Below are positions 1 through 64,000 of a stretch of 64,000 nt of DNA, piece by piece. The stretch is from Candidatus Multivoradales bacterium (GTDB lineage Bacteria; Acidobacteriota; Thermoanaerobaculia; Multivoradales; JAHEKO01). The DNA lies in NCBI GenBank assembly GCA_965223155.1, contig CBDCVR010000013.1:448001-512000 (forward strand), read 5' to 3'. The notes beneath the pieces were generated by a model. The model was given only the letters and a program-made list of their open reading frames with translations, searched no databases and had not been told where the DNA came from. Numbering within the stretch: the stretch's first letter is position 1; every line of letters starts with the position of its first letter. Made by a program: the position numbers and the translations under genes.

Positions 1-765
1 TCCTCGACAGACGATCGGAGTGCCTTGCATACATAGGAAGCCGGGGCCGAGACTCTCCGCAAGCTCGATCTCCGCAAGCCGGAACTTCATCGGCATCCTG
101 AACGAGGTTCCTTCGGCGGCCTCCGGTGGTACGTACGCGACGAAATGAGAGTCCAGCGACCGAGCAATGAAATCAGGAGGTCGTGCATCACCCATCGGTT
201 GATATTCCGGCCCTTCAGCCCAACCGGTCGTTCCACCTGGCAAGGCGCTGACGGCGAAGGCGGATACGGCACTGCCAGAAGAAGTATCCGGCGTTATTGC
301 AAGTTGCGCCAATACGGCATCATCCCATTTCAGTCTTGGCAATCTTTCGAACGCAAACCTAGCAACAAGGCGCTCTTCCGGCTCGAATCTGACCGGCCCA
401 CCCGACACCGTACAGACGGCGTCTTCCGACAGAACGCATTCGTCACCGACCAGGACCGCCTCTTGACCGTTTCGCTCCGCAACCAGCGAAAACGAAGCGG
501 GACCTTGGCCACTGTAACGGGCTGGAAGTCGGAAGTCGCTATGGACGGCTGCGACGGTGCTGGTCCGGAAGGGAGACTTGGAGACCCACACCCATTGATC
601 GAGGACCGCCTTGTTGGTCGTGACGCCATACGAGGTAAGCCAGAATGTCGTCCTGGCGGCCTCCTGCGCGAAGGCAGAACCGGCAGTACAGACTGACATC
701 CACGAGGCAAGGAGTAACGCGGGGCCCCGGACTAGCAAATTCGCTCGCGGGCCACGTCCGTTCAT
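1..765 (-). CDS. Secreted hypothetical protein, partial (runs off the left edge; not in the ORF track)
   Basis: Manual translation from ATG at 765 gives 255 stop-free codons to position 1: MNGRGPRANLLVRGPALLLASWMSVCTAGSAFA|QEAARTTFW..., with a signal peptide ending in AFA. Visibly lower GC than the rest of the window. Confidence 0.7.
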   Translation of the reverse strand, partial: MNGRGPRANLLVRGPALLLASWMSVCTAGSAFAQEAARTTFWLTSYGVTTNKAVLDQWVWVSKSPFRTSTVAAVHSDFRLPARYSGQGPASFSLVAERNGQEAVLVGDECVLSEDAVCTVSGGPVRFEPEERLVARFAFERLPRLKWDDAVLAQLAITPDTSSGSAVSAFAVSALPGGTTGWAEGPEYQPMGDARPPDFIARSLDSHFVAYVPPEAAEGTSFRMPMKFRLAEIELAESLGPGFLCMQGTPIVCRG

Positions 766-947
766 TCCTATGCCCCCGTCAATTCTGCTCGAAGATGCCA
801 AGGTACTGCCCTTTCGTAGGAACGCTTCTTTGGGCCGGTGCCTGATGATACCGCGCTTGCACGACGCCTGGTTGTCGAGTCTCAGGACCGTGTTCACGGG
901 TATTGAAAGTCCACTGGCCGGCCGAACTCCCTTGGTATCGTGGTCAC

Positions 948-3590
948 GTGAGCTCGACTCCCAGTCGGCGGCGCCTGCCTTGGGCGGTTTGCTGCCTGGC
1001 CTTGACCCTAGCCCTCCCGAGTGCCGTGGGCGGACAGGCTCGAGGCCCCGAACCCGACGCGATCTTCCCGGGACAGTCCCTGACGCGGGCGCTCCAGGAG
1101 CTCCAGGCCCGGGGTCTCGAGCTGATCTTCACTAGCCGGGTCGTCGGGCCAGAGCTGCGGGTGGAGGCTGTGCCCGCGGAGGCCAATACGCGCAAGCTCC
1201 TGGATGGGCTCTTGGCGGCCCACGGCCTCGAGGCGCGGGAGGGTGTCGGCGGGGCGCTGGTGGTGGTTCCGGCCGATCGCAGCCGCTCGGCGGACTCTGC
1301 CGGCCTATCCGGAGTGGTGCTTTCCAGGGCTACCGGCCGGGCCGAGCCCGGAGTCCAGGTTGTCCTAGTGGGATTGACCGGATCTAGCGAATCTGGCAAC
1401 TCGACCAGCTCGGGCAGATCGGCGGCCACCTCTACGCTGACCGATGAGGCTGGCAAGTTCGGGTTCTCGGATCTCACGCCGGGCCGCCTGACCCTCGAGT
1501 TCCGGCGCCGGGGATTCGTGGTGCGGGAGCTCCCCGACGTCGAGGTCGGACTCGGCACGAATCTCGCCGTGACGGTGCTCCTGGATCCGGCGCCGATCGC
1601 CGAAGACTCGATCGTGGTGACGCCCAGCAAGATCTCTCTCTTGCGCCGCGATCCGATCACCCCGGTCGCGGTCAACCGCGAACAGTTGACCGCCCTACCC
1701 CAGCTCGGCGGCGACTTCTTCCGGGCGCTGAGCCTGTTGCCCGGAATCGCCGCCAACGATGTGTCCGCCGCCTTTCACGTGCGGGGCGCTCGGCGCGACG
1801 CCACCCAGATCGTCCTCGACGGCCAGGAGCTCTACGAGGGGTTCCATCTCCAGGACTTCGACCGGGCTCTCAGCCTCATCGCTCCCGGAGTTCTCGACAA
1901 CGTTGAGCTCTCGACCGGCGGTTTTGGCGCCAGCCACGGCGATCGCTTGGCTGGCGTCCTGGACATGACCACGCGCACGCCGGCGGGCGCCATCCGCAGC
2001 CAGATCGGACTCGACGTCTTGAGTCTCCAGCTTGGCGCCGCCGGCGCCTCGGACTCCGGCCAAACCGCCTGGCTGGCGCAGGGTCGGCGCGGAACCGCCG
2101 ATCTGGCCCGGAAGATCGTCGGGGACGAGCGGCCGGAGTACTGGGATCTCTTCGCCAAGATCGACCGGCAGACCAGCCCGGGGACGAGCCTGCGTGGCAA
2201 TTTGCTGCACGCCGAGGATTCGTTTCACCTCGCCGAGACCAACGCGGACGGCGAAAAGGGTTTCCGCACCGCCTACGAGACCTCGTACCTCTGGACGACT
2301 CTCCAACGCCTGCTAGGCGACTCTCTCCTGGTCGATAGCGCGCTCTCGTGGAGCCGGATCCGGCGTGACCGGAACGGATTCGAGCTTGACGAGGACGTGC
2401 GCTTCGACGTTGGCGACCGCCGGGACACCGACGTGCTCGCCGCCCGCCAGTCCTGGCACCTCCAGCAGCGAAGCGGCCCGGAGCTGCGCTGGGGCTTCGA
2501 CCTGAGACGGTTCGACACGGCGTACGACTACGCGGCGGATTTCGCCTTCGACAGTCCCCTGGCCGAGATCCGCGCCAACGGTCCCGAGGGCTCGATCGCG
2601 ATCGCGGGGACCCTGGAAGAGCGCCAGGACAGCGCGTTCTTGATCTACCGCTGGCATCCAACAACAGCGTTGGCTCTGGAGACCGGCCTGCGCTACGACC
2701 GTGCCGGCCAGACCGGCCAAAGCTTGCTGCAGCCGCGGCTCAATCTGGCCTACTCAGCCGGCAGCGAAGTCCTGTGGCGAGCGGCCTGGGGACGCTTCGC
2801 CCAGAGTCAGCGCACCTACGAGTTGGACATCGCCGACGGCGTCACCACCTTCGCTCCGATCGAGCGAGCCGAGCACCGCGTGTTGGGGTTCGAGAAGCGT
2901 TTCCGGCCGAGACGGGCCCGACCCTTGACTCTCCGGGTCGAAGCCTACCAGCGCACAGTCGACGACCCCCGACCCCGTTTCGAGAACCTGTACGAGCCGA
3001 TCAACGAGTTCCAGGAGGTCGAGCCGGATCGGGTGCTCATCCGACCTCGGAGCAGCCGTGCCGAGGGACTCGAGCTCTTCCTGCAGGGCGGTCTTGGGCG
3101 GCGGCTGGACTGGTGGATCAACTACGCCTTGGCCGACACCGAGGATGTTCTCTTCGACGGCCTCCGGGTGCCGCGTGCATTCGACCAAACCCATACGCTG
3201 AATCTGGATCTCGACTACCGAATCGGTCCGGCCTGGACAGTGAACCTGGCCTGGCGGTACCACACGGGCTGGCCCACCACGCCGCTCACCTTGGTTGCCG
3301 AGCTCCCAGACGGTGATGAAGACGACGAGGCCGAGTTCCTGCCCAGACTGGGCCTCCCGTTTAGCGAGCGCCTACCGGCGTACCACCGGCTAGACGTTCG
3401 CGTCACCCGGCGCTGGAAGCCCTCGGAGCGAACGAGTCTACTTGCCTTTCTGGACGTCCAGAACGCCTACGATCGGGACAATGTCGCGGGCTTCGACTAC
3501 GGTATCGACGAGGAACTGGGAATCCTCGACGCGGAGCCCGAGCACTGGACCGGGCTCTTTCCGTCGATCGGAGTCCGGATCACGTTCTGA
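948..3590 (+). CDS. TonB-dependent receptor/transducer with N-terminal STN-like and carboxypeptidase-regulatory-like domains
   Basis: Signal peptide; STN-like SLTRALQELQARGLELIF; plug motifs (ALSLLPGI, FHVRGA, GGFGASHGDRLAGVLDM); beta-barrel ending in F (GVRITF). ORF track starts at TTG 903; GTG 948 preferred because it follows TGnTATCGT by 6 nt. Confidence 0.9.
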   Translation: MSSTPSRRRLPWAVCCLALTLALPSAVGGQARGPEPDAIFPGQSLTRALQELQARGLELIFTSRVVGPELRVEAVPAEANTRKLLDGLLAAHGLEAREGVGGALVVVPADRSRSADSAGLSGVVLSRATGRAEPGVQVVLVGLTGSSESGNSTSSGRSAATSTLTDEAGKFGFSDLTPGRLTLEFRRRGFVVRELPDVEVGLGTNLAVTVLLDPAPIAEDSIVVTPSKISLLRRDPITPVAVNREQLTALPQLGGDFFRALSLLPGIAANDVSAAFHVRGARRDATQIVLDGQELYEGFHLQDFDRALSLIAPGVLDNVELSTGGFGASHGDRLAGVLDMTTRTPAGAIRSQIGLDVLSLQLGAAGASDSGQTAWLAQGRRGTADLARKIVGDERPEYWDLFAKIDRQTSPGTSLRGNLLHAEDSFHLAETNADGEKGFRTAYETSYLWTTLQRLLGDSLLVDSALSWSRIRRDRNGFELDEDVRFDVGDRRDTDVLAARQSWHLQQRSGPELRWGFDLRRFDTAYDYAADFAFDSPLAEIRANGPEGSIAIAGTLEERQDSAFLIYRWHPTTALALETGLRYDRAGQTGQSLLQPRLNLAYSAGSEVLWRAAWGRFAQSQRTYELDIADGVTTFAPIERAEHRVLGFEKRFRPRRARPLTLRVEAYQRTVDDPRPRFENLYEPINEFQEVEPDRVLIRPRSSRAEGLELFLQGGLGRRLDWWINYALADTEDVLFDGLRVPRAFDQTHTLNLDLDYRIGPAWTVNLAWRYHTGWPTTPLTLVAELPDGDEDDEAEFLPRLGLPFSERLPAYHRLDVRVTRRWKPSERTSLLAFLDVQNAYDRDNVAGFDYGIDEELGILDAEPEHWTGLFPSIGVRITF

Positions 3591-3655
3591 GATCTAGCTC
3601 CACGTGCAGTTTGATCTATTGGACCGGTTCAGTAGCGTCGGTCGCGTCTCCTGCC

Positions 3656-4810
3656 CTAGTCGATCGACTCATCGACGAGAACCAAGAGACCACCGTCCTC
3701 GAACCGAGCCTCGAGACCGCTGCCGACGAGTATCGGCGTGACCGATTCACGCGGTGCCATGCCTTCGATCGAACCGTGCAGAATGGTGCCTTCGAGCTCG
3801 GCCCTCGCCTGGGGATCCTGAAAGCGAACCGTCCAGCCGGTCTCTCGCTCCAGCCAACGTAGATACTCGCTGAGGGTTCGTCCCTCGATCGAGAACGGAA
3901 TCGCCAGCGCCTCGATCCAGGTCCACGAAGAATCGTCGCTTGAGACCTGACTTCGCGACCAAGCGCCACCGGCGCTCATCTGAACCGCCTCGCCCGCCGC
4001 GGCCCCCTGCTCGCTCGCACCCGCCTCCACCACGACCGCACCCTCCCGCACCCGCACGCCGAGAACGGCCTCCGCGTCCTCCTGGAGCCGAACCTCGAAC
4101 TGGGTTCCAATCTCACGCACCGAGCCCCACGGAGTCGTGACGGTGATCGCCGAGCCGGGATTTGCTCTCGAGGTCTCGACACCGGAGTCAACGTAGACCG
4201 CTCCGGATTCGAGCTGGATACGCTCAGCCGAGAGGAACCGGGCGCGGCTGCCGGCATCGAATCGCACGCTCTGGCCGGCGCCAAGGCGTAGGCCGACCCG
4301 GCCGGCGCCGGATTCCCGGTCACCGGTCTCGATCCACGCTCCCGAAAGAACCTCGCTGCCCAAGGTCCCCTCCGTCTCGCCTATCCGCACCGAGCCGGCT
4401 ACGGCCTCGACCGTGCCCAGACGCACCACAGACTCATCCAAGGCTCTCTGGCGCTCGCCGCTCAGCAACCACCAGCCGGCGGTCACCGCGAGCAGCAGAA
4501 CCGCCGCCGCGGCCAGGGAACCCGGTCGCCATCCGGACCGGCTTGCCGGGTGCTGGATAGCGGCGCCAATCTCGGAATCCTCGTTCTCTTCAGCCAGATG
4601 GTCCCGCCAGGAGGCGCGAGCCGCGGCCTTGGCCTGTTCGAAGCGCCTGCCGGAGTCCGAGCCATCCAGCTCCACGGAATCCCGCGGCCCCGCCTCGGCC
4701 AACAGGGCGGCGATCGGGTCGGACCCATCCGCAGGCGACGTCACGTCGGTTCCTGCCGGCGAGTCCAGTCGGCCGTTTCGAGGTTCGTTCTTTGGGTCGC
4801 GAGTCGTCAT
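3656..4810 (-). CDS. FecR-family anti-sigma factor / periplasmic sensor
   Basis: Single TM (LAAAAVLLLAVTAGWWLL); FecR core (LESGAVYVD, VTTPWGSVREIGTQFEVR, VRVREGAV); C-terminal TLSEYLRWLERETG domain. ATG 4810 overlaps the sigma stop (ATGA). Confidence 0.88.
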   Translation of the reverse strand: MTTRDPKNEPRNGRLDSPAGTDVTSPADGSDPIAALLAEAGPRDSVELDGSDSGRRFEQAKAAARASWRDHLAEENEDSEIGAAIQHPASRSGWRPGSLAAAAVLLLAVTAGWWLLSGERQRALDESVVRLGTVEAVAGSVRIGETEGTLGSEVLSGAWIETGDRESGAGRVGLRLGAGQSVRFDAGSRARFLSAERIQLESGAVYVDSGVETSRANPGSAITVTTPWGSVREIGTQFEVRLQEDAEAVLGVRVREGAVVVEAGASEQGAAAGEAVQMSAGGAWSRSQVSSDDSSWTWIEALAIPFSIEGRTLSEYLRWLERETGWTVRFQDPQARAELEGTILHGSIEGMAPRESVTPILVGSGLEARFEDGGLLVLVDESID

Positions 4811-5550
4811 GATTGCTTCCTCGGAAGGTTGAGGGGGCGGGATCGAACATCTGGAGCGCGAGCAAGGCCCTCGGATTCCGCAACCCGTAGGGGGCTCGGG
4901 CGGTCGGATTCGGTGTCCGCGACGAGCTCGCGGGGCCAGCCCAGGTCCTTGGGTGCCGGCTCGGCTAGATCGGCGTAGGCCTGCCGAAAGGCGTTGCGCG
5001 CCCGGGTTAGGAGCGACTCGGCGGCTTTGGGGCTGAGGTCGAGCCGCAAGGCGATCTCGCGTACCGAAGCGCCCTCGAGATACTTCCACTCCAGAGCCTC
5101 GGCGTAGTGCGGCGGCAAGAGGTCCAGGGCCTCGTGCACGAGATCGCGGCGCTCACGACGCAGCAAGCCCGGCTCGGGACCCAGGCCCAAGGGCGCGGTC
5201 ACGGCTTCAGGCCCAAAGTCGCCATCGTCGAGAGGCAGCTCGCGCTCGGGCCGGCGCTTGCGGAAGTGAGACGCGATCTCGTTACGGCAGCATGCGCAGA
5301 GCCAGGTCGACAGACTGGCCTCTCCGCGATAGGTCGAGAGCTTGGGAATCGCCTTGCACATCGTCGTCTGGACGACGTCCCAGGCCAACTCGATATCGCC
5401 GTGCAGCCGGCGGCGGGCGAAGCGGAAGAGAATCGGCATGTAGCGGTCGGCAAATGCGTCGAAGGCCACCTCGTCCCCACCCAGGATCCGGTGCACCAGT
5501 GCACGCTCGTCCCGGGGGGCGGTTGCGGTCCCTGACTTGGGTTCGATCAC
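4807..5550 (-). CDS. ECF-type RNA polymerase sigma factor
   Basis: Region 2 (AWDVVQTT...YRGEASLSTWL) and region 4 (LPPHYAEALEWKYLEGASVREIA...ESLLTRAR); short C-terminal extension. Confidence 0.93.
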   Translation of the reverse strand: MIEPKSGTATAPRDERALVHRILGGDEVAFDAFADRYMPILFRFARRRLHGDIELAWDVVQTTMCKAIPKLSTYRGEASLSTWLCACCRNEIASHFRKRRPERELPLDDGDFGPEAVTAPLGLGPEPGLLRRERRDLVHEALDLLPPHYAEALEWKYLEGASVREIALRLDLSPKAAESLLTRARNAFRQAYADLAEPAPKDLGWPRELVADTESDRPSPLRVAESEGLARAPDVRSRPLNLPRKQS

Positions 5551-5620
5551 GGCTGGATTGCGTCTCTGAAGGGTTTCCGGGGCCTCGGCTCGCTCAGTGA
5601 CCGCTCCGGCCCCTGCTCAC

Positions 5621-5649
5621 TTGGATGCCGGAAAGCCGAAAATCCTTCG
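5621..5649 (-). promoter_or_regulatory. Putative autoregulatory ECF promoter CGAAGGATT-N12-GCATCCAA
   Basis: About 70 nt upstream of the ECF gene; the same bipartite motif and spacer recur at 10092-10120 (+). Confidence 0.65.
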
Positions 5650-5727
5650 TCCCCTTCCCGTTCGACCGACCAGGGTCGTCCCGACGGAACCCCGTGCCCG
5701 GCACCGCCGGTCGCGAGCACGCCACAG

Positions 5728-8493
5728 CTACGGCCCGGAGGGTGCCTGGGCAAAGGCGCCTGGAAACACGTTCTCGGTCGTCTCGTCCGGGGCCGGCTCG
5801 ATGCGAGCCGCGCACACCTTGTACTCGCCGGTTCCGGTGATCTTGTCCCCGGCGTCAGTGGTCAACGCGTTGGTCCTCGCCTCCGGAAAGTGAAAGGGCA
5901 TCCAGATGGCGTTGGGCAGGACCTGCCGCGAGACCATGGCTCGGCAGCGCACCCGGCCCCGCCGGGAAACCACGTCCACGAGCTGGCCGTCTCGGATCCC
6001 GAGCTTGCGGGCATTGGCGGGATGGATCTCGACGAAGGCTCCGGGCTGCTTTGTGGTCAGCCCATCGTTGCGCCGCGTCTGGGTCGCGGCGTTGTAGTGA
6101 TAGAGCGTCCGGCCCGTGGACAGGACCAAGGGGTACTCCACGTCCTCCTCCTCGAAGGGCGGGGCATATTCGACCGGCTGGAAGAGCCCCTTGCCGCGCA
6201 GCACTCCGTCCTTGTGGAGATATTCCGTGGACGGAGCCTCCGGACTCTCCACCGGCCACTGAAGGCCCCCCTCGCGCTCGATCCGCTGGTGGGAGATCCC
6301 CGCGAACTTGGGCGCCAGCGCAGCCATCTCGTCGTAGATGTCGGCGGGCGAGGCGTAGTCGGGCTGGTCCAAACCCGCGCGGTCCATGACTTCGAGAAGG
6401 ATCCGCCAGTCAGCACGGGCTTGGCCTGGAGGCTCGATGGCCTTCCGGACGCGCTGGACCCGGCGATCCGAGTTGGTGAAGACGCCTTCCTTCTCCGCGA
6501 AGCAGGCGGCCGGCAGCACCACGTCGGCGAACCGGCAGCTCTCGTTCAGGAAAATGTCCTGGACCACCAGGAAGTCGATCTGGTTCAGAGCTTCCTCGAG
6601 CTTGCCCACGTTGGGCTCGGAGATCACGATGTCTTCGCCCATGAGATACATACCGCGGATCTGCGTGCCGATGACCTTCATCATCTCGTTGAGATTGAGG
6701 CCGCGAGTCTCGCTTTGGGGCACGCCCCAGGCCGCGGCGAACTTGCGCCGGATCTCCGGATCCTCGGCCCGCTGGTAGCCGGGATAGAAGACGGGCGTGG
6801 CGCCGGCATCGTTGGCGCCCTGGACGTTGTTCTGGCCGCGCAGCGGATTCATGCCCGCCGAGCGCTTGCCCAGATGGCCGGTCATCAGGACCAGGTTCGA
6901 GAGCGCGTAGACGTTATCGGTGCCGCAGGTATGCTCGGTGATACCGAGGGTGTAGTAGATTCCGGCCTTCTCGGTGGTCGCGTAGGCCCGGGCCACTTCC
7001 CTGATCCGCTCCGCGGGAACGCCGGTGACCTTCTCGGCCTCCTCCGGGGGATAGCGCAGGACGGTCTCCTGTACCGCCTCGAAGTTTTCGGTGTTGGCGG
7101 CTACCCACTCCCGGTCCTCCAGACCCTCGGTCACGATGACGTGGGCCATGGCATTGAGCAGCCAGACGTCCGAGCCGGGCTTCAATTGCAGGTGCCAGTC
7201 GGCGATCTGGGTCATCCAGATGGCGCGCGGATCGGCCACCGCCAGACGGGCTCCCCGCCCGATGGCACGCTTCATCTCCATCGCAATAATCGGATGCGCC
7301 TCGCTGGTGTTCGAGCCGATGACGAAGAGGAAGTCCGCGTCCCGAATCTCGGGAATCGAGTTGGTCATCGCCCCGGCCCCGTACGTGGTCACCAGACCGG
7401 CGACCGTGGGAGCGTGTCACGTGGCCGCGCATTGATGAACGTTGTGGGTATGAAACGCCGCCCGCGCCATCTTCTGCATCAGGTAGTTCTCTTCCACTGT
7501 GCAGCGCGAGGAGGACACGAAGGCCAGCGCGCTGTCGCCGTGCTCGGCAGCCACGCCCTGAAGCCCGGTTACGACCCGGCCGAGAGCTTCATCCCAAGAA
7601 GCACGCCGTAGTCCGTCGCCTTCCCGCACCAGAGGCTCGGTCAGCCGGTCCGGATGGTCCACGAAGTCGTTGGCGAAGCGCCCCTTGACGCAGAGGTTGC
7701 CGTCGTTGACGGTGGTGCCCGCTGGCGGGCTCGTGACCTTGACCAGCTTGTTGGCCTCGGCGTCCACATTGAGATCCACCTGGCAGCCGACACCGCAGAA
7801 GTTGCAGGTGCTTCGGACCTTGTCGAGCTCTCCCTCGGGCTTGCCGTAGAGGACGGCCTGGCGCTCGGTCATGGCGCCGGTCGGACAGACGTCGATACAC
7901 CCGCCACAAAGCTCGCAGGTGGTGTCGGCCAGGCCCAGCGAGTCGGCGGTCGAGATCGTGGTCTCACCGCCCCGGAAGGCCAGCGAGATGGCGGACACGG
8001 CCTCGATCTCGTCGCAGTACCGGGTACACAGAGAACAGGCGATACAGCGGTCGGGCCGGAACTGGACGAAAGGATTCGTGTCCTCGGGCCGCCCCTGCCG
8101 CGGACTCGCGACCGCCGGCCAGGGATTGTACGAGCCGTAGCGGTCCTGGAGCTCGAAGAGCTTCGACGGATTGTTGTCTTCGGCGACCTCGCGATCGGCG
8201 ACCGTGTCGGCCAGGTGCAGCGAAAGGATAAAACGGCGGTTCCGTTCGGTGCGTGCGGTCTGGGTCCGGACCACCATCCCAGGGCTAGTCTTCATCGCGC
8301 AGGCTGGCTGCATCAGCCGCGAGCCCTCCACCTCGACCAAACACATCCGGCAAGCTCCCGCGGGATCCAAACGCGGATCGTGGCAAAGCGTCGGGATCTG
8401 GATTTCGGCACGCTCCGCGCACTCCAGGATGGTCTCGCTGGGGCGAAGGTCCATCTCGTCGCCGTCGATCACCACGAACTTGGCCTCGTCCAT
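5728..8493 (-). CDS. fdhF: Selenocysteine-containing formate dehydrogenase alpha subunit (921 aa, Sec at codon 359, TGA 7417-7419)
   Basis: Two track ORFs join in frame across the TGA: HNVHQCAAT-U-HAPTVAGLVTTYGAGAMTNS. 2Fe-2S motif, two 4Fe-4S ferredoxin motifs, CNFCGVGC...LCVKG, catalytic Arg motif PLRGQNNVQG, C-terminal molybdopterin domain ending EYKVCA. ATG 8493 overlaps the upstream stop. Confidence 0.95.
7373..7416 (-). promoter_or_regulatory. Bacterial SECIS element
   Basis: 11 nt after UGA lies the hairpin GGUCGCC-GGUCU-GGUGACC (7405-7387). Its spacing and GGUCU loop resemble the E. coli fdhF SECIS; a lower stem GCUCC/GGGGC is possible. Confidence 0.9.
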
Positions 8494-10031
8494 CAGTCGC
8501 TTCCTTTCTCGAGCCCAAACTCCTCGGGCCAGTACGTCATCGCGCTGGTGAGCGGCAGCGAGGCCGCCTGCCCGAGACCACAGATCGACGCCTCGGTCAT
8601 CCCCCAGGCCACGTCGTGGACATGTTCGAGGGTCGACGGGTCCCGGCAGCTCGCTAGATACCTCTCCAGCGTCTGCCGCAGGATCTGGGTGCCGATACGG
8701 CAGGGAGAGCACTGCCCGCAGGACTCGTCTTCGAAGAAGACTGCCTGGGCCAGCGCCGCCTCCACCATGTCCACCGTGTCGTTCAGGACCACGACGCCCG
8801 CCGAGCCCAGCATCGAGCCCGCTTCGGCCAAGCTCTTGAAGTCCATGGCGACATCCGCCCGTTGTGCCGGCAGGAATCCGCTCGACGCTCCCCCCGGCGA
8901 GAAGGCCTTGAGCCGGCCCACCGGCCCGCCCGCGAGTTCGAGGAGCTCGGCGAACGAAGTCCCCAGAGGCGCTTCGTAGACCCCGGGTCTGGCCACGTGA
9001 CCGGACAGGCAGTAGAGTTTGCTGCCGGCCTGGGTCTTCCCCGCTTCGCGGAACCACGCCCCGCCCCGTTTCAGGATGGCTGGCACGCAAGCGATCGTTT
9101 CGACGTTTTGGATCAAGGTCGGCTTGCCCCGGAAGCCGACCTCGACGGGATACGGGGGACGGAGACGCGGCATGCCGCGCTTGCCCTCGAGCGCTTCCAG
9201 GAGGGCCGTTTCCTCGCCGCAGATGTAGGCGCCGTGGCCATCCACGAAGTGCCACGCGGGCACCGATCCGTCGGCACCGAGCCTTCCGCCGGAACGGGCC
9301 GCCGCCACCGCCTCCTCGAGAGCCTTGCGCACCTGGCCGAACTCGCCACGGACGTAGCAATAGATTTCGGCCGCGCCCAGGGTCTCGGCCGCGATCGACA
9401 GCCCCTCCACGACCAGGTGGGGCCGGCGCAGGATAACCTCGCGGTCTTTGAAGGTGCCTGGCTCGCCCTCGTCGGCGTTGAGCACGACGTAGCGCTCGGA
9501 CTCGGCCTGTCCCGCGATCGCGCGCCACTTGATGTGGGCCGGAAATCCGGCTCCCCCCCGGCCCGTGAGCTCGGCTGTTTCGAGCTGTTCGAAGACCCAG
9601 GCAGCACCCCGCCCCCGCGCCCGCCTCAGAGCCTCGTAGGCGGTCGCGTCCGGACTCGCCAGGTCGATGGCAAAGCCGTCGCTAGAGGGCGAAAGGCCGG
9701 TCTTTGGCGTCGATGGATCGCCCTCCGGATCCCACGCCGCAGGCGCCAGATCGCACCGGCCCAGGCAGGAAACGAAGGCGCTCGCGATCCCCTTGGCCTT
9801 GAGGTCGGCCTGGACCGAAGCGCTTCCCGCGATGCGGCACGACAGGCCCTGGCACACCCGCACGCCGTCCTCCGGACGCGCCAGCAGATGATAGAAGCTG
9901 GCAACACCGTAGATGTCGGCCTCGGGAACACCGGTCTCGCGATGGACCTCAGCGACGACTCCGGGTCGGAGACCGCCCTTGGCCTCGAGAAGCTCCAGGA
10001 TCCGCTCGCGATTCGCTCCTTTCGGAAGCAT
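8493..10031 (-). CDS. NuoE-NuoF fusion, NAD(H)-binding diaphorase beta subunit of the formate dehydrogenase
   Basis: NuoE-like VCQGLSC...SCLGRCDLAP; NuoF motifs GRGGAGFP, NADEGEPGTFKDR, GAYICGEETALLEALEG, ESCGQCSPCRIG, SICGLG. Confidence 0.93.
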   Translation of the reverse strand: MLPKGANRERILELLEAKGGLRPGVVAEVHRETGVPEADIYGVASFYHLLARPEDGVRVCQGLSCRIAGSASVQADLKAKGIASAFVSCLGRCDLAPAAWDPEGDPSTPKTGLSPSSDGFAIDLASPDATAYEALRRARGRGAAWVFEQLETAELTGRGGAGFPAHIKWRAIAGQAESERYVVLNADEGEPGTFKDREVILRRPHLVVEGLSIAAETLGAAEIYCYVRGEFGQVRKALEEAVAAARSGGRLGADGSVPAWHFVDGHGAYICGEETALLEALEGKRGMPRLRPPYPVEVGFRGKPTLIQNVETIACVPAILKRGGAWFREAGKTQAGSKLYCLSGHVARPGVYEAPLGTSFAELLELAGGPVGRLKAFSPGGASSGFLPAQRADVAMDFKSLAEAGSMLGSAGVVVLNDTVDMVEAALAQAVFFEDESCGQCSPCRIGTQILRQTLERYLASCRDPSTLEHVHDVAWGMTEASICGLGQAASLPLTSAMTYWPEEFGLEKGSD

Positions 10032-10091
10032 CCTGCAGGAATTCTAGCCTGTTCCGCGGCTCGATCCCGATCCATCGACGTGGCGCCGGAG

Positions 10092-10120
10092 CGAAGGATT
10101 CCTAGCACCGGTGCATCCAA
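10092..10120 (+). promoter_or_regulatory. Second copy of the putative ECF promoter CGAAGGATT-N12-GCATCCAA
   Basis: All 17 motif bases and the 12-nt spacer match 5649-5621; both copies are followed by nnGAG. Confidence 0.65.
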
Positions 10121-10222
10121 CAGAGTGCCCGAGAGCCGATGACGGCGGAATCCCGAACTCGGCCCCGGGCCCAAACCCCGGCCCCCCGGGATTCGTACAA
10201 GAAAGTGAAAGCGACGGACGTC

Positions 10223-10351
10223 ATGACCAAGCTCAAAGATCGCAGGACCCTGGCCCAGATCGGTGGGATCCGGGCCTACCTGCGCCAGGTGGCCTGGTCG
10301 CTACGCTGGCCCTTCGTCTTGCGCCGCCGGATTCGCACCGCCGGACGCTGA
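10223..10351 (+). CDS. Putative small basic protein (42 aa)
   Basis: MTKLKDRRTLAQIGGIRAYLRQVAWSLRWPFVLRRRIRTAGR; GC3-rich codons; A-rich leader; downstream of the ECF-like promoter. In-frame upstream starts at 10205 and 10139. Confidence 0.45.
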   Translation: MTKLKDRRTLAQIGGIRAYLRQVAWSLRWPFVLRRRIRTAGR

Positions 10352-10448
10352 TCCGGCGCCCCACGACCGGGCGCCGTCCGCAACGGACTTGACAAGGGCC
10401 CGAGGGTCGGGCGACCCTAAGGCCGCCAAACCGGCCGTCCGCCTGACC

Positions 10449-11834
10449 ATGTCGTCCCAACGCGAAACCTGGGGCTCGCGCCTCGGCTTTGTCCTAGCTG
10501 CCGCCGGCAGTGCCATTGGGCTGGGCAATCTCTGGAAGTTCCCCTACATCACCTGGGCTAACGAGGGTGGCGCCTTCGTCTACGTCTACGCCCTGTGCAT
10601 CCTGGCGGTAGGCATGCCGATCATGATCGCAGAGATTCTCATCGGCCGGCACACGCAACGAAGCCCGGTGGGCGCGGTCCGGCAAGCCTTCGGAACCGGC
10701 TGGAGCTGGATCGGAGGATTGGGTGTCTTCACCGGTTTCGTGCTCCTGTCCTACTACGTGATCATCGCGGGCTGGACCCTGCGCTACTTCGTGGCGTGCG
10801 TGCGCTGGTCGCTCTCCGGCTTCGACCCGGCCGCGGCCTCGGCCGAGGCCTTCGGTCTCTTCGCCGCCAATGGTCCACAGCAGGTCCTGCTCGCAGGCTC
10901 GTTCATGGCGATCACCATCTGGATCGTCTCCCGGGGCGTCAGCTCCGGCATCGAGCGGGTCGCCAAGATCCTCATGCCCACACTCTTCGCCATCCTGGTG
11001 CTGCTGCTCCTGAGCGCGCTCAGCATGGACGGCGCCCGCGAGGCCCTCGGCTACATCTTCCGCCCCGACTTCGCCCGCCTGGAGCCCGCCGGAGCGCTCG
11101 AAGCCCTCGGCCACGCCTTCTTCACCCTGTCCTTGGGCATGGGCGCGATGATCACCTACGGCTCCTATCTCAAACGGCGCGACTCGATCGTGTCTTCGGC
11201 CGGAATCGTGGTGTGCCTCGACACGCTCATCGCTTTTGTGGCCACGGTCATCATGTTCTCGGTGATCTTCAGCGTGCCAGGCATGCGCGAGCAAGTCACC
11301 AAGTCCACGGTCGGCATGCTCTTCCTGACTCTGCCTCAGCTTTTCTACACAGCGGTCCCGCTCGGCAAGCTCCTGGCCCCGCTGTTCTACGTCCTGGTGG
11401 CCTTCGCCGCCCTAACCTCCACGATCTCGCTACTCGAGGTCGTGACCAGCTACTTCATCGACGAGCGCGGGATGAAGCGTCCGCGCGCGGCTCTCGCCTG
11501 CGGCAGCGCCATCATGGCCTTGGCCGTCCTTTGCGGCCTGTCCTTCGGAGGCTGGGGCGCGGTCTCCAGCTTCGAGGTTTTCTCCGGCAAGGCCGGACTG
11601 TTCGCGACGTTGGATCACCTGGTCTCGAACTGGCTCCTGCCCGTCGGTGGCTTCCTCATCACCTTTGGAACCGGCTGGCTGATGACCCGTGAGCGCACCG
11701 AGGCGGAGCTGATGGATGGCAAGGCTCCCCGTTGGTTCCATTTCGGCGTCTGGCGCATCTTCATCCGCTACGTCGCGCCGCTGGCGGTGGCCCTGATCCT
11801 GGCCGCCGTCTTGACCGGCAAGGACTTCTCCTAG
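10449..11834 (+). CDS. Sodium-dependent transporter, neurotransmitter:sodium symporter (NSS/LeuT-like) family
   Basis: RETWGSRLGFVLAAAGSAIGLGNLWKFPY, GGAF, FFTLSLGMGAMITYGSY, FAALTSTISLLE; many TM helices. Confidence 0.95.
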   Translation: MSSQRETWGSRLGFVLAAAGSAIGLGNLWKFPYITWANEGGAFVYVYALCILAVGMPIMIAEILIGRHTQRSPVGAVRQAFGTGWSWIGGLGVFTGFVLLSYYVIIAGWTLRYFVACVRWSLSGFDPAAASAEAFGLFAANGPQQVLLAGSFMAITIWIVSRGVSSGIERVAKILMPTLFAILVLLLLSALSMDGAREALGYIFRPDFARLEPAGALEALGHAFFTLSLGMGAMITYGSYLKRRDSIVSSAGIVVCLDTLIAFVATVIMFSVIFSVPGMREQVTKSTVGMLFLTLPQLFYTAVPLGKLLAPLFYVLVAFAALTSTISLLEVVTSYFIDERGMKRPRAALACGSAIMALAVLCGLSFGGWGAVSSFEVFSGKAGLFATLDHLVSNWLLPVGGFLITFGTGWLMTRERTEAELMDGKAPRWFHFGVWRIFIRYVAPLAVALILAAVLTGKDFS

Positions 11835-11907
11835 CCTGCCCGCCGGCCACGCCAGACGTCGTGAGCCAAACGCGATCTCGCGGCAGCGAGCCCGGCAGAG
11901 CGTCGGC

Positions 11908-14670
11908 TTAGCGCGGACGAATCCGGGAATCCAGCCGGCCCAGCCGGAAGCGGGCATCGAAACGGCACCCACCGTCGGCCTGGTTCTGGGCGGCTCGGCA
12001 TGAGGACTCCAGATCGCGGCCCTTGAGGGCGCCGCCGCGGTCCACCCAGCCGACCAAGGCGTTCCAAGCACCCAGGCGCTCGGCATCCGTGAAACCGCAG
12101 TGACTTGCGGTCTTCTCCACGGCGACGCCGGCCAAGAAGTTGTCTTCCGGAGCGAGAGCGGCATACTCACGCTGGTTCTCGACCAGAAACACGGCATCCT
12201 TGCTGGTGTGGATCGAGAGCACCTTGGAGCCCTTGACCCGGCCGTTGGGATCGTAGAAGCGGCGGAGCTTGCGTCGCCCAGGTGCATCGGCGCGAATCCG
12301 CTGGATCGACGCGTTGAGGGCGGCCGAGCCGTAGTTCACCGACTCGTTGCCGACCGGTAAGCGGTTCTTGAGCTTCTTCTTGTCCCGGACCAGGTCGCTG
12401 AAGCCGAAGACGGCCAACTCCATGGCCTCCTGGAGACCACCCTCGGGAATATCCAGCACACGCAGGAGCTCGTTCAGCCGGTCCTTCTCGAGTCGGCTGC
12501 GCTTGCTGCGGTCCTTGGCTAGGCCGGTGCATCGATTGACCGCCGCTGCGAGGTCTAGGACCGTCACGTCGTGGTTGCGCGGCAGCCCCTTGGCGTTGCC
12601 CTCGATGCCGGCACCCGGCACGTCGCCGCACACGGCTCGAAAGGCCATCCACATATCGAAGGCACCTTGCCAATTCGGGCTCCCGGCCATCGGCCCGCAC
12701 ATGGTGAGTGCCCCATCGATCTTTCCGAACTTCCCCTTCTCGACGGCGTAGACGGCGACCAGGCTTCCACTGCCCTCGCCCACCAGGAAGACACGTCCCG
12801 GCTTCCCGTGCCGGGCCGTGAAGGTCGTGACCAGCTTCTTGAGATCGGTGTTGGAGCGGAACACCGGCCACCCTGGAACCGAATAGCTGGTTGCGGCCAC
12901 CGCGTAGCCCTGCTCGAGCTGCTCGACTGCCAGAGGGCCGAGGTCGTCAACCACGCGCACTCCGAAGAAGTTGGAGGCGTGGTTCCAGAGGACGAGGTCC
13001 CCGTTCCAAGCCGTGGGCACGGCCATCAGAAACCGGGCGCCGCCGGTGTGCTGGCCCTCTGAGCAGTCGCAGGCTCGGAGATCAAAGGCCACCGGCTCGC
13101 TCCAATCCCCGTTGCCGAGCGGGTTCGACGCACGCACCCGCCAACTGTAGGGACCGGGATTCAACAGCCGTGATTCCCACCGGCAGATCCCGCCGCTGCA
13201 GACGTCTTCCCGGGACAGGCTGACGGTGCCGCCGAGCGGCTCTTCGATTTCGTAGCTGTCGGCTCCGAACGATTCCCGCCAACGCAGAATCGGAGTGGGA
13301 TCGAAGGTCGGCGCACTCGGTGCCAGCGCCTGGGGCGCCTCCGGCGGCGAGTCGAATACGGTAAAGCGAACCGATGGGCTCCAGGTCCCGCCGCAGATAT
13401 TGGTCGCCAGGACGCGCCACGTATAGGAACCAGTGCCCAAAGTCGTACCGCCCGAAAGCGAGCAGCGGGATCCCGGGCAGGCCTCCTCGGCGCCAACCTC
13501 TTGGTTCACCACCCTCTTGCCGTTCTCGTCGAACACTTCCAGGTGGTAGCTCTCGGCGATGGTGGCCCGCTTCCATTCGAAGGCGGGATCCACGCCACCG
13601 GCGGCGAAGATCTCCGAGTCCGGGGTGTAGAGGGTGGTCACCTGCTTGGGCGCGGCGGCGACCACTTCAAAGGACTGATCCGCAGAGAACGGGCCGTACC
13701 CGGCGGTGTTGCGCGTTTGCACACGGAAGGAGTTCGTCCCGGTCTTGAGGCTTACCGGGGCGCTGAGCCGGCACGTGCTGCCACTGCACAGGCCGCTGCC
13801 GCGGTGCCAGCGGTCGAAGGCCTTACCGCTGGGACCGTCGATGACCACGCGGAACCAGTTGCCGCAACTCGACTTGGACACGGTCTCCTTGTTCCAAACG
13901 AGCTCGGGTCGGGAACCGCAGATCTTCCCGGACGGGGACTTGGGACTGGGCGCGCCCGGTGCCCGCTTGCCCCCAGTGTGCTTCCAGAACTCCGCGGCCA
14001 AGACGTCGAAGCCCTTCGAGTTGGGATGCCCGACCGGATCGACCTTCCCCGCCGGCGGCTTCCAGTAGTTCTGTGAAAAGCAGGATGAGGACGTGCAGAG
14101 CCGGCTCCAGGGATCCGCGAAGCAGCGTCCGTTCGAAGACGCCCGCGACTGAATCCTGGCCCGCAGCTCCTGCGCCACCGCGTTGCGGGCGGCAACGCTC
14201 CGGCCGTCCGACGCCAGGTGGCGAATGATCGAGCCATGGACGGCTTCCACTCCCTTGGCGGCAGCCTTGTCGGCCATGACGGCGAGATTGAATTCGATCG
14301 TCTGGGCCGAGAACTTCCTGGTGTCGTTGGAGCCCTCCATCAACATGACGAGGTCCCAGGATCGTTTGTTCAAGACGCCCTGGATCCGGGTCACGCCGCT
14401 GGCGGTGCGCTCGCCGGCCTTGCCCTCATTCTCCAGCAAGCAGTCCCCCTTGCCACCGCAGTCGAAATAGCTGCTGTCGGCAAGGCGGCCTGGATAGCCG
14501 CAGAGGTCCTGATTCCCGCACTTGGAACTACGGGCGGAGTCGAATCCTTGCGCTTGGGTGATGCTGTCGCCGAAAGCGAACATGCGAAACGTCTCCTGAG
14601 CGCCGACGGCACCGGCGGCGAACGTGAGAACTGCGGCCACCAGAGCGATTCGAGCACTTCGCTGCGTCAT
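11908..14670 (-). CDS. Secreted multidomain protein: SGNH/GDSL hydrolase, three FN3/Ig-like repeats, and an alpha/beta-hydrolase-like domain
   Basis: Signal peptide; FGDSIT, GKAGE, EGSND, DPVGHPN (SGNH blocks); three repeats with CxxxxC and WRVxAxN-like motifs; C-terminal LVLWNH...SHCGF. Confidence 0.8.
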   Translation of the reverse strand: MTQRSARIALVAAVLTFAAGAVGAQETFRMFAFGDSITQAQGFDSARSSKCGNQDLCGYPGRLADSSYFDCGGKGDCLLENEGKAGERTASGVTRIQGVLNKRSWDLVMLMEGSNDTRKFSAQTIEFNLAVMADKAAAKGVEAVHGSIIRHLASDGRSVAARNAVAQELRARIQSRASSNGRCFADPWSRLCTSSSCFSQNYWKPPAGKVDPVGHPNSKGFDVLAAEFWKHTGGKRAPGAPSPKSPSGKICGSRPELVWNKETVSKSSCGNWFRVVIDGPSGKAFDRWHRGSGLCSGSTCRLSAPVSLKTGTNSFRVQTRNTAGYGPFSADQSFEVVAAAPKQVTTLYTPDSEIFAAGGVDPAFEWKRATIAESYHLEVFDENGKRVVNQEVGAEEACPGSRCSLSGGTTLGTGSYTWRVLATNICGGTWSPSVRFTVFDSPPEAPQALAPSAPTFDPTPILRWRESFGADSYEIEEPLGGTVSLSREDVCSGGICRWESRLLNPGPYSWRVRASNPLGNGDWSEPVAFDLRACDCSEGQHTGGARFLMAVPTAWNGDLVLWNHASNFFGVRVVDDLGPLAVEQLEQGYAVAATSYSVPGWPVFRSNTDLKKLVTTFTARHGKPGRVFLVGEGSGSLVAVYAVEKGKFGKIDGALTMCGPMAGSPNWQGAFDMWMAFRAVCGDVPGAGIEGNAKGLPRNHDVTVLDLAAAVNRCTGLAKDRSKRSRLEKDRLNELLRVLDIPEGGLQEAMELAVFGFSDLVRDKKKLKNRLPVGNESVNYGSAALNASIQRIRADAPGRRKLRRFYDPNGRVKGSKVLSIHTSKDAVFLVENQREYAALAPEDNFLAGVAVEKTASHCGFTDAERLGAWNALVGWVDRGGALKGRDLESSCRAAQNQADGGCRFDARFRLGRLDSRIRPR

Positions 14671-15710
14671 CGTTCGACCTCCGGGCGGGACGACGCCAAT
14701 CCTCCGGCAGGAACGAAGGTTGGCGCCCCTCCTTCCAGCCGCAAGAGCGGTCGTTCCGTGATCCGGTCCGGCAGGCTTCCGGGCGCGCTCGCCAGACGCG
14801 AGCTGCGGCTACCGAAAGAACGAACCTCGAAGGCGCTCCAGAAATCGGGCACGACGCTCCGGTAGGTGAGAAAGATCTTCGAACCAAGTGTCTCCCAAGC
14901 CGCGTCGACGCCCCCCCGCCCCGGCAGGACTTCGCCGATTCGCCAGCGACCCGCCGAATAGACGGCCGAACGAACACGGTAGTCGTTCCCGTCGAACCAA
15001 CTCCAAGCGGCCAGCGCGCCTTCCCGGTTCGCCACCACCGAGGGGATGACGTCGGGAACGCGGTTGTCGCGATGGAGGCGGCGTGGGCTGGACCAAGCGC
15101 CGATGTCTCCAGCGACCGCGTCGGCGCTGCGTAGGCTCCAGAAGATCTCGTCATCTTCGCCATCGAACCCGGCCCAAACCAGGAGCCAGCTGCCGTCTTC
15201 GAGCACCGCGCCGGAAAGCGCGAGCTGGGGGCCATCGATCGGCGCCGAGACGCGCTCGCTCCGCTCCCAAGAGCTGCCGTTCCAGACCGCCGCTCGCACC
15301 GTCAGGCGCTGGTGGGTTCCCCCTTCCAGCCAGGCAATGCCGTCGATCCGGCCATCTCGATCCAAGAGAACGGGTGAGAGTTCCAAAGCCTGATTGCGCG
15401 CCGGGATTCGAGGCAGCTTCTGGAAAGCGTTAGCGCTTTGGCCGGTTCTCGGCCGCTCCGCAAGACGAACCGCGACGCGGCCGTCGGCATCCAGGCCAGC
15501 CACGACGAAACCACCCTCGGCCGCGACGGCTGACTCGATTTCGATCTTCGGGCTCCGAACCGTCGCAACCGTCCGGCCCCCCTGGTACAACTCGACCCGA
15601 TCGCGATCTTGTCGGAAGCGAACCGAGTCGGCTTCCCCGGCGGCGGCGGCAGCCGTGCCGACGAGTCCACCCAAGACAACAACGACCGGCCAGTACCGTG
15701 ACCCCTTCAT
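14667..15710 (-). CDS. Secreted hypothetical protein, probable beta-propeller
   Basis: Signal peptide; SD GAGGAG; repeated Trp-rich strands (LLVWAGFDGEDDEIFWS, LAAWSWFDGNDYRVRSA); stop overlaps the next ATG. Confidence 0.75.
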   Translation of the reverse strand: MKGSRYWPVVVVLGGLVGTAAAAAGEADSVRFRQDRDRVELYQGGRTVATVRSPKIEIESAVAAEGGFVVAGLDADGRVAVRLAERPRTGQSANAFQKLPRIPARNQALELSPVLLDRDGRIDGIAWLEGGTHQRLTVRAAVWNGSSWERSERVSAPIDGPQLALSGAVLEDGSWLLVWAGFDGEDDEIFWSLRSADAVAGDIGAWSSPRRLHRDNRVPDVIPSVVANREGALAAWSWFDGNDYRVRSAVYSAGRWRIGEVLPGRGGVDAAWETLGSKIFLTYRSVVPDFWSAFEVRSFGSRSSRLASAPGSLPDRITERPLLRLEGGAPTFVPAGGLASSRPEVER

Positions 15711-15763
15711 GCTTTCGTTCTCCTCTTCGAACGGCTAGGCCTGGCTGCCGCGCTCCCCATACA

Positions 15764-15796
15764 CGAAGGAAGCAGCCCGAAAAGCCGCTTCCTTCG
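15764..15796 (-). terminator. Intergenic hairpin (terminator or processing stem)
   Basis: CGAAGGAAGCGGC-UUUUCGG-GCUGCUUCCUUCG on the minus strand, 13-bp stem; weak U tail. Confidence 0.55.
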
Positions 15797-15835
15797 CTTG
15801 GGATGATGCACGGCCTGGCGCCGTTCGCTCCCGCT

Positions 15836-16834
15836 CTACCCGCAGCCCCCCGAGGAGGGATGCTTGCAGAAGTTGTTGACCGCAGCCGTGATCGAGCTAA
15901 AGGGACCGGTATGGACACCTTCGTTGGTCGTGCGCTCACCGATCCAATCGATGTGCACCCGCCCACCCGACTCGAAGCGAAGGCCCAGGCGCCGCTTGCC
16001 CGCCGGCGAAGCCCAGCGCTGGAGCTTCACGACCGAGCTCTGATCGGAACCCGAAAGAGCGCCGCCCGAACCGCAACCACCGGCCGCGGCGCAGTGCGCG
16101 TTCACCGCGGGAGCGATGCTGCTATAGGGGCCCACGGCGCTGATGACACCGCTGACCCGGCGGTCGACGTAGTGCCGGCCACCACCCTGGAGGCGCAGCT
16201 GGACGCCGCGGCTACCGCTCGCCCACTGCCGCAGCCGGACGATACCGACCTGGTCGGCACCCGAAAGTGCGCCTGAGGGCGGGGTCGTGCCGCCGCCGCC
16301 ACCGCCACCACCACCCCCACCGGAGCCCCCGCCCCCGCCGCCGCCCGGATTGGTCGGCGCGACGTCTCGAATCAAGGGGCTCGCGCCGTCAATCGCGACG
16401 GCCCCGGCGAGCTGGAAGGCGTTCTTGGGGCCCACCCTGGGCATACCCTTGAACTGGAAGTTGAAGACCACCACGTCTCCGGCCTTCATGGGCTTGACCG
16501 ACTGGCAGTCGCCGGCGCCGTTCCGGCGCACGTTCGAGCTCAGCCCGAATGTCGTCGGGTTCTCTTGATCCTGCCGCGAGATCTCGACCTGGGCGTCGAC
16601 CCGGCCGCGATTGCTGAGAGCGAGGTTATTGACATAGCCCATGCACACCAGGACGTCGCCTTCGGCGTCGGTGGGCAGGACGATCGAACGCTGGAGAGCG
16701 GTCGGGTGCTTCTCGCCCCCACCGAGGAAGCGGGAATCCCCGAAGTGGACCCAGTCTGCGCTCGCCGGAGCGACCGCGATCAGGGCCAGGACGGGCACAA
16801 GCGCCCACAGGAGTCGTTTCGAAAGCTTCTTCAT
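15836..16834 (-). CDS. Secreted hypothetical protein: unrecognised N-domain, poly-Gly linker, two ~70-aa repeats
   Basis: Signal peptide ending ASA; SD AGGAG; repeats GALSGADQ...GPYSSIAPAVNAHC and GALSGSDQ...GPFSSITAAVNNFC, 210 nt apart. Confidence 0.85.
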   Translation of the reverse strand: MKKLSKRLLWALVPVLALIAVAPASADWVHFGDSRFLGGGEKHPTALQRSIVLPTDAEGDVLVCMGYVNNLALSNRGRVDAQVEISRQDQENPTTFGLSSNVRRNGAGDCQSVKPMKAGDVVVFNFQFKGMPRVGPKNAFQLAGAVAIDGASPLIRDVAPTNPGGGGGGGSGGGGGGGGGGGTTPPSGALSGADQVGIVRLRQWASGSRGVQLRLQGGGRHYVDRRVSGVISAVGPYSSIAPAVNAHCAAAGGCGSGGALSGSDQSSVVKLQRWASPAGKRRLGLRFESGGRVHIDWIGERTTNEGVHTGPFSSITAAVNNFCKHPSSGGCG

Positions 16835-16844
16835 CGGGTCGCTC

Positions 16845-17336
16845 CTATTCCACCGGCTCGAGAGGGTTCTCGCCCGCGACGGCGATCGCCGCCGAGGTCT
16901 GCACGAGATTTCCCTCGGCGACTCTGGGCATGTTCTTGAACTTGAATCGAAATACCACGACGTCGCCTTCGGCCAAAGGAGCGATCCGCTCGCAGCCCTC
17001 GGACTCGTTCTCCTTCACCGATCCGGCCATCTCGACCATCTCATTCTCCTCGGCCTCGGCGCGGGAGATCTCGACCACCACATCCAGCTTGCCCTTCTTG
17101 CCGTTGTTGTGGTTGTTGGCGTACTTGTAGCAAACCTCGGTCTTGCCTTCGGTGGCCGTCGGCAGCACGAGGCTGCGCTCGAGCGTCTTCGGATGCTTCT
17201 TCTTCTTGCCCTCGGCGTGGAACATGGACTCGCTAAAGTGGAGCCAGTCGGCCGATGCAGGGGCGGCTACGGCCAGAATGGCCGTTACGGTCAGCGCCGC
17301 CGCTCCGATGCGCTGAGCCGTCGTCAATCGGTTCAT
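16845..17336 (-). CDS. Secreted hypothetical protein, paralog of the N-domain of 15836-16834
   Basis: SD GAGGAGG before ATG 17336; shares ASADWxHF, HPxxLxRSxVLPT, VEISR, GDVVVFxFxFKxMPRV with the downstream gene. Confidence 0.85.
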   Translation of the reverse strand: MNRLTTAQRIGAAALTVTAILAVAAPASADWLHFSESMFHAEGKKKKHPKTLERSLVLPTATEGKTEVCYKYANNHNNGKKGKLDVVVEISRAEAEENEMVEMAGSVKENESEGCERIAPLAEGDVVVFRFKFKNMPRVAEGNLVQTSAAIAVAGENPLEPVE

Positions 17337-17580
17337 GAAACCTCCTCGTGCCGGTGCTCTCCCGGGCTTGGTGCTTCCCACGGTGTAACTGCTGCCGGAA
17401 CTATTGAATGATGCAGAGGATCGATCCCGGACGGGATCGCCGTTAACCCTACCCACAGACGGCGCCCCGGTCAAGTTCGCCCTCCTAGTCCGCCGCCTTC
17501 TTTGCAAATCTCGTGCGAGGGGCCCGCAAGTCGGCGCGCCAGGGCCCGATTCCCAAACTGGCGATTCCTTACGATTTTCC

Positions 17581-17608
17581 TTGACAGACGGTCCGGCTTC
17601 AGTAGAAT
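17581..17608 (+). promoter_or_regulatory. Sigma70-type promoter of the M23 peptidase gene
   Basis: TTGACA-N16-TAGAAT, about 60 nt upstream of ATG 17668. Confidence 0.75.
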
Positions 17609-17667
17609 GGCGCCCGGTCCTCCGGCTCCGAACTCCGAGACGGTCGATTTTTCTCCCGACAGCTCGC

Positions 17668-18546
17668 ATGGATTCGAAGAAGCACACCATCATTTTTGTG
17701 CCCCATGCCCGGGCTCGCTTCATCAAGTGGCGCATCTCCGGCCGCGTCCTGACCGGAATCGCCGCGGGGCTCGGCTTTTTTCTGTTGCTGTCGCTAGTGA
17801 CGACCTGGTCGTTCTTTACCAACAACATCGACCGGAACGAGCTGGCCCGGATCCAGGAAGAGAACCAGCAGCTTCGCGATGTCAACCGTTCGTTCGAGGA
17901 CAGCATCGGCGACCTCGAGAATCAGCTCGCCAACTTCGAGCAGAGAACGCGCCAACTGGCGATCGTGGCGGGCCTGGAGACCACGGCGGGGAGTCCCGAG
18001 TCGGGCATCGGTGGCGCCGAGCTCGTCCCCGCTTCCCTGTCCGCTGTAGGGGACGGCGACTTCGACGTTCTCCGCGCTCGCGCCGGAGACGTCTTGACTA
18101 GCCTCGACTCGATCCAGAAGCAGTTTGACGAGCGCGAGCGCTGGATCTCGTCCACGCCGGTGATCGAGCCCGTGCGCGGAATTCTGACGTCCGGATTCGG
18201 CTACCGCAGGGATCCTGTAACCGGACGCCCCGCCAGCCACTTCGGCGTCGACATCGCGACCGCGCCCGGCCGCGCCGTCCAGGCACCCGCCACCGGCATC
18301 GTGGTACGTGCCGGCCGCATCGGCAGTCTGGGCGAGGCCGTCTACATTTCCCACGGATACGGGGTGACGACTCGCTATGGCCACCTCTCCGAGGTCTTGG
18401 TCTCCCCCGGGCAGCGCGTTTCCCGCGGGGACACCATCGGCAAGGTGGGCAGCACCGGCAAAGCCACCGGCTACCACCTCCACTACGAAGTCCGCATCGA
18501 CGGCGAGCCGGTCAATCCGATCGCCTACATGTTGGATCGTTCGTAG
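17668..18546 (+). CDS. M23-family peptidoglycan endopeptidase (TM, coiled coil, LytM domain)
   Basis: TSGFGYRRDP, HFGVD (HxxxD), TRYGHL, TGYHLHYEV (HxH). Confidence 0.93.
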   Translation: MDSKKHTIIFVPHARARFIKWRISGRVLTGIAAGLGFFLLLSLVTTWSFFTNNIDRNELARIQEENQQLRDVNRSFEDSIGDLENQLANFEQRTRQLAIVAGLETTAGSPESGIGGAELVPASLSAVGDGDFDVLRARAGDVLTSLDSIQKQFDERERWISSTPVIEPVRGILTSGFGYRRDPVTGRPASHFGVDIATAPGRAVQAPATGIVVRAGRIGSLGEAVYISHGYGVTTRYGHLSEVLVSPGQRVSRGDTIGKVGSTGKATGYHLHYEVRIDGEPVNPIAYMLDRS

Positions 18547-18678
18547 CGTCTTCTCACATCGCACCCGATCTCGGGGTCGCGTGGAGGCGCCGAGGAACGC
18601 GGGCCGGGAACAAATTCGGGCCGCCGGCGGTTTGCTAGACTGGCTCGCCCGTCGGCCCGGGCCCCTCGGTCTCGAATC

Positions 18679-21384
<2,706 letters not shown>

Positions 21385-21427
21385 GGGCTCGGGCCGCCCT
21401 TCGACCGGGGCTCGCCCTAGACCGGCG

Positions 21428-22624
21428 CTACCAGTCGGTGTAGCCGGCGCGGGTGCGAACGCTGGCGCCGCCGTCGACGCGGACCCGGACGTTGTGCCAG
21501 GAGCCGTCGTTGCGCCGCTCGGAGGGGTAGTACCCGATCACGTACTGCCCGCGAAGCTCCGCCAGGATCTCTCCAAAGGCTCCGGCCAACTCGTCCGGAT
21601 CCTGCACGATCTGGATTCGTCCACCGCTCTCGTCAACCGCCCGGCGCAGCCTCCGGAACTCGGTTCGGTTGCCGTCGACGTCCCGCCATGAGCTCGTATA
21701 GGTGGGAATGGCCTCGGGGTCCGGAGCGTGGGTCAGGTAGATCCAGTAGATGAGGCTGGCGCTCCGGCGCGCCTTCTCCAGGACGTCGTCCATGCCCAGT
21801 ACGCTGTGCACGTCGGCACCGTCGGAGAACACGACCAGAACGCGCCGGCCTTGCTGGCGCTCCACCTGCTGCAGCGCGAGGAAGAGATGATCGGTGAGCG
21901 CGGTGCCGCCGGCGGCAACGACGTCTTCGAGCGCCGGCGCCAGCTCCGCTGCCGAATCCTCGAATCCGGTCGCCCGGAGCAACTGGTCCGAAAACAGCAT
22001 CACGCTCACCTCGTCCAGTTCGCGCATGCCGTTCAAGAAGACTCGAGCGCCTTCGAGGGCGCCGTCCAACCGCTCGCCCGTCATGCTGAGACTGCTGTCC
22101 AGCAGCAGCACCGCTGTCAGCGGTACGTCGCCGCGCTCGAACGTCACGATCTTCTGCGGAGTGCCCTCGTCCAAGACGCGAAAATCGCCGCGCTCGAGAT
22201 CCAGCCGGCGCCGGCCGCCTTCGGTGACGGTCACGTAGAGCTGCTGCAGCTCGATGTCCACGAGCTCATCGACGCGGAGCTTGGGTGTCGTAATCCGGCC
22301 TCTGGCCTGCGAGCCCGAGACCGTCTCGAGCACGACCTCGAAAACATGTTCGACGTTGTCCTGGCCGACGTCCACCAGGGCCTGGTACGGCGGACTGGTC
22401 ACCCGCATTTCGGACTTGCCATCGACCAGAAAGTCGACGTGCCGGACAGGCTCGTCCGAAACCGCCGTGGCCACGACCTCGACCAAACCGGAGACAAAAT
22501 CGGTGCCGAGTGGATAGTCGATGAAGATCCGTGGCTCTTCGGCTAGGGCCGGCCGAGCGAACCCCAAGAGCAGGACGCCGGCGACCAGCGCTCGTCCCGC
22601 CACTCGCCACATTCGCCGGCTCAC
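21428..22624 (-). CDS. Secreted Ig-like plus VWA domain protein
   Basis: Signal peptide; Big-like VDFLVDG; MIDAS DSSLSM, GGTALTD, VFSDGAD; ELRGQYVIGY...VRTRAGY. Confidence 0.9.
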   Translation of the reverse strand: MSRRMWRVAGRALVAGVLLLGFARPALAEEPRIFIDYPLGTDFVSGLVEVVATAVSDEPVRHVDFLVDGKSEMRVTSPPYQALVDVGQDNVEHVFEVVLETVSGSQARGRITTPKLRVDELVDIELQQLYVTVTEGGRRRLDLERGDFRVLDEGTPQKIVTFERGDVPLTAVLLLDSSLSMTGERLDGALEGARVFLNGMRELDEVSVMLFSDQLLRATGFEDSAAELAPALEDVVAAGGTALTDHLFLALQQVERQQGRRVLVVFSDGADVHSVLGMDDVLEKARRSASLIYWIYLTHAPDPEAIPTYTSSWRDVDGNRTEFRRLRRAVDESGGRIQIVQDPDELAGAFGEILAELRGQYVIGYYPSERRNDGSWHNVRVRVDGGASVRTRAGYTDW

Positions 22625-23748
22625 GAAGCGTCCTCCCCGTCTTCCTCCCCGCCCAGCCCCAGGCCGGAAGCCAGAAGAGGCAGCCGGTCGGTCATGGCCT
22701 GGATGAGCCCCGCGCGGGCTTCCTCGAGTCCGGCCCTGGGGTAGGAGTCGTAGATCTGGCGCGGGCCCGAGCCGCTGGCCGTCTGCTCGCTCAACCGATT
22801 GAGGAGATTCCAGGCCTCGGTCCGACGCTTCGAACCCTCGAGCAGCCGGATCAGCTGAAGGGTCAGGTTCTGGTCACCGGGCAGTTCCTCCAGCGCGCCC
22901 CGGAGCACGGTCTCGGCCGCGTCCACTCGACCGAGTTGGATCAGAAGGCGGGCGCGCTCCTGCGCCGCGATCGAGCGGATCCATTCCGCCGTCGCCTCGC
23001 TCGCCAGGCGCTCCAGGTCCCGTAGCGCGGCTTGCTGGGTCGCGTCCTGCGCTTCCGAGGCCAGCTTCGGCACGAGCCGAACTCGACATAGCGTCAGTCT
23101 CAGCTCGGCCTCCTCGAAACCCGGCCGCATTTCCAGCAAGCGCTCGAAGTATTCGACCGCCCGCTCGTACTCGCCGCCCTTTTCGAAATTGGCCCCCAGG
23201 CTCCAGATCGCGAAGACATTGCGCGGGTCCAGGGCGACGGCCTTGTAGAAGAACTCGGTCGAGCCCGCGAGCGCACGCTGCTCCTGCAAGTTCGCGGCGA
23301 AGCTGATCCGGACCCAGGCGGCGAAGTCGCGGGCAGCGCGCGAGTCCCCCTTCTCGGCGTAGAAGTCCGCCAGCTCGGTGGCCATGACCCGGGCGTGCCC
23401 GGCGAGGACGCCGCGGCCGTTCTCGAGATAGTGCTGGTAGGCCTCGTGGTGCAGCATCACGACCGGTATCAGGATGTCGGGAGGCTGGCCGTCCAACACT
23501 TCGCGCAGCACACCCAGCTTGAGCTTCCAGAAGGCCTCCAACCGCTTCTGATTCGGATCCGAGCCGAAAGCCTCGTGCTCGAGCTTAGCTAGCGGCGCCA
23601 GAGCCGGCTCGACACCCTCGGCCGCCAGGGTCCTGAGCACCGCCCGGTACCGAAGTTGGACCGTCCTGGGCCTGAGCGCGGCGCTCAACTGCGCGCTTGC
23701 GAGAAGCACGAGACCGGCGAAAACTAGGAAGGTGGATCGGCGAGGCAC
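22621..23748 (-). CDS. Secreted TPR-repeat protein
   Basis: Signal peptide after GTG 23748 (start inferred); TPR pattern KAVALDPRNVFAIWSLG...GEYERAVEYFERLLEMRP; stop overlaps the VWA gene start. Confidence 0.8.
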   Translation of the reverse strand: MPRRSTFLVFAGLVLLASAQLSAALRPRTVQLRYRAVLRTLAAEGVEPALAPLAKLEHEAFGSDPNQKRLEAFWKLKLGVLREVLDGQPPDILIPVVMLHHEAYQHYLENGRGVLAGHARVMATELADFYAEKGDSRAARDFAAWVRISFAANLQEQRALAGSTEFFYKAVALDPRNVFAIWSLGANFEKGGEYERAVEYFERLLEMRPGFEEAELRLTLCRVRLVPKLASEAQDATQQAALRDLERLASEATAEWIRSIAAQERARLLIQLGRVDAAETVLRGALEELPGDQNLTLQLIRLLEGSKRRTEAWNLLNRLSEQTASGSGPRQIYDSYPRAGLEEARAGLIQAMTDRLPLLASGLGLGGEEDGEDAS

Positions 23749-23952
23749 GATGGTTTGGAACGTCCGCCCGGCGGGTTGGGGGGTCCGGGCGTGGACGGAA
23801 AAATACCACAAAGCACCACCTCCGAGCACGTGGTAACGTCCGGCGCTCAAGGCCCCCCGCAACTCGGCCCACGCTCCTCTGGAACCGCAGCGGCCGCTTC
23901 GCACGCTGCGCCCGAGGGCCATCCGCTCGCAAGCCGCTCCGGCACGTCACGA

Positions 23953-26037
23953 ATGACCGAACAACCCGAACGCCTCGAAAAGCAGCTCGGGTTCTTCTCC
24001 ATCTACGCCATCGCCACCGGTACTACGCTGAGCGCCGGGATTTTTCTGCTGCCGGGCATTGCGGCCCTCCAGGCGGGACCCGCGTTGGTCCTCTCCTACC
24101 TCCTGGCGGTGGTACCGCTGATCCCGGCCACCTGCAGCATCTTGGAGCTCTCGACCGCGCTTCCCCGCGCCGGAGGCGTCTACTATTTCCTGGACCGAAG
24201 CTTGGGGCCGGCGGTGGGCTCGGTCGGCGGCTGGGGGACCTGGCTGGCGCTGCTCCTCAAAGTGGCCTTCGCGTTGGTCGGGATGGGTGCGTACATCGCG
24301 CTGTTTCAGCCGGACCTGCCGATTCGCCCTCTGGCGATCGCGATCGCCCTTGCCCTGGGCGGACTCAATCTCTTTGGCGCGCGCAAGAGCGGCCAGGTGC
24401 AGCTCTTGCTCGTGGTCGGGCTCCTGGTCGTCTTGACTGGCTTCATCGCCATGGGTCTGGTGCGCATGGAGCCAACGCACTTCAATGACTTCACCGCTGC
24501 CGGACTGGACGGCATCGTGGCCACCGCCGGCTTGGTGTTCATCAGTTACGTCGGCGTGACCAAGGTCGCGAGCCTGTCCGAGGAAGTCGCCGATCCGGAG
24601 CGGACGCTACCCGTGGCAGTCTTCCTGGCGCTGGCCACCGCCGTGCTCATCTATGGCCTTGCGACTCTGGTCCTGGTCGGGGTGCTGCCGCTGCCCGAGT
24701 TCCAAGGCGACTTGACGCCGATGGCCTCCGCCGCCGACCGCATCCTGGGCCGCTGGGGCCTGGTGCTGGTCTCAGCCGCCGCGCTCGCCGCCTTCACCTC
24801 GGTCGCGAACGCCGGCACCCTGTCCTCCTCCCGCTATCCGCTCGCCATGAGTCGCGACCATCTGATGCCGCCGCTCTTTCGCCGGCTGAACAGCGCCAAG
24901 GTGCCGTATGCCAGCGTTGCTCTATCGACTTTGGTTCTGGTCGTGATCCTCACGTTTCTGGACGTCGCCAAGATCGCCAAGCTGGCGAGCTCGTTTCAAC
25001 TCCTCATGTTCGCCCTGGTTTGCCTGGCGGTAATCGTCCTACGCGAAAGCCGGCTCGAGGCCTACGACCCGGGATTTCGCTCGCCTCTCTACCCCTGGAT
25101 GCAGCTCTTCGGGATCGCCGCCTCGGTCGTCATGATCTGGAGCATGGGTCCACTGACCAAGTACTTCAGTCTCGGCTTCGTCGCCGCCGGCCTCCTTTGG
25201 TATCGCTTCTACGCCCACGGCAAGGTCTCCAGAAGCGGCGCCATCTACCACCTGCTGGCCCGCATCGCGAACCGGCGGCTGGACCTCGGCCTGGAATCGG
25301 AGCTGCGCCAACTCCTGCGGGAAAAGGGCCTGCGCGATGACGATCCGTTCGAGAGCACTGTCACCGCTGCGCGCTTCGTGGATCTGGACGACGAGGAGCC
25401 GGTCTTCGACGACATCACCATGGCGGTCGCGGACTCGCTCGAACTGGACGTCCCCGCCAGCCGCGACGAGCTCAATTCCGGCTTCCTGGAGGGCAACCGC
25501 CTGGGCACCACCTTGGTCGCCGACGGCGCCGCGATGCCCCATCTGCGCCTCTTCGGGATCGAACGGCCGGAACTGGTCATCGTCCGTGCCCGGCGGGGCG
25601 TCCAGGTGGACGTGACCGACGTTCACGGCGAGCATTCCCACACCGAGCCCGCTTACGCTCTCTTCTACCTGGTCAGCCCCGAGGAGAATCCCCAGCAGCA
25701 CTTCCGAATCCTGGCCGAGCTGGCCGAGCGGGTGGCCTCAGCCGGCTTTGTCGAGGCCTGGCGGCGAGCGGACGACGAGCAGAGCGTCAAAGAGATCCTC
25801 TTGCGTGACGAGCACTTTCTCTCGGTCCGCATCCGCTCTGGAGCGCCCAGCGGCGAGTTCATCGGCCGGACCATTCGCGAGATCTCGCTGGGAGACGACG
25901 TGCTCATCGCCTTGATCCATCGCCAGGGCGAGATCACCGTACCGCGCGGCCAGGTGGTCCTTCAGGAGCACGACCGGCTGACCCTGCTAGGAGAGCCGAC
26001 GCGCATCCTGAGCCTGCGAGAGCGGTTCTCGCCGTAG
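23953..26037 (+). CDS. APC-superfamily permease fused to PTS EIIA-like and RCK-C (TrkA-C) domains
   Basis: GIFLLPG, ELSTALPRAGG, SYVGVTKVASLSEEVADPERTLP, SRYPLAMSRD; EIIA GTTLVADGAAMPH...HFRILAELA; RCK-C IGRTIREI...PRGQVVLQEHDRL. Confidence 0.9.
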   Translation: MTEQPERLEKQLGFFSIYAIATGTTLSAGIFLLPGIAALQAGPALVLSYLLAVVPLIPATCSILELSTALPRAGGVYYFLDRSLGPAVGSVGGWGTWLALLLKVAFALVGMGAYIALFQPDLPIRPLAIAIALALGGLNLFGARKSGQVQLLLVVGLLVVLTGFIAMGLVRMEPTHFNDFTAAGLDGIVATAGLVFISYVGVTKVASLSEEVADPERTLPVAVFLALATAVLIYGLATLVLVGVLPLPEFQGDLTPMASAADRILGRWGLVLVSAAALAAFTSVANAGTLSSSRYPLAMSRDHLMPPLFRRLNSAKVPYASVALSTLVLVVILTFLDVAKIAKLASSFQLLMFALVCLAVIVLRESRLEAYDPGFRSPLYPWMQLFGIAASVVMIWSMGPLTKYFSLGFVAAGLLWYRFYAHGKVSRSGAIYHLLARIANRRLDLGLESELRQLLREKGLRDDDPFESTVTAARFVDLDDEEPVFDDITMAVADSLELDVPASRDELNSGFLEGNRLGTTLVADGAAMPHLRLFGIERPELVIVRARRGVQVDVTDVHGEHSHTEPAYALFYLVSPEENPQQHFRILAELAERVASAGFVEAWRRADDEQSVKEILLRDEHFLSVRIRSGAPSGEFIGRTIREISLGDDVLIALIHRQGEITVPRGQVVLQEHDRLTLLGEPTRILSLRERFSP

Positions 26038-26081
26038 ACTCGCCCACTCAAGCGTCATTGGCGCCTCTCTTGGCGGGACGA

Positions 26082-27650
26082 TCAGGCCAGGAGCAGCGGC
26101 AGGCGCTCGATTGCCGTAGCCTGGGACAACCCCAGCAGGTGAGCGCCCCGGACCACCGCGTCGAGATCGACCGGGTACAGGTTCCGGCGGCCGGGCTCGG
26201 CCAGGCCGGCCAGATTCCAAGGCTCGATCGCCCGCCGGATCCACCGCTCGAAAGACTCGTCCCGGTTCTCGAAGTCCGAGGCCGCGAGACGACGACATGC
26301 CTCATCCAGCAGGGCCTCCCGCTCGGGCCGGCCGCCTCCCAGGAATCCCGACCAATGAGCCCGCTCGCGTCGCTCCAGCAGCATCCGTTGCTCCACTTCA
26401 GCAAAGCTCACCAGCGAGAAGTACAGGAGCGCGTGGGCGATGGCGCGGCCAGGACGCTCGCGTGCCAGGTAGGCACCATGGACCAGCCGTTCGATCTGAT
26501 CGGCCTCGGCGGCGAGAAGCGCGGCGTAGCGGCCGGTGTCGGGCTCGTCCCCGCACAAGATCTCGGACAGGCGCTCCACCGCGATCAGGGTCCAAGCGAT
26601 GCCGGTGGAGAACAGCGGTTCGAAGAATGCGTAGGCGTGCGGCAAGGCCGCCCAGGAGACGCCGGCGGGCCGCTCACGACGGTACTGGAGCTCGGGCACC
26701 GAGCGCCAGGGACGGATCGGCCGAGCGGTCTCGAACACCTCGGCCAAGGTGGGATACCGGGCCACGACTCGCGTCCACAGCGCCTTGGGCTCCCGCTTGG
26801 AGAGCGCGGCCCGGGCCTCTCGATCGATGGTAACCAGGCCCACGCTCGTCACCCCGCCATCAAAGGGAAGAAGGTAGATCCAGCCCTCGTCCACGAAGTG
26901 ATGCACCGCGGCCCGAAACTCCGCATACGGCCCCGGCTCCGCACCCCTCAAGACGGGCGGCGCGGCCTCGACGCCTTCGAGATGGCTGAAGAGCAGTCCC
27001 GACCGGAAGCGCGCCGGGCGCGGGCGGCGTTCGGCGCCCAGGGTTTGGCTCACGACTCCAGCCCTCCCGGACGCATCGACCACGAATCCCGCCCGGACGG
27101 CCTCAGTCGGACCGCGGTTGTCCGTCGAGGCTAGCTCCAGACGCATTCCACCCGGCTCCACCACGACGTCGACGACCTCGGTGTTCTCACGGAGCTCGAC
27201 CCCGCGATCCCGGGCCCGGGCCGCCAGGAACGCGTCTACGTCGGCCCGCAGCCAGTGCGTGTCGGCCAGCTCATCGTCAGGCGAAGCCGCCACCAGGAGG
27301 CGCCGGCCGGCGGCCGGGTCCGGATCGAACCGCTGCCCGGGCCGATGCCACCAGAACGTGAAGCCGCGCTTGAGGCCGCGCTCGAGCTCGGGTCGCCGCT
27401 TGCGCCAGCGCCCATAGGTGGCCAGATCGCGAAGCTCCGGGAACTCGTACCTCCCGGCCAGGCGTTGGAGGCTCAGGTTGGCAAGCGGCGTCGTCGACTC
27501 ACCCAGGGCAAAGCGCGGATGCCTTCCCCGCTCAACCACGAGGACCCTCCGTCCCCGAGAAGCCAGGCAGCCTCCCAGTATCGTGCCCCCGAAACCGCCG
27601 CCCACGATGGCGACGTCGTACCGGTCCCCGGCTCGGCCTCCGCTCATCAT
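26082..27650 (-). CDS. Flavin-dependent halogenase-like oxidoreductase
   Basis: DVAIVGGGFGG, HPRFALGESTTP, GLKRGF (putative catalytic Lys), VVDASGR, GWIYLLP (variant WxWxIP), FFEPLFSTG (FxxPxxSxG). ATG overlaps the upstream stop. Confidence 0.8.
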   Translation of the reverse strand: MMSGGRAGDRYDVAIVGGGFGGTILGGCLASRGRRVLVVERGRHPRFALGESTTPLANLSLQRLAGRYEFPELRDLATYGRWRKRRPELERGLKRGFTFWWHRPGQRFDPDPAAGRRLLVAASPDDELADTHWLRADVDAFLAARARDRGVELRENTEVVDVVVEPGGMRLELASTDNRGPTEAVRAGFVVDASGRAGVVSQTLGAERRPRPARFRSGLLFSHLEGVEAAPPVLRGAEPGPYAEFRAAVHHFVDEGWIYLLPFDGGVTSVGLVTIDREARAALSKREPKALWTRVVARYPTLAEVFETARPIRPWRSVPELQYRRERPAGVSWAALPHAYAFFEPLFSTGIAWTLIAVERLSEILCGDEPDTGRYAALLAAEADQIERLVHGAYLARERPGRAIAHALLYFSLVSFAEVEQRMLLERRERAHWSGFLGGGRPEREALLDEACRRLAASDFENRDESFERWIRRAIEPWNLAGLAEPGRRNLYPVDLDAVVRGAHLLGLSQATAIERLPLLLA

Positions 27651-28669
27651 CCGTGCGGTTGGGCCGGCGGCTGCCCAGCGGCCGGACCGGACGGACAATC
27701 TGGGCAGGGAGCTCCGTCGAGGACCTCCGCGGCGCCGCTCTCGGCCGCCTCCATGAGTCGAGCCAGCCGCGCTTCCGAGCAGGACGGGCAGCGGCCGAAC
27801 GAGGCGAGATCCCAGGTGTCCAGCAGGACGGTTCCGCCAGTGAGTCCCAGAGCCCGGCCGAACACCCTTTCGACCTCGGCCAGGTCCGGCGCCCGGAATT
27901 CCCCCCCCTCGGCCAGCCGCTCCAGCGCGCCGTTGCCTCCTCGCACGGGGATTAGCGAGACGGTCTCGACACCGTGCTCGAAGGCGTAGGCCGCGCTCAG
28001 CACCGGCCAATGCTCCCGCTCCGACTCCGGCACATACGGGGCGCCGACGAGGACGAACGCCCGTACCGGAATCCCGCTCGCGTCCAGGAATTCGAGAGCC
28101 CGATCGAAGTCGTCGCGACTCATTGCCTTGTTCAGCCGCGGTAGCGCCCGAGGATGGATCGTCTCGAGACCGATGGCCACCTCCAGGCATCCACCCAGAG
28201 CTTCATGAAAGCGCGTAACGCCGGGGCCCAAGAAGGCGGGGTGGCATTCCGCCACCACCCGCTCGTATCCCGCGCACAGGCCCGCCAGGGCGCCCAAGTC
28301 CTCCTCGGGCACGGCGCGCGGATCGAAGAAGTTCGAGGCGTTGTAGAGCTTGAGGCGGGCTCCCGGCGGCGGCTCGCCCGCCTCCCGCAGAACCGCGTCG
28401 AGCTGTCGCGGCAACACTCCGGGCGGCGTCGGCCCCTCCAGCGTGTGCTGCCACAGGTCGCAGAAAACGCACGAGAACGGACACTCGGCGCCGGCCAGAA
28501 ACACGGTCACCGAACGGACCTTCCGGCCGCCGGCCCGCTCCTTCTCGATCAACGTACCGATAGCCGCATTGGGATCGGGCGGCCGCTTGGCTTCCCGCAG
28601 GCTTCGAACCCACCGGCCCGCGCCGGCCGTCTGGCTTCCGACCCGGGCGGCGTCCCCGGGCCCGGTCAC
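27647..28669 (-). CDS. Radical SAM protein resembling the archaeosine-pathway RaSEA family
   Basis: CPFSCVFC (CX3CX2C); KLYNASNFFD, AECHP, LEVAIGLETIHP, LNK motifs recall RaSEA; GTG 28669 overlaps the upstream TGA. Confidence 0.8.
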   Translation of the reverse strand: MTGPGDAARVGSQTAGAGRWVRSLREAKRPPDPNAAIGTLIEKERAGGRKVRSVTVFLAGAECPFSCVFCDLWQHTLEGPTPPGVLPRQLDAVLREAGEPPPGARLKLYNASNFFDPRAVPEEDLGALAGLCAGYERVVAECHPAFLGPGVTRFHEALGGCLEVAIGLETIHPRALPRLNKAMSRDDFDRALEFLDASGIPVRAFVLVGAPYVPESEREHWPVLSAAYAFEHGVETVSLIPVRGGNGALERLAEGGEFRAPDLAEVERVFGRALGLTGGTVLLDTWDLASFGRCPSCSEARLARLMEAAESGAAEVLDGAPCPDCPSGPAAGQPPAQPHG

Positions 28670-30012
28670 GCCCGCCGCGGGCTCGGATCGGCGTAGAGCG
28701 AGGTGAAGTGCCGGCGATAGGCCTCTGCGCTCGCCCCGAAGATCCGCGCGAAGTCGTCGCCGGAAGTCGCGCCGGTCTGAAAGCGGCACTTGGGGAAGAC
28801 CGGCATTTCGAATCCGAGAACCGAGCGTACGCCGCTCGCCACGATCTCGCCCTTGAGGGCGTAGAGGCGCTCGTGGTCGCCGTCCGCCAGCTCGGAAAAG
28901 GGAATCGCCGAGGCGATCTCGACCAGACGCGGTGACGTGTAGGGGCTAAACCCGACGAAGCCCAGCCTGCGGGCGGGCGCGAAGGTGCGTACGCAACCGC
29001 GGCTCAAGCCGCCACTGTAGGTCAGCGAGTGCTTGATGCAGTCGACGCCCCATCCCTCCTGGTACAGCATCGGGTTGTTGACTACGCTCCGGATGGTGAG
29101 CTCGGGATTTTCCTCGATCGGGTAGTCCTTCAGGTTTTCGTCGCCGCCGTCGCCATCGATCAGGAAGGTCCAGTCCGCATACCGGGCTCGCAACGCCTCC
29201 AGAAGGGCCAGATTCACCGCCGCGCACTCCACGTCCCGAGGCTTGTAGTCCTCAATCGCTTCGATCGCTCGGAGCGGATCCACCGCGCCCGCCGGGACCT
29301 CGATCGGCTCCAGGAAAAGCTCCAGATCCAGTGCGGAGAGAAAGGCGCGGGACTGCTCCAGATCGCTGCCCCCGCCGTCCACGGCAAGGGTGAAGGCCTT
29401 GAGCCTGGCCGGAGACTGACCGCGCTCCAGCAGACCGCGGTACACCGACAGAAACACCGAGCCACTGTCGATTCCCCCGGAGAACAGGACACCGATGGGC
29501 TCGCGCTCGGGCTGAGAGTCCAGCCAGTGCCCCACCTGGGTGTGAAGCGCACCGACGTAGCTGTGCCCGATGGCATCGACCTTGGCCGTCAGGGCCGCGG
29601 GCCGCTCGGCCACGAAGCGGACATGCTCCGGATTGGGATCGGGACAGCCGATGAGCCGGAGCGAGGTGACGTGATGCGCGGGCACCATCCGCGTGTAGGA
29701 CGGATGGAACTGCTCCGCGTACCCCTCCTCCGCCAGGGTCGTCTCGATCTCGGCGATCGACTCGGCAACTACCAGGAGCGGCCCCTCGACTTCCTTCGCC
29801 AGAAAGTAGCGCAGGGGACGATCCAGGGAGCGAGCCAAGAACACCACCTCGTCACAGCGCGCGGCGAGAGCGAAAGACCCCTCGACCGCGCCAAAGGCTT
29901 CGGCATTGCCCGAGGCCAGGACCTCCCTGGCTTCCTCAACGCTGTGGTGCCATAGACGCTGGCCCTCCGGCCGCGTCCGATCGATCATCCGGGCTACGTA
30001 ATCTGCTCGCAT
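28666..30012 (-). CDS. Asparagine-synthetase-like ATP-dependent amide ligase without an N-terminal glutaminase Cys
   Basis: PP-loop VLFSGGIDS, LKAFTL, DGDGGDE, SPY...LK; degenerate GATase-II remnant (EGSFALA...FLARSLDRPLRYF); SD GAGGAG. Confidence 0.85.
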   Translation of the reverse strand: MRADYVARMIDRTRPEGQRLWHHSVEEAREVLASGNAEAFGAVEGSFALAARCDEVVFLARSLDRPLRYFLAKEVEGPLLVVAESIAEIETTLAEEGYAEQFHPSYTRMVPAHHVTSLRLIGCPDPNPEHVRFVAERPAALTAKVDAIGHSYVGALHTQVGHWLDSQPEREPIGVLFSGGIDSGSVFLSVYRGLLERGQSPARLKAFTLAVDGGGSDLEQSRAFLSALDLELFLEPIEVPAGAVDPLRAIEAIEDYKPRDVECAAVNLALLEALRARYADWTFLIDGDGGDENLKDYPIEENPELTIRSVVNNPMLYQEGWGVDCIKHSLTYSGGLSRGCVRTFAPARRLGFVGFSPYTSPRLVEIASAIPFSELADGDHERLYALKGEIVASGVRSVLGFEMPVFPKCRFQTGATSGDDFARIFGASAEAYRRHFTSLYADPSPRRA

Positions 30013-30057
30013 CGCTCGTCTCCTCGAGGCCGGCACCGAACGTCCGGAGCCGCTGGA

Positions 30058-30066
30058 ATCTTACCA
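30058..30066 (-). promoter_or_regulatory. Extended -10 promoter of the ligase/rSAM/halogenase operon
   Basis: TGGTAAGAT (TGn-TAAGAT) about 45 nt upstream of ATG 30012. Confidence 0.45.
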
Positions 30067-30110
30067 GCGCGACGCCCGCGGGCAGAGCCGACTCGGCAGC
30101 CGTTCCGCCG

Positions 30111-31586
30111 CTACCGGTCAACCCAGTAATTGGGCGCTTCCTTGGTGATCACGACATCGTGGGCGTGGCTCTCCTTGTGCCCCGCTGCCGTCACCCGCGC
30201 CAGCCGGGCCTCGGTTCTGAGCTCCTCGATCGAGGCGCAGCCGGCAAGCCCCATGCCGGCGCGAAGGCCGCCCACGACCTGGGCCAGCATCTGATGCACG
30301 CTTCCCTTGAAGGGGACCATCCCTTCGATGCCTTCGGGCACCATCTTGGCGAGCTCGCCTTCACTGCTCTGGAAGTACCGGTCGGCGCTGCCCTTGCGCA
30401 TGGCCGAAATCGAGCCCATTCCCCGGTGGGCCTTGTACGAGCGGCCTTGGTACAGGATGGTCTCCCCAGGGCTCTCCTCGGTACCCGCAAACAACGAACC
30501 GATCATGACCGAGTGCCCGCCGGCGGCGACCGCCTTGACCACGTCACCCGAGAACTTGATGCCGCCGTCGGCGATCACCGGCAGGTCGTGCTCGGCGGCA
30601 GCCCGGGCGCAATCCAGAACCGCGCTCACCTGGGGCAAACCGGCGCCGGTCACGATCCGGGTGGTGCAGATGGAGCCCGGCCCGATGCCCACCTTGACGC
30701 CGTCGACGCCTCGTTCAGCGAGCGCTCGTACGCCCTCGCCGGTGGCCACGTTCCCCGCCACCAGACGCACCTCGGGCAACGCCTCGCGCAGCCGCGAGAG
30801 CCCGTCTAGGACACCCCAACTGTGGGCGTGCGACGAATCCAGCACCAGGAAGTCCACCTTGGCCGCCACCAGCGCCTGGGCGCGCTCGACCGCGTCGCCC
30901 CCCGAGCCCACCGCGCCGCCGACCCGCAGGCGGCCCAGGTCGTCCTTGCAGGCATTCGGGAACCGTTCGGCCTTTTCGATGTCCTTGACGGTAATCAACC
31001 CCTTGAGCTCGCGGGCTTCGTCGACCACCAGGAGCTTCTCGATCCGGTGCCGGTGGAGCAGCTCCTTCGCCTCTTCCAGGGTCGTGCCCTCGGCAACGGT
31101 TACCAGATCCTGGCTGGTCATCACCGCCTCGATCGGCTGCTCCAGATCGCTCTCGAAGCGCAGGTCCCGATTCGTCAGGATGCCGGCCAGCTTGCCGGAG
31201 GCTTCGGTCACCGGCACGCCCGAGATCTTGTAGCGGGCCATCACCTCCAGGGCTTCCCGCAGTTTCTGGTCCGGGCGCATGGTGACCGGGTCCACGATCA
31301 TGCCGGCCTCGCTACGCTTGACCCGGTCTACCTCCGCGGCCTGATCCGCGATGGTGAGATTCTTGTGGATCACGCCGACGCCGCCCTCCTGAGCCAAGGC
31401 GATGGCGAGCCGAGACTCGGTCACGGTGTCCATCGCCGCCGCCACGATCGGGACGTTGAGATGGATTCCACGGCACAGTCGCGTCCGCAGATCGACCTCG
31501 TTCGGATGGACCCCGGAGTACGCCGGGACCAGCAGCACGTCATCGAAGGTCAGGGCGACGGGAAGATCGGATTTGGGATCGGGCAT
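30111..31586 (-). CDS. guaB: IMP dehydrogenase
   Basis: [21 protein letters not shown] pair, [24 protein letters not shown]. Confidence 0.98.
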
Positions 31587-31691
31587 CGCTCGCCAGGGGT
31601 TGCCGGAGAGTATCAGAGGACGGAGAGTCGGACGCCGCCTTACACGGCTCAGGGGAATCCCGGGTCGGGGCGGCGAGCCGCGGTGCTCCTC

Positions 31692-32546
31692 CTAGGAGGA
31701 ATACTCGTAGAAGCCGCGGCCGCTCTTGCGGCCCAGGCGCCCGGCCAGCACCATCTTCTTGAGGAGCGGCGGCGGCGCGAAGCGGGTCTCCCGGTACTCC
31801 TCGAACATGATGTTGGCGATGTAGTAGGTGGTGTCGAGGCCCACGAAGTCGAGCAAAGTGAACGGCCCCATCGGATAGCCGCAACCGAGCTGCATCGCCT
31901 TGTCGATGTCTTCGACCGAGCCGACGCCGGTCTCGTAGGCGCGGATCGCGTCCAGCAGGTAGGGCACCAAGAGCCGGTTGACGATGAAGCCCGAGTTGTC
32001 CTGGCAGGCCACCGGCTGCTTGCCAATCGCCTCAACAAAGCGAAACGCGGCATCGAACGCCTCGTCCGAGGTCATCAAGGTGCGGATCACCTCGACCAGC
32101 TTCATGACCGGAACCGGATTGAAGAAATGCAGGCCCAGGAACCAGTCTGTCCGCTCGGTCGCCATCGCCAGCTCGGTGATGGTCAGCGATGACGTATTGC
32201 TGGCGAATAGCGCCTCCGGTTTGACGATCTTGTCGAGAGCGGCGTAGGTCCGGCACTTCTCTTCGACGTTCTCGATAATCGCCTCCACGATCAGGTCGCA
32301 GTCGGCCAGGTCGCCGTCGTCGGTGGTGCCGGTCAGGCGTTCGAGGGCTCCATCCCTGGCTTCCTCGTCCAGCTTGCCCTTGGCCACCGCCCGGTCCAGG
32401 GACTTGGCGATCCTGCCCAGCCCCTTCTCCAAGAATTCCTCGTTGACCTCCCGGACGACGGTCTCGAGCCCGGCCTTGGCGGCCACTTCGGCGATGCCCG
32501 CTCCCATCAGTCCACAGCCCAGCACTCCTACCTTCTGAATCTCCAT
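31692..32546 (-). CDS. hbd: 3-hydroxybutyryl-CoA dehydrogenase
   Basis: GCGLMGAGIA, EAIIEN, SNTSSL, GLHFFNPVPVMKLVE, GFIVNRLL, GYPMGP, GRLGRKSGRGFY. Confidence 0.95.
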   Translation of the reverse strand: MEIQKVGVLGCGLMGAGIAEVAAKAGLETVVREVNEEFLEKGLGRIAKSLDRAVAKGKLDEEARDGALERLTGTTDDGDLADCDLIVEAIIENVEEKCRTYAALDKIVKPEALFASNTSSLTITELAMATERTDWFLGLHFFNPVPVMKLVEVIRTLMTSDEAFDAAFRFVEAIGKQPVACQDNSGFIVNRLLVPYLLDAIRAYETGVGSVEDIDKAMQLGCGYPMGPFTLLDFVGLDTTYYIANIMFEEYRETRFAPPPLLKKMVLAGRLGRKSGRGFYEYSS

Positions 32547-32567
32547 CGACTTGTCTCCTCGTTCCGG

Positions 32568-32984
32568 CTAGCCGGTCAGTTCCTGCATTCTGCGTTCAGA
32601 GTCCGCGCCCGCCTCGATCCTGAGACGCAGCGCGTCGGGAACCGGAAACGGCAGCTTCTCGGCCCACTCCACCACCTTGACTCCCTCGCCCGCGAGCAGC
32701 TCCTCCAGCCCCAGCGCCTCGATCTCGGCCGCCTCCACTCGGTAGAGGTCGACGTGCACGAGCCGGGCACCGGAAGCATTGTATTCGTGAATCAGGGAAA
32801 AGGAAGGCGACTGAATCTCATCCGGTTCGAAGCCCAAGCCGGCGGCGACGCCCTGCGTAAGCACGGTCTTGCCCGCGCCCATGGGGCCGGACAGGAGCAG
32901 GATGCCGTTCGGGGCGAGCTCGGCTGCGAGCTCGCCGCCCACCGCGCGCGTCTCCTCCGGGTTCGCCGCCGTCCAGGTTCTCAC
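32568..32984 (-). CDS. tsaE: tRNA threonylcarbamoyladenosine biosynthesis ATPase
   Basis: LSGPMGAGKT, QSPSFSLIHEY, HVDLYR, VVEWAE; GTG 32984 overlaps the nnr stop. Confidence 0.95.
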   Translation of the reverse strand: MRTWTAANPEETRAVGGELAAELAPNGILLLSGPMGAGKTVLTQGVAAGLGFEPDEIQSPSFSLIHEYNASGARLVHVDLYRVEAAEIEALGLEELLAGEGVKVVEWAEKLPFPVPDALRLRIEAGADSERRMQELTG

Positions 32985-34537
32985 CCGGAGCTCGCTCTGG
33001 ACAGGCTGCCCAGAGCCTCCGGCAAGGCCGCCACGACGTCCGAAGCGTTGAGCCCGATCTCGCCCAGGACGCCGGCGGCCAGATCGCCGGCCAGGCCATG
33101 CGCGAACGTGGCGACCTGCGCCGCCCTCAACGGCACCAGCCCCTGGCCTGGCAAGGCCGCGACCGTGCCGGTCAAGACGTCCCCCGTGCCACCGCTGGCC
33201 AGCCCCGGATTGCCCGTGGAATTGACGAACACGCCCCCTCCGGCTTCCGCGATCACGCTCGGCCGGCCCTTGAGGAGGACCAGGGCCCCGGTCGCCTCCG
33301 CCGCCCGCCGCGCCCAGGTCACGCGTTCCGCGCCGACCTCGGCGGTCGAGCACTCCATGAGCCGCGCCAGCTCGCCGGAATGCGGCGTCAGAATCCGCGG
33401 AGCCGGGGATCCGGCCAGCTCGTCCGCTCGACCCGCGAAAGCGTTGATGGCGTCGGCGTCCACCACCACCACTCCGTCCAACGAGCCGACGACCTCCCGG
33501 ACCACGGTGGCGGTCTCGCCCTCCAAGCCCAGTCCCGGGCCGAGCGCCACCGCGCTCTTGCCCTCGGCACTCTCCAGGATCCTCGCCGCCGCCGCCTCGC
33601 CGAGTCCGCCGCCGCCGGCTTCCGGCAGCGCCAGGGTCATGGACTCGATCGAGGCCAAGTCCACGGCGTCCCGGCACGAGGCCGGCGTGGCCACGGTAAC
33701 CAGGCCGGCGCCCGCGCGCACCGCCGCCCGGGCGGCCAGAATCGCCGCCCCGGTCTTGCCTGGAGATCCCGCAACCAGCAGGACGTGGCCGCAATCGCCC
33801 TTGTGCGCCGTCGCCGGGCGCGCCGGCAGCGCCCCGGCCACGCTGGCCTCGTCCAACCAGTGGAGATCCCCGGGAGCGGACTCGATCAGGCTCTCGGGAA
33901 TTCCCAGGTCGCTCACGTACACTCGGCCGGCGGCCCCGGCCGCCGGAAAGAAGACGTGCGCCGGCTTGAGCGCGCCCAGCGCAACCGTCGCTCGCGCCGG
34001 CAAATGCGGCCCGAACCGGGCGCTCGAGTCGCCGTTGAGGCCGCTCGCCAGATCGACCGCCACCGAGGGCGCCCTCAGACCCGCCACGGCCTCGACCAGG
34101 TCCGCGAACTGCCCGTCAAGCGGCCGCGACAATCCGGTCCCGAAGAGTGCATCGACCACCGCGTCGGCACCGGCCGCCGCCGTCACCGCGGCTTCAATGG
34201 CCTCGCCGGCCCCGATCTCGATCATCGGCCCTTGCATTCCGCCGAGAATGCGGCGCTGCATCGCGGCCTCGCCCGAGCATTTCCGGCCGCCGGTGATCAC
34301 AACGGCGGTGGCATCGACCCCGCGCACCAAGAGATGCCGGGCCACCGCCAGTCCGTCGCCACCGTTGTTGCCCGGCCCGCACAAGACCACGACGCGGCCG
34401 GCCTCCGGGAACTCCCGGTCCAGGACCTCCACCACGCCCAGAGCGGCGTTCTCCATCAGCACCGCGCCGGGTACGCCCAGCTCCTCGATGGCGGTTCGGT
34501 CCACGCCGCGCATCGCTTCGTTGGCGAGGATTCTCAT
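32981..34537 (-). CDS. nnr: Bifunctional NAD(P)H-hydrate epimerase/dehydratase (NnrE-NnrD, YjeF)
   Basis: LMENAA, CGPGNNGGDG, VDALFGTG, HKGDCG, GPGLG, LTPHSGE, GGTGDVLTG. Confidence 0.97.
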   Translation of the reverse strand: MRILANEAMRGVDRTAIEELGVPGAVLMENAALGVVEVLDREFPEAGRVVVLCGPGNNGGDGLAVARHLLVRGVDATAVVITGGRKCSGEAAMQRRILGGMQGPMIEIGAGEAIEAAVTAAAGADAVVDALFGTGLSRPLDGQFADLVEAVAGLRAPSVAVDLASGLNGDSSARFGPHLPARATVALGALKPAHVFFPAAGAAGRVYVSDLGIPESLIESAPGDLHWLDEASVAGALPARPATAHKGDCGHVLLVAGSPGKTGAAILAARAAVRAGAGLVTVATPASCRDAVDLASIESMTLALPEAGGGGLGEAAAARILESAEGKSAVALGPGLGLEGETATVVREVVGSLDGVVVVDADAINAFAGRADELAGSPAPRILTPHSGELARLMECSTAEVGAERVTWARRAAEATGALVLLKGRPSVIAEAGGGVFVNSTGNPGLASGGTGDVLTGTVAALPGQGLVPLRAAQVATFAHGLAGDLAAGVLGEIGLNASDVVAALPEALGSLSRASSG

Positions 34538-35232
34538 GCTGGAGCCAGCAGGCGCCAGGAGCGCAGGAGATCGGCGGTGGCGGGCGCCGAAACCGCTCCC
34601 AGGTTCAGGTGCTCGATCAAACGCTCGAGATCCTCGGGGCGATCGACGTCTGAGGCCTCATCCAGGAGCTCGACGCCCAGGCCCAGCTCGAGACAGCGTT
34701 CGAGAGTCGCCGCAAGGACACCGTCGGTGCTCCAGGGCACATCCTGGAAGAGGCGCCGATTCAGAACTCCCTGCCGGGCAGCGATCAGGTAGTAGCCGCC
34801 ATCCAGGGCCGGCCCGATCGCCACGTCTTCACCCTGGCGCAGCACCTCGAGCGCTCGCTCGACGGTGGCCAGCGGCAGCTCGGGATGATCGGAGCCGATC
34901 GCCGCCACCAGGGGATAGCGTTCTCCGGCGGTCCGGAGCGCGTTCCAGAGCCGGTCGCCCAGGCTCGCGCCTACCTGACGGAGGACGGGCGGATCCGCTC
35001 TCGAGAATTCGGACGGCAGTCTCGGCGGCATCTCGCCCTCGTCCAGGGCCCAGGTCAGATGCAGATCGAAGTCTCCGGGCTGCAAGCGAGCGATCAGATC
35101 GGTGACAAAGGCCCAGTGGAGCTCTGCCGCCTGCTCGGCGCTCAACCCGGCCGCCGCTTCTCCGACCAACCGGGTCTTCACCCGGCCCGGATGCGCCGGC
35201 TTGGTGAAAAGAAGAACAGCGGCGTCCTGCAC
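34534..35232 (-). CDS. DUF2064 / CofC-like glycosyltransferase-fold protein
   Basis: KPAHPGRVKTRL, QVGASLGDRL, IGSDHPEL, GPALDGGYYLI, VPWST, DVDRPEDL. Confidence 0.9.
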   Translation of the reverse strand: MQDAAVLLFTKPAHPGRVKTRLVGEAAAGLSAEQAAELHWAFVTDLIARLQPGDFDLHLTWALDEGEMPPRLPSEFSRADPPVLRQVGASLGDRLWNALRTAGERYPLVAAIGSDHPELPLATVERALEVLRQGEDVAIGPALDGGYYLIAARQGVLNRRLFQDVPWSTDGVLAATLERCLELGLGVELLDEASDVDRPEDLERLIEHLNLGAVSAPATADLLRSWRLLAPA

Positions 35233-35369
35233 GTGACGATTCTAGCGGCTCTGGGCACCGGTCCTCCGAGTACCAGGCGTGGGTCGTGGCCGGAGCGCGA
35301 CTCGGCCTCGCTCGTTCTCTCGATCCCGCGGTGCGCGGCGCACTCCCATGAGGCCGCCGTGGATGTCGG

Positions 35370-36482
35370 CTAGTGGGGGCCTGGGCCAGCCGTGCCCAGC
35401 GAGGCGTCTCCGGAGTCGCCCCCTGCCGGCGCCCGCCAGCGCCGCGCCAAGACCTCGCGGGCACCGGCCTCGCGCATCGAGAAGTTCCGCCGGCGCGAAC
35501 TCGACCCCGGCATCCACTTCCACCAGTACATCCCGGAGACGAACTCTTCGGCTTCCAGGACCTCGAGAGCGACGTCGATGAGCGCGTGGCGGAGACTCCG
35601 GGCCGACTCGGTGTCCAAAGTGGCGTACTCCCAGGGCTCCCGGGCCGCTTTCGGGTGCAGGTTGTAGCCGATCTCGGCGACCAGAACGGGCTTACCGAAG
35701 CGCTCGGACAGAGTCCGCAACCGCTGCAACGGACCGAGCCAGCCCGCCTCCAGCTCGGGCCGGCCGGGCGCCGGAGAGTCGCTCAGCGGGAAGTACGCGT
35801 GCACTCCGATCTCGTCGAGCGCGTCCCAGAACGGGACGTCCTCGATCCGATCCCAGTTCGCGGCGTAGACCAGGGTTCCGGAGTAGACCGCGCGCACCCC
35901 CGCCAGGATCCGGCGCCAGGCGGCCTCGAACTCGAGCGTCGCGTCGAGCTCCACTCCCACCGCCAGCCGCGGAAGTTCGTAACGGGCCGCAAAGCGGGCT
36001 TGATCCAGGATGAAGGCTTCGTAGTCCGCGAAGAACCGATCCCAGGCGGCCCGGTCGTCCCCGAAGTCGATCGCTCCACGCCAGGAAAACTGACCCCAGT
36101 ACCCGAGGTGCGGCTTCCAGAAGAGCTCGATGCCCGCCTCCTCGGCCAAGGCCACGGCCCGGGCCAGGAAGTCGAGCTCCTGGGCGGGACGAAACTCGAC
36201 GCGGCCGTCCCGCTTGACCCAGCCATACGGATGAATGGCGACGGCCTCGACTCCCAGCTCTCCCAGCTCGACCAGGGTTTCCCCCATCGCCGGCGAGCCC
36301 CAGATGGGACCCCAGCCCGGACACGAGACCACCATGCCCCGGTCGAAGGCATGGCTCGCGCCCGGCAGGACCGCGAGCAGAGCGACCGCGAAGACCAGGG
36401 CACCGGGCCGGGTAGCCAAAGTACCCAAGTGCAGCGGCACCGAGCTCGGCGCGAGTCGCGACACTGCCCGGAACTCCGGCAC
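35370..36482 (-). CDS. Secreted glycoside hydrolase, GH113-like TIM barrel
   Basis: Signal peptide; WKPHL, WRGAI, VGVEL (acid/base), YAANWD, IGVHAYFPL, VAEIGY (nucleophile), WWKW. Confidence 0.8.
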   Translation of the reverse strand: MPEFRAVSRLAPSSVPLHLGTLATRPGALVFAVALLAVLPGASHAFDRGMVVSCPGWGPIWGSPAMGETLVELGELGVEAVAIHPYGWVKRDGRVEFRPAQELDFLARAVALAEEAGIELFWKPHLGYWGQFSWRGAIDFGDDRAAWDRFFADYEAFILDQARFAARYELPRLAVGVELDATLEFEAAWRRILAGVRAVYSGTLVYAANWDRIEDVPFWDALDEIGVHAYFPLSDSPAPGRPELEAGWLGPLQRLRTLSERFGKPVLVAEIGYNLHPKAAREPWEYATLDTESARSLRHALIDVALEVLEAEEFVSGMYWWKWMPGSSSRRRNFSMREAGAREVLARRWRAPAGGDSGDASLGTAGPGPH

Positions 36483-36505
36483 CGAGGCTCAGCCGCCGAA
36501 GCGGC

Positions 36506-38953
36506 CTAGCCGCGCTCCTCGGGCGCCCGCCACAAGAGCGCCACCAGCTCGACGTCCACGTCCGCCCGGCGCGGCTTCACGGTCTCGGTCTCGAACTCTT
36601 CGCGTAGCGGGTCGAAGCGGTCCTCGACCGCTTCCAGCGCGCTCTCCAGCTCGGCGTTCATCTCTTCGAGCTCTTCGATGATGACGTCGATGTTCTCTTC
36701 GGCCCGCTCGACGTCTTCCTTCTCCTTCGCGGTCCGGCTCATGCCCTTGGCGGCGGTCGTCGCCCGGCCAAGGCTCGACAGGCTGAACTTCTTGGAGCCG
36801 GCAACCGCCGCCAGCAGGGCCGAGCCCATCGAGATCACGTTCTGGAGCTTCTGGCCCTTGACCTGGTCCTTCTCCTTCTCGAGCGTCTGTCGCGCCTTGC
36901 GCAACTTCTCTTCGAGGCGCTCGATCTTGGTCTCGTACTTCTCCTGCACCTCCACCTTGGCCTCGTCCCGGCGCTCGCGGGCGCGCTCTGCCAGGCGAAT
37001 CCGGAAGTCCCGCTCCGATTCCAAAGGCTCGGAGGTGGCATCGAAGGCCGGACTGTGGAGGAGATCCAGCCCGCGCGTCCGGTACAGGAAGTCCGAGAAC
37101 TCCTTCTCCCACTTCGAGAAATTTCGCGACTTGGCCGCGGCGTCCGGCACCGGAGCGAAGCGGCCGCTGTCGGGCTGGCCGCGGTCCAGATCCCGGTCCG
37201 TGATCCCAGTCTCGGTGCCGTCCTCCCAGTCGATGTCGATGACCTCGCCGCGGAGTTCGATGCCGAGCGAGATCTCCTCCTTGTGCAAGGTCCTCTTGGT
37301 GGACCGATCCACGTACTGCACGCTGCCCAGGCCCAGCAAATAGGGCCGGTACTCTGGTCTCTCGCGCCGGCTCTCGACGTGGTACTGCGGCACCGAGGGC
37401 GGCAGCGCCGGGCGCTCCAGGGCCGCCGAACGAACCGGCGCCTCGGTGGTGGCGGCCGGTGAGGGCGCCGCCGGCCCGGCCCCGGTCGCGGCCGCGCCTG
37501 CGGCGGGACTCGGGTCCGGGCTTCGGGACTCGCGCTCTGACTTGCGGTCCGCCATCAAGCGCTTGATCTGGCCGCGAGTGAGCGGACCTCGCAGATACGA
37601 CAGCACCCACCGGGTGTGAAACAGTACCGGGCCATCTTCGTGCACGTTGTGGAGCAGAAAGACACGCTTGCCCAAACCCGAGAGGACTTCCTCCATGGTC
37701 TTGCGGTCGAAGCCGCTCGCGCCGGCCCGAATGCCTTCGAGACCGTCCAGAACTCGCTCCTTGTCCCGCTCGGTCTGCAGCCGGCCCAGGAACCAGGTCC
37801 CGGTATTGGACAGTCCCTTGTAGTCCAGGTCCACCGGATTCTGGGTCGCCAGGACGACGCCCACGCCATAGGCCCGCGCCTGCTTCAGAAGGGTCAGGAG
37901 CGGCCTCTTCGACGGCGGCTCGGCCACCGGCGGCATGTAGCCGAAGATCTCGTCCATGTAGACCAGGGCGCGCAGACTGGTGGTTCCGGGACGGGACCGC
38001 ATCCAGGAAACCGTCTGGTTGAGCAGCAGCGAAACGAAGAACATGCGCTCGGCCTCGCCCAGGTGCGCGATCGAGAAGATCGCCACCCGCGGCTTGCCCT
38101 CGGGGGTATAGAGCATGTTCTGGAGGTCGAGGGCTTCGCCGGTGAGCCAGCCTTGAAACCCCGGTGCCGCCAGGAGGTTGTTGATCTGCATGGCGAGCTT
38201 GAACCGATCCTTGGAAGGAAAGAAGGAGTCCAGGTCCATGACCCCGACCTTGTCCACCTTGGGCTCCTGCACGGCGTGGATGAGATCTCCGAGCTCCAGG
38301 CTGCGGCCCGCCCGCCAGGCATCGGTGAAGATGGTCGACAACAGGATGTGCTCCCGGCTCTGGATGGGATCGGCGTTGATACCCAGGAGACCCAAGAGGC
38401 TGGTCGCCGTGGTGCCGACGCGCTCCCGCAAGAGGTCGCCATCCTCGCGGATCTGTTCCGAAGGCGCCGCGAACGACGACAGAATCGAGACCGGCAGGCC
38501 GGCGTCGCTCCCTGGCGTATAGACGGCGAAGTCGGCGGCGTCCTTCAAGCGCTGAATCCGCTCGCCGGTCTGGCCGTAGAAGCCGATCCCCTTGCGCCAA
38601 AGCTCGGCTTGCTGGGCCGCGAACTCGTCCGGGGTCATGTCCTTGCGCGCGGCGTCGTCCTCGTTGATCCAAGGTCGGAAGTCTTCGGGCGCCAGATCCG
38701 GAAAGGTCAAGAGAAGGTTCGAGAGATCGCCCTTGGGGTCGATCACCACGGCCGGAATGCCGTCGATCGCGGCTTCCTCCAAGAGCCCGATGCACAGGCC
38801 CGTCTTGCCGCTCCCGGTCATGCCCAGGCAGACCGCGTGGGTCACTAGATCCTTCGAGTCGTAGAGCAACAGCTCGTCCTGCTCCTTGCCCGCCTCGAGA
38901 TCGTAGTGCTTGCCGAGGTAAAACGAACCCAGCTTTTCAAACGTCTCCATCAA
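36506..38953 (-). CDS. HerA/FtsK-like (DUF87-type) P-loop ATPase with C-terminal coiled coil
   Basis: Walker A GMTGSGKT, IDPKGD, Walker B LVYMDE, LLKQARAYGVGVVLATQNPVDLDYK. Confidence 0.88.
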   Translation of the reverse strand: MMETFEKLGSFYLGKHYDLEAGKEQDELLLYDSKDLVTHAVCLGMTGSGKTGLCIGLLEEAAIDGIPAVVIDPKGDLSNLLLTFPDLAPEDFRPWINEDDAARKDMTPDEFAAQQAELWRKGIGFYGQTGERIQRLKDAADFAVYTPGSDAGLPVSILSSFAAPSEQIREDGDLLRERVGTTATSLLGLLGINADPIQSREHILLSTIFTDAWRAGRSLELGDLIHAVQEPKVDKVGVMDLDSFFPSKDRFKLAMQINNLLAAPGFQGWLTGEALDLQNMLYTPEGKPRVAIFSIAHLGEAERMFFVSLLLNQTVSWMRSRPGTTSLRALVYMDEIFGYMPPVAEPPSKRPLLTLLKQARAYGVGVVLATQNPVDLDYKGLSNTGTWFLGRLQTERDKERVLDGLEGIRAGASGFDRKTMEEVLSGLGKRVFLLHNVHEDGPVLFHTRWVLSYLRGPLTRGQIKRLMADRKSERESRSPDPSPAAGAAATGAGPAAPSPAATTEAPVRSAALERPALPPSVPQYHVESRRERPEYRPYLLGLGSVQYVDRSTKRTLHKEEISLGIELRGEVIDIDWEDGTETGITDRDLDRGQPDSGRFAPVPDAAAKSRNFSKWEKEFSDFLYRTRGLDLLHSPAFDATSEPLESERDFRIRLAERARERRDEAKVEVQEKYETKIERLEEKLRKARQTLEKEKDQVKGQKLQNVISMGSALLAAVAGSKKFSLSSLGRATTAAKGMSRTAKEKEDVERAEENIDVIIEELEEMNAELESALEAVEDRFDPLREEFETETVKPRRADVDVELVALLWRAPEERG

Positions 38954-38962
38954 CCGTCTCCT

Positions 38963-39002
38963 TGCTCCGCTGCTCCACTGCTCTGCTGCTTCGCTTCTCC
39001 AC
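38963..39002. repeat. Degenerate 8-bp tandem repeat, five units (TGCTCCRC)
   Basis: tgctccgc tgctccac tgctctgc tgcttcgc ttctccac, abutting the SD of the ATPase gene. Confidence 0.75.
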
Positions 39003-39085
39003 TTGCTCGGATACCTGGCCGGCTACCGCGCCGACCGCGCCCCGCCGGCCGATTCTAGAACGCCGGCGCCTCGGCTACGCCGGAC

Positions 39086-40363
39086 CTAGCGATCCCAGGC
39101 CGAGGGATCCAGCGCGTACGGCAGCGGCGTCAGCGTCTCGAGGCCCTCGGCGCTCACGAGGAAGAGATCCTCGAGCCGCACTCCCCAGCCGCGATCCGGG
39201 TCATACAGACCCGGTTCCAGGGTGATGACGTCGCCGGGCTCGAGCCTGGCGGCCTCCGGGAACGGCTGTTCGAAGCGCTCGGGATCGCGAAATGTGGGCG
39301 GCTCGTGAAGCTCGTATCCAACGCCATGGCCGAGACCGTGGACGTACCCCACCCGAGTGCCGGCATGGCTGCGCCCGGTTTCGTGGCCGGCCGCCTCGAA
39401 ACGGTCACAGGCCAGCTCGTGCAGCGCGAACCCCTGAATCCCGGATGACGCCGACGCGACCACGTCCTCCAGCACTTGCCGGCAGAGCGCGTGTGCCGCC
39501 GCCAGCTCATCCGGCGGCGTGCCCACACAAAAGGTCCGGGTGCAGTCGGCGAAAAGACCCGCCGCCGGGAAGAGATCCACCAGCACCGCTTCGCCCGCTC
39601 GGACCACCCGCTCGTCTTCGCCGGCGCTGTGAGGCACGCCGGCCTCGGGGCCACAGGCGACGATGTTGCCGTGGGGTTGCTCAAGTCCATGCCTCGCCAG
39701 CTCGACCGCGATCTCCCGGCGCAAACGTCCGACCCGGAGCGGCTCGTTTCGGTGGACCAGGTCTCCGTGCGCTCCGATCCGGGCGTCCGCTAGACAACGC
39801 GCGGTGCGCTCGAACGCGGCGCAGGCGCCGCGCGCGCTTGCGCGGATCGCAGCCAGCTCACTCGAGGTCTTGGTCTTGCGGGCTGCCAGCACCGCCGGCC
39901 TACCGTCATGGCACGAGTAACCCGCCCGACTGAGAGCGCTCCCCAGCTCGTAGGCAAGGGCGGCAGGCAGCCGGCCTGCCAGAGCCAGCGGCCCGGCCAC
40001 GACCTCCCGGGAGGCCAGCGCGGCCAGCACCGCCCGGCACCAGCGCTCGGTCTCGGTCCGCGCCGCAGCCGGGCTGGATCCTGCCGGAGATCCGGTCTTC
40101 CGAGCGAGTTCGCGCGGGCCCAGAAGCTCGAAACCGGTCGCGGCCGCTTCGTCCCGCTCCATGTCCACGAAGAAGCCCAGGAGCGGCGCGCCGTGACGCG
40201 GCCACACCAGCAGGCACTCACCTAGATGGGCGGAGCCCACGAACGGCGCCAGGTCGGGGTCCCGCCCCGACGCCGCCAGAATCACCAGAGCCTCGCTCCC
40301 AGCCCGATCCAGGGCAGAAGCGAGGCTCTCGGCTCGGGCCCCGAATCCGCGGGGCCCGCTCAA
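39086..40363 (-). CDS. Xaa-Pro aminopeptidase, M24 family
   Basis: PH, VDLFP, FADCTRT, HGLGHGVG..LHEPP, TLEPGLY, GVRLED. TTG start at 40363 is inferred. Confidence 0.9.
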   Translation of the reverse strand: MSGPRGFGARAESLASALDRAGSEALVILAASGRDPDLAPFVGSAHLGECLLVWPRHGAPLLGFFVDMERDEAAATGFELLGPRELARKTGSPAGSSPAAARTETERWCRAVLAALASREVVAGPLALAGRLPAALAYELGSALSRAGYSCHDGRPAVLAARKTKTSSELAAIRASARGACAAFERTARCLADARIGAHGDLVHRNEPLRVGRLRREIAVELARHGLEQPHGNIVACGPEAGVPHSAGEDERVVRAGEAVLVDLFPAAGLFADCTRTFCVGTPPDELAAAHALCRQVLEDVVASASSGIQGFALHELACDRFEAAGHETGRSHAGTRVGYVHGLGHGVGYELHEPPTFRDPERFEQPFPEAARLEPGDVITLEPGLYDPDRGWGVRLEDLFLVSAEGLETLTPLPYALDPSAWDR

Positions 40364-40409
40364 GAGGGACCGGTGGGCACGCGCGTCCGCCTCCCGGTCA
40401 TCGGCTCCC

Positions 40410-40736
40410 TCAAGAGTTGCGGTCCAGGAAGTCGACGAACGCCCCCTTGGGCATTGCGCCGACCATGCGATCCGCGACCTGGCCGTCCTTGAACAGGACA
40501 AACGCCGGAATGCTCGACACGTTGAACTGCATCGCCAGCTCCTGGTTCTGGTCCACGTTCAACTTGGCGATCTGGACCTTGTCCTGCTCGCCCGCCAGCT
40601 CGTCCAGAACCGGCGCCACCATCCGGCACGGCCCACACCACTCGGCCCAGAAGTCCACCAGGACGGGCTTGTCCGAGTTGAGTACCTGCTGTTCGAAATT
40701 GTCGTTGTTGAGCTCCAGAATTGCCTCGCTTGCCAT
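40410..40736 (-). CDS. trxA: Thioredoxin
   Basis: PVLVDFWAEWCGPCR, SIP, FKDGQ. Confidence 0.98.
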   Translation of the reverse strand: MASEAILELNNDNFEQQVLNSDKPVLVDFWAEWCGPCRMVAPVLDELAGEQDKVQIAKLNVDQNQELAMQFNVSSIPAFVLFKDGQVADRMVGAMPKGAFVDFLDRNS

Positions 40737-40806
40737 CTACCTGTCTCTCTTTCTCTCGAAATTGCTTCTGCGAAGAACCCGACCGGCCCTTGCCCTGCCC
40801 TAGTGC

Positions 40807-40834
40807 CAACACGGCGGACGGGGAAGGAATTCCC
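40807..40834 (-). promoter_or_regulatory. SigR/SigH-type ECF promoter upstream of trxA
   Basis: GGGAAT-N18-GTTG, about 70 nt upstream of the trxA ATG. Confidence 0.6.
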
Positions 40835-40892
40835 GGCGCGGCAGCCCCTGCCGGCCCTCCGGAGCGGGGCCCGGATCGCGACGCAGCCTACC

Positions 40893-41865
40893 CTATCCGG
40901 AACCCTCGGGGACCGCTGCCTGGACCTCCGCGAACCAGCCTCGCGCGGTCTCGACGTCCTTACCGATCTGCGACACCAGCTCGTCCAGAGCTCCAAACGT
41001 GCGCTCCCCGCGCAAACGCGCCAGAAAGTCGATCTCCACCTCGCGGCCGTAGAGATCGTCTTCGAAATCCAGAATGTGACACTCAACGATCGGCTCGCGC
41101 TCCTCATGTAGCGTCGGCCGCACGCCGACGTTCGCGACGCTCGCAAGAGCCGTCCCCTCACCGTCCAGGCGCAGACCGGTCACGTAGACGCCGTTGCCCG
41201 GCAGGATCTCGTTTTCGGTTGCGAGGTTTAGCGTCGGGAAGCCCAGGTCCCGACCCTTCCCCGCTCCGGCCACGACCGTGCCCCGGACCGCATACGGCCG
41301 TCCCAGGAGCCGCTCCGCGGCGGCAACGTCTCCGGCCTCCACCGTCCGCCGGACTCGGGTGCTGGAGATGGGCTCGCCCGCATCCAGGACCTCGGCGACC
41401 CCGGTCACTTTCCGCCCGGCTTCCGCTGCCAGAGCTTGAAGCAGCGCCAGATCCCCGGACCGATCCCGGCCGAAGGCGAAGCGCGAACCCACGAAGATCT
41501 CGGCGAGCGACAGACCCTCGAACAGGAGCTCCCGGGCGAACCGTTCCGGTGACGTTCGGGCAAGAGTCTGGTCGAAGGCCTACCTCGACCAGGCTGTGGA
41601 CTCCCAGCCGCGCCAACAGGTCCCGCTTCTGCGCATCGGTGGTCAACCGGCGGGGCGCGCTCTCCGGCCGCAGCACGGCCAGGGGATGAGGCTCGAAGGT
41701 GACCACGGCGGCGGGAAGACTCAGCTCCCGAGCCCGATCCACGACCCGTTCCAAGATGGCCCTCTGACCGCGATGGATGCCGTCGTAGTTGCCGATGGTG
41801 CCGACCGCATCGGACACCGCCGGAGGCAGGCCGGCCAGGTCGCCGGCTATACGAAGCGTTTCCAT
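40893..41865 (-). pseudogene. ribF: Riboflavin kinase/FAD synthetase with a 1-nt frameshift near 41579-41580 (probably a sequence error)
   Basis: N-half TIGNYDGIHRGQ, TFEPHP; C-half FAFG, ISSTRVR, GRDLGFPTLN, NVGVRPT, LRGERTF. Span is 973 nt (3n+1); removing one G restores LVEVAFDQTLARTSPERF. Confidence 0.9.
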
Positions 41866-41882
41866 CCCGCCCGGCTGACTCG

Positions 41883-43283
41883 CTAGAGCGCGCCTCGAGC
41901 CGAACCGGAGGCGAGTCGAGCCTCGGCCGAAACCGGTTCCACGATCCTGCCCACGAGGTCGTCGGCGTGCGCTTCGGTGATCTCGACGCGGGCAAAGCCG
42001 GGAGCCTCGATCGTGCCGTCGTTGATCAGCAAGCGGCCGTCGATCTCGGGCGCCATGCCATGGTGCCGCCCCTCGAGTAGATGCTCGGTCTCGCCGCAGA
42101 CCCCTTCGATCAGCGCCTCGACGGTGCGCCCAACCAGGCGTTGCCGCCGTTCGAGGGCGATCGGCCGCTGCCGCTCGAGCAGGTCGTGCTGCCGCCGTTG
42201 CGCGGTCGGCGCCGGCACCCGGCGCTCGAGCTCCGCCGCGGGGGTGCCCTCCTCGGCGCTATACACGAAGGCACCGAGATGATCGAAACCGGCGGCGGCC
42301 ACGAACTCGAGCAGGTGCTCGAAATGCTCGGCACGCTCACCGGGAAACCCGACGATGAAGGTGGAACGCAGGAAGACGTCCGGCGCAAGCTCTCGAGCAC
42401 GAGCCAACTGCTCCAGGTACCTCTCGGCCGTGCCCCCGCGCTTCATCGCCCGCAGCATCTCCGGATGGGAGTGCTGAAGCGGCATGTCCAGATAGGAGAC
42501 GAAGCGCTCCTCGCTGCCCATGAGGTGCAAGAGCTCGTCGTCGAGGGTGGTCGGGTAGGCATAGAGGAAGCGGATCCAAGGCAGCTCGGTGTCTTCGAGC
42601 AGGGCCTCCACCAACTGTGCCATGCCGTGCCTGCCGTATCCCAGATCCTCGCCGTAGCGCGTCGTGTCTTGGGCCACCAGGCAGAGCTCCAGGGTGCCCT
42701 GCTCGGCCAGCGCGCGGGCCTCGGCGACCAAGCTCTGGATCGTCCGGCTGCGGAAGCGTCCCCGCCAGAGAGGGATCGCACAGAAGGTGCACGGATTGTT
42801 GCAGCCTTCGGCGACCTTCAAATAGCCGTAGCCACGGGTGGTCAGGCGGCGCGGTGCGGTGTGATCGAAGACCACGTGCGATGGCGCGGGCGCTTGCGCC
42901 CGGCCGCCTCCGATTCCGACCAAGTCGCCTACCTGCCGGAGGTCGTCCAGGCCGACGAAGCCGTCGATCTCCGGAATCTCCGCGGCCAGCTCCTGGCCAA
43001 AGCGATTCACCATGCAGCCGGCAACCAGGAGCTTCTCGACGCCGCCGCCTTTGCGCTCGGCGACCTCGAGAATCGCGTCGATCGACTCCTGCTTCGCCTC
43101 GTCGATGAACCCGCAGGTGTTGACGATGACCGTCTGAGCCTGGTCCACGTCCGCCACGAGCTCATGGCCCTGGCGCTCCAGCTCACCCAACATGATCTCG
43201 GAGTCCACCCGGTTCTTGGGGCAGCCGAGGCTAATCAGGCCTACCCGTTCCTTGGCGTCTTTCTTGGGCTCGGAGCTCCGCAT
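41883..43283 (-). CDS. rimO: Ribosomal protein S12 methylthiotransferase
   Basis: SLGCPKNRVDSE, VNTCGFI..AKQESI, YLKVAEGCNNPCTFCAIP, RFLYAYP, APEIDG, TRAM domain. Confidence 0.97.
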   Translation of the reverse strand: MRSSEPKKDAKERVGLISLGCPKNRVDSEIMLGELERQGHELVADVDQAQTVIVNTCGFIDEAKQESIDAILEVAERKGGGVEKLLVAGCMVNRFGQELAAEIPEIDGFVGLDDLRQVGDLVGIGGGRAQAPAPSHVVFDHTAPRRLTTRGYGYLKVAEGCNNPCTFCAIPLWRGRFRSRTIQSLVAEARALAEQGTLELCLVAQDTTRYGEDLGYGRHGMAQLVEALLEDTELPWIRFLYAYPTTLDDELLHLMGSEERFVSYLDMPLQHSHPEMLRAMKRGGTAERYLEQLARARELAPDVFLRSTFIVGFPGERAEHFEHLLEFVAAAGFDHLGAFVYSAEEGTPAAELERRVPAPTAQRRQHDLLERQRPIALERRQRLVGRTVEALIEGVCGETEHLLEGRHHGMAPEIDGRLLINDGTIEAPGFARVEITEAHADDLVGRIVEPVSAEARLASGSARGAL

Positions 43284-43339
43284 CGCAGCCGGGAATTCTA
43301 CCAGTCCAACGGACTTGGGCGCGGCGGTAGACTCCGCTC

Positions 43340-44338
43340 ATGCGCGCCCTGGCTTCGCTCTACGGACTCCTGGCCGGGGCACGGGCGCCGGCGTCCTTGC
43401 TCCTCGCCACGGCCCGCGCCATGGCCGCAAGCCGGGCCCGTTCCCTCGCGCTTCGAGAACGCGAGAGCGCCGCCGACCGCGCCGAGAGCAACCGACGGGT
43501 CGATCGGGCTATCCCGGGTCCCTCGGCTCCGAAGAAAGCCGCGCGGGTCGCACCGCCCCCTCCGCTCCCCACCCATGTGCTGGGAGCCCTCGGGTTTCCG
43601 GGCTGCTCGTACTGGCCGCGCTGGGCCAAGGACGTCGACCGCGCCGAGCTCGAGCTCTTCGAGCTCATCGAACGGGCCGCGGGCCTTTCCAGCGACTTGT
43701 CCTTCCTCGAGACGGGGCGCGGCGACGGAGCCTTCGGGCGCTGGTGGCGGACGCGCCACGGGGAAGGCACGATCCAGGTGGCCGGGGCCGCCGGAGCCGA
43801 GTCGGATCCCGGCTCCCGTTCCAGTGGCCCGCCAGACGGGTCGCACCAGCGCTTCGACCGCATCCTGGCTTTCGAGCCCGTCTTCGCCTGGACTGGAGCC
43901 GGATCCAATGGACCCAACGGATCCGACAGCGAGAGCTCTCCCCTGGCCCGCGCGATCCAGGCTCTCCTCGGCCGGCTCACCCCTGGCGGCCGGCTCTACG
44001 TCCAGTTTCCCGCCCACTGGCGGGACGCCTACGCGGTCGAGGCTCACGACCGCTGGATGTTGCCGTGGACGCCTGCCGGAGCCCTCCTACCCGGAGGAGA
44101 CCTCGTCGCCGCCCTCGACGCCGAGCTGGAGCCCCTCTACCGGCGCGAGCTGAGCGGCGAGCACTACGAACGCACGGCCAGGGCTTGGCGTTCGCGCCTA
44201 TCGGGGCCGGAAGGCACGGACCGCGGAAGTCGCGGGAGCGCCCGGATCCGGGCCGCGCTCCTGGCGATCGAAGCCGCCTTCGGCTACCGCGAGGGCCAGG
44301 AGTGGTGGTTGGTGCAGCGGGTGTACGAAGCCCGCTAG
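43340..44338 (+). CDS. Degenerate class I SAM-dependent methyltransferase (CFA synthase/CNMT-like)
   Basis: GCSYW, FLETGRGDG (eroded motif I), SGEHYERTARAW, FGYREGQEWW; low-complexity insertions. Confidence 0.6.
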   Translation: MRALASLYGLLAGARAPASLLLATARAMAASRARSLALRERESAADRAESNRRVDRAIPGPSAPKKAARVAPPPPLPTHVLGALGFPGCSYWPRWAKDVDRAELELFELIERAAGLSSDLSFLETGRGDGAFGRWWRTRHGEGTIQVAGAAGAESDPGSRSSGPPDGSHQRFDRILAFEPVFAWTGAGSNGPNGSDSESSPLARAIQALLGRLTPGGRLYVQFPAHWRDAYAVEAHDRWMLPWTPAGALLPGGDLVAALDAELEPLYRRELSGEHYERTARAWRSRLSGPEGTDRGSRGSARIRAALLAIEAAFGYREGQEWWLVQRVYEAR

Positions 44339-44363
44339 CCCTCTCGAGGAGCGCCTGTGCTGG

Positions 44364-46988
44364 TCAGGCGCCGGGCTCGAGTGGGGGCTCGAGCGGGAAC
44401 AGGGTTCCGAGAAGCTCGTCCAGACGCTGGCGCCAGCTCGCCCAGCTATGGCCGTCCGGCACCACGCGCGTGTTGACACCATGCCCCTTGCCCTCGAGGG
44501 CCGCCCGGAGTCGCTCGTTGGCCCCGGCCGCGTCCCAATTCTCGAGCGCGCTCCGCAGATCGTAGGCCCCCCAATCCAAGTAGACGTCGAAGGGCCGCTC
44601 CTCGGCTTCCGGTACCAGCGGATGCACCATGGGGGCGTGCAGAGTCAGCATGAACATCGATTGCGTCCCCAGCTTGCCGAAGCGCTCGGCGTCGTGAAAG
44701 GCCACGGCCGCCGCCACGAGCCCGCCAAAGCCCTGGCCGATCGACGCCCGGCCCGATCGATCGTCGAGCGTTCGATAGGTGGCGTCGATGTACGGAACCA
44801 CGGTCTCGCGCACGAACGTGACGTAGCCCATGGTGGTGCCGGGACCGAAGAACTCACCGCGGCGGCCCACCGGCAGCTCGTCGATGAGCACCGCGATGAG
44901 CGGCCGGACGGCGCTCCCGACCAGGTTGTCGAGGGCGTTCCGAAGCCAATCCAGTTCCTCGGGCCGACCGTGAAAATACGCCACGGGATAGGCCGCATCG
45001 GAGGCGTCGTAGCCGGCCGGCAGATAGACGTGGATGCTTCGTTCGCTAGGAGCCGCTTCGCCCTCGCCGTCGCCACCCTCGGCGGGACCGGCACCAGGCG
45101 GGAGCGGGATCGGGAACTTGGCGGTCTCGATCCTGCCCCGTGGAGCGTTTTCCGGCGGCGGCGCCAGGAATTCGGGATCGGACCAGCCGGGCATCCCGAA
45201 CCAGGATGCCGGGCCGTCCATGGTGGCGGTCACCCGCGGGTTGCGGGGATCCACTTCGGCCTCGGCGAAGTCGACCGAGAACTGGTAGTTGACCCGGGCG
45301 TCGGGCTCGAGCGTCCAGGCCAGATGGAAGAGGTCGGTGCCAGGCAGCCGGTCCAGGGGCACTTCATTGCGCGCCCCGATGAGGTCGCCTGCCAGCGAGA
45401 CGTCTTCGGCTTGCCCGCGGTAGAGGAAATGTACCGTGTCCCCTTCGACCAGAGGGAACTCCTCGATCGAGGCCATGAGCTCGTCCACCAGCGCCGGCCG
45501 CTCGCCGTCGGTGGTACCTTCCAGCTGGGCCTGAAATCGCCGCCAGATCGAATCCTCGCCCGCTTCCGACCCCCCATCTCCAGCATCGGCGACGACCGCC
45601 TGGACGGCGCCCTCTCGGACCTCGAAGGCGACGATCTCGGCCATGCTGCGCGCGAAGATCCGCCCCCTCGCCACGCTCGCCGGTCCCCAGGCCTGGCTCG
45701 AGAACGCATCCACGCCTGAGAGCTCCTCGTAGCCTTCGGGCGCCGCCTTCGCCAGGTGGATCGAGCCCTTCTTGGCCACGATCACGAGGTGTCCGTCCAC
45801 GGCCATCACAAAGCCGTCTCCCGGCCGCCGCGACTTCCAGTTGGTGGCGCCGGTAGCGGCGTCCACGCTGGTCAGGAAGCGGGCGCTGTAGCCGTACAAG
45901 TGGCCCTCGTGAGCGACCGCGGTGTCGTAGGTTCCTCGAATCGAGCCCGAGCTCCAGACCTCCCGCCAGGGAGCCTCGCCGTCCGAGCGCTCGAGCAACA
46001 CCGAGCCAGCCTCCTTATGCGTGAGAAAGAGCCGGTCAGCGGCGATCGGCACCGGGTTCGCCGAGAGTCCGCCCATCGGAGAAGGGTCCCCGCCATGCTC
46101 GTACTCCCACACGACCCGGCCGGAGGCGGACTCGAGCAGAAACAACTTCCGGTCGGCCATCGCCAGCACCCGCGACTGCTCCCCGTCTTGGATCAGGATC
46201 GGAGACTGGTAGTTGATGCCGTCCTCGGCCGCGCGCCAGCGCAGCGCCCCGGTTTCGGCTTCGAAGCCCGCCAGCGCCTGCCCGCCCTCGGAGCCGAAGG
46301 CGACGACGACGATCTCGCCCACGGCGACCGGCGAGCTGGAAAAGCCGTAGTGGGGCTTGACCGCGCCGTAGCCGTCAACCAGCTCCACCCGCCAGACCTC
46401 GGCGCCGCTCGCGGCGTCGAGCGCCATCACCGATCCCCAGGGACCGAGCATGAAGACCTTGCCGGCGTGCACCGCCGGAGTCGCGATGGGGCCGGTGTGC
46501 GAGCCGTCGTGGCCCGGATAGGTCGGCCCGATGACTGTTTGCCAGAGCTTGTCGCCGGCGTCCGCGTCGAAGGCCACGACGAAGTCGGTCTCGCCGTCCG
46601 AGTAGGCGGTGATCGCCCGGCCGTCGGCAACAGACACACTCGAATAGCCCGTGCCCAGGTCCTGCCGCCAGGAGACGGCGAGCTCGGGCTCTTGGATACC
46701 GTCGAAGAGCCCCGTACCGTGAGCGCTGGTGTCCGAGTTCGGTCCCCGCCAGCGACTCCATTCCTCGCCCGAGCCGGGCACTGCCACGCTCAGGATCATC
46801 AGAACGCTCAGCAGACCCGGGAGGCTCAGCGTGCTCCGAAGCCACGGAAGTGCCCGAAACGTCGTCCGGCCGCAGTCGTCTCGGGAATCGGGAGCGTCAG
46901 AGAAGCTCGTGAGGTGCGAAAAGCACCGGGAGTCCGCCTGGGCCTCGCTTCGTATCCGTCCGCCGTACCGATTTCCGAATGCTTCCAT
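44364..46988 (-). CDS. Secreted PQQ-like beta-propeller with CBM48-like and Fes-type esterase-like domains
   Basis: WSRWRGP, GYSS, repeated ALDAxxGxxxW; VHFLYRG...VSLAGD; IHVYLPAGY, VVPYIDATYRT, DGHSWASW; SD AGGAG before ATG 46988. Confidence 0.85.
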   Translation of the reverse strand: MEAFGNRYGGRIRSEAQADSRCFSHLTSFSDAPDSRDDCGRTTFRALPWLRSTLSLPGLLSVLMILSVAVPGSGEEWSRWRGPNSDTSAHGTGLFDGIQEPELAVSWRQDLGTGYSSVSVADGRAITAYSDGETDFVVAFDADAGDKLWQTVIGPTYPGHDGSHTGPIATPAVHAGKVFMLGPWGSVMALDAASGAEVWRVELVDGYGAVKPHYGFSSSPVAVGEIVVVAFGSEGGQALAGFEAETGALRWRAAEDGINYQSPILIQDGEQSRVLAMADRKLFLLESASGRVVWEYEHGGDPSPMGGLSANPVPIAADRLFLTHKEAGSVLLERSDGEAPWREVWSSGSIRGTYDTAVAHEGHLYGYSARFLTSVDAATGATNWKSRRPGDGFVMAVDGHLVIVAKKGSIHLAKAAPEGYEELSGVDAFSSQAWGPASVARGRIFARSMAEIVAFEVREGAVQAVVADAGDGGSEAGEDSIWRRFQAQLEGTTDGERPALVDELMASIEEFPLVEGDTVHFLYRGQAEDVSLAGDLIGARNEVPLDRLPGTDLFHLAWTLEPDARVNYQFSVDFAEAEVDPRNPRVTATMDGPASWFGMPGWSDPEFLAPPPENAPRGRIETAKFPIPLPPGAGPAEGGDGEGEAAPSERSIHVYLPAGYDASDAAYPVAYFHGRPEELDWLRNALDNLVGSAVRPLIAVLIDELPVGRRGEFFGPGTTMGYVTFVRETVVPYIDATYRTLDDRSGRASIGQGFGGLVAAAVAFHDAERFGKLGTQSMFMLTLHAPMVHPLVPEAEERPFDVYLDWGAYDLRSALENWDAAGANERLRAALEGKGHGVNTRVVPDGHSWASWRQRLDELLGTLFPLEPPLEPGA

Positions 46989-47388
46989 GGTCCAGTTCTC
47001 CTGCCGGGTTGTTCTGGGTTGCTGTGGGGTTCGCGGTAGCGGCCGACGGCCGCGGTTGCCGAAGAGTACCCGATCCCGGCGGGCTCCCGGCGCCGGGTAG
47101 CGGTACGTTTTGGTCCGTCGCCGATCTCGTGGGCGACTGCTAATTTGAAAACGTGCCACTACACGGCGCCGGACCGTCAGCTCCCACGGGGCGCGGTCCG
47201 GTTGCGCCACCCTCCGGCGCCGGCTAGCATCCGGCCACCGAACTGCGACGGGCGGCCCCGACCGCACGACCGGCCGGCTACCATCCGAACGATGGCTATC
47301 GGCCGACGCATCCAGCCGCCCGTGGTAGAAACCCAAGTGGTTACGAGACAAGATTCTTCGATACGAATCCAAGGCGCAAGGAGACTCG

Positions 47389-47511
47389 ATGCGATGTCAT
47401 CGCGAACGGCAACGAACGCGGCAGAGCCGCCCTCATCCCGTCCCCTTGTGCCCGCAATGCCACCGTCTCGCCCTGGATCACCGACTGCTCAAGGAGGACG
47501 AATCGAGATGA
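47389..47511 (+). CDS. Putative 40-aa Cys/His leader or small protein containing CxxCH
   Basis: AAGGAG-N5-ATG; MRCHRERQRTRQSRPHPVPLCPQCHRLALDHRLLKEDESR; TGA overlaps the next ATG. Confidence 0.4.
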   Translation: MRCHRERQRTRQSRPHPVPLCPQCHRLALDHRLLKEDESR

Positions 47512-49124
47512 AACGCTGGCGCAGCGTCGCCGGGGCCACCGCCGCTTGCTTGACGTGGGCAGTCGTCCCCGTTTCGGCTGCGGCTCCCCAGGTGCACGCC
47601 ATTACCGACGTACGGATCGTGGTCGCACCCGGCCAAACCATCGAGAACGGCACCGTCGTCGTTCGCGACGGCGTGATCGCAGCCGTCGGCTCCGACGTCG
47701 CCGTTCCCGAGGACGCTCGGGTGTGGGAACGATCCGACCTGACCGTCTACCCGGGTCTGATCGAACCCTACGCGACTCGCTCATGGCCGGACAAGGCAGC
47801 GAGCGACGACGAGCCCTCCCCGGGAGCCCACGGCAACGAGATGGTGCGTCCAGAGCGCAGCATGGCGACCTACGGCATCGAGGAATCCCAAGCCAAGAGG
47901 CTCCGGGAGGCGGGCTTCACCACCGCGGTCGTGGCGCCCAAGGAAGGGATCTTTCGCGGCCGTAGCGCGGTGATGAACCTGGGCGCCGGGAAGGCGAACG
48001 CCAACCTGCTCATACCCGACTTCGCGCACAACCTGTCATTCGCCACCAACTCGTTCGGCGAAGGCTACCCGGTCTCCCTGATGGGCGCCATCGCTCTGAT
48101 TCGGCAGACAATCATGGACACACGCTGGCACGGAGAGGCTTGGCGGGCCTACGAAGCGAACCCCGCTCAGAAGCGCCCCCAGCGCAACGCCGCCTGGGCC
48201 GCTCTGGCCGGCGTGGCCGCCGGGTCCGAAACCCTGGTCGTGGACACGGAGGAACCTCTGAACGCCCTGCGCGCCGGCCGGCTGGCGCGCGAGTTCGGCC
48301 TCGATGTGCAGCTCGTCGGCTCCGGCAAGGAGTACCGCTGGCTGGACGAGATCGTCGCGCTGGACACGCCGATCCTGCTTCCCCTGAGCTTTCCCGACGT
48401 GCCCAACGTCCCCGCCGACGGCGAGCCGGACGATCCATCCTTGAGCCTCGAAGACCTGCGCCATTGGGACGAGGCGCCAACCAACCCGAAGGCACTCCTC
48501 GACGCCGGCGCGACCATCGCCTTCACCAGCCACGGCCTCGACGACCCCAAGACCGTCCTGACCAAGGCCTACCTGGCGATCGACCGCGGCGGGTTGACGG
48601 CCGACGAAGCGCTGGCGGCGCTGACCGTGACGCCGGCGGCGCTCCTCGGCATCTCCGGAACCGCCGGCACCGTCGAAGTCGGCAAGATGGCCAACCTCCT
48701 AATCGCCGAAGGCGATCTCTTCGTCGAGGAGCCCAGCCTGCGTGAGGTCTGGGTCGACGGCGAGCGATTCGAGATCAAAGAGGCCAAGCCACCCGAGATC
48801 GAGCCCGCCGGCATCTGGGATCTGACCGTCCTGACTCCGGATGGCCAGAAGCTCCCGGCGACGCTGACGATCGAGGGCACGGTGCCGGATCTTTCGGGCA
48901 CCATCTCCAGCCCCAGCGGCGACGTGGACCTGGACTCGGCCTCGGTGTCCGGCAAACGCCTCGAGATTTCCTTCAACGGAGCCTCCTACGGTATGCCGGG
49001 AACCATCGAGTTGCACCTCGAAATCGAGGGGAATTCCGGAACCGGTAGTGGCACTATCCCCGACGGCAGCAATTTCTCGGTCAAAGGAACCCGCACTCCC
49101 AAGGAGCCGGAGGTGAGCTCATGA
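47508..49124 (+). CDS. Secreted amidohydrolase-family protein lacking HxH, with an extra C-terminal beta domain
   Basis: SD AAGGAGG; signal peptide; VYPGLIEPY, YPVSLMGAIALIRQ, GTVEVGKMANL. Confidence 0.88.
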   Translation: MKRWRSVAGATAACLTWAVVPVSAAAPQVHAITDVRIVVAPGQTIENGTVVVRDGVIAAVGSDVAVPEDARVWERSDLTVYPGLIEPYATRSWPDKAASDDEPSPGAHGNEMVRPERSMATYGIEESQAKRLREAGFTTAVVAPKEGIFRGRSAVMNLGAGKANANLLIPDFAHNLSFATNSFGEGYPVSLMGAIALIRQTIMDTRWHGEAWRAYEANPAQKRPQRNAAWAALAGVAAGSETLVVDTEEPLNALRAGRLAREFGLDVQLVGSGKEYRWLDEIVALDTPILLPLSFPDVPNVPADGEPDDPSLSLEDLRHWDEAPTNPKALLDAGATIAFTSHGLDDPKTVLTKAYLAIDRGGLTADEALAALTVTPAALLGISGTAGTVEVGKMANLLIAEGDLFVEEPSLREVWVDGERFEIKEAKPPEIEPAGIWDLTVLTPDGQKLPATLTIEGTVPDLSGTISSPSGDVDLDSASVSGKRLEISFNGASYGMPGTIELHLEIEGNSGTGSGTIPDGSNFSVKGTRTPKEPEVSS

Positions 49125-50659
49125 ACGAACCCCTCAGGACAATCACGGCCCGAATCGGAGGGTTCGCCGCCATCGCGACGGGCCTGGCGCTCGCCCTCGC
49201 CGGCGGCGCCTACGCCGCCACCGGCGATCCTTCGGCTTGGCGCAACCCGACGCCGGACCAGCCGGCGGTGGTTCTGGTTCGAAACGCCACGATCTGGACC
49301 AGCGGCCCCGAAGGCACTCTGGAAGAAGCGGACCTTTTGGTGCGGGCCGGCAAGATCGCAAGCGTCGGCAAGGGCCTCGCCGCACCGGACGATGCCGTCG
49401 TCGTCGACGCAGCCGGCAAGCACGTCACCCCCGGGCTAATCGACGCCCACTCCCACTCGGCCATCAATGGCGGCGTCAACGAAGGCACCAACATCACCAC
49501 CTCCGAGGTCCGTATTCAGGATGTGGTGAACGCCGAAACCGTCAATCTCTACTGGCAGCTCGCGGGCGGACTCACCACCGCCAACCTCATGCACGGGTCG
49601 GCCAACTCGATCAACGGCCAGACCGCCGTCATCAAGCTCCGTTGGGGGGCGTCCCCGGACGAGCTCCTGCTCGACGGCGCTCTGCCCGGAATCAAGTTCG
49701 CTCTGGGTGAAAACCCCAAGCAGAGTAACTGGAACGTCGAAGAGCGACGCTATCCCCAGACCCGCCCCGGCGTCGAACAGTCGATTCGCGAGCGCTTTCG
49801 CGCCGCCGTCGACTACCGCCGCCGCTGGCAGGCGTGGGATGCCCAAAACCGCGGCACGTCCCGGACCTCCCGGCGCTCCGCTCCACGGCCGGCACAGGTG
49901 CCGCCCCGCCGCGATCTCCAGCTCGAAGCGCTGCTCGAGGTCTTGGACGGCGAGCGCGGCATCCAATCCCACTCCTATCGCGCCGACGAGATCATCATGC
50001 TGATGCGGATCGCCGAGGATTTCGGTTTCCGGGTGCAGTGTTTCCAGCACGTCCTCGAAGGCTACAAGGTAGCTGACGAGCTGGCTCGCCACGGTGCCGG
50101 CGCCTCGACTTTCAGCGACTGGTGGGGCTACAAGTACGAGGTGATCGACGCGATCCCGTACAACGGCGCTGTGATGTGGGACCGCGACGTGGTCGTTTCG
50201 TTCAACTCGGACGACTCGGAGCTGGCCCGGCGCATGAACCTGGAAGCCGCCAAGGCGGTTCGCTACGGCAACGTGCCCGAGGACGAAGCGCTCAAGTTCG
50301 TGACCCTGAACGCGGCCATTCAGCTCGGCATCCAGGAGCGAGTGGGCTCGCTCGAAGCCGGAAAAGACGCGGATTTCGTCGTCTGGAGCGGCCATCCTCT
50401 CTCTTCGTACTCGGTGGCCGAGCAGACCTGGATCGACGGCCGCAAGTACTTCGATCGAGCGGCGGACCTCAAGCGCCGGACCGCGGTCGCCGCCGAGCGT
50501 GAGGCGCTGATCGCCCGCGCGCGCTCGTTTCAAGAGGAGCCAGAGGACGAGGAAGAGACCGAAACCGATGAAGAGGCCGACGAGGAGCCCGCCGAGCCGG
50601 ACGAGGAACCGGTCGGTGGCTCTGGTGCAAGCCGGACCGCCTTGGAGGTGAGCCGATGA
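49121..50659 (+). CDS. Secreted amidohydrolase-family protein with metal ligands intact
   Basis: TPGLIDAHSH, KFALGENPK, SHSYRADE, FQHVLEGYK, NSDD, GSLEAGKDAD. Confidence 0.92.
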   Translation: MNEPLRTITARIGGFAAIATGLALALAGGAYAATGDPSAWRNPTPDQPAVVLVRNATIWTSGPEGTLEEADLLVRAGKIASVGKGLAAPDDAVVVDAAGKHVTPGLIDAHSHSAINGGVNEGTNITTSEVRIQDVVNAETVNLYWQLAGGLTTANLMHGSANSINGQTAVIKLRWGASPDELLLDGALPGIKFALGENPKQSNWNVEERRYPQTRPGVEQSIRERFRAAVDYRRRWQAWDAQNRGTSRTSRRSAPRPAQVPPRRDLQLEALLEVLDGERGIQSHSYRADEIIMLMRIAEDFGFRVQCFQHVLEGYKVADELARHGAGASTFSDWWGYKYEVIDAIPYNGAVMWDRDVVVSFNSDDSELARRMNLEAAKAVRYGNVPEDEALKFVTLNAAIQLGIQERVGSLEAGKDADFVVWSGHPLSSYSVAEQTWIDGRKYFDRAADLKRRTAVAAEREALIARARSFQEEPEDEEETETDEEADEEPAEPDEEPVGGSGASRTALEVSR

Positions 50660-52053
50660 CCCGCCAGACGATTCGAACCTCGGCTTCTCGAACGCCGGGC
50701 CGAACCCTGGGCAGAGCTTTTGTCCTGGCGGCGGGGCTGACCGGCCTCCTGGCCGGCGCCCTGGCCGCGGCCACGGCATTTACCGGCGCCACCGTCCATC
50801 CCGTAAGCGGGCCGAGCCTCGAGAACGCGACCATCCTCGTCGAGAACGGCAAGATCCTGGCGCTGGGCACGGATGTCGTGATTCCGGCCGGAACGGAGAC
50901 CGTGGATCTTGCCGGCCTCCACCTCTACCCCGGCTTTGTCCATCCCTTGAGCGCTCTCGGGCTGACCGAGGTCGGCGCGGTCCGAGCGACCCGCGACCAC
51001 ACCGAGACCGGCGACGTGAACTCGAACATTCGCGCCGAGATCGCCTTCCATGCCGACTCCGAGCTCCTCCCCGTCGCCCTCTCGGGCGGCATCCTGACCG
51101 CCCACGTCGCGCCTCGCGGCGGCGTCTTTCGAGGCACTTCGGCGGTCATGGCCCTGGAGGGCTGGAACTTCGAGGACATGACCCTGCGCTCGGGCGTCGG
51201 CATGCATCTGTCGTGGCCGATGAGCCGGCCACCCGCCAACGCCTTCAATCCTCCCTCAGACGAGGAGATCAAGGAGCGCAAGGAAAAGGCGTTGAAGACG
51301 ATCAACGACACGCTGGACAACGCCAAGGCCTACGAGAAGGCTCTGAGCGCGTTTGCAGCCGGCAGCTCGGCGAAACCGGACTTCGATCCGCGCCTGGCCG
51401 CCCTGGTCGGCGTGGTGCGCGGCGAGCAGCCGCTCTTCCTGCATGCCGACGAGAAGTCCCAAATCGAGGATGCCCTGGACTGGTTGCAAGAGCGTGAGAT
51501 CACGGCCGCGGTCCTGGTAACCGGGCCCGACGCCGCTTATCTCGGCGATCGACTGGCCGAGATGGACGTCTCGGTTCTACTAAACGGCGTTCATCGCCGG
51601 CCGGAGCGGGCCTGGGAGCCCTACGACGTCGCCTACACCGCCGCCAAGCGCTTGCACGACGCGGGCGTTCGGTTCGCCATCGGCGACGGCGCCAGCACTT
51701 TCGACGCGGCCCACGTCCGGAATCTTCCGTTCCATGCCGCCATGGCTGCGGCCCACGGCCTTCCCAAGGACATCGCCCTGCGCAGCGTAACCCTGAGCTC
51801 GGCCGAGCTTCTGAGCGTGGACGACCGCGTGGGCTCGCTCGAGCCCGGCAAAGACGCCACCTTCATCGCCACCAACGGCGATCCGCTCGAGGTGCGGACT
51901 CAGATTCTGGGTGCCTGGATCGCCGGCCAGAAGGTCGACTTTGACAACGACCGACAGAAGCGCCTTTACCGGAAGTACAACAACCGGCCGCGTGCCGAGG
52001 ACGCGCTAAAGGAACCGACCGTCGAAGGCCTGGCCGATCCGGACAAGGGGTAG
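50656..52053 (+). CDS. Secreted amidohydrolase-family protein lacking HxH
   Basis: LYPGFVHPLSALGLTEV, RNLPFHAAMAAAHGL, GSLEPGKDAT, GDPLE. Confidence 0.9.
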   Translation: MTRQTIRTSASRTPGRTLGRAFVLAAGLTGLLAGALAAATAFTGATVHPVSGPSLENATILVENGKILALGTDVVIPAGTETVDLAGLHLYPGFVHPLSALGLTEVGAVRATRDHTETGDVNSNIRAEIAFHADSELLPVALSGGILTAHVAPRGGVFRGTSAVMALEGWNFEDMTLRSGVGMHLSWPMSRPPANAFNPPSDEEIKERKEKALKTINDTLDNAKAYEKALSAFAAGSSAKPDFDPRLAALVGVVRGEQPLFLHADEKSQIEDALDWLQEREITAAVLVTGPDAAYLGDRLAEMDVSVLLNGVHRRPERAWEPYDVAYTAAKRLHDAGVRFAIGDGASTFDAAHVRNLPFHAAMAAAHGLPKDIALRSVTLSSAELLSVDDRVGSLEPGKDATFIATNGDPLEVRTQILGAWIAGQKVDFDNDRQKRLYRKYNNRPRAEDALKEPTVEGLADPDKG

Positions 52054-52083
52054 CCTGACGCGCCGATCTCGCGAGACCGGTCC

Positions 52084-53151
52084 TCAGACCAGGACGGCCA
52101 CGCTCTTGATCTGGGCGTAGACCCGGAGTCCCGGCTCGAGTCCCAGCCGTGAGGCCGACATTGCGGTGATCCGGGCCAGGAGCCGGTCGCCGGCGGCCTC
52201 CAGCAGCACCGTGGCAGCTCCGCCCTCGCCCGACGCCACCTCGACGACCGTGGCCGGCAGCACGTTCAGGATGCTGCTCCGGCCCGGCCGGTCGAGCGCC
52301 AGGCTAACGTCCCGGGCCAGGACGCGAACGCGCACCTGAGCGCCGGCATCAACCGACAGCCTGGCGACCGTCAGCTCTCCGGTGCCGCACTCCAGAGAGG
52401 TCAGACCGAACTCCGAATCGTGCCGCGCCACCCGCGCCTCCAGCACCGCTTCGGCCTCCGCCGAGCGCGCCAAGGGCAGATCCAGCCGGGTCAGAATCTC
52501 GCCCACCCCACCCGTGGCCTGGACCGAGCCGGCCTCGAGCAAAACCATGCGATCCGCGAGGCGAGCGACCTCGTCGGCGGCATGGCTCACGTACAGAACC
52601 GGCACTTCGAGGACGGCGAAGACCCGTTCCAGGTACGGCAGGATCCGGCTACGGCTGTTTCGATCGAGAGCGGCCAGGGGCTCGTCCATCAAGACCAGCC
52701 GGGGGCTGGTCAGAAGCGCTCGACCGAGGGCGGCCCGCTGTCGCTCCCCTCCGGATAGCGTCTCGGGACGGCGATCCAGCAAAGTCCCGATTTCGAGCAG
52801 CTCTACGACCCGATCCAGCTCCAGGCGTCGCCGGCCGCTGGGAACCCGCTTCCAGCCGTACACCAGATTCTCTCGGACGGAGAGATGTCCGAAGAGACTC
52901 GCCTCCTGGAAGACGTAGCCCACCTGCCGCTGATGCGGCGGCACAAAGACATCCCGGTCCAGCCACACTTCATCGTCGAGTGCAACACGCCCACGGGCGC
53001 CCCGCTCGAGACCCGCGATCGTTCGCAAGAGCAGGGTCTTGCCCGCCCCGGAGGGTCCGAAGACAGCGGTAACCCCGGTGGATGGAGCCCGAAACCGCGC
53101 TCCCAGGGCGAAGCCTCCCCGTTCGAGCCCGACGTCGACATCCAGAGTCAC
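52084..53151 (-). CDS. modC: Molybdate ABC transporter ATP-binding protein
   Basis: [41 protein letters not shown] domain ending YAQIKSV. Confidence 0.96.
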
Positions 53152-53798
53152 CGCACGACCTCGAGCCGCCCCCGGCCCCATGTATAAGCCAGAACCAGCA
53201 ACACGAACGAGCCCGTCAGCAGGCCACCGGCAAGCCAGTGGGCCTTGGCGTACTCCAGAGCTTCGACGTGGTCGTAGATGGCGATGGACAGAACCTGGGT
53301 CTCGCCCGGAATGTTGCCGCCAACCATGAGCACGACGCCGAACTCTCCGATCGTGTGGGCGAAGCCCAGGATCGCAGCGGTGACGAAGCCGTGCCGCGCG
53401 AGCGGCAGGGCCACCGACAGAAACCGATCCGTCGGGGCCGCTCGCAAGGTCGCCGCGACTTCCAGGGGACGCCGGCCGATCGCCTGGAACGCCGCCTGGA
53501 GCGGCTGCACCACGAACGGTAGCGAGTACAGCACCGAGCCCACCACCAGACCCGAAAACGAAAAGGCCAGCGGCAAGGGTCCACCCCGGCCCAGGAGAAG
53601 CAGGAGGTAGAATCCCAGAACCGTCGGCGGCAGCACTAGGGGCATGGCGACGAGAGCCTCGATCAAGGCCTTGCCCCGCCACCGGCTGCGAGCCAGCCAC
53701 CAGGCCAAGGGCGTGCCGAGGAGAAGCAGAATGCCCGTGGTGACTCCCGCCAGAAGCAGCGTCGTGCGTAGCGCCAGCCAGTCGGCCGCGGTCGGCAT
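53148..53798 (-). CDS. modB: Molybdate ABC transporter permease
   Basis: [46 protein letters not shown]. Confidence 0.97.
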
Positions 53799-54682
53799 CA
53801 CGGCACCTCGTAGCCCCGTGCCACGAGGATCTCGCGCGCCGCCGGTGCGAGCAAATAGCTCGCCAGGAGTCCGGCCTCGGGCCGAGAAGACAGCACCACC
53901 AACTGTTGTTCGATGGGCCGGTGGAGCTCGGAGGGAACGGCCCACAGGGAACCCTGCGGCCCACCTTCGGGGGCGGCGAGCTGCGACCGGGCAACAAAGC
54001 CCAGCTCGGCATTGCCGCTCGCGACAAAGTGAAAGGCTTGGCCGACGCTTTCCCCGATCACCGTTCGATCAGCCAGCACCGGCCACAGCCCGCGCGCCGT
54101 CAGCACTTCCATGGCCGCGCGGCCGTACGGAGCAAGGCGCGGATTGGCTAGAGCCAGCCGTTCGAAGCTCCCGTCCTCCAGCACCCGGCCGCCGCCGTCC
54201 ACACGGCCGGCCTCGCGGCTCCAGAGCGCCAGCCGCCCCAACGCATAGGTAGTCCGGCTGCCGGCGCGTGCCAGCCCAGCCGCCTCCAGCCGCGCGGGCG
54301 CTTCGGCGTTCGCGGCCAGGAATACGTCAAACGGCGCCCCCTGAACGATCTGGGCGTAGAGCTTGCCGGTCGAGGCGGCGGAGATCGAGACCTCGACGCC
54401 CGAGGCGGTCTCGAACCCGGCCGCCAGCTCCTCGAAAACGGTACGGAAGTTCGTCGCCACGGCCACGCGCACCGGCTCGATTCGGTCCGAACCGGCGACC
54501 ACGCAGCCGGCGCCGAACCCCACGGGCACTCCCAGAACCAGGAGGACGCCGAGCAGCCCGAGGTAGAAGTCCAAGCCGAGCGCCGATCCGAGGATTCGCC
54601 GGTCCGCCCGCGACGTTCCAGTAGGGATTCCCCGCCCCGGCCACCAGGCCGGGCGCGAACGGTGACTCGATTGCCTCGACAT
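53798..54682 (-). CDS. modA: Molybdate ABC transporter substrate-binding protein
   Basis: [44 protein letters not shown]. Start uncertain. Confidence 0.95.
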
Positions 54683-54817
54683 GTTCCCAGGTCCGACCGG
54701 TCTTCGAAACGCGGCCGGACGGCGCTGAGTCTAGCCTTTTCGTCCCGGCACGACTCGCTACCTCCGGGTAGCCGGATGCCGCCGCAGCCAGTCAGGCCGC
54801 GCCGGTCCAGCGCGAGC

Positions 54818-54839
54818 CCGGTCCTAGATCAAGGACCGG
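54818..54839 (-). terminator. Hairpin downstream of the acyl-CoA dehydrogenase gene
   Basis: CCGGTCCT-N6-AGGACCGG perfect 8-bp stem; no U tract. Confidence 0.4.
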
Positions 54840-54864
54840 AGGACCCAAGCTCCGTACGGACGCT

Positions 54865-56808
54865 CTACTGAACGGCGTGCGCCGGCTCGGCAGCCGGAGT
54901 CGCGGTAGCGACCTCAGCGGCCTGGCTGGCTCCCGCGTCCTCCAGGACCTGCCGCATGTCTCGCGAGATCAGGTTCTCGACGCCGGCGACCCCCGTCTCG
55001 ATCCAGGCGTGCTCGCCCTCCATCACCTCAACGCCCAGCCGGTACAGATCAGCGTCGTCGTTCTTCCAGAGGTCCCGAAACAGCCCGCGCACCTTGCGAG
55101 CCGACTGGCGCGCGAAGAGGTCAGCCAGCCGGGCGGCGCGCTTGGCGTTCGGATTCCCGGCTTCGGCCATGGCGTGGGCCCGGGATACCGAAGCGGAGAC
55201 CGCAAACAGCTCGTTGGCGATGTCCACGATCCGGAACAGGAATCCTTGCTTGTTCTGCATGCGCGCCTGGTGGACCATCATGCCGTGGAAGATCTCCCGA
55301 GCGAGCTTACGGGTCTTGCGGTCCACGAACCGGAGGTGTCCGGCGAGGGCGCCGAACCGGGAATAGCGCGGCCATAGGCTCCAGCCCAGCCAACGGGTCG
55401 GATACCAGCGTAGGTAGAAGAGAGCGCTCCGCAGGAAGGCGCCGGCCTTGCTGCCGAAGCTCTCTCTCGGATCAATGAGCGCACCGGCCACCTCTAGGTG
55501 CTTATCGACCGCCTCCCGCGCCATGAGCAGGTGCATGATCTCGCTCGAGCCCTCGAAGATCTTGTTGATCCGGTAATCCCGCATCATGCGCTCAACGCCG
55601 ATCGGCTTCTCACCGCGATTGGCTAGCGAGGCCTCGGTCTCGTAGCCGCGGCCACCCCGCACCTGCATGGCTTCGTCGATGATGCGCCAGGTATGCCACG
55701 AGTTCCATTCCTTGGCCGCGGCCGCCTCGAGCCGGATGTCCCGATCGCCGGCGTCGGCCATCTCGGTAGCGAGATTCACGATCGACTCCATGGCGAAGGT
55801 CGTAGCCGTCATGTCGGCGAGCTTGTGCGAGATGGCCTCGTGCTTGCCCACGGGCTTGCCCCACTGGATCCGCTCCTTGGCCCAGCGCCGGCAGATCTCG
55901 ATACAACTCTTAGCGGTGCCCACCGAGCCGTTGGGGATGGACAATCGGCCGTCGTTCAAGGTGGTCAGCGCGATCTTGAGACCCCGGCCCTCTTTGCCGA
56001 TTAGATTCTCGGCCGGCACCCGCACGTTCTTGAACTCGATCACCGCGTTGGCGAGGGCGCGCAATCCCATGAAGTGGCAGCGATCCACAATCTCCACGCC
56101 ATCCCAGCCCGTCTCGACCACGAACGCGCTGATCTTCTTGCTCTCGGGCTGCATGGCCATCACCACCAGCAAATCGGCGATGGTGCCGTTGGTGCACCAG
56201 AGCTTGACGCCGTTCAGGATGTAATCGCCCTCCGGGGTCTTCTCAGCGGTCGTGCCCAGCCGAGCGGGATCCGAGCCAACCTCGGGCTCGGTCAGCGCAA
56301 AGGCGGAGATCTCGCCCCTAGCGCAACGCGGCAGGTACTTGTCCTTCAGTACCTGGGTACCGAAGAGCTTGAGCGGCTGGGGTACGCCGATCGACTGATG
56401 CGCCGAGAGCAGCGCGCTCAAGTTGCCGTCCACGCTGCCGATCAGGTGCATGACCTTGGCGTACTCGCGGTTGCTGAATCCCTGGCCGCCGTACTTCTTC
56501 GGGATCTTCATGCCAAAGGCTCCGAGCTTCCGGAACCCTTCGATGACCTGGTCCGGATACTCGCCGGTGCGATCGATCTCGGCCGGATCGACCTCGCTCA
56601 TGACGAAGTCCAACATCGCGTTGTAGAACGCCGTGAACTCCGGCCGCTCATCGGCGGCCAGCGGAAACGGATGGATCAGATCCAGGCGGAAATTGCCCAG
56701 GAACATCTCGCGCATGAAGCTGGGCTGCTTCCATTCCTTCTGCCGGGACGCCTCCGCAACTTGCATTGCCTCTTCTTCGGTGACCTGGGGAACCTTGTGC
56801 TCGCTCAT
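54865..56808 (-). CDS. Long acyl-CoA dehydrogenase (ACAD9/VLCAD-like)
   Basis: AHQSIG, AFALTEPEVGSD, NGVKLWCTNG, LNDGRL, GGRGY, IFEGSSEI. Confidence 0.95.
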   Translation of the reverse strand: MSEHKVPQVTEEEAMQVAEASRQKEWKQPSFMREMFLGNFRLDLIHPFPLAADERPEFTAFYNAMLDFVMSEVDPAEIDRTGEYPDQVIEGFRKLGAFGMKIPKKYGGQGFSNREYAKVMHLIGSVDGNLSALLSAHQSIGVPQPLKLFGTQVLKDKYLPRCARGEISAFALTEPEVGSDPARLGTTAEKTPEGDYILNGVKLWCTNGTIADLLVVMAMQPESKKISAFVVETGWDGVEIVDRCHFMGLRALANAVIEFKNVRVPAENLIGKEGRGLKIALTTLNDGRLSIPNGSVGTAKSCIEICRRWAKERIQWGKPVGKHEAISHKLADMTATTFAMESIVNLATEMADAGDRDIRLEAAAAKEWNSWHTWRIIDEAMQVRGGRGYETEASLANRGEKPIGVERMMRDYRINKIFEGSSEIMHLLMAREAVDKHLEVAGALIDPRESFGSKAGAFLRSALFYLRWYPTRWLGWSLWPRYSRFGALAGHLRFVDRKTRKLAREIFHGMMVHQARMQNKQGFLFRIVDIANELFAVSASVSRAHAMAEAGNPNAKRAARLADLFARQSARKVRGLFRDLWKNDDADLYRLGVEVMEGEHAWIETGVAGVENLISRDMRQVLEDAGASQAAEVATATPAAEPAHAVQ

Positions 56809-56870
56809 GGACCTCTCCTTGCTTGCCTGCCGGCCGCACGGCGTGGTGGACTTCGTGCCGCGCTCTACTT

Positions 56871-56927
56871 TACCGATCAGTATACCACCACGTCGAGATT
56901 ATTGCCGCACTGCGGTACAACTGTCAA
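56871..56927 (-). promoter_or_regulatory. Sigma70 promoter with two TetR-like operator palindromes
   Basis: TTGACA (56927-56922)-N18-AATAAT; palindromes TGCCGCACTGCGGTA (56903-56917) and TACCGATCAGTA (56871-56882). Confidence 0.6.
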
Positions 56928-57089
56928 GCACTCCGGCCCTCTCCCGACGGTCGTTTCTCAGGTGAAGATGCACGGAATCCCAGGGCCGCCGATCCCGACG
57001 GGTCCACGAAACTCTTCGCCGCGGTGCGGCATGCCCGTGCGCCAGCACCGACGGAAAAGTACGGCCGACGGCCTGGGCGACACCCGCCG

Positions 57090-58376
57090 CTACGGATAGA
57101 TCTTGTTGAGCATCCGCGGGTACGGAATGGTCTCGCGCAGATGCTTCACGCCGCACATCCAGGCCACGAAGCGCTCGACCCCCATGCCGAAGCCACTGTG
57201 GGGAAACGTCCCGTACCGACGTACGTCCAGGTACCAGTCGAACGCCTCCTGCGGCAGGTCGTGCTCCCGGATCCTCTGCTCCAGGAGCTCCAGGTCGTGG
57301 ATCCTCTGGCTGCCGCCGACGATCTCTCCATAGCCCTCAGGCGCGATGATGTCGAGCCCCAGGACAACCTTCGGGTCCTCCGGATCGGGCTCCATGTAGA
57401 ACGCCTTGATCGCGGTCGGGAACCGACTGATCATCACCGGAAGCTCGGAGCCTTCGGTCAGAAGCGTCTCTTCGGCGCCCCCGAAGTCGTCGCCCCACTG
57501 GATCTCGTTGCCCAGGCCTTGCAGCCGCTCCACCGCCTCGCCGTACGTCATGCGCGGGAACGGCGCGATCACCCGTTCGAGTCCCGCCGCGTCCCGTTCG
57601 AGGACGGCCAGCTCGTCCTGGCAGCGGTCCAGAACTCGGGCTACCAGCGCGCACACGAAGTCCTCGGCCAGGTCGCAGAGTCCCTCGAACTCCAGGAAGG
57701 CGACTTCCGGCTCGACCATCCAGAATTCCATCAGGTGCCGGCGGGTCTTGGACTTCTCGGCGCGAAACGTGGGGCCGAAGCAGTAGACCTTGCCCAGCGC
57801 GGCGGCGGCCGGCTCGAGGTAGAGCTGGCCGGACTGGCTGAGATAGGCTTTGTCGCCAAAATAGTCCGTCTCGAACAGGGTCGAAGTCCCCTCGCACGCG
57901 GCGGGCGTCAGGATCGGAGAATCGATCAGAGTAAAGCCGTTGTCGTAGAGATAGTCGCGAATCGCCTGGCAGACCTCATTGCGAACCCTGAGCGCCGCCC
58001 GCTGTTTGCTGGAGCGCAGCCACAGATGCCGATGCTCCATCAAGAACGCCACGCCATGTTCCTTCTTGGCAATCGGAAACTCGTCGCTGAGAGCCTCGAT
58101 GCCGAACGACGACGCCTGGATCTCGACCCCGCCCGGGGCGCGGTCATCCGCGCTCACCGTGCCGGTGAGACGGACGGTGGACTCGAGGGTCGCTCGCTCC
58201 ACCGCTTCCCAGGAAGCATCGTCCACCTCGGCCCGGCTGAGCACGCCCTGGACCTCGCCGCTGCCGTCGCGCATCTGGACGAAGGCGATCTTGCCGCTCG
58301 ACCGCTTGCCGATTAGCCAGCCCCGCAGCTCCACTTCGGAGTCAACGTGCTGCTCGAGCTCTTGGATCAGGGTCAT
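57090..58376 (-). CDS. asnS: Asparagine--tRNA ligase
   Basis: RSSGKIAF..RDGSG, RHLWLRS, YLSQSGQLY, GPTFRAEKSKTRRHLMEFWMVEPE, GEIVGGSQR, PHSGFGMG. Confidence 0.98.
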   Translation of the reverse strand: MTLIQELEQHVDSEVELRGWLIGKRSSGKIAFVQMRDGSGEVQGVLSRAEVDDASWEAVERATLESTVRLTGTVSADDRAPGGVEIQASSFGIEALSDEFPIAKKEHGVAFLMEHRHLWLRSSKQRAALRVRNEVCQAIRDYLYDNGFTLIDSPILTPAACEGTSTLFETDYFGDKAYLSQSGQLYLEPAAAALGKVYCFGPTFRAEKSKTRRHLMEFWMVEPEVAFLEFEGLCDLAEDFVCALVARVLDRCQDELAVLERDAAGLERVIAPFPRMTYGEAVERLQGLGNEIQWGDDFGGAEETLLTEGSELPVMISRFPTAIKAFYMEPDPEDPKVVLGLDIIAPEGYGEIVGGSQRIHDLELLEQRIREHDLPQEAFDWYLDVRRYGTFPHSGFGMGVERFVAWMCGVKHLRETIPYPRMLNKIYP

Positions 58377-58462
58377 GGTGCGTCTCCCGAGCGCCGGATT
58401 CTACGGGCTTCCGAAGCCCAGGCCAAGAACGCCGCCGACCCCTGCCGACTTCTAGCGGATCC

Positions 58463-59185
58463 CTAGGCCGAGTCCTCACGCTGAACCAGCACTTCGAGAG
58501 CGCCGGCGGCGGCTCGCTGCTGAGAGCGCTTCTTGGTGCGCCCGGCACCTCGAGCGAGAGGCTCGCCGGCCACAAGACACTCGGTCACGAAGGTCTTCTC
58601 GTGGTCGGGACCCCGGCTCTCGAGCAGCCGGTACTCGGGCAGCGCCAAGCCCCGCGCCTGCGCGAGCTCCTGCAGGCGACCCTTGGGATCCCGCTGAGCC
58701 TCGCCGGCGGTCTCACCCGCGGCCTCCCCCCCGCCGTCGCCATCGAGCATGGTCCGCACCAGGCGGCGTGCGACCTTCCAGCCGCCGTCCAGAAAGGCCG
58801 CGCCCAAGACCGCCTCGAGACAGTCCGACAGGATCGAGTCCTTGTCGCGTCCTCCCGAGCGCTCCTCGCCCACCCCCAACCGGACGAACTCGCCCAGCTG
58901 CAGCCCGCGGGCAAAGTCCGCCAGAACGGCCTCGGATACCAGCCGGCTCATGTGCACCGACAAGCGGCCCTCGGCCACGTCGGAATGTTCTAGGAAAAGC
59001 CACTCGGCGGTGACCAGCCCCAACACGGCATCGCCCAGAAACTCCAGCCGCTCGTAGTTGTGCTCCAGGCCCTGCTCGTTGGCGAAGGACCGGTGCGCGA
59101 GGGCTCGCTCCAGAAGCTCGCGCCGGCGGAAACGGTATCCCAGCCGCCTCTCGAGAGGGCTCAGCGCGTGCCGGCGTCGCAACAT
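58463..59185 (-). CDS. rnc: Ribonuclease III
   Basis: NYERLEFLGDAVL signature; C-terminal dsRBD (DPKGRLQE...GPDHEKTF). Confidence 0.97.
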   Translation of the reverse strand: MLRRRHALSPLERRLGYRFRRRELLERALAHRSFANEQGLEHNYERLEFLGDAVLGLVTAEWLFLEHSDVAEGRLSVHMSRLVSEAVLADFARGLQLGEFVRLGVGEERSGGRDKDSILSDCLEAVLGAAFLDGGWKVARRLVRTMLDGDGGGEAAGETAGEAQRDPKGRLQELAQARGLALPEYRLLESRGPDHEKTFVTECLVAGEPLARGAGRTKKRSQQRAAAGALEVLVQREDSA

Positions 59186-59345
59186 CGCCTAGCGGCCTCC
59201 GGGCGAAGTCAAGACGACCGGTTCGCGGGTCCGCCTGCGGCGTCGCCCGCTGGCAACCAAGCCACCGCATCGCCGCCCAATAGCCTCTGCCGTCTGCACG
59301 ATCAGCCCTTGCCGCGCCACTCTGGTGACTTCTACCACGGGCTTG

Positions 59346-61175
59346 CTATCGCCTGCCGAAACGGGACTCGAGATCCGCGTCGCTCATCTTCAAGATCGTT
59401 GGCCGGCCGTGCGGGCAGGCGAACGGACTGTCGGTGCCGAAAAGCTCGGCGATCATCGCCTCCATCTCGTCCACCGACAGGGCCTCGTGCATCTTGACCG
59501 CCCGCTTGCAGGCCATGGAGGCGGCCAGGGCGTCCAGAATCTGCTCGGCCACCGTGCCTTGGCCGGACGGGCTCGAAGCGGCCAGCCTCATCAAGAGGGC
59601 TTCCGCCTCCCGAGGTTTCAACACCACCGGCACCGCCGCGACCGCCACCGAACCGTCGTGCAGGAAGGAAAGCTCGAATCCACTCTCCTCCAGCTCTGCC
59701 GCCAGCTCTTCGAGACGGGCGCTCTCGGCTGGCGCCAGCTCGAGCAGCACCGAGTCGAGCAGGCGCTGGCTTTTCGGCACCTCCCGCGCCAGCTCGGTGC
59801 GCAGGCGCTCGAAGAGAATGCGCTCGTGCGCGACGTGCTGATCTACGATGTAGAGCCCGTCCTCGCCTTCGAGCAGCACCAGAGTGCCCTTGTACTGTCC
59901 CAGGAGTCTGAGCGACCGATCGTCGCCGGACCGGCCGGACAGCGGCACCCGGCGGGGCGGTTCGGGAGCGTAGCTGACCCGGGCAAGAGAGTCGCCGGAC
60001 GAGCCGGGTCCATGCGCTTCGGGCATCGTCGTGACCTCGCGGACCTCTCCGGCCGGCGAGCCAACCTCCGGGTCCCGCCGCAGCCGGTAGCGGCCGCCAA
60101 GACCCTGCCAGCCCAGGGGCGGCAGCTCGCCGCCGGACGCCGTTCCCAGAGGCCCCAGGGGCCGGGCGGGAGCCTCGCCTTCGCCCAGGCCGAGCTCCAG
60201 CGCCGCACGCAGGGCGCGGTACAGATCGCTCGCGATCGCGTTGTCCCGGAACCGGACTTCGGCCTTCTGCGGATGCACGTTGACGTCGACGGCGTCCGGC
60301 GGCAGATCCAGAAACAGGAACAGCGCGGGAAACTTGTCTCCCTTCCAGGTGTCCCGCACTGCACGGTAGAAGGTCGACAGAATCGCCTTGTCCCGTAGCA
60401 TGCGACCGTTCACGAAGACGAAGTACCTCCGCCCCCGCACCGTCTCCGGCCCGCCCACGAAGCCCCAGGCGCGACCCGGGCCCACCGCTCGATCCATGGC
60501 CACAAGATCCTCGGCCACCGCCTCTCCGAAGATCTGGCCGACCCGCCGGCGCACACCCTCGGCGCCGGTTCCGGCTCGTGCCGCCCGCAGCAGCCGCCGC
60601 CCCCCGTGGCGCACCTCGAAACCGATCTCGGGGCGCACCAGCGCGTACCCCTGAAGCACCTCGTTGACGCGGCGGACCTCGGATGCTGCGGACTTCAGGA
60701 ACTCACGGCGGGCGGGCACGTTGTAGAAGAGCGACGACACTTCGATGCTGGTACCGCGCGCCCTCGCCGCGGGCTCGAAGGCCACCTCGCGGCCGCCTTC
60801 GAAGAGCACCCGAACGCCTTCTCCATTGCTCTCGGCGGTAACGAGCTCGACACGCGCGACCGATGCGATCGAGGCCAACGCTTCGCCCCGAAACCCGAGC
60901 GTTCCGACTTGGAGCAGGTCGTCAAAGGTGGCGATCTTGCTGGTGGCGTGACGGGCAAAGGCCAAGCGAGCATCCTCCGACGTCATGCCACTGCCGTCGT
61001 CCTCCACCAGAATGCGTGCTTTGCCGCCGTCGTCCAGCCGGACCTCAACCGTGGTGGCTCCGGCGTCAAGCGAGTTCTCGACCAACTCCTTGACGATGGA
61101 GGCCGGCCGCTCGACCACCTCTCCGGCGGCGATCTGATCGATCAGCGGTTCGGGCAGACGCCGGATACGCGTCAT
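59346..61175 (-). CDS. mutL: DNA mismatch repair endonuclease MutL
   Basis: IAAGEVVERP, GFRGEALASI, DVNVHPQK, endonuclease motifs DQHVAHERILFE, ACK, CPHGRP. Confidence 0.98.
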   Translation of the reverse strand: MTRIRRLPEPLIDQIAAGEVVERPASIVKELVENSLDAGATTVEVRLDDGGKARILVEDDGSGMTSEDARLAFARHATSKIATFDDLLQVGTLGFRGEALASIASVARVELVTAESNGEGVRVLFEGGREVAFEPAARARGTSIEVSSLFYNVPARREFLKSAASEVRRVNEVLQGYALVRPEIGFEVRHGGRRLLRAARAGTGAEGVRRRVGQIFGEAVAEDLVAMDRAVGPGRAWGFVGGPETVRGRRYFVFVNGRMLRDKAILSTFYRAVRDTWKGDKFPALFLFLDLPPDAVDVNVHPQKAEVRFRDNAIASDLYRALRAALELGLGEGEAPARPLGPLGTASGGELPPLGWQGLGGRYRLRRDPEVGSPAGEVREVTTMPEAHGPGSSGDSLARVSYAPEPPRRVPLSGRSGDDRSLRLLGQYKGTLVLLEGEDGLYIVDQHVAHERILFERLRTELAREVPKSQRLLDSVLLELAPAESARLEELAAELEESGFELSFLHDGSVAVAAVPVVLKPREAEALLMRLAASSPSGQGTVAEQILDALAASMACKRAVKMHEALSVDEMEAMIAELFGTDSPFACPHGRPTILKMSDADLESRFGRR

Positions 61176-62347
61176 GAGGCCTCGATTGTACGGTCGGCCG
61201 CCGGGACCGTCGACCGCGAGCCGCTGTCCCCTCCGCGCATCAGCCGCCGGAGCTGTCCGCAGGCGGCGTCGTTGTCCAGCCCCCGGCTTTCGCGCAGGTG
61301 GACGTTCACACCCCGACCACGCAGGATCTCGAGGAAGGCGTGGGCGCGGGCCCGGTCTGGGCGGGCGAAGTCGAGGCCCGCCACCGAGTTATGGAGCATC
61401 AGGTTGACGTGGGCGCGCAGCTCGCGGGCGATGCGGGCGAGGCCAGCGGCATCCGCCGGGCCGTCGTTGACGTCGCCCAGAAGGCAGTACTCGAGCGTCA
61501 CCTCGCGACCGGTGGTCTCGAAATAGAGCTTGCAGGCCCGGACCAGTTCCGCCACCGATAAGGTCTCGGCCCAGGGAATGAGCTCACGGCGCAGCTCGTC
61601 GGTGACCGCGTGCAGGCTGAGCGCCAGGGTCACCTGGAGACGCTCGGCGGCCAGGCGCTCGATCTGCTTGGGCAGTCCCACCGTGCTCACCGTGATTCGC
61701 CGCTGGCCGATGCCCAGTCCCCAAGGCGCATTCAAGCGGCGAACCGCGGCCACGGTATTACGAAAATTGGCCAGCGGCTCGCCCATTCCCATGAAGACGA
61801 CGTGGGTGAGAGCCTCCTCCCGCTCGGCCAGGAGGTCGTTCAGGACCAGGGCCTGTTCCAGAATCTCCCCGACCGTGAGGTTGCGCACGACGCCGCCCAG
61901 GCCGCTGGCGCAAAACCGGCAGCCCACGCCACAGCCCACCTGGGTGCTCACACAAGCGGTCCGGCGCCGACCTCGGGGGGCCGGAATCATCACCGATTCG
62001 GTCGTTGCTCCGTCCGCCCACTCCAACAGGATCTTGGTCGTGCCTCCGGGAGCGATCGAGCTGGCCACGAGCCTGGCGGTCCGGATATCCCAGGCCTCGG
62101 ACAGGCGCGTTCTGAGCGGCTTACCCAGGTCGGTCATGGCCTCGAAGCACCGGGCCCGCCGCCGGAAGGCCCACTCCAGAATGCTCTGGGCTCGATAGGC
62201 GGGCTCGCCCCATGCCGCCAGCGCCGGCGCCAGCTCGGCTGGGGTCAGATCAAGAAGATGGAGCCGGTCGGCGTCCGCCAAGCTAGACCGCACCTTGCAA
62301 CGGGACTCGAGTCCCGAGATCGCAAGTCCTTGACGAGGCCCGGCCAC
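61172..62347 (-). CDS. rlmN: Dual-specificity RNA methyltransferase RlmN
   Basis: CVSTQVGCGVGCRFCASG, MGMGEP, ITVSTVG, SLHA, AACGQL. The true start may be GTG 62293. Confidence 0.95.
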   Translation of the reverse strand: MAGPRQGLAISGLESRCKVRSSLADADRLHLLDLTPAELAPALAAWGEPAYRAQSILEWAFRRRARCFEAMTDLGKPLRTRLSEAWDIRTARLVASSIAPGGTTKILLEWADGATTESVMIPAPRGRRRTACVSTQVGCGVGCRFCASGLGGVVRNLTVGEILEQALVLNDLLAEREEALTHVVFMGMGEPLANFRNTVAAVRRLNAPWGLGIGQRRITVSTVGLPKQIERLAAERLQVTLALSLHAVTDELRRELIPWAETLSVAELVRACKLYFETTGREVTLEYCLLGDVNDGPADAAGLARIARELRAHVNLMLHNSVAGLDFARPDRARAHAFLEILRGRGVNVHLRESRGLDNDAACGQLRRLMRGGDSGSRSTVPAADRTIEAS

Positions 62348-62432
62348 GCCGGAGATGGCCCCATGCCGCCGGGGACCCTCTGGGCGACAAGGCGTTGCGG
62401 CGCGTAACCGCCTGGACTTCGACCACGGCCTG

Positions 62433-63434
62433 TTAGAGCTCGGCCAGGAGCCCGATCAGGTCCACGACCCGGTTCGAGTAGCCCCACTCGTTGTCGTACC
62501 AGGACAGCACACGGGCGAAGCCGTCACCCCGGGTGGCGGTCGACAGTGCATCGAAGATCGATGAGTGCGCGTTGCCGATGACGTCCGAGGAGACTAGGGC
62601 GTCCTCACTGTACTGAATGATGTCGCTCATCGGACCCGCGGCCGCTTCGCGAACTGCCGCATTGATCTCGTCGCGACTGGGCTGGGCGTCGAGCCGCACC
62701 ACCAGATCCACGATCGATCCGTCCGGCACCGGCACCCGCATCGCCAATCCGTCCAGCCGGCCTTCCAGATGAGGCAGCACCTTCCCCACCGCCCGGGCGG
62801 CGCCCGTGGAGGTCGGGATCACGTTCTCGGCCGCCGCCCGGCTGCGCCGGATACTGCGATGGGGAACGTCGGCCAGCCGCTGGTCGTTGGTGTAAGCGTG
62901 AACCGTGGTGATGAAGCCCTCCTGGAGGCCGAAGGTCTCGTCCAGAACCTTTGCCAGAGGCGCCAGGCAGTTGGTCGTGCAGGAGGCGTTCGAGACGATA
63001 CGGTGTTCCGCGGACAGGCTCTCCTGGTTGACTCCCAGGACGATCATGGCATCGATCGCGTCCTTGGGCGGCACGGTCAGAATGACCCGCCGCGCACCCG
63101 CCGTCAGGTGCCCCTCCAGGGACTCGCGGTTGCGGAAGACCCCGGTGGACTCGACTACGATGTCCACGCCGTGCTCGGCCCACGGGATGCCGCTCGGATC
63201 GCGCTCGGCGGTCATCGCCACCCGAGCGCCATCCACGGTCATCCACGCCTCGTCCACCTCGACCGGCTTCTCGAACGGCCCCATGACTGTGTCGAAGCGC
63301 AACAGATAGGCAAGCTGCTCGTTGTCGAAGAGATCGTTGATCGCCACCACGTCGATGTCCGGCCGCTCGGCCAGTACCCGAAACACGCTACGCCCGATGC
63401 GGCCGAAGCCGTTGATCCCGACCCGAACGCTCAT
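62433..63434 (-). CDS. gap: Type I glyceraldehyde-3-phosphate dehydrogenase
   Basis: GINGFGRIGR, SNASCTTNCL, VHAYT, IPTSTGAA, AMRVP, WYDNEWGY. Confidence 0.98.
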   Translation of the reverse strand: MSVRVGINGFGRIGRSVFRVLAERPDIDVVAINDLFDNEQLAYLLRFDTVMGPFEKPVEVDEAWMTVDGARVAMTAERDPSGIPWAEHGVDIVVESTGVFRNRESLEGHLTAGARRVILTVPPKDAIDAMIVLGVNQESLSAEHRIVSNASCTTNCLAPLAKVLDETFGLQEGFITTVHAYTNDQRLADVPHRSIRRSRAAAENVIPTSTGAARAVGKVLPHLEGRLDGLAMRVPVPDGSIVDLVVRLDAQPSRDEINAAVREAAAGPMSDIIQYSEDALVSSDVIGNAHSSIFDALSTATRGDGFARVLSWYDNEWGYSNRVVDLIGLLAEL

Positions 63435-64000
63435 CGGTTCCCTCCGGCCACTTCGGTCAGGCGTTGCACCAAGTCCACCACCCGGTGGGCGTAGCCCCAG
63501 CCGTTGTCGTACCAGGACAGGGTCTTCGAGACCCGGTCCCCCAGGGTCATCGTGGCCAACGAGTCGAAGGTGCTCGAGTACGGGCTGTGCACGATGTCGC
63601 TGGACACGATCGGTGAGTTCTCGTAGCAGACCACGTCGCGCCAGTGGCTGGCGGCTGCGGTGCGCACGACCTCATTGACGGCGGTTTCGGTCACCGCTTG
63701 CTCATGCCAGCAGACCAGGTCCACGACCGATCCGTTCGGAACCGGCACGTTGATCGCCCGCGCCGTCAACCGATCGCCCAGATCGGGCAGCAGCTCGCCA
63801 ATCACGTCGGCAGCGTTGGTCTCCTGCGGAATGATGTTCTCAGCCGCGGCACGTCCCCGGCGCGGGTCCTCGGAGGCAACGTCGGCCAGCCGCTGCTGAT
63901 TGGAATAGGCGTGGACGCTCGAGATGAAAGCCCGCTCGACACCGAAAGCGTCCCCGAGAATCTTCAGAATCGGAGCAGCGCAGTGGGCCGTGCAGGAACC
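63431..64000 (-). CDS. Divergent GAPDH-like paralog, partial (5' end outside the window)
   Basis: Frame open from 64000: GSCTAHCAAPILKIL...VHAYSNQQRLADV...AAAENIIPQETNAA...AINVPVPNGS...WYDNGWGY; stop overlaps the gap ATG. Confidence 0.9.
   Translation of the reverse strand, partial: GSCTAHCAAPILKILGDAFGVERAFISSVHAYSNQQRLADVASEDPRRGRAAAENIIPQETNAADVIGELLPDLGDRLTARAINVPVPNGSVVDLVCWHEQAVTETAVNEVVRTAAASHWRDVVCYENSPIVSSDIVHSPYSSTFDSLATMTLGDRVSKTLSWYDNGWGYAHRVVDLVQRLTEVAGGNR

Follow-up and report, generated by a model that had tools for sequence, protein, structure and literature searches.

What do three overlapping genes of a Candidatus Multivoradales bacterium, which encode a ligase, a radical SAM enzyme and a flavoprotein, do together, and do they belong together at all? 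The genes were analyzed within a window of 64,000 nucleotides, the whole stretch of DNA under study, and their proteins were compared with those of related genomes, of other phyla and of characterized pathways.

Architecture of the three-gene cassette

The strand was read and translated, which gave three open reading frames on the minus strand joined by a GTGA and an ATGA overlap, exactly as described in the initial annotation (Table 1). The gap of 98 bases between guaB and the ligase gene holds the word TGGTAAGAT and a GAGGAG. An extended -10 element of its own had been assigned to the cassette. The word is indeed present, but a consensus promoter scan of positions 25900..30300 returned 0 sites. 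Therefore, TGGTAAGAT is regarded here as a motif only, which marks a putative promoter.

Table 1. Positions of the cassette genes and of the start-region motifs in the window
Feature	Position	Strand	Details
Ligase gene	28666..30012	-	ATG at 30012, TGA at 28668-28666; 448 aa
Radical SAM gene	27647..28669	-	GTG at 28669, TGA at 27649-27647; 340 aa
Flavoprotein gene	26082..27650	-	ATG at 27650, stop at 26082; 522 aa
Extended -10-like word TGGTAAGAT	30058..30066	-	46 bases 5' of the ligase ATG; read from the sequence
Shine-Dalgarno-like GAGGAG	30020..30025	-	8-13 bases 5' of the ligase ATG; read from the sequence

Genes for NRPS, PKS, carrier proteins or a precursor peptide had been reported as missing from the vicinity. 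In agreement with this, no NRPS, PKS or carrier domain was found among 19 large neighboring ORFs, and none of 54 small ORFs (50-199 aa, positions 21000-35000) had any Pfam match at E <= 0.001. No precursor gene was found within or beside the cassette, and a very short precursor peptide may be encoded elsewhere. PADLOC models of anti-phage defence gave 0 families at E <= 0.01 with the three proteins.

Families, folds and motifs of the enzymes

The three enzyme assignments made at the outset hold, as Pfam places the proteins in Asn_synthase, Radical_SAM and Trp_halogenase. The ligase matches Asn_synthase (PF00733, E 2.4e-9) at 37.7 bits (cut-off 21), over residues 170-304 only. Its PP-loop, SGGIDSG, is intact, with S178, G180, D182, S183 and G184 invariant among 37 sequences. 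The top Foldseek matches of its AF2 model (pLDDT 87) were the beta-lactam synthetase structures 1mbz/1jgt (E about 1e-13, TM about 0.6), and ASNS, AsnB, CarA and TsnB9 were matched across both domains as well. By its model, the protein has a two-domain AsnB/beta-lactam-synthetase fold and is predicted to be ATP-dependent. The absence of a glutaminase nucleophile, already noted before, was borne out: the N-terminus reads MRADY, an alternative upstream GTG start leads to MPASRR, and the N-terminal columns are unconserved, without a conserved N-terminal Cys in 20 or 37 aligned homologues. Beta-lactam synthetase and carbapenam synthetase CarA also lack this cysteine and share with the ligase, as does TsnB9, the two-domain AsnB fold (TM 0.57-0.66) and the PP-loop. 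However, the cassette ligase is only 13-18% identical to these proteins, and no beta-lactam or hydroxamate gene cluster surrounds it. It also has invariant N-domain residues of its own, which include Q101, F102, Y106, T107, R108, M109, P111 and H113 as well as the word G122-C123-P124-D125-P126. An identity as lasso peptide cyclase was rejected, with 14.2 bits against 525 for NF033535 and neither a B protease/RRE nor a precursor found adjacent to the gene.

It is highly improbable that the ligase is a common asparagine or amide synthetase which uses ammonia and merely has two unrelated genes beside it. With the asparagine synthetase B model TIGR01536 it reaches about 26.6-26.9 bits, below the cut-off of 267.1, and at 26.6 bits it is the weakest of the 7 matches in this genome (G000). 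A non-canonical asparagine synthetase is conceivable because even the best of these matches stays under the cut-off (106.6 vs 267.1 bits). Against this stand the 12 of 41 related genomes in which the ligase was not found, its perfect co-occurrence with the radical SAM gene and the 4-base overlap of the two.

The radical SAM enzyme (PF04055, E 4.1e-8) harbors the CX3CX2C motif at C63/C67/C70, with all three cysteines invariant among 42 sequences, and a C-terminal CxxC...CxxC at C294/C297 and C322/C325. Its earlier description as RaSEA-like stands in one respect: TIGR01210 (RaSEA) is the best-scoring and most frequent described family for 42/42 members of its family (best E 2.2e-35). Membership in RaSEA, however, was rejected, as the enzyme scores 53.6 bits (53.4 in the genome search), far under the cut-off of 212.15, which among the control genomes was reached by three Euryarchaeota only. 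The enzyme lies beside the RaSEA family and not inside it, which weakens the earlier reading. A second model, TIGR01212 (MnmL/YtqA), matches 27 of the 42 family members weakly (best E 3.3e-7). For the AF2 model (pLDDT 92), the best VIA-align match was queuine lyase 6p78 (Z 17.2, rmsd 3.2, 217 residues aligned), tied with biotin synthase (Z 16.7) and HydE (Z 16.2), and PylB was also among the matches (Z 15.3). The structural neighbors of the model are generic radical SAM enzymes.

MnmL/YtqA/YhcC and queuine lyase are small radical SAM enzymes that cut the bond between carbon and an exocyclic nitrogen; YhcC/MnmL is reported to strip the carboxymethyl group from cmnm5s2U (10.64898/2026.05.18.725915). 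Each of them works singly, on tRNA or a free base, and lacks a partner ligase. RaSEA converts preQ0-Lys-tRNA to archaeosine in complex with ArcS, lysine being the nitrogen donor (PMC11298593). As in this euryarchaeal system, a nitrogen-attaching enzyme is encoded in the cassette beside a small radical SAM enzyme. Unlike ArcS, which is PUA/TGT-like, the cassette partner is a predicted ATP-dependent ligase of the AsnB fold, and the cassette is bacterial, patchily distributed and extended by a flavoprotein.

These comparisons bear on the route originally proposed, in which the ligase adenylates a carboxylate and couples lysine or another amino acid to it, cleavage of the adduct by the radical SAM enzyme leaves a primary amide and the halogenase decorates the scaffold. 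Use of lysine as nitrogen donor is a plausible special case of the broader explanation given below; taken as the specific route of this cassette, we consider it unlikely. It would fit a ligase without the glutaminase cysteine and a radical SAM enzyme whose nearest described family, RaSEA, has a partner that takes nitrogen from lysine and not from ammonia. The AsnB fold also takes unusual nitrogen donors, and TsnB9, an enzyme of this fold with unusual nitrogen-donor chemistry, is among the matches of the ligase. However, the score of the radical SAM enzyme argues against this route, and the first step differs as well, since ArcS needs no ATP and has a nitrile as its substrate. Furthermore, AsnB-family enzymes can use free ammonia, as stated for PesC (PMC13060819), and a costly, SAM-consuming nitrogen relay would therefore not be required.

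The flavoprotein belongs to Trp_halogenase (PF04820, E 2.6e-16, 60 bits, cut-off 21) and matches the PDB sequences of CtcP (7xgb, E 3.7e-47) and PltM (6bza, E 1.5e-44) over about 360 residues. Like both, it harbors the FAD-binding GxGxxG motif (GGGFGG, residues 17-22), the word GESTTP and, after it, a lysine at the catalytic position. This residue, K94, stands opposite the lysine of GIKLGF (PltM) and GQKSNF (CtcP) in the alignment, is invariant in 28/28 homologues and is presumably the counterpart of K87, the catalytic halogenase lysine of PltM. In contrast to PltM and CtcP, the WxWxIP motif is degenerate. The flavoprotein reads GWIYLLPF where CtcP has GWMWIIPF and PltM GWLWVIPF, and its family follows the pattern W-x-[WY]-x-L, with the first W invariant, I replaced by L and the P position variable. 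Due to this degeneration, the flavoenzyme may be an oxygenase. It further differs from PltM and CtcP in its 160 C-terminal residues, which are specific to its family, and in its position beside a ligase and a radical SAM enzyme instead of a polyketide or pyoluteorin context.

With each of the cassette enzymes, a superfamily of versatile chemistry gains a new subfamily. Therefore, the product could reveal a new radical-based route by which amide bonds are made or trimmed. Alternatively, it could be a new halogenated metabolite from soil phyla that are hard to culture, or a new macromolecular modification.

Conservation and genomic neighborhood

The same order of all three genes recurs in 17 of 20 loci from relatives and, in a set that spans eight named phyla, in 64 of 80. 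This places the arrangement beyond chance, and the conservation of the trio favors the earlier reading. Ligase genes were counted in at least 560 species records. The carriers belong to the Acidobacteriota, Gemmatimonadota, Planctomycetota, Bacteroidota, Balneolota, Rhodothermota and Fidelibacterota, and include single bins labelled Pseudomonadota and Myxococcota. The cassette is thus a real unit, kept together in hundreds of bacterial species from soil and sea. Since Novipirellula rosea JCM 17759 and Maioricimonas sp. JC845 are cultured carriers, direct testing is possible. No paper describing the cassette or a characterized pathway of its kind was found in the literature, consistent with the statement of the initial annotation.

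Of 41 related genomes, 29 have the ligase, and precisely these have the radical SAM enzyme; in the other 12 the ligase was not found. An orthologue of the flavoprotein is present in 27 of the 29 genomes that carry the pair and in 0/12 without it. The pair occurs without the flavoprotein in two of the related genomes (G019 and G023) and in Bacteroidota loci. The flavoprotein, previously counted as part of the trio, is dispensable, and it depends on the pair rather than the pair on it. The distribution is patchy, with the ligase in 17 of the 201 genomes of a phylum sample. Within one genus, the site between secA and guaB holds the cassette in this genome and in G001, whereas in G002-G004 it is absent as a block, without a remnant.

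Across phyla the ligases share 53-70% identity, with a mean column identity of 67%, which is unusually high for secondary metabolism. A ligase as conserved as a housekeeping enzyme would be in line with a cassette that modifies a macromolecule (a nucleoside of tRNA or rRNA, or the side chain or terminus of a protein) instead of making a free metabolite, an explanation that we regard as possible, though rather unlikely. It is also suggested by the cassette neighbors, which often are housekeeping genes (guaB here; tmk, holB, guaA and truA in other loci), and by the lack of any exporter or regulator found linked to the cassette. Moreover, the closest characterized relatives of the radical SAM enzyme, RaSEA and MnmL/YhcC and, structurally, queuine lyase, work on modified nucleosides. 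Peptide-modifying precedents exist for AsnB-like, radical SAM and flavin halogenase enzymes alike, namely PesC, TsrC and the lasso cyclases (PMC13060819) and MibH (PMC12424672). However, the patchy distribution and the clean loss inside one genus argue against a macromolecular target, as do the acidic ligase (pI 5.1) and radical SAM enzyme (pI 5.2), the lack of a precursor gene within or beside the cassette, and the Pfam analysis of the three proteins, in which no RNA-binding domain and no PUA, THUMP, TRAM, RRE or SPASM domain was found. In addition, we know of no halogenated nucleoside.

Genes for secreted FG-GAP/UnbV_ASPIC propellers are recurring, but not obligatory, neighbors of the cassette. 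They were located at 40 of 80 cassette loci (29/38 in Gemmatimonadota, 5/7 in Bacteroidota, 1/1 in Fidelibacterota, 3/19 in Acidobacteriota and 2/10 in Planctomycetota), within 500 bases in 29 of the 40. Because the genomes hold only 5-17 propeller copies, adjacency by chance is estimated at roughly 2-7% per locus. FG-GAP_3 is present in 10/10 and UnbV_ASPIC in 7/10 of the cluster members checked, and in Bacteroidota two propeller genes lie directly upstream of the cassette on the same strand. PF07593 was found in 17/17 ligase-positive vs 91/184 ligase-negative genomes of the phylum sample. This pattern would suit a cassette that serves the CRTAC1-like propellers, either by supplying a small cofactor or ligand, as PQQ is for quinoprotein propellers, or by modifying them prior to export. 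Such a role, if true, would provide the first biochemical handle on a large protein family whose function in bacteria is not known. We judge it doubtful. In this genome the nearest propeller copies lie over 150 kb from the cassette, no exporter is linked to it, and among the papers listed none assigns a function to these bacterial propellers. Genomes that are related, moreover, do not count as independent samples. A one-to-one link of orthologues is also missing: the short propeller has clear orthologues in the cassette-negative genomes G003, G009 and G010 but none in the cassette-positive G001, and homologues of the long propeller occur in 39/41 genomes regardless of the cassette.

Proposed reaction sequence

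The explanation that we favor, with about even chances of being correct, is a self-contained cytoplasmic cassette of three enzymes that makes or modifies a compound by ligation, radical and flavoenzyme steps. Whereas the analysis establishes gene structure, folds, catalytic motifs, conservation, co-occurrence and the order of dependence, the substrates, the use of halide and the course of the reactions in direction and order are inferred in the following scheme. Ligase and radical SAM enzyme would form an obligate pair, and the flavoprotein would contribute an optional late step. First, the Cys-less ligase of the AsnB fold would adenylate a carboxylate, which fits its PP-loop, and couple an organic amine to it instead of glutamine-derived ammonia. 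The radical SAM enzyme would then take a hydrogen beside that nitrogen, and the C-N adduct would be cleaved or rearranged, by analogy with RaSEA and MnmL/YhcC, the closest enzymes described, which both break the bond between carbon and an exocyclic nitrogen. Finally, the PltM/CtcP-type flavoenzyme may halogenate, or possibly hydroxylate, an electron-rich ring of the product. No transporter, regulator or riboswitch was found to travel with the cassette, which counts against this explanation, as do the missed RaSEA cut-off, the generic structural neighbors of the radical SAM enzyme, the degenerate WxWxIP motif of the flavoprotein and the unusual conservation of the ligase. A small molecule as target is further argued against because all characterized relatives of the radical SAM enzyme act on nucleosides or tRNA and not on free metabolites.

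A comparable set of enzymes is known from pyrrolysine synthesis, in which a radical SAM enzyme (PylB), an ATP-dependent amide ligase (PylC) and an oxidoreductase (PylD) work without a carrier protein. The ligase and the oxidoreductase of that pathway are not homologous to those of the cassette, and the likeness is one of logic, in that three enzymes turn common amino acids into a new compound.

Layout and conservation of the cassette

The cassette consists of minus-strand genes for a ligase, a radical SAM enzyme and a PltM/CtcP-like flavoprotein. Sequence and translations match the initial annotation exactly in that GTGA and ATGA overlaps join the three genes. A promoter of their own had also been proposed; the motif TGGTAAGAT does occur upstream of gene 1, but a consensus scan called 0 promoters, and the promoter is therefore a motif and not a result. 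A terminator scan of the cassette region gave a single terminator-like site, located inside the ligase gene and within chance expectation. The earlier statement that NRPS, PKS and carrier domains are missing nearby was borne out by 19 large neighbouring ORFs, none of which contained one. None of the 54 small ORFs near the cassette matched any Pfam family. No riboswitch or other RNA was detected near the cassette by an Rfam search of the window, and the search of eight diverse cassette loci yielded one tRNA only, not adjoining the cassette. A listed defence system was ruled out, PADLOC giving no match for the cassette.

Features of the cassette and its surroundings (window coordinates)
Feature	Position	Strand	Remarks
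Gene 1, ligase, 448 aa	30012..28666	-	open frame, ATG start
Candidate second functional site of ligase, residues 101-128	about 29629..29712	-	
Gene 2, radical SAM enzyme, 340 aa	28669..27647	-	open frame, GTG start
Gene 3, flavoprotein, 522 aa	27650..26082	-	open frame, ATG start
TGGTAAGAT	30066..30058	-	motif in gap 5' of gene 1
GAGGAG	30025..30020	-	motif in gap 5' of gene 1
guaB (IMPDH)	30111..31586		cassette starts 98 bases downstream
Amino-acid permease	23755..26037	+	760-aa frame
TsaE-domain ORF	32568..33794	-	408-aa frame
NAD(P)HX epimerase/dehydratase ORF	32981..34537	-	

The permease, convergent with the cassette and with its stop 44 bases from the end of gene 3, joins AA_permease_2 to C-terminal PTS EIIA-2 and TrkA-C domains, an unusual regulatory fusion that is not kept beside the cassette in other loci. 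The TsaE-domain and NAD(P)HX epimerase/dehydratase ORFs overlap by ~800 bases; the TsaE domain occupies residues 277-402 of its frame, and the true TsaE start probably lies near 33050.

A ligase profile applied to the species-genome collection gave at least 592 pattern matches and at least 560 confirmed ligases, and the radical SAM enzyme has at least 2968 homologues (2968 proteins at E <= 0.001 among 8000 candidates scored). In the best 80 of the confirmed ligase loci, the trio occurs in the order ligase, radical SAM, flavoprotein in 64. One further locus has the flavoprotein first, eight contain ligase and radical SAM genes only, one ligase and flavoprotein, and six the ligase alone; in several cases an incomplete locus stops at a contig edge. 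Among 20 loci of the window's own order, 17 carry the full trio in this order, two the pair of ligase and radical SAM genes and one the radical SAM gene only. The flanking genes are not conserved between loci. Cultured bacteria with the cassette include Novipirellula rosea JCM 17759 (L042) and Maioricimonas sp. JC845 (L077). Within the phylum, a sample of 201 genomes has the ligase in 17 (16 of 200 without the unpublished genome G068). A quick tree built from 46 ligase sequences shows two well-supported halves. Planctomycetota, Bacteroidota, Fidelibacterota, Balneolota, Rhodothermota and two Acidobacteriaceae make up one; all other Acidobacteriota, the Gemmatimonadota and one bin each labelled Myxococcota and Pseudomonadota make up the second. 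Phylum labels are for the most part respected, with 10 label changes against a minimum possible of 8. For one locus (L048), the record title 'Deltaproteobacteria bacterium' disagrees with the grouping of the same contig (G036:C13) in the order of the window's genome.

Of 41 related genomes, 29 have the ligase and 29 the radical SAM gene, and the two sets are identical (29 of 40 without G005, an unpublished cassette-negative genome). A flavoprotein orthologue accompanies the pair in 27 of the 29; searches found none in G019 and G023, which are 100% and 98% complete, nor in any of the 12 genomes without the pair, where G030 has a 33%-identical paralogue only. Bacteroidota loci among the best 80 also lack the flavoprotein. 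As the flavoprotein is sometimes absent from genomes with the pair and, among the related genomes, was never found without it, the pair is the core of the cassette and the flavoprotein depends on it. Among genomes of the same genus, G000 and G001 carry the cassette between secA and guaB; in G002, G003 and G004 this interval has neither the cassette nor a detectable remnant of it. The radical SAM gene was matched as two or three separate pieces in two genomes (G024:C5:106162-109845 and G033:C86:150105-153949), and the ligase match of G024 contains a TAA; these cassettes may be decaying or reflect assembly errors. In G039 (locus L013) the radical SAM, ligase and flavoprotein genes lie on three contigs (C154, C275, C357), the radical SAM gene having other genes as neighbours on its 27-kb contig and a propeller gene ~4 kb off, so that the cassette seems dispersed.

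A search for fusions returned three ligase-radical SAM fusions, each in one sequence, and a single case of read-through between radical SAM enzyme and flavoprotein. They carry too little weight for a conclusion, since a single-base error at the 4-base overlaps would produce them. Two clusters of public proteins (P0129 with 31 members, P0130 with 33), 889-895 aa long, were also rejected as fusions. They are ligase homologues with ~440 extra N-terminal residues, the N-terminal halves being of low complexity and without family match, and most likely represent over-extended ORF calls in high-GC DNA.

The three enzymes

The Asn_synthase family matches the ligase over residues 170-304 only (E 2.4e-9). 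In a Foldseek search with its AlphaFold model (pLDDT 87), both domains superpose on beta-lactam synthetase, human and E. coli asparagine synthetase, carbapenam synthetase and TsnB9 (E 1e-13 to 1e-10, TM 0.54-0.66). Its PP-loop (SGGIDSG) is intact and does not vary among 37 sequences from several phyla. As had been proposed, the glutaminase nucleophile is missing, the protein having no N-terminal nucleophile cysteine. Judged from the sequences, the N-domain is nonetheless no relic, given its many invariant residues. In the same 37 sequences these include Q101, F102, Y106, T107, R108, M109, P111 and H113 as well as the word G122-C123-P124-D125-P126, which contains a cysteine; residues 101-128 may form a second functional site. 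With the ligase, a PDB sequence search gave nothing credible (best E 0.12, an unrelated protein) and a protein atlas search unnamed Asn_synthase clusters only. The whole genome G000 has seven TIGR01536 hits, the best scoring 106.6 bits against the canonical asparagine synthetase cut-off of 267.1; asparagine may be made there by another route.

The radical SAM enzyme has invariant cluster cysteines (C63, C67, C70). It had been described as RaSEA-like; TIGR01210 is indeed its best described family, but the score of 53.6 bits is well below the cut-off of 212.15, which among control genomes was exceeded in three Euryarchaeota only. All 42 family members tested match TIGR01210 (best E 2.2e-35), with MnmL/YtqA as a further match for 27 of them. 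With the predicted model (pLDDT 92), Foldseek found generic radical SAM folds only, Elp3 and PFL-AE on top, and VIA-align gave the top rank to queuine lyase (Z 17.2) in a tie with biotin synthase and HydE. A PDB sequence search gave nothing credible (best E 0.038, an unrelated protein).

Among halogenases of solved structure, the flavoprotein resembles CtcP (E 3.7e-47) and PltM (E 1.5e-44). K94 corresponds to the lysine of halogenases and is unchanged in all 28 homologues compared. A degenerate version of the WxWxIP motif is present, reading GWIYLLPF in the window and W-x-[WY]-x-L across the family.

Proposed reaction and its possible target

In the cassette, a C-N ligase that adenylates and lacks a glutamine site is joined by a radical SAM enzyme as obligate partner and, optionally, by a flavoenzyme of halogenase type. 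The kinds of enzyme are known; their subfamilies and the combination are new. None of the three proteins has a specific model in NCBIfam, and in agreement with the initial annotation no description of the cassette was found in the literature, covered partly by title and abstract. Papers on RaSEA/archaeosine included none found on bacteria, and those on TIGR01210/COG1244 nothing relevant.

In the sources drawn on here, the sole characterised relatives of the radical SAM enzyme are RaSEA and YhcC/MnmL, and both cut C-N at an exocyclic nitrogen. RaSEA acts, in complex with ArcS, on preQ0-Lys-tRNA with lysine as nitrogen donor (PMC11298593), and YhcC/MnmL acts on cmnm5s2U (bioRxiv 10.64898/2026.05.18.725915). 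From these relatives and the enzyme set, we infer a four-step scheme: the ligase would adenylate a carboxylate, an amide would form between the activated carboxylate and an organic amine, the radical SAM enzyme would cleave or rearrange beside the nitrogen, and the flavoenzyme would finally halogenate an electron-rich ring. The route from lysine to a primary amide proposed initially is one possible instance of this general scheme, and nothing in the analysis singles it out. AsnB-family enzymes can also use free ammonia and even proceed to nitriles, as with PesC (PMC13060819). The main rival explanation is that the cassette acts on a macromolecular target, as might be expected from the tRNA-modifying radical SAM relatives and from how strongly the ligase is conserved; however, the distribution of the cassette is patchy, the ligase and radical SAM proteins are acidic, and no RNA- or peptide-recognition domains were found.

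Propeller-type neighbours

Genes for large, secreted-type proteins with FG-GAP repeats (propellers) occur in 40 of the best 80 cassette loci, in five phyla, and in 29 of these 40 lie <=500 bases from the cassette. Ten members checked for domains often contain UnbV_ASPIC and sometimes TPR repeats. In Bacteroidota, two propeller genes are located directly upstream of the cassette on the same strand. Genomes contain 5-17 UnbV_ASPIC matches each, so that by chance a few percent of loci would have one as neighbour. In the sample of the phylum, PF07593 was found in 17 of 17 ligase-positive and 91 of 184 ligase-negative genomes (16 of 16 and 89 of 182 without the unpublished G068, G093 and G194).

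Several results weigh against a strict cassette-propeller partnership. No propeller copy lies near the cassette in the window's genome. The best-matching short propeller has clear orthologues in the cassette-negative genomes G003, G009 and G010 and is missing in the cassette-positive G001, while homologues of the long propeller occur in 39 of 41 related genomes regardless of the cassette. Nor can related genomes be counted as independent samples. A specific propeller orthologue tracking the cassette was sought among related genomes and none was found. Among the papers listed on these bacterial propellers, none was found that assigns them a function.

DAHP-synthase-family neighbours of the cassette were rejected as partners, showing no consistent pattern; those in Bacteroidota are 286 aa long, the length of KdsA. 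A locus of G000 (L113, C14:765000-775200) harbors four paralogous FG-GAP/UnbV_ASPIC genes of 566, 568, 896 and 1283 aa, the 1283-aa protein being the best match in this genome to the long TPR-propellers that adjoin the cassette in other phyla.
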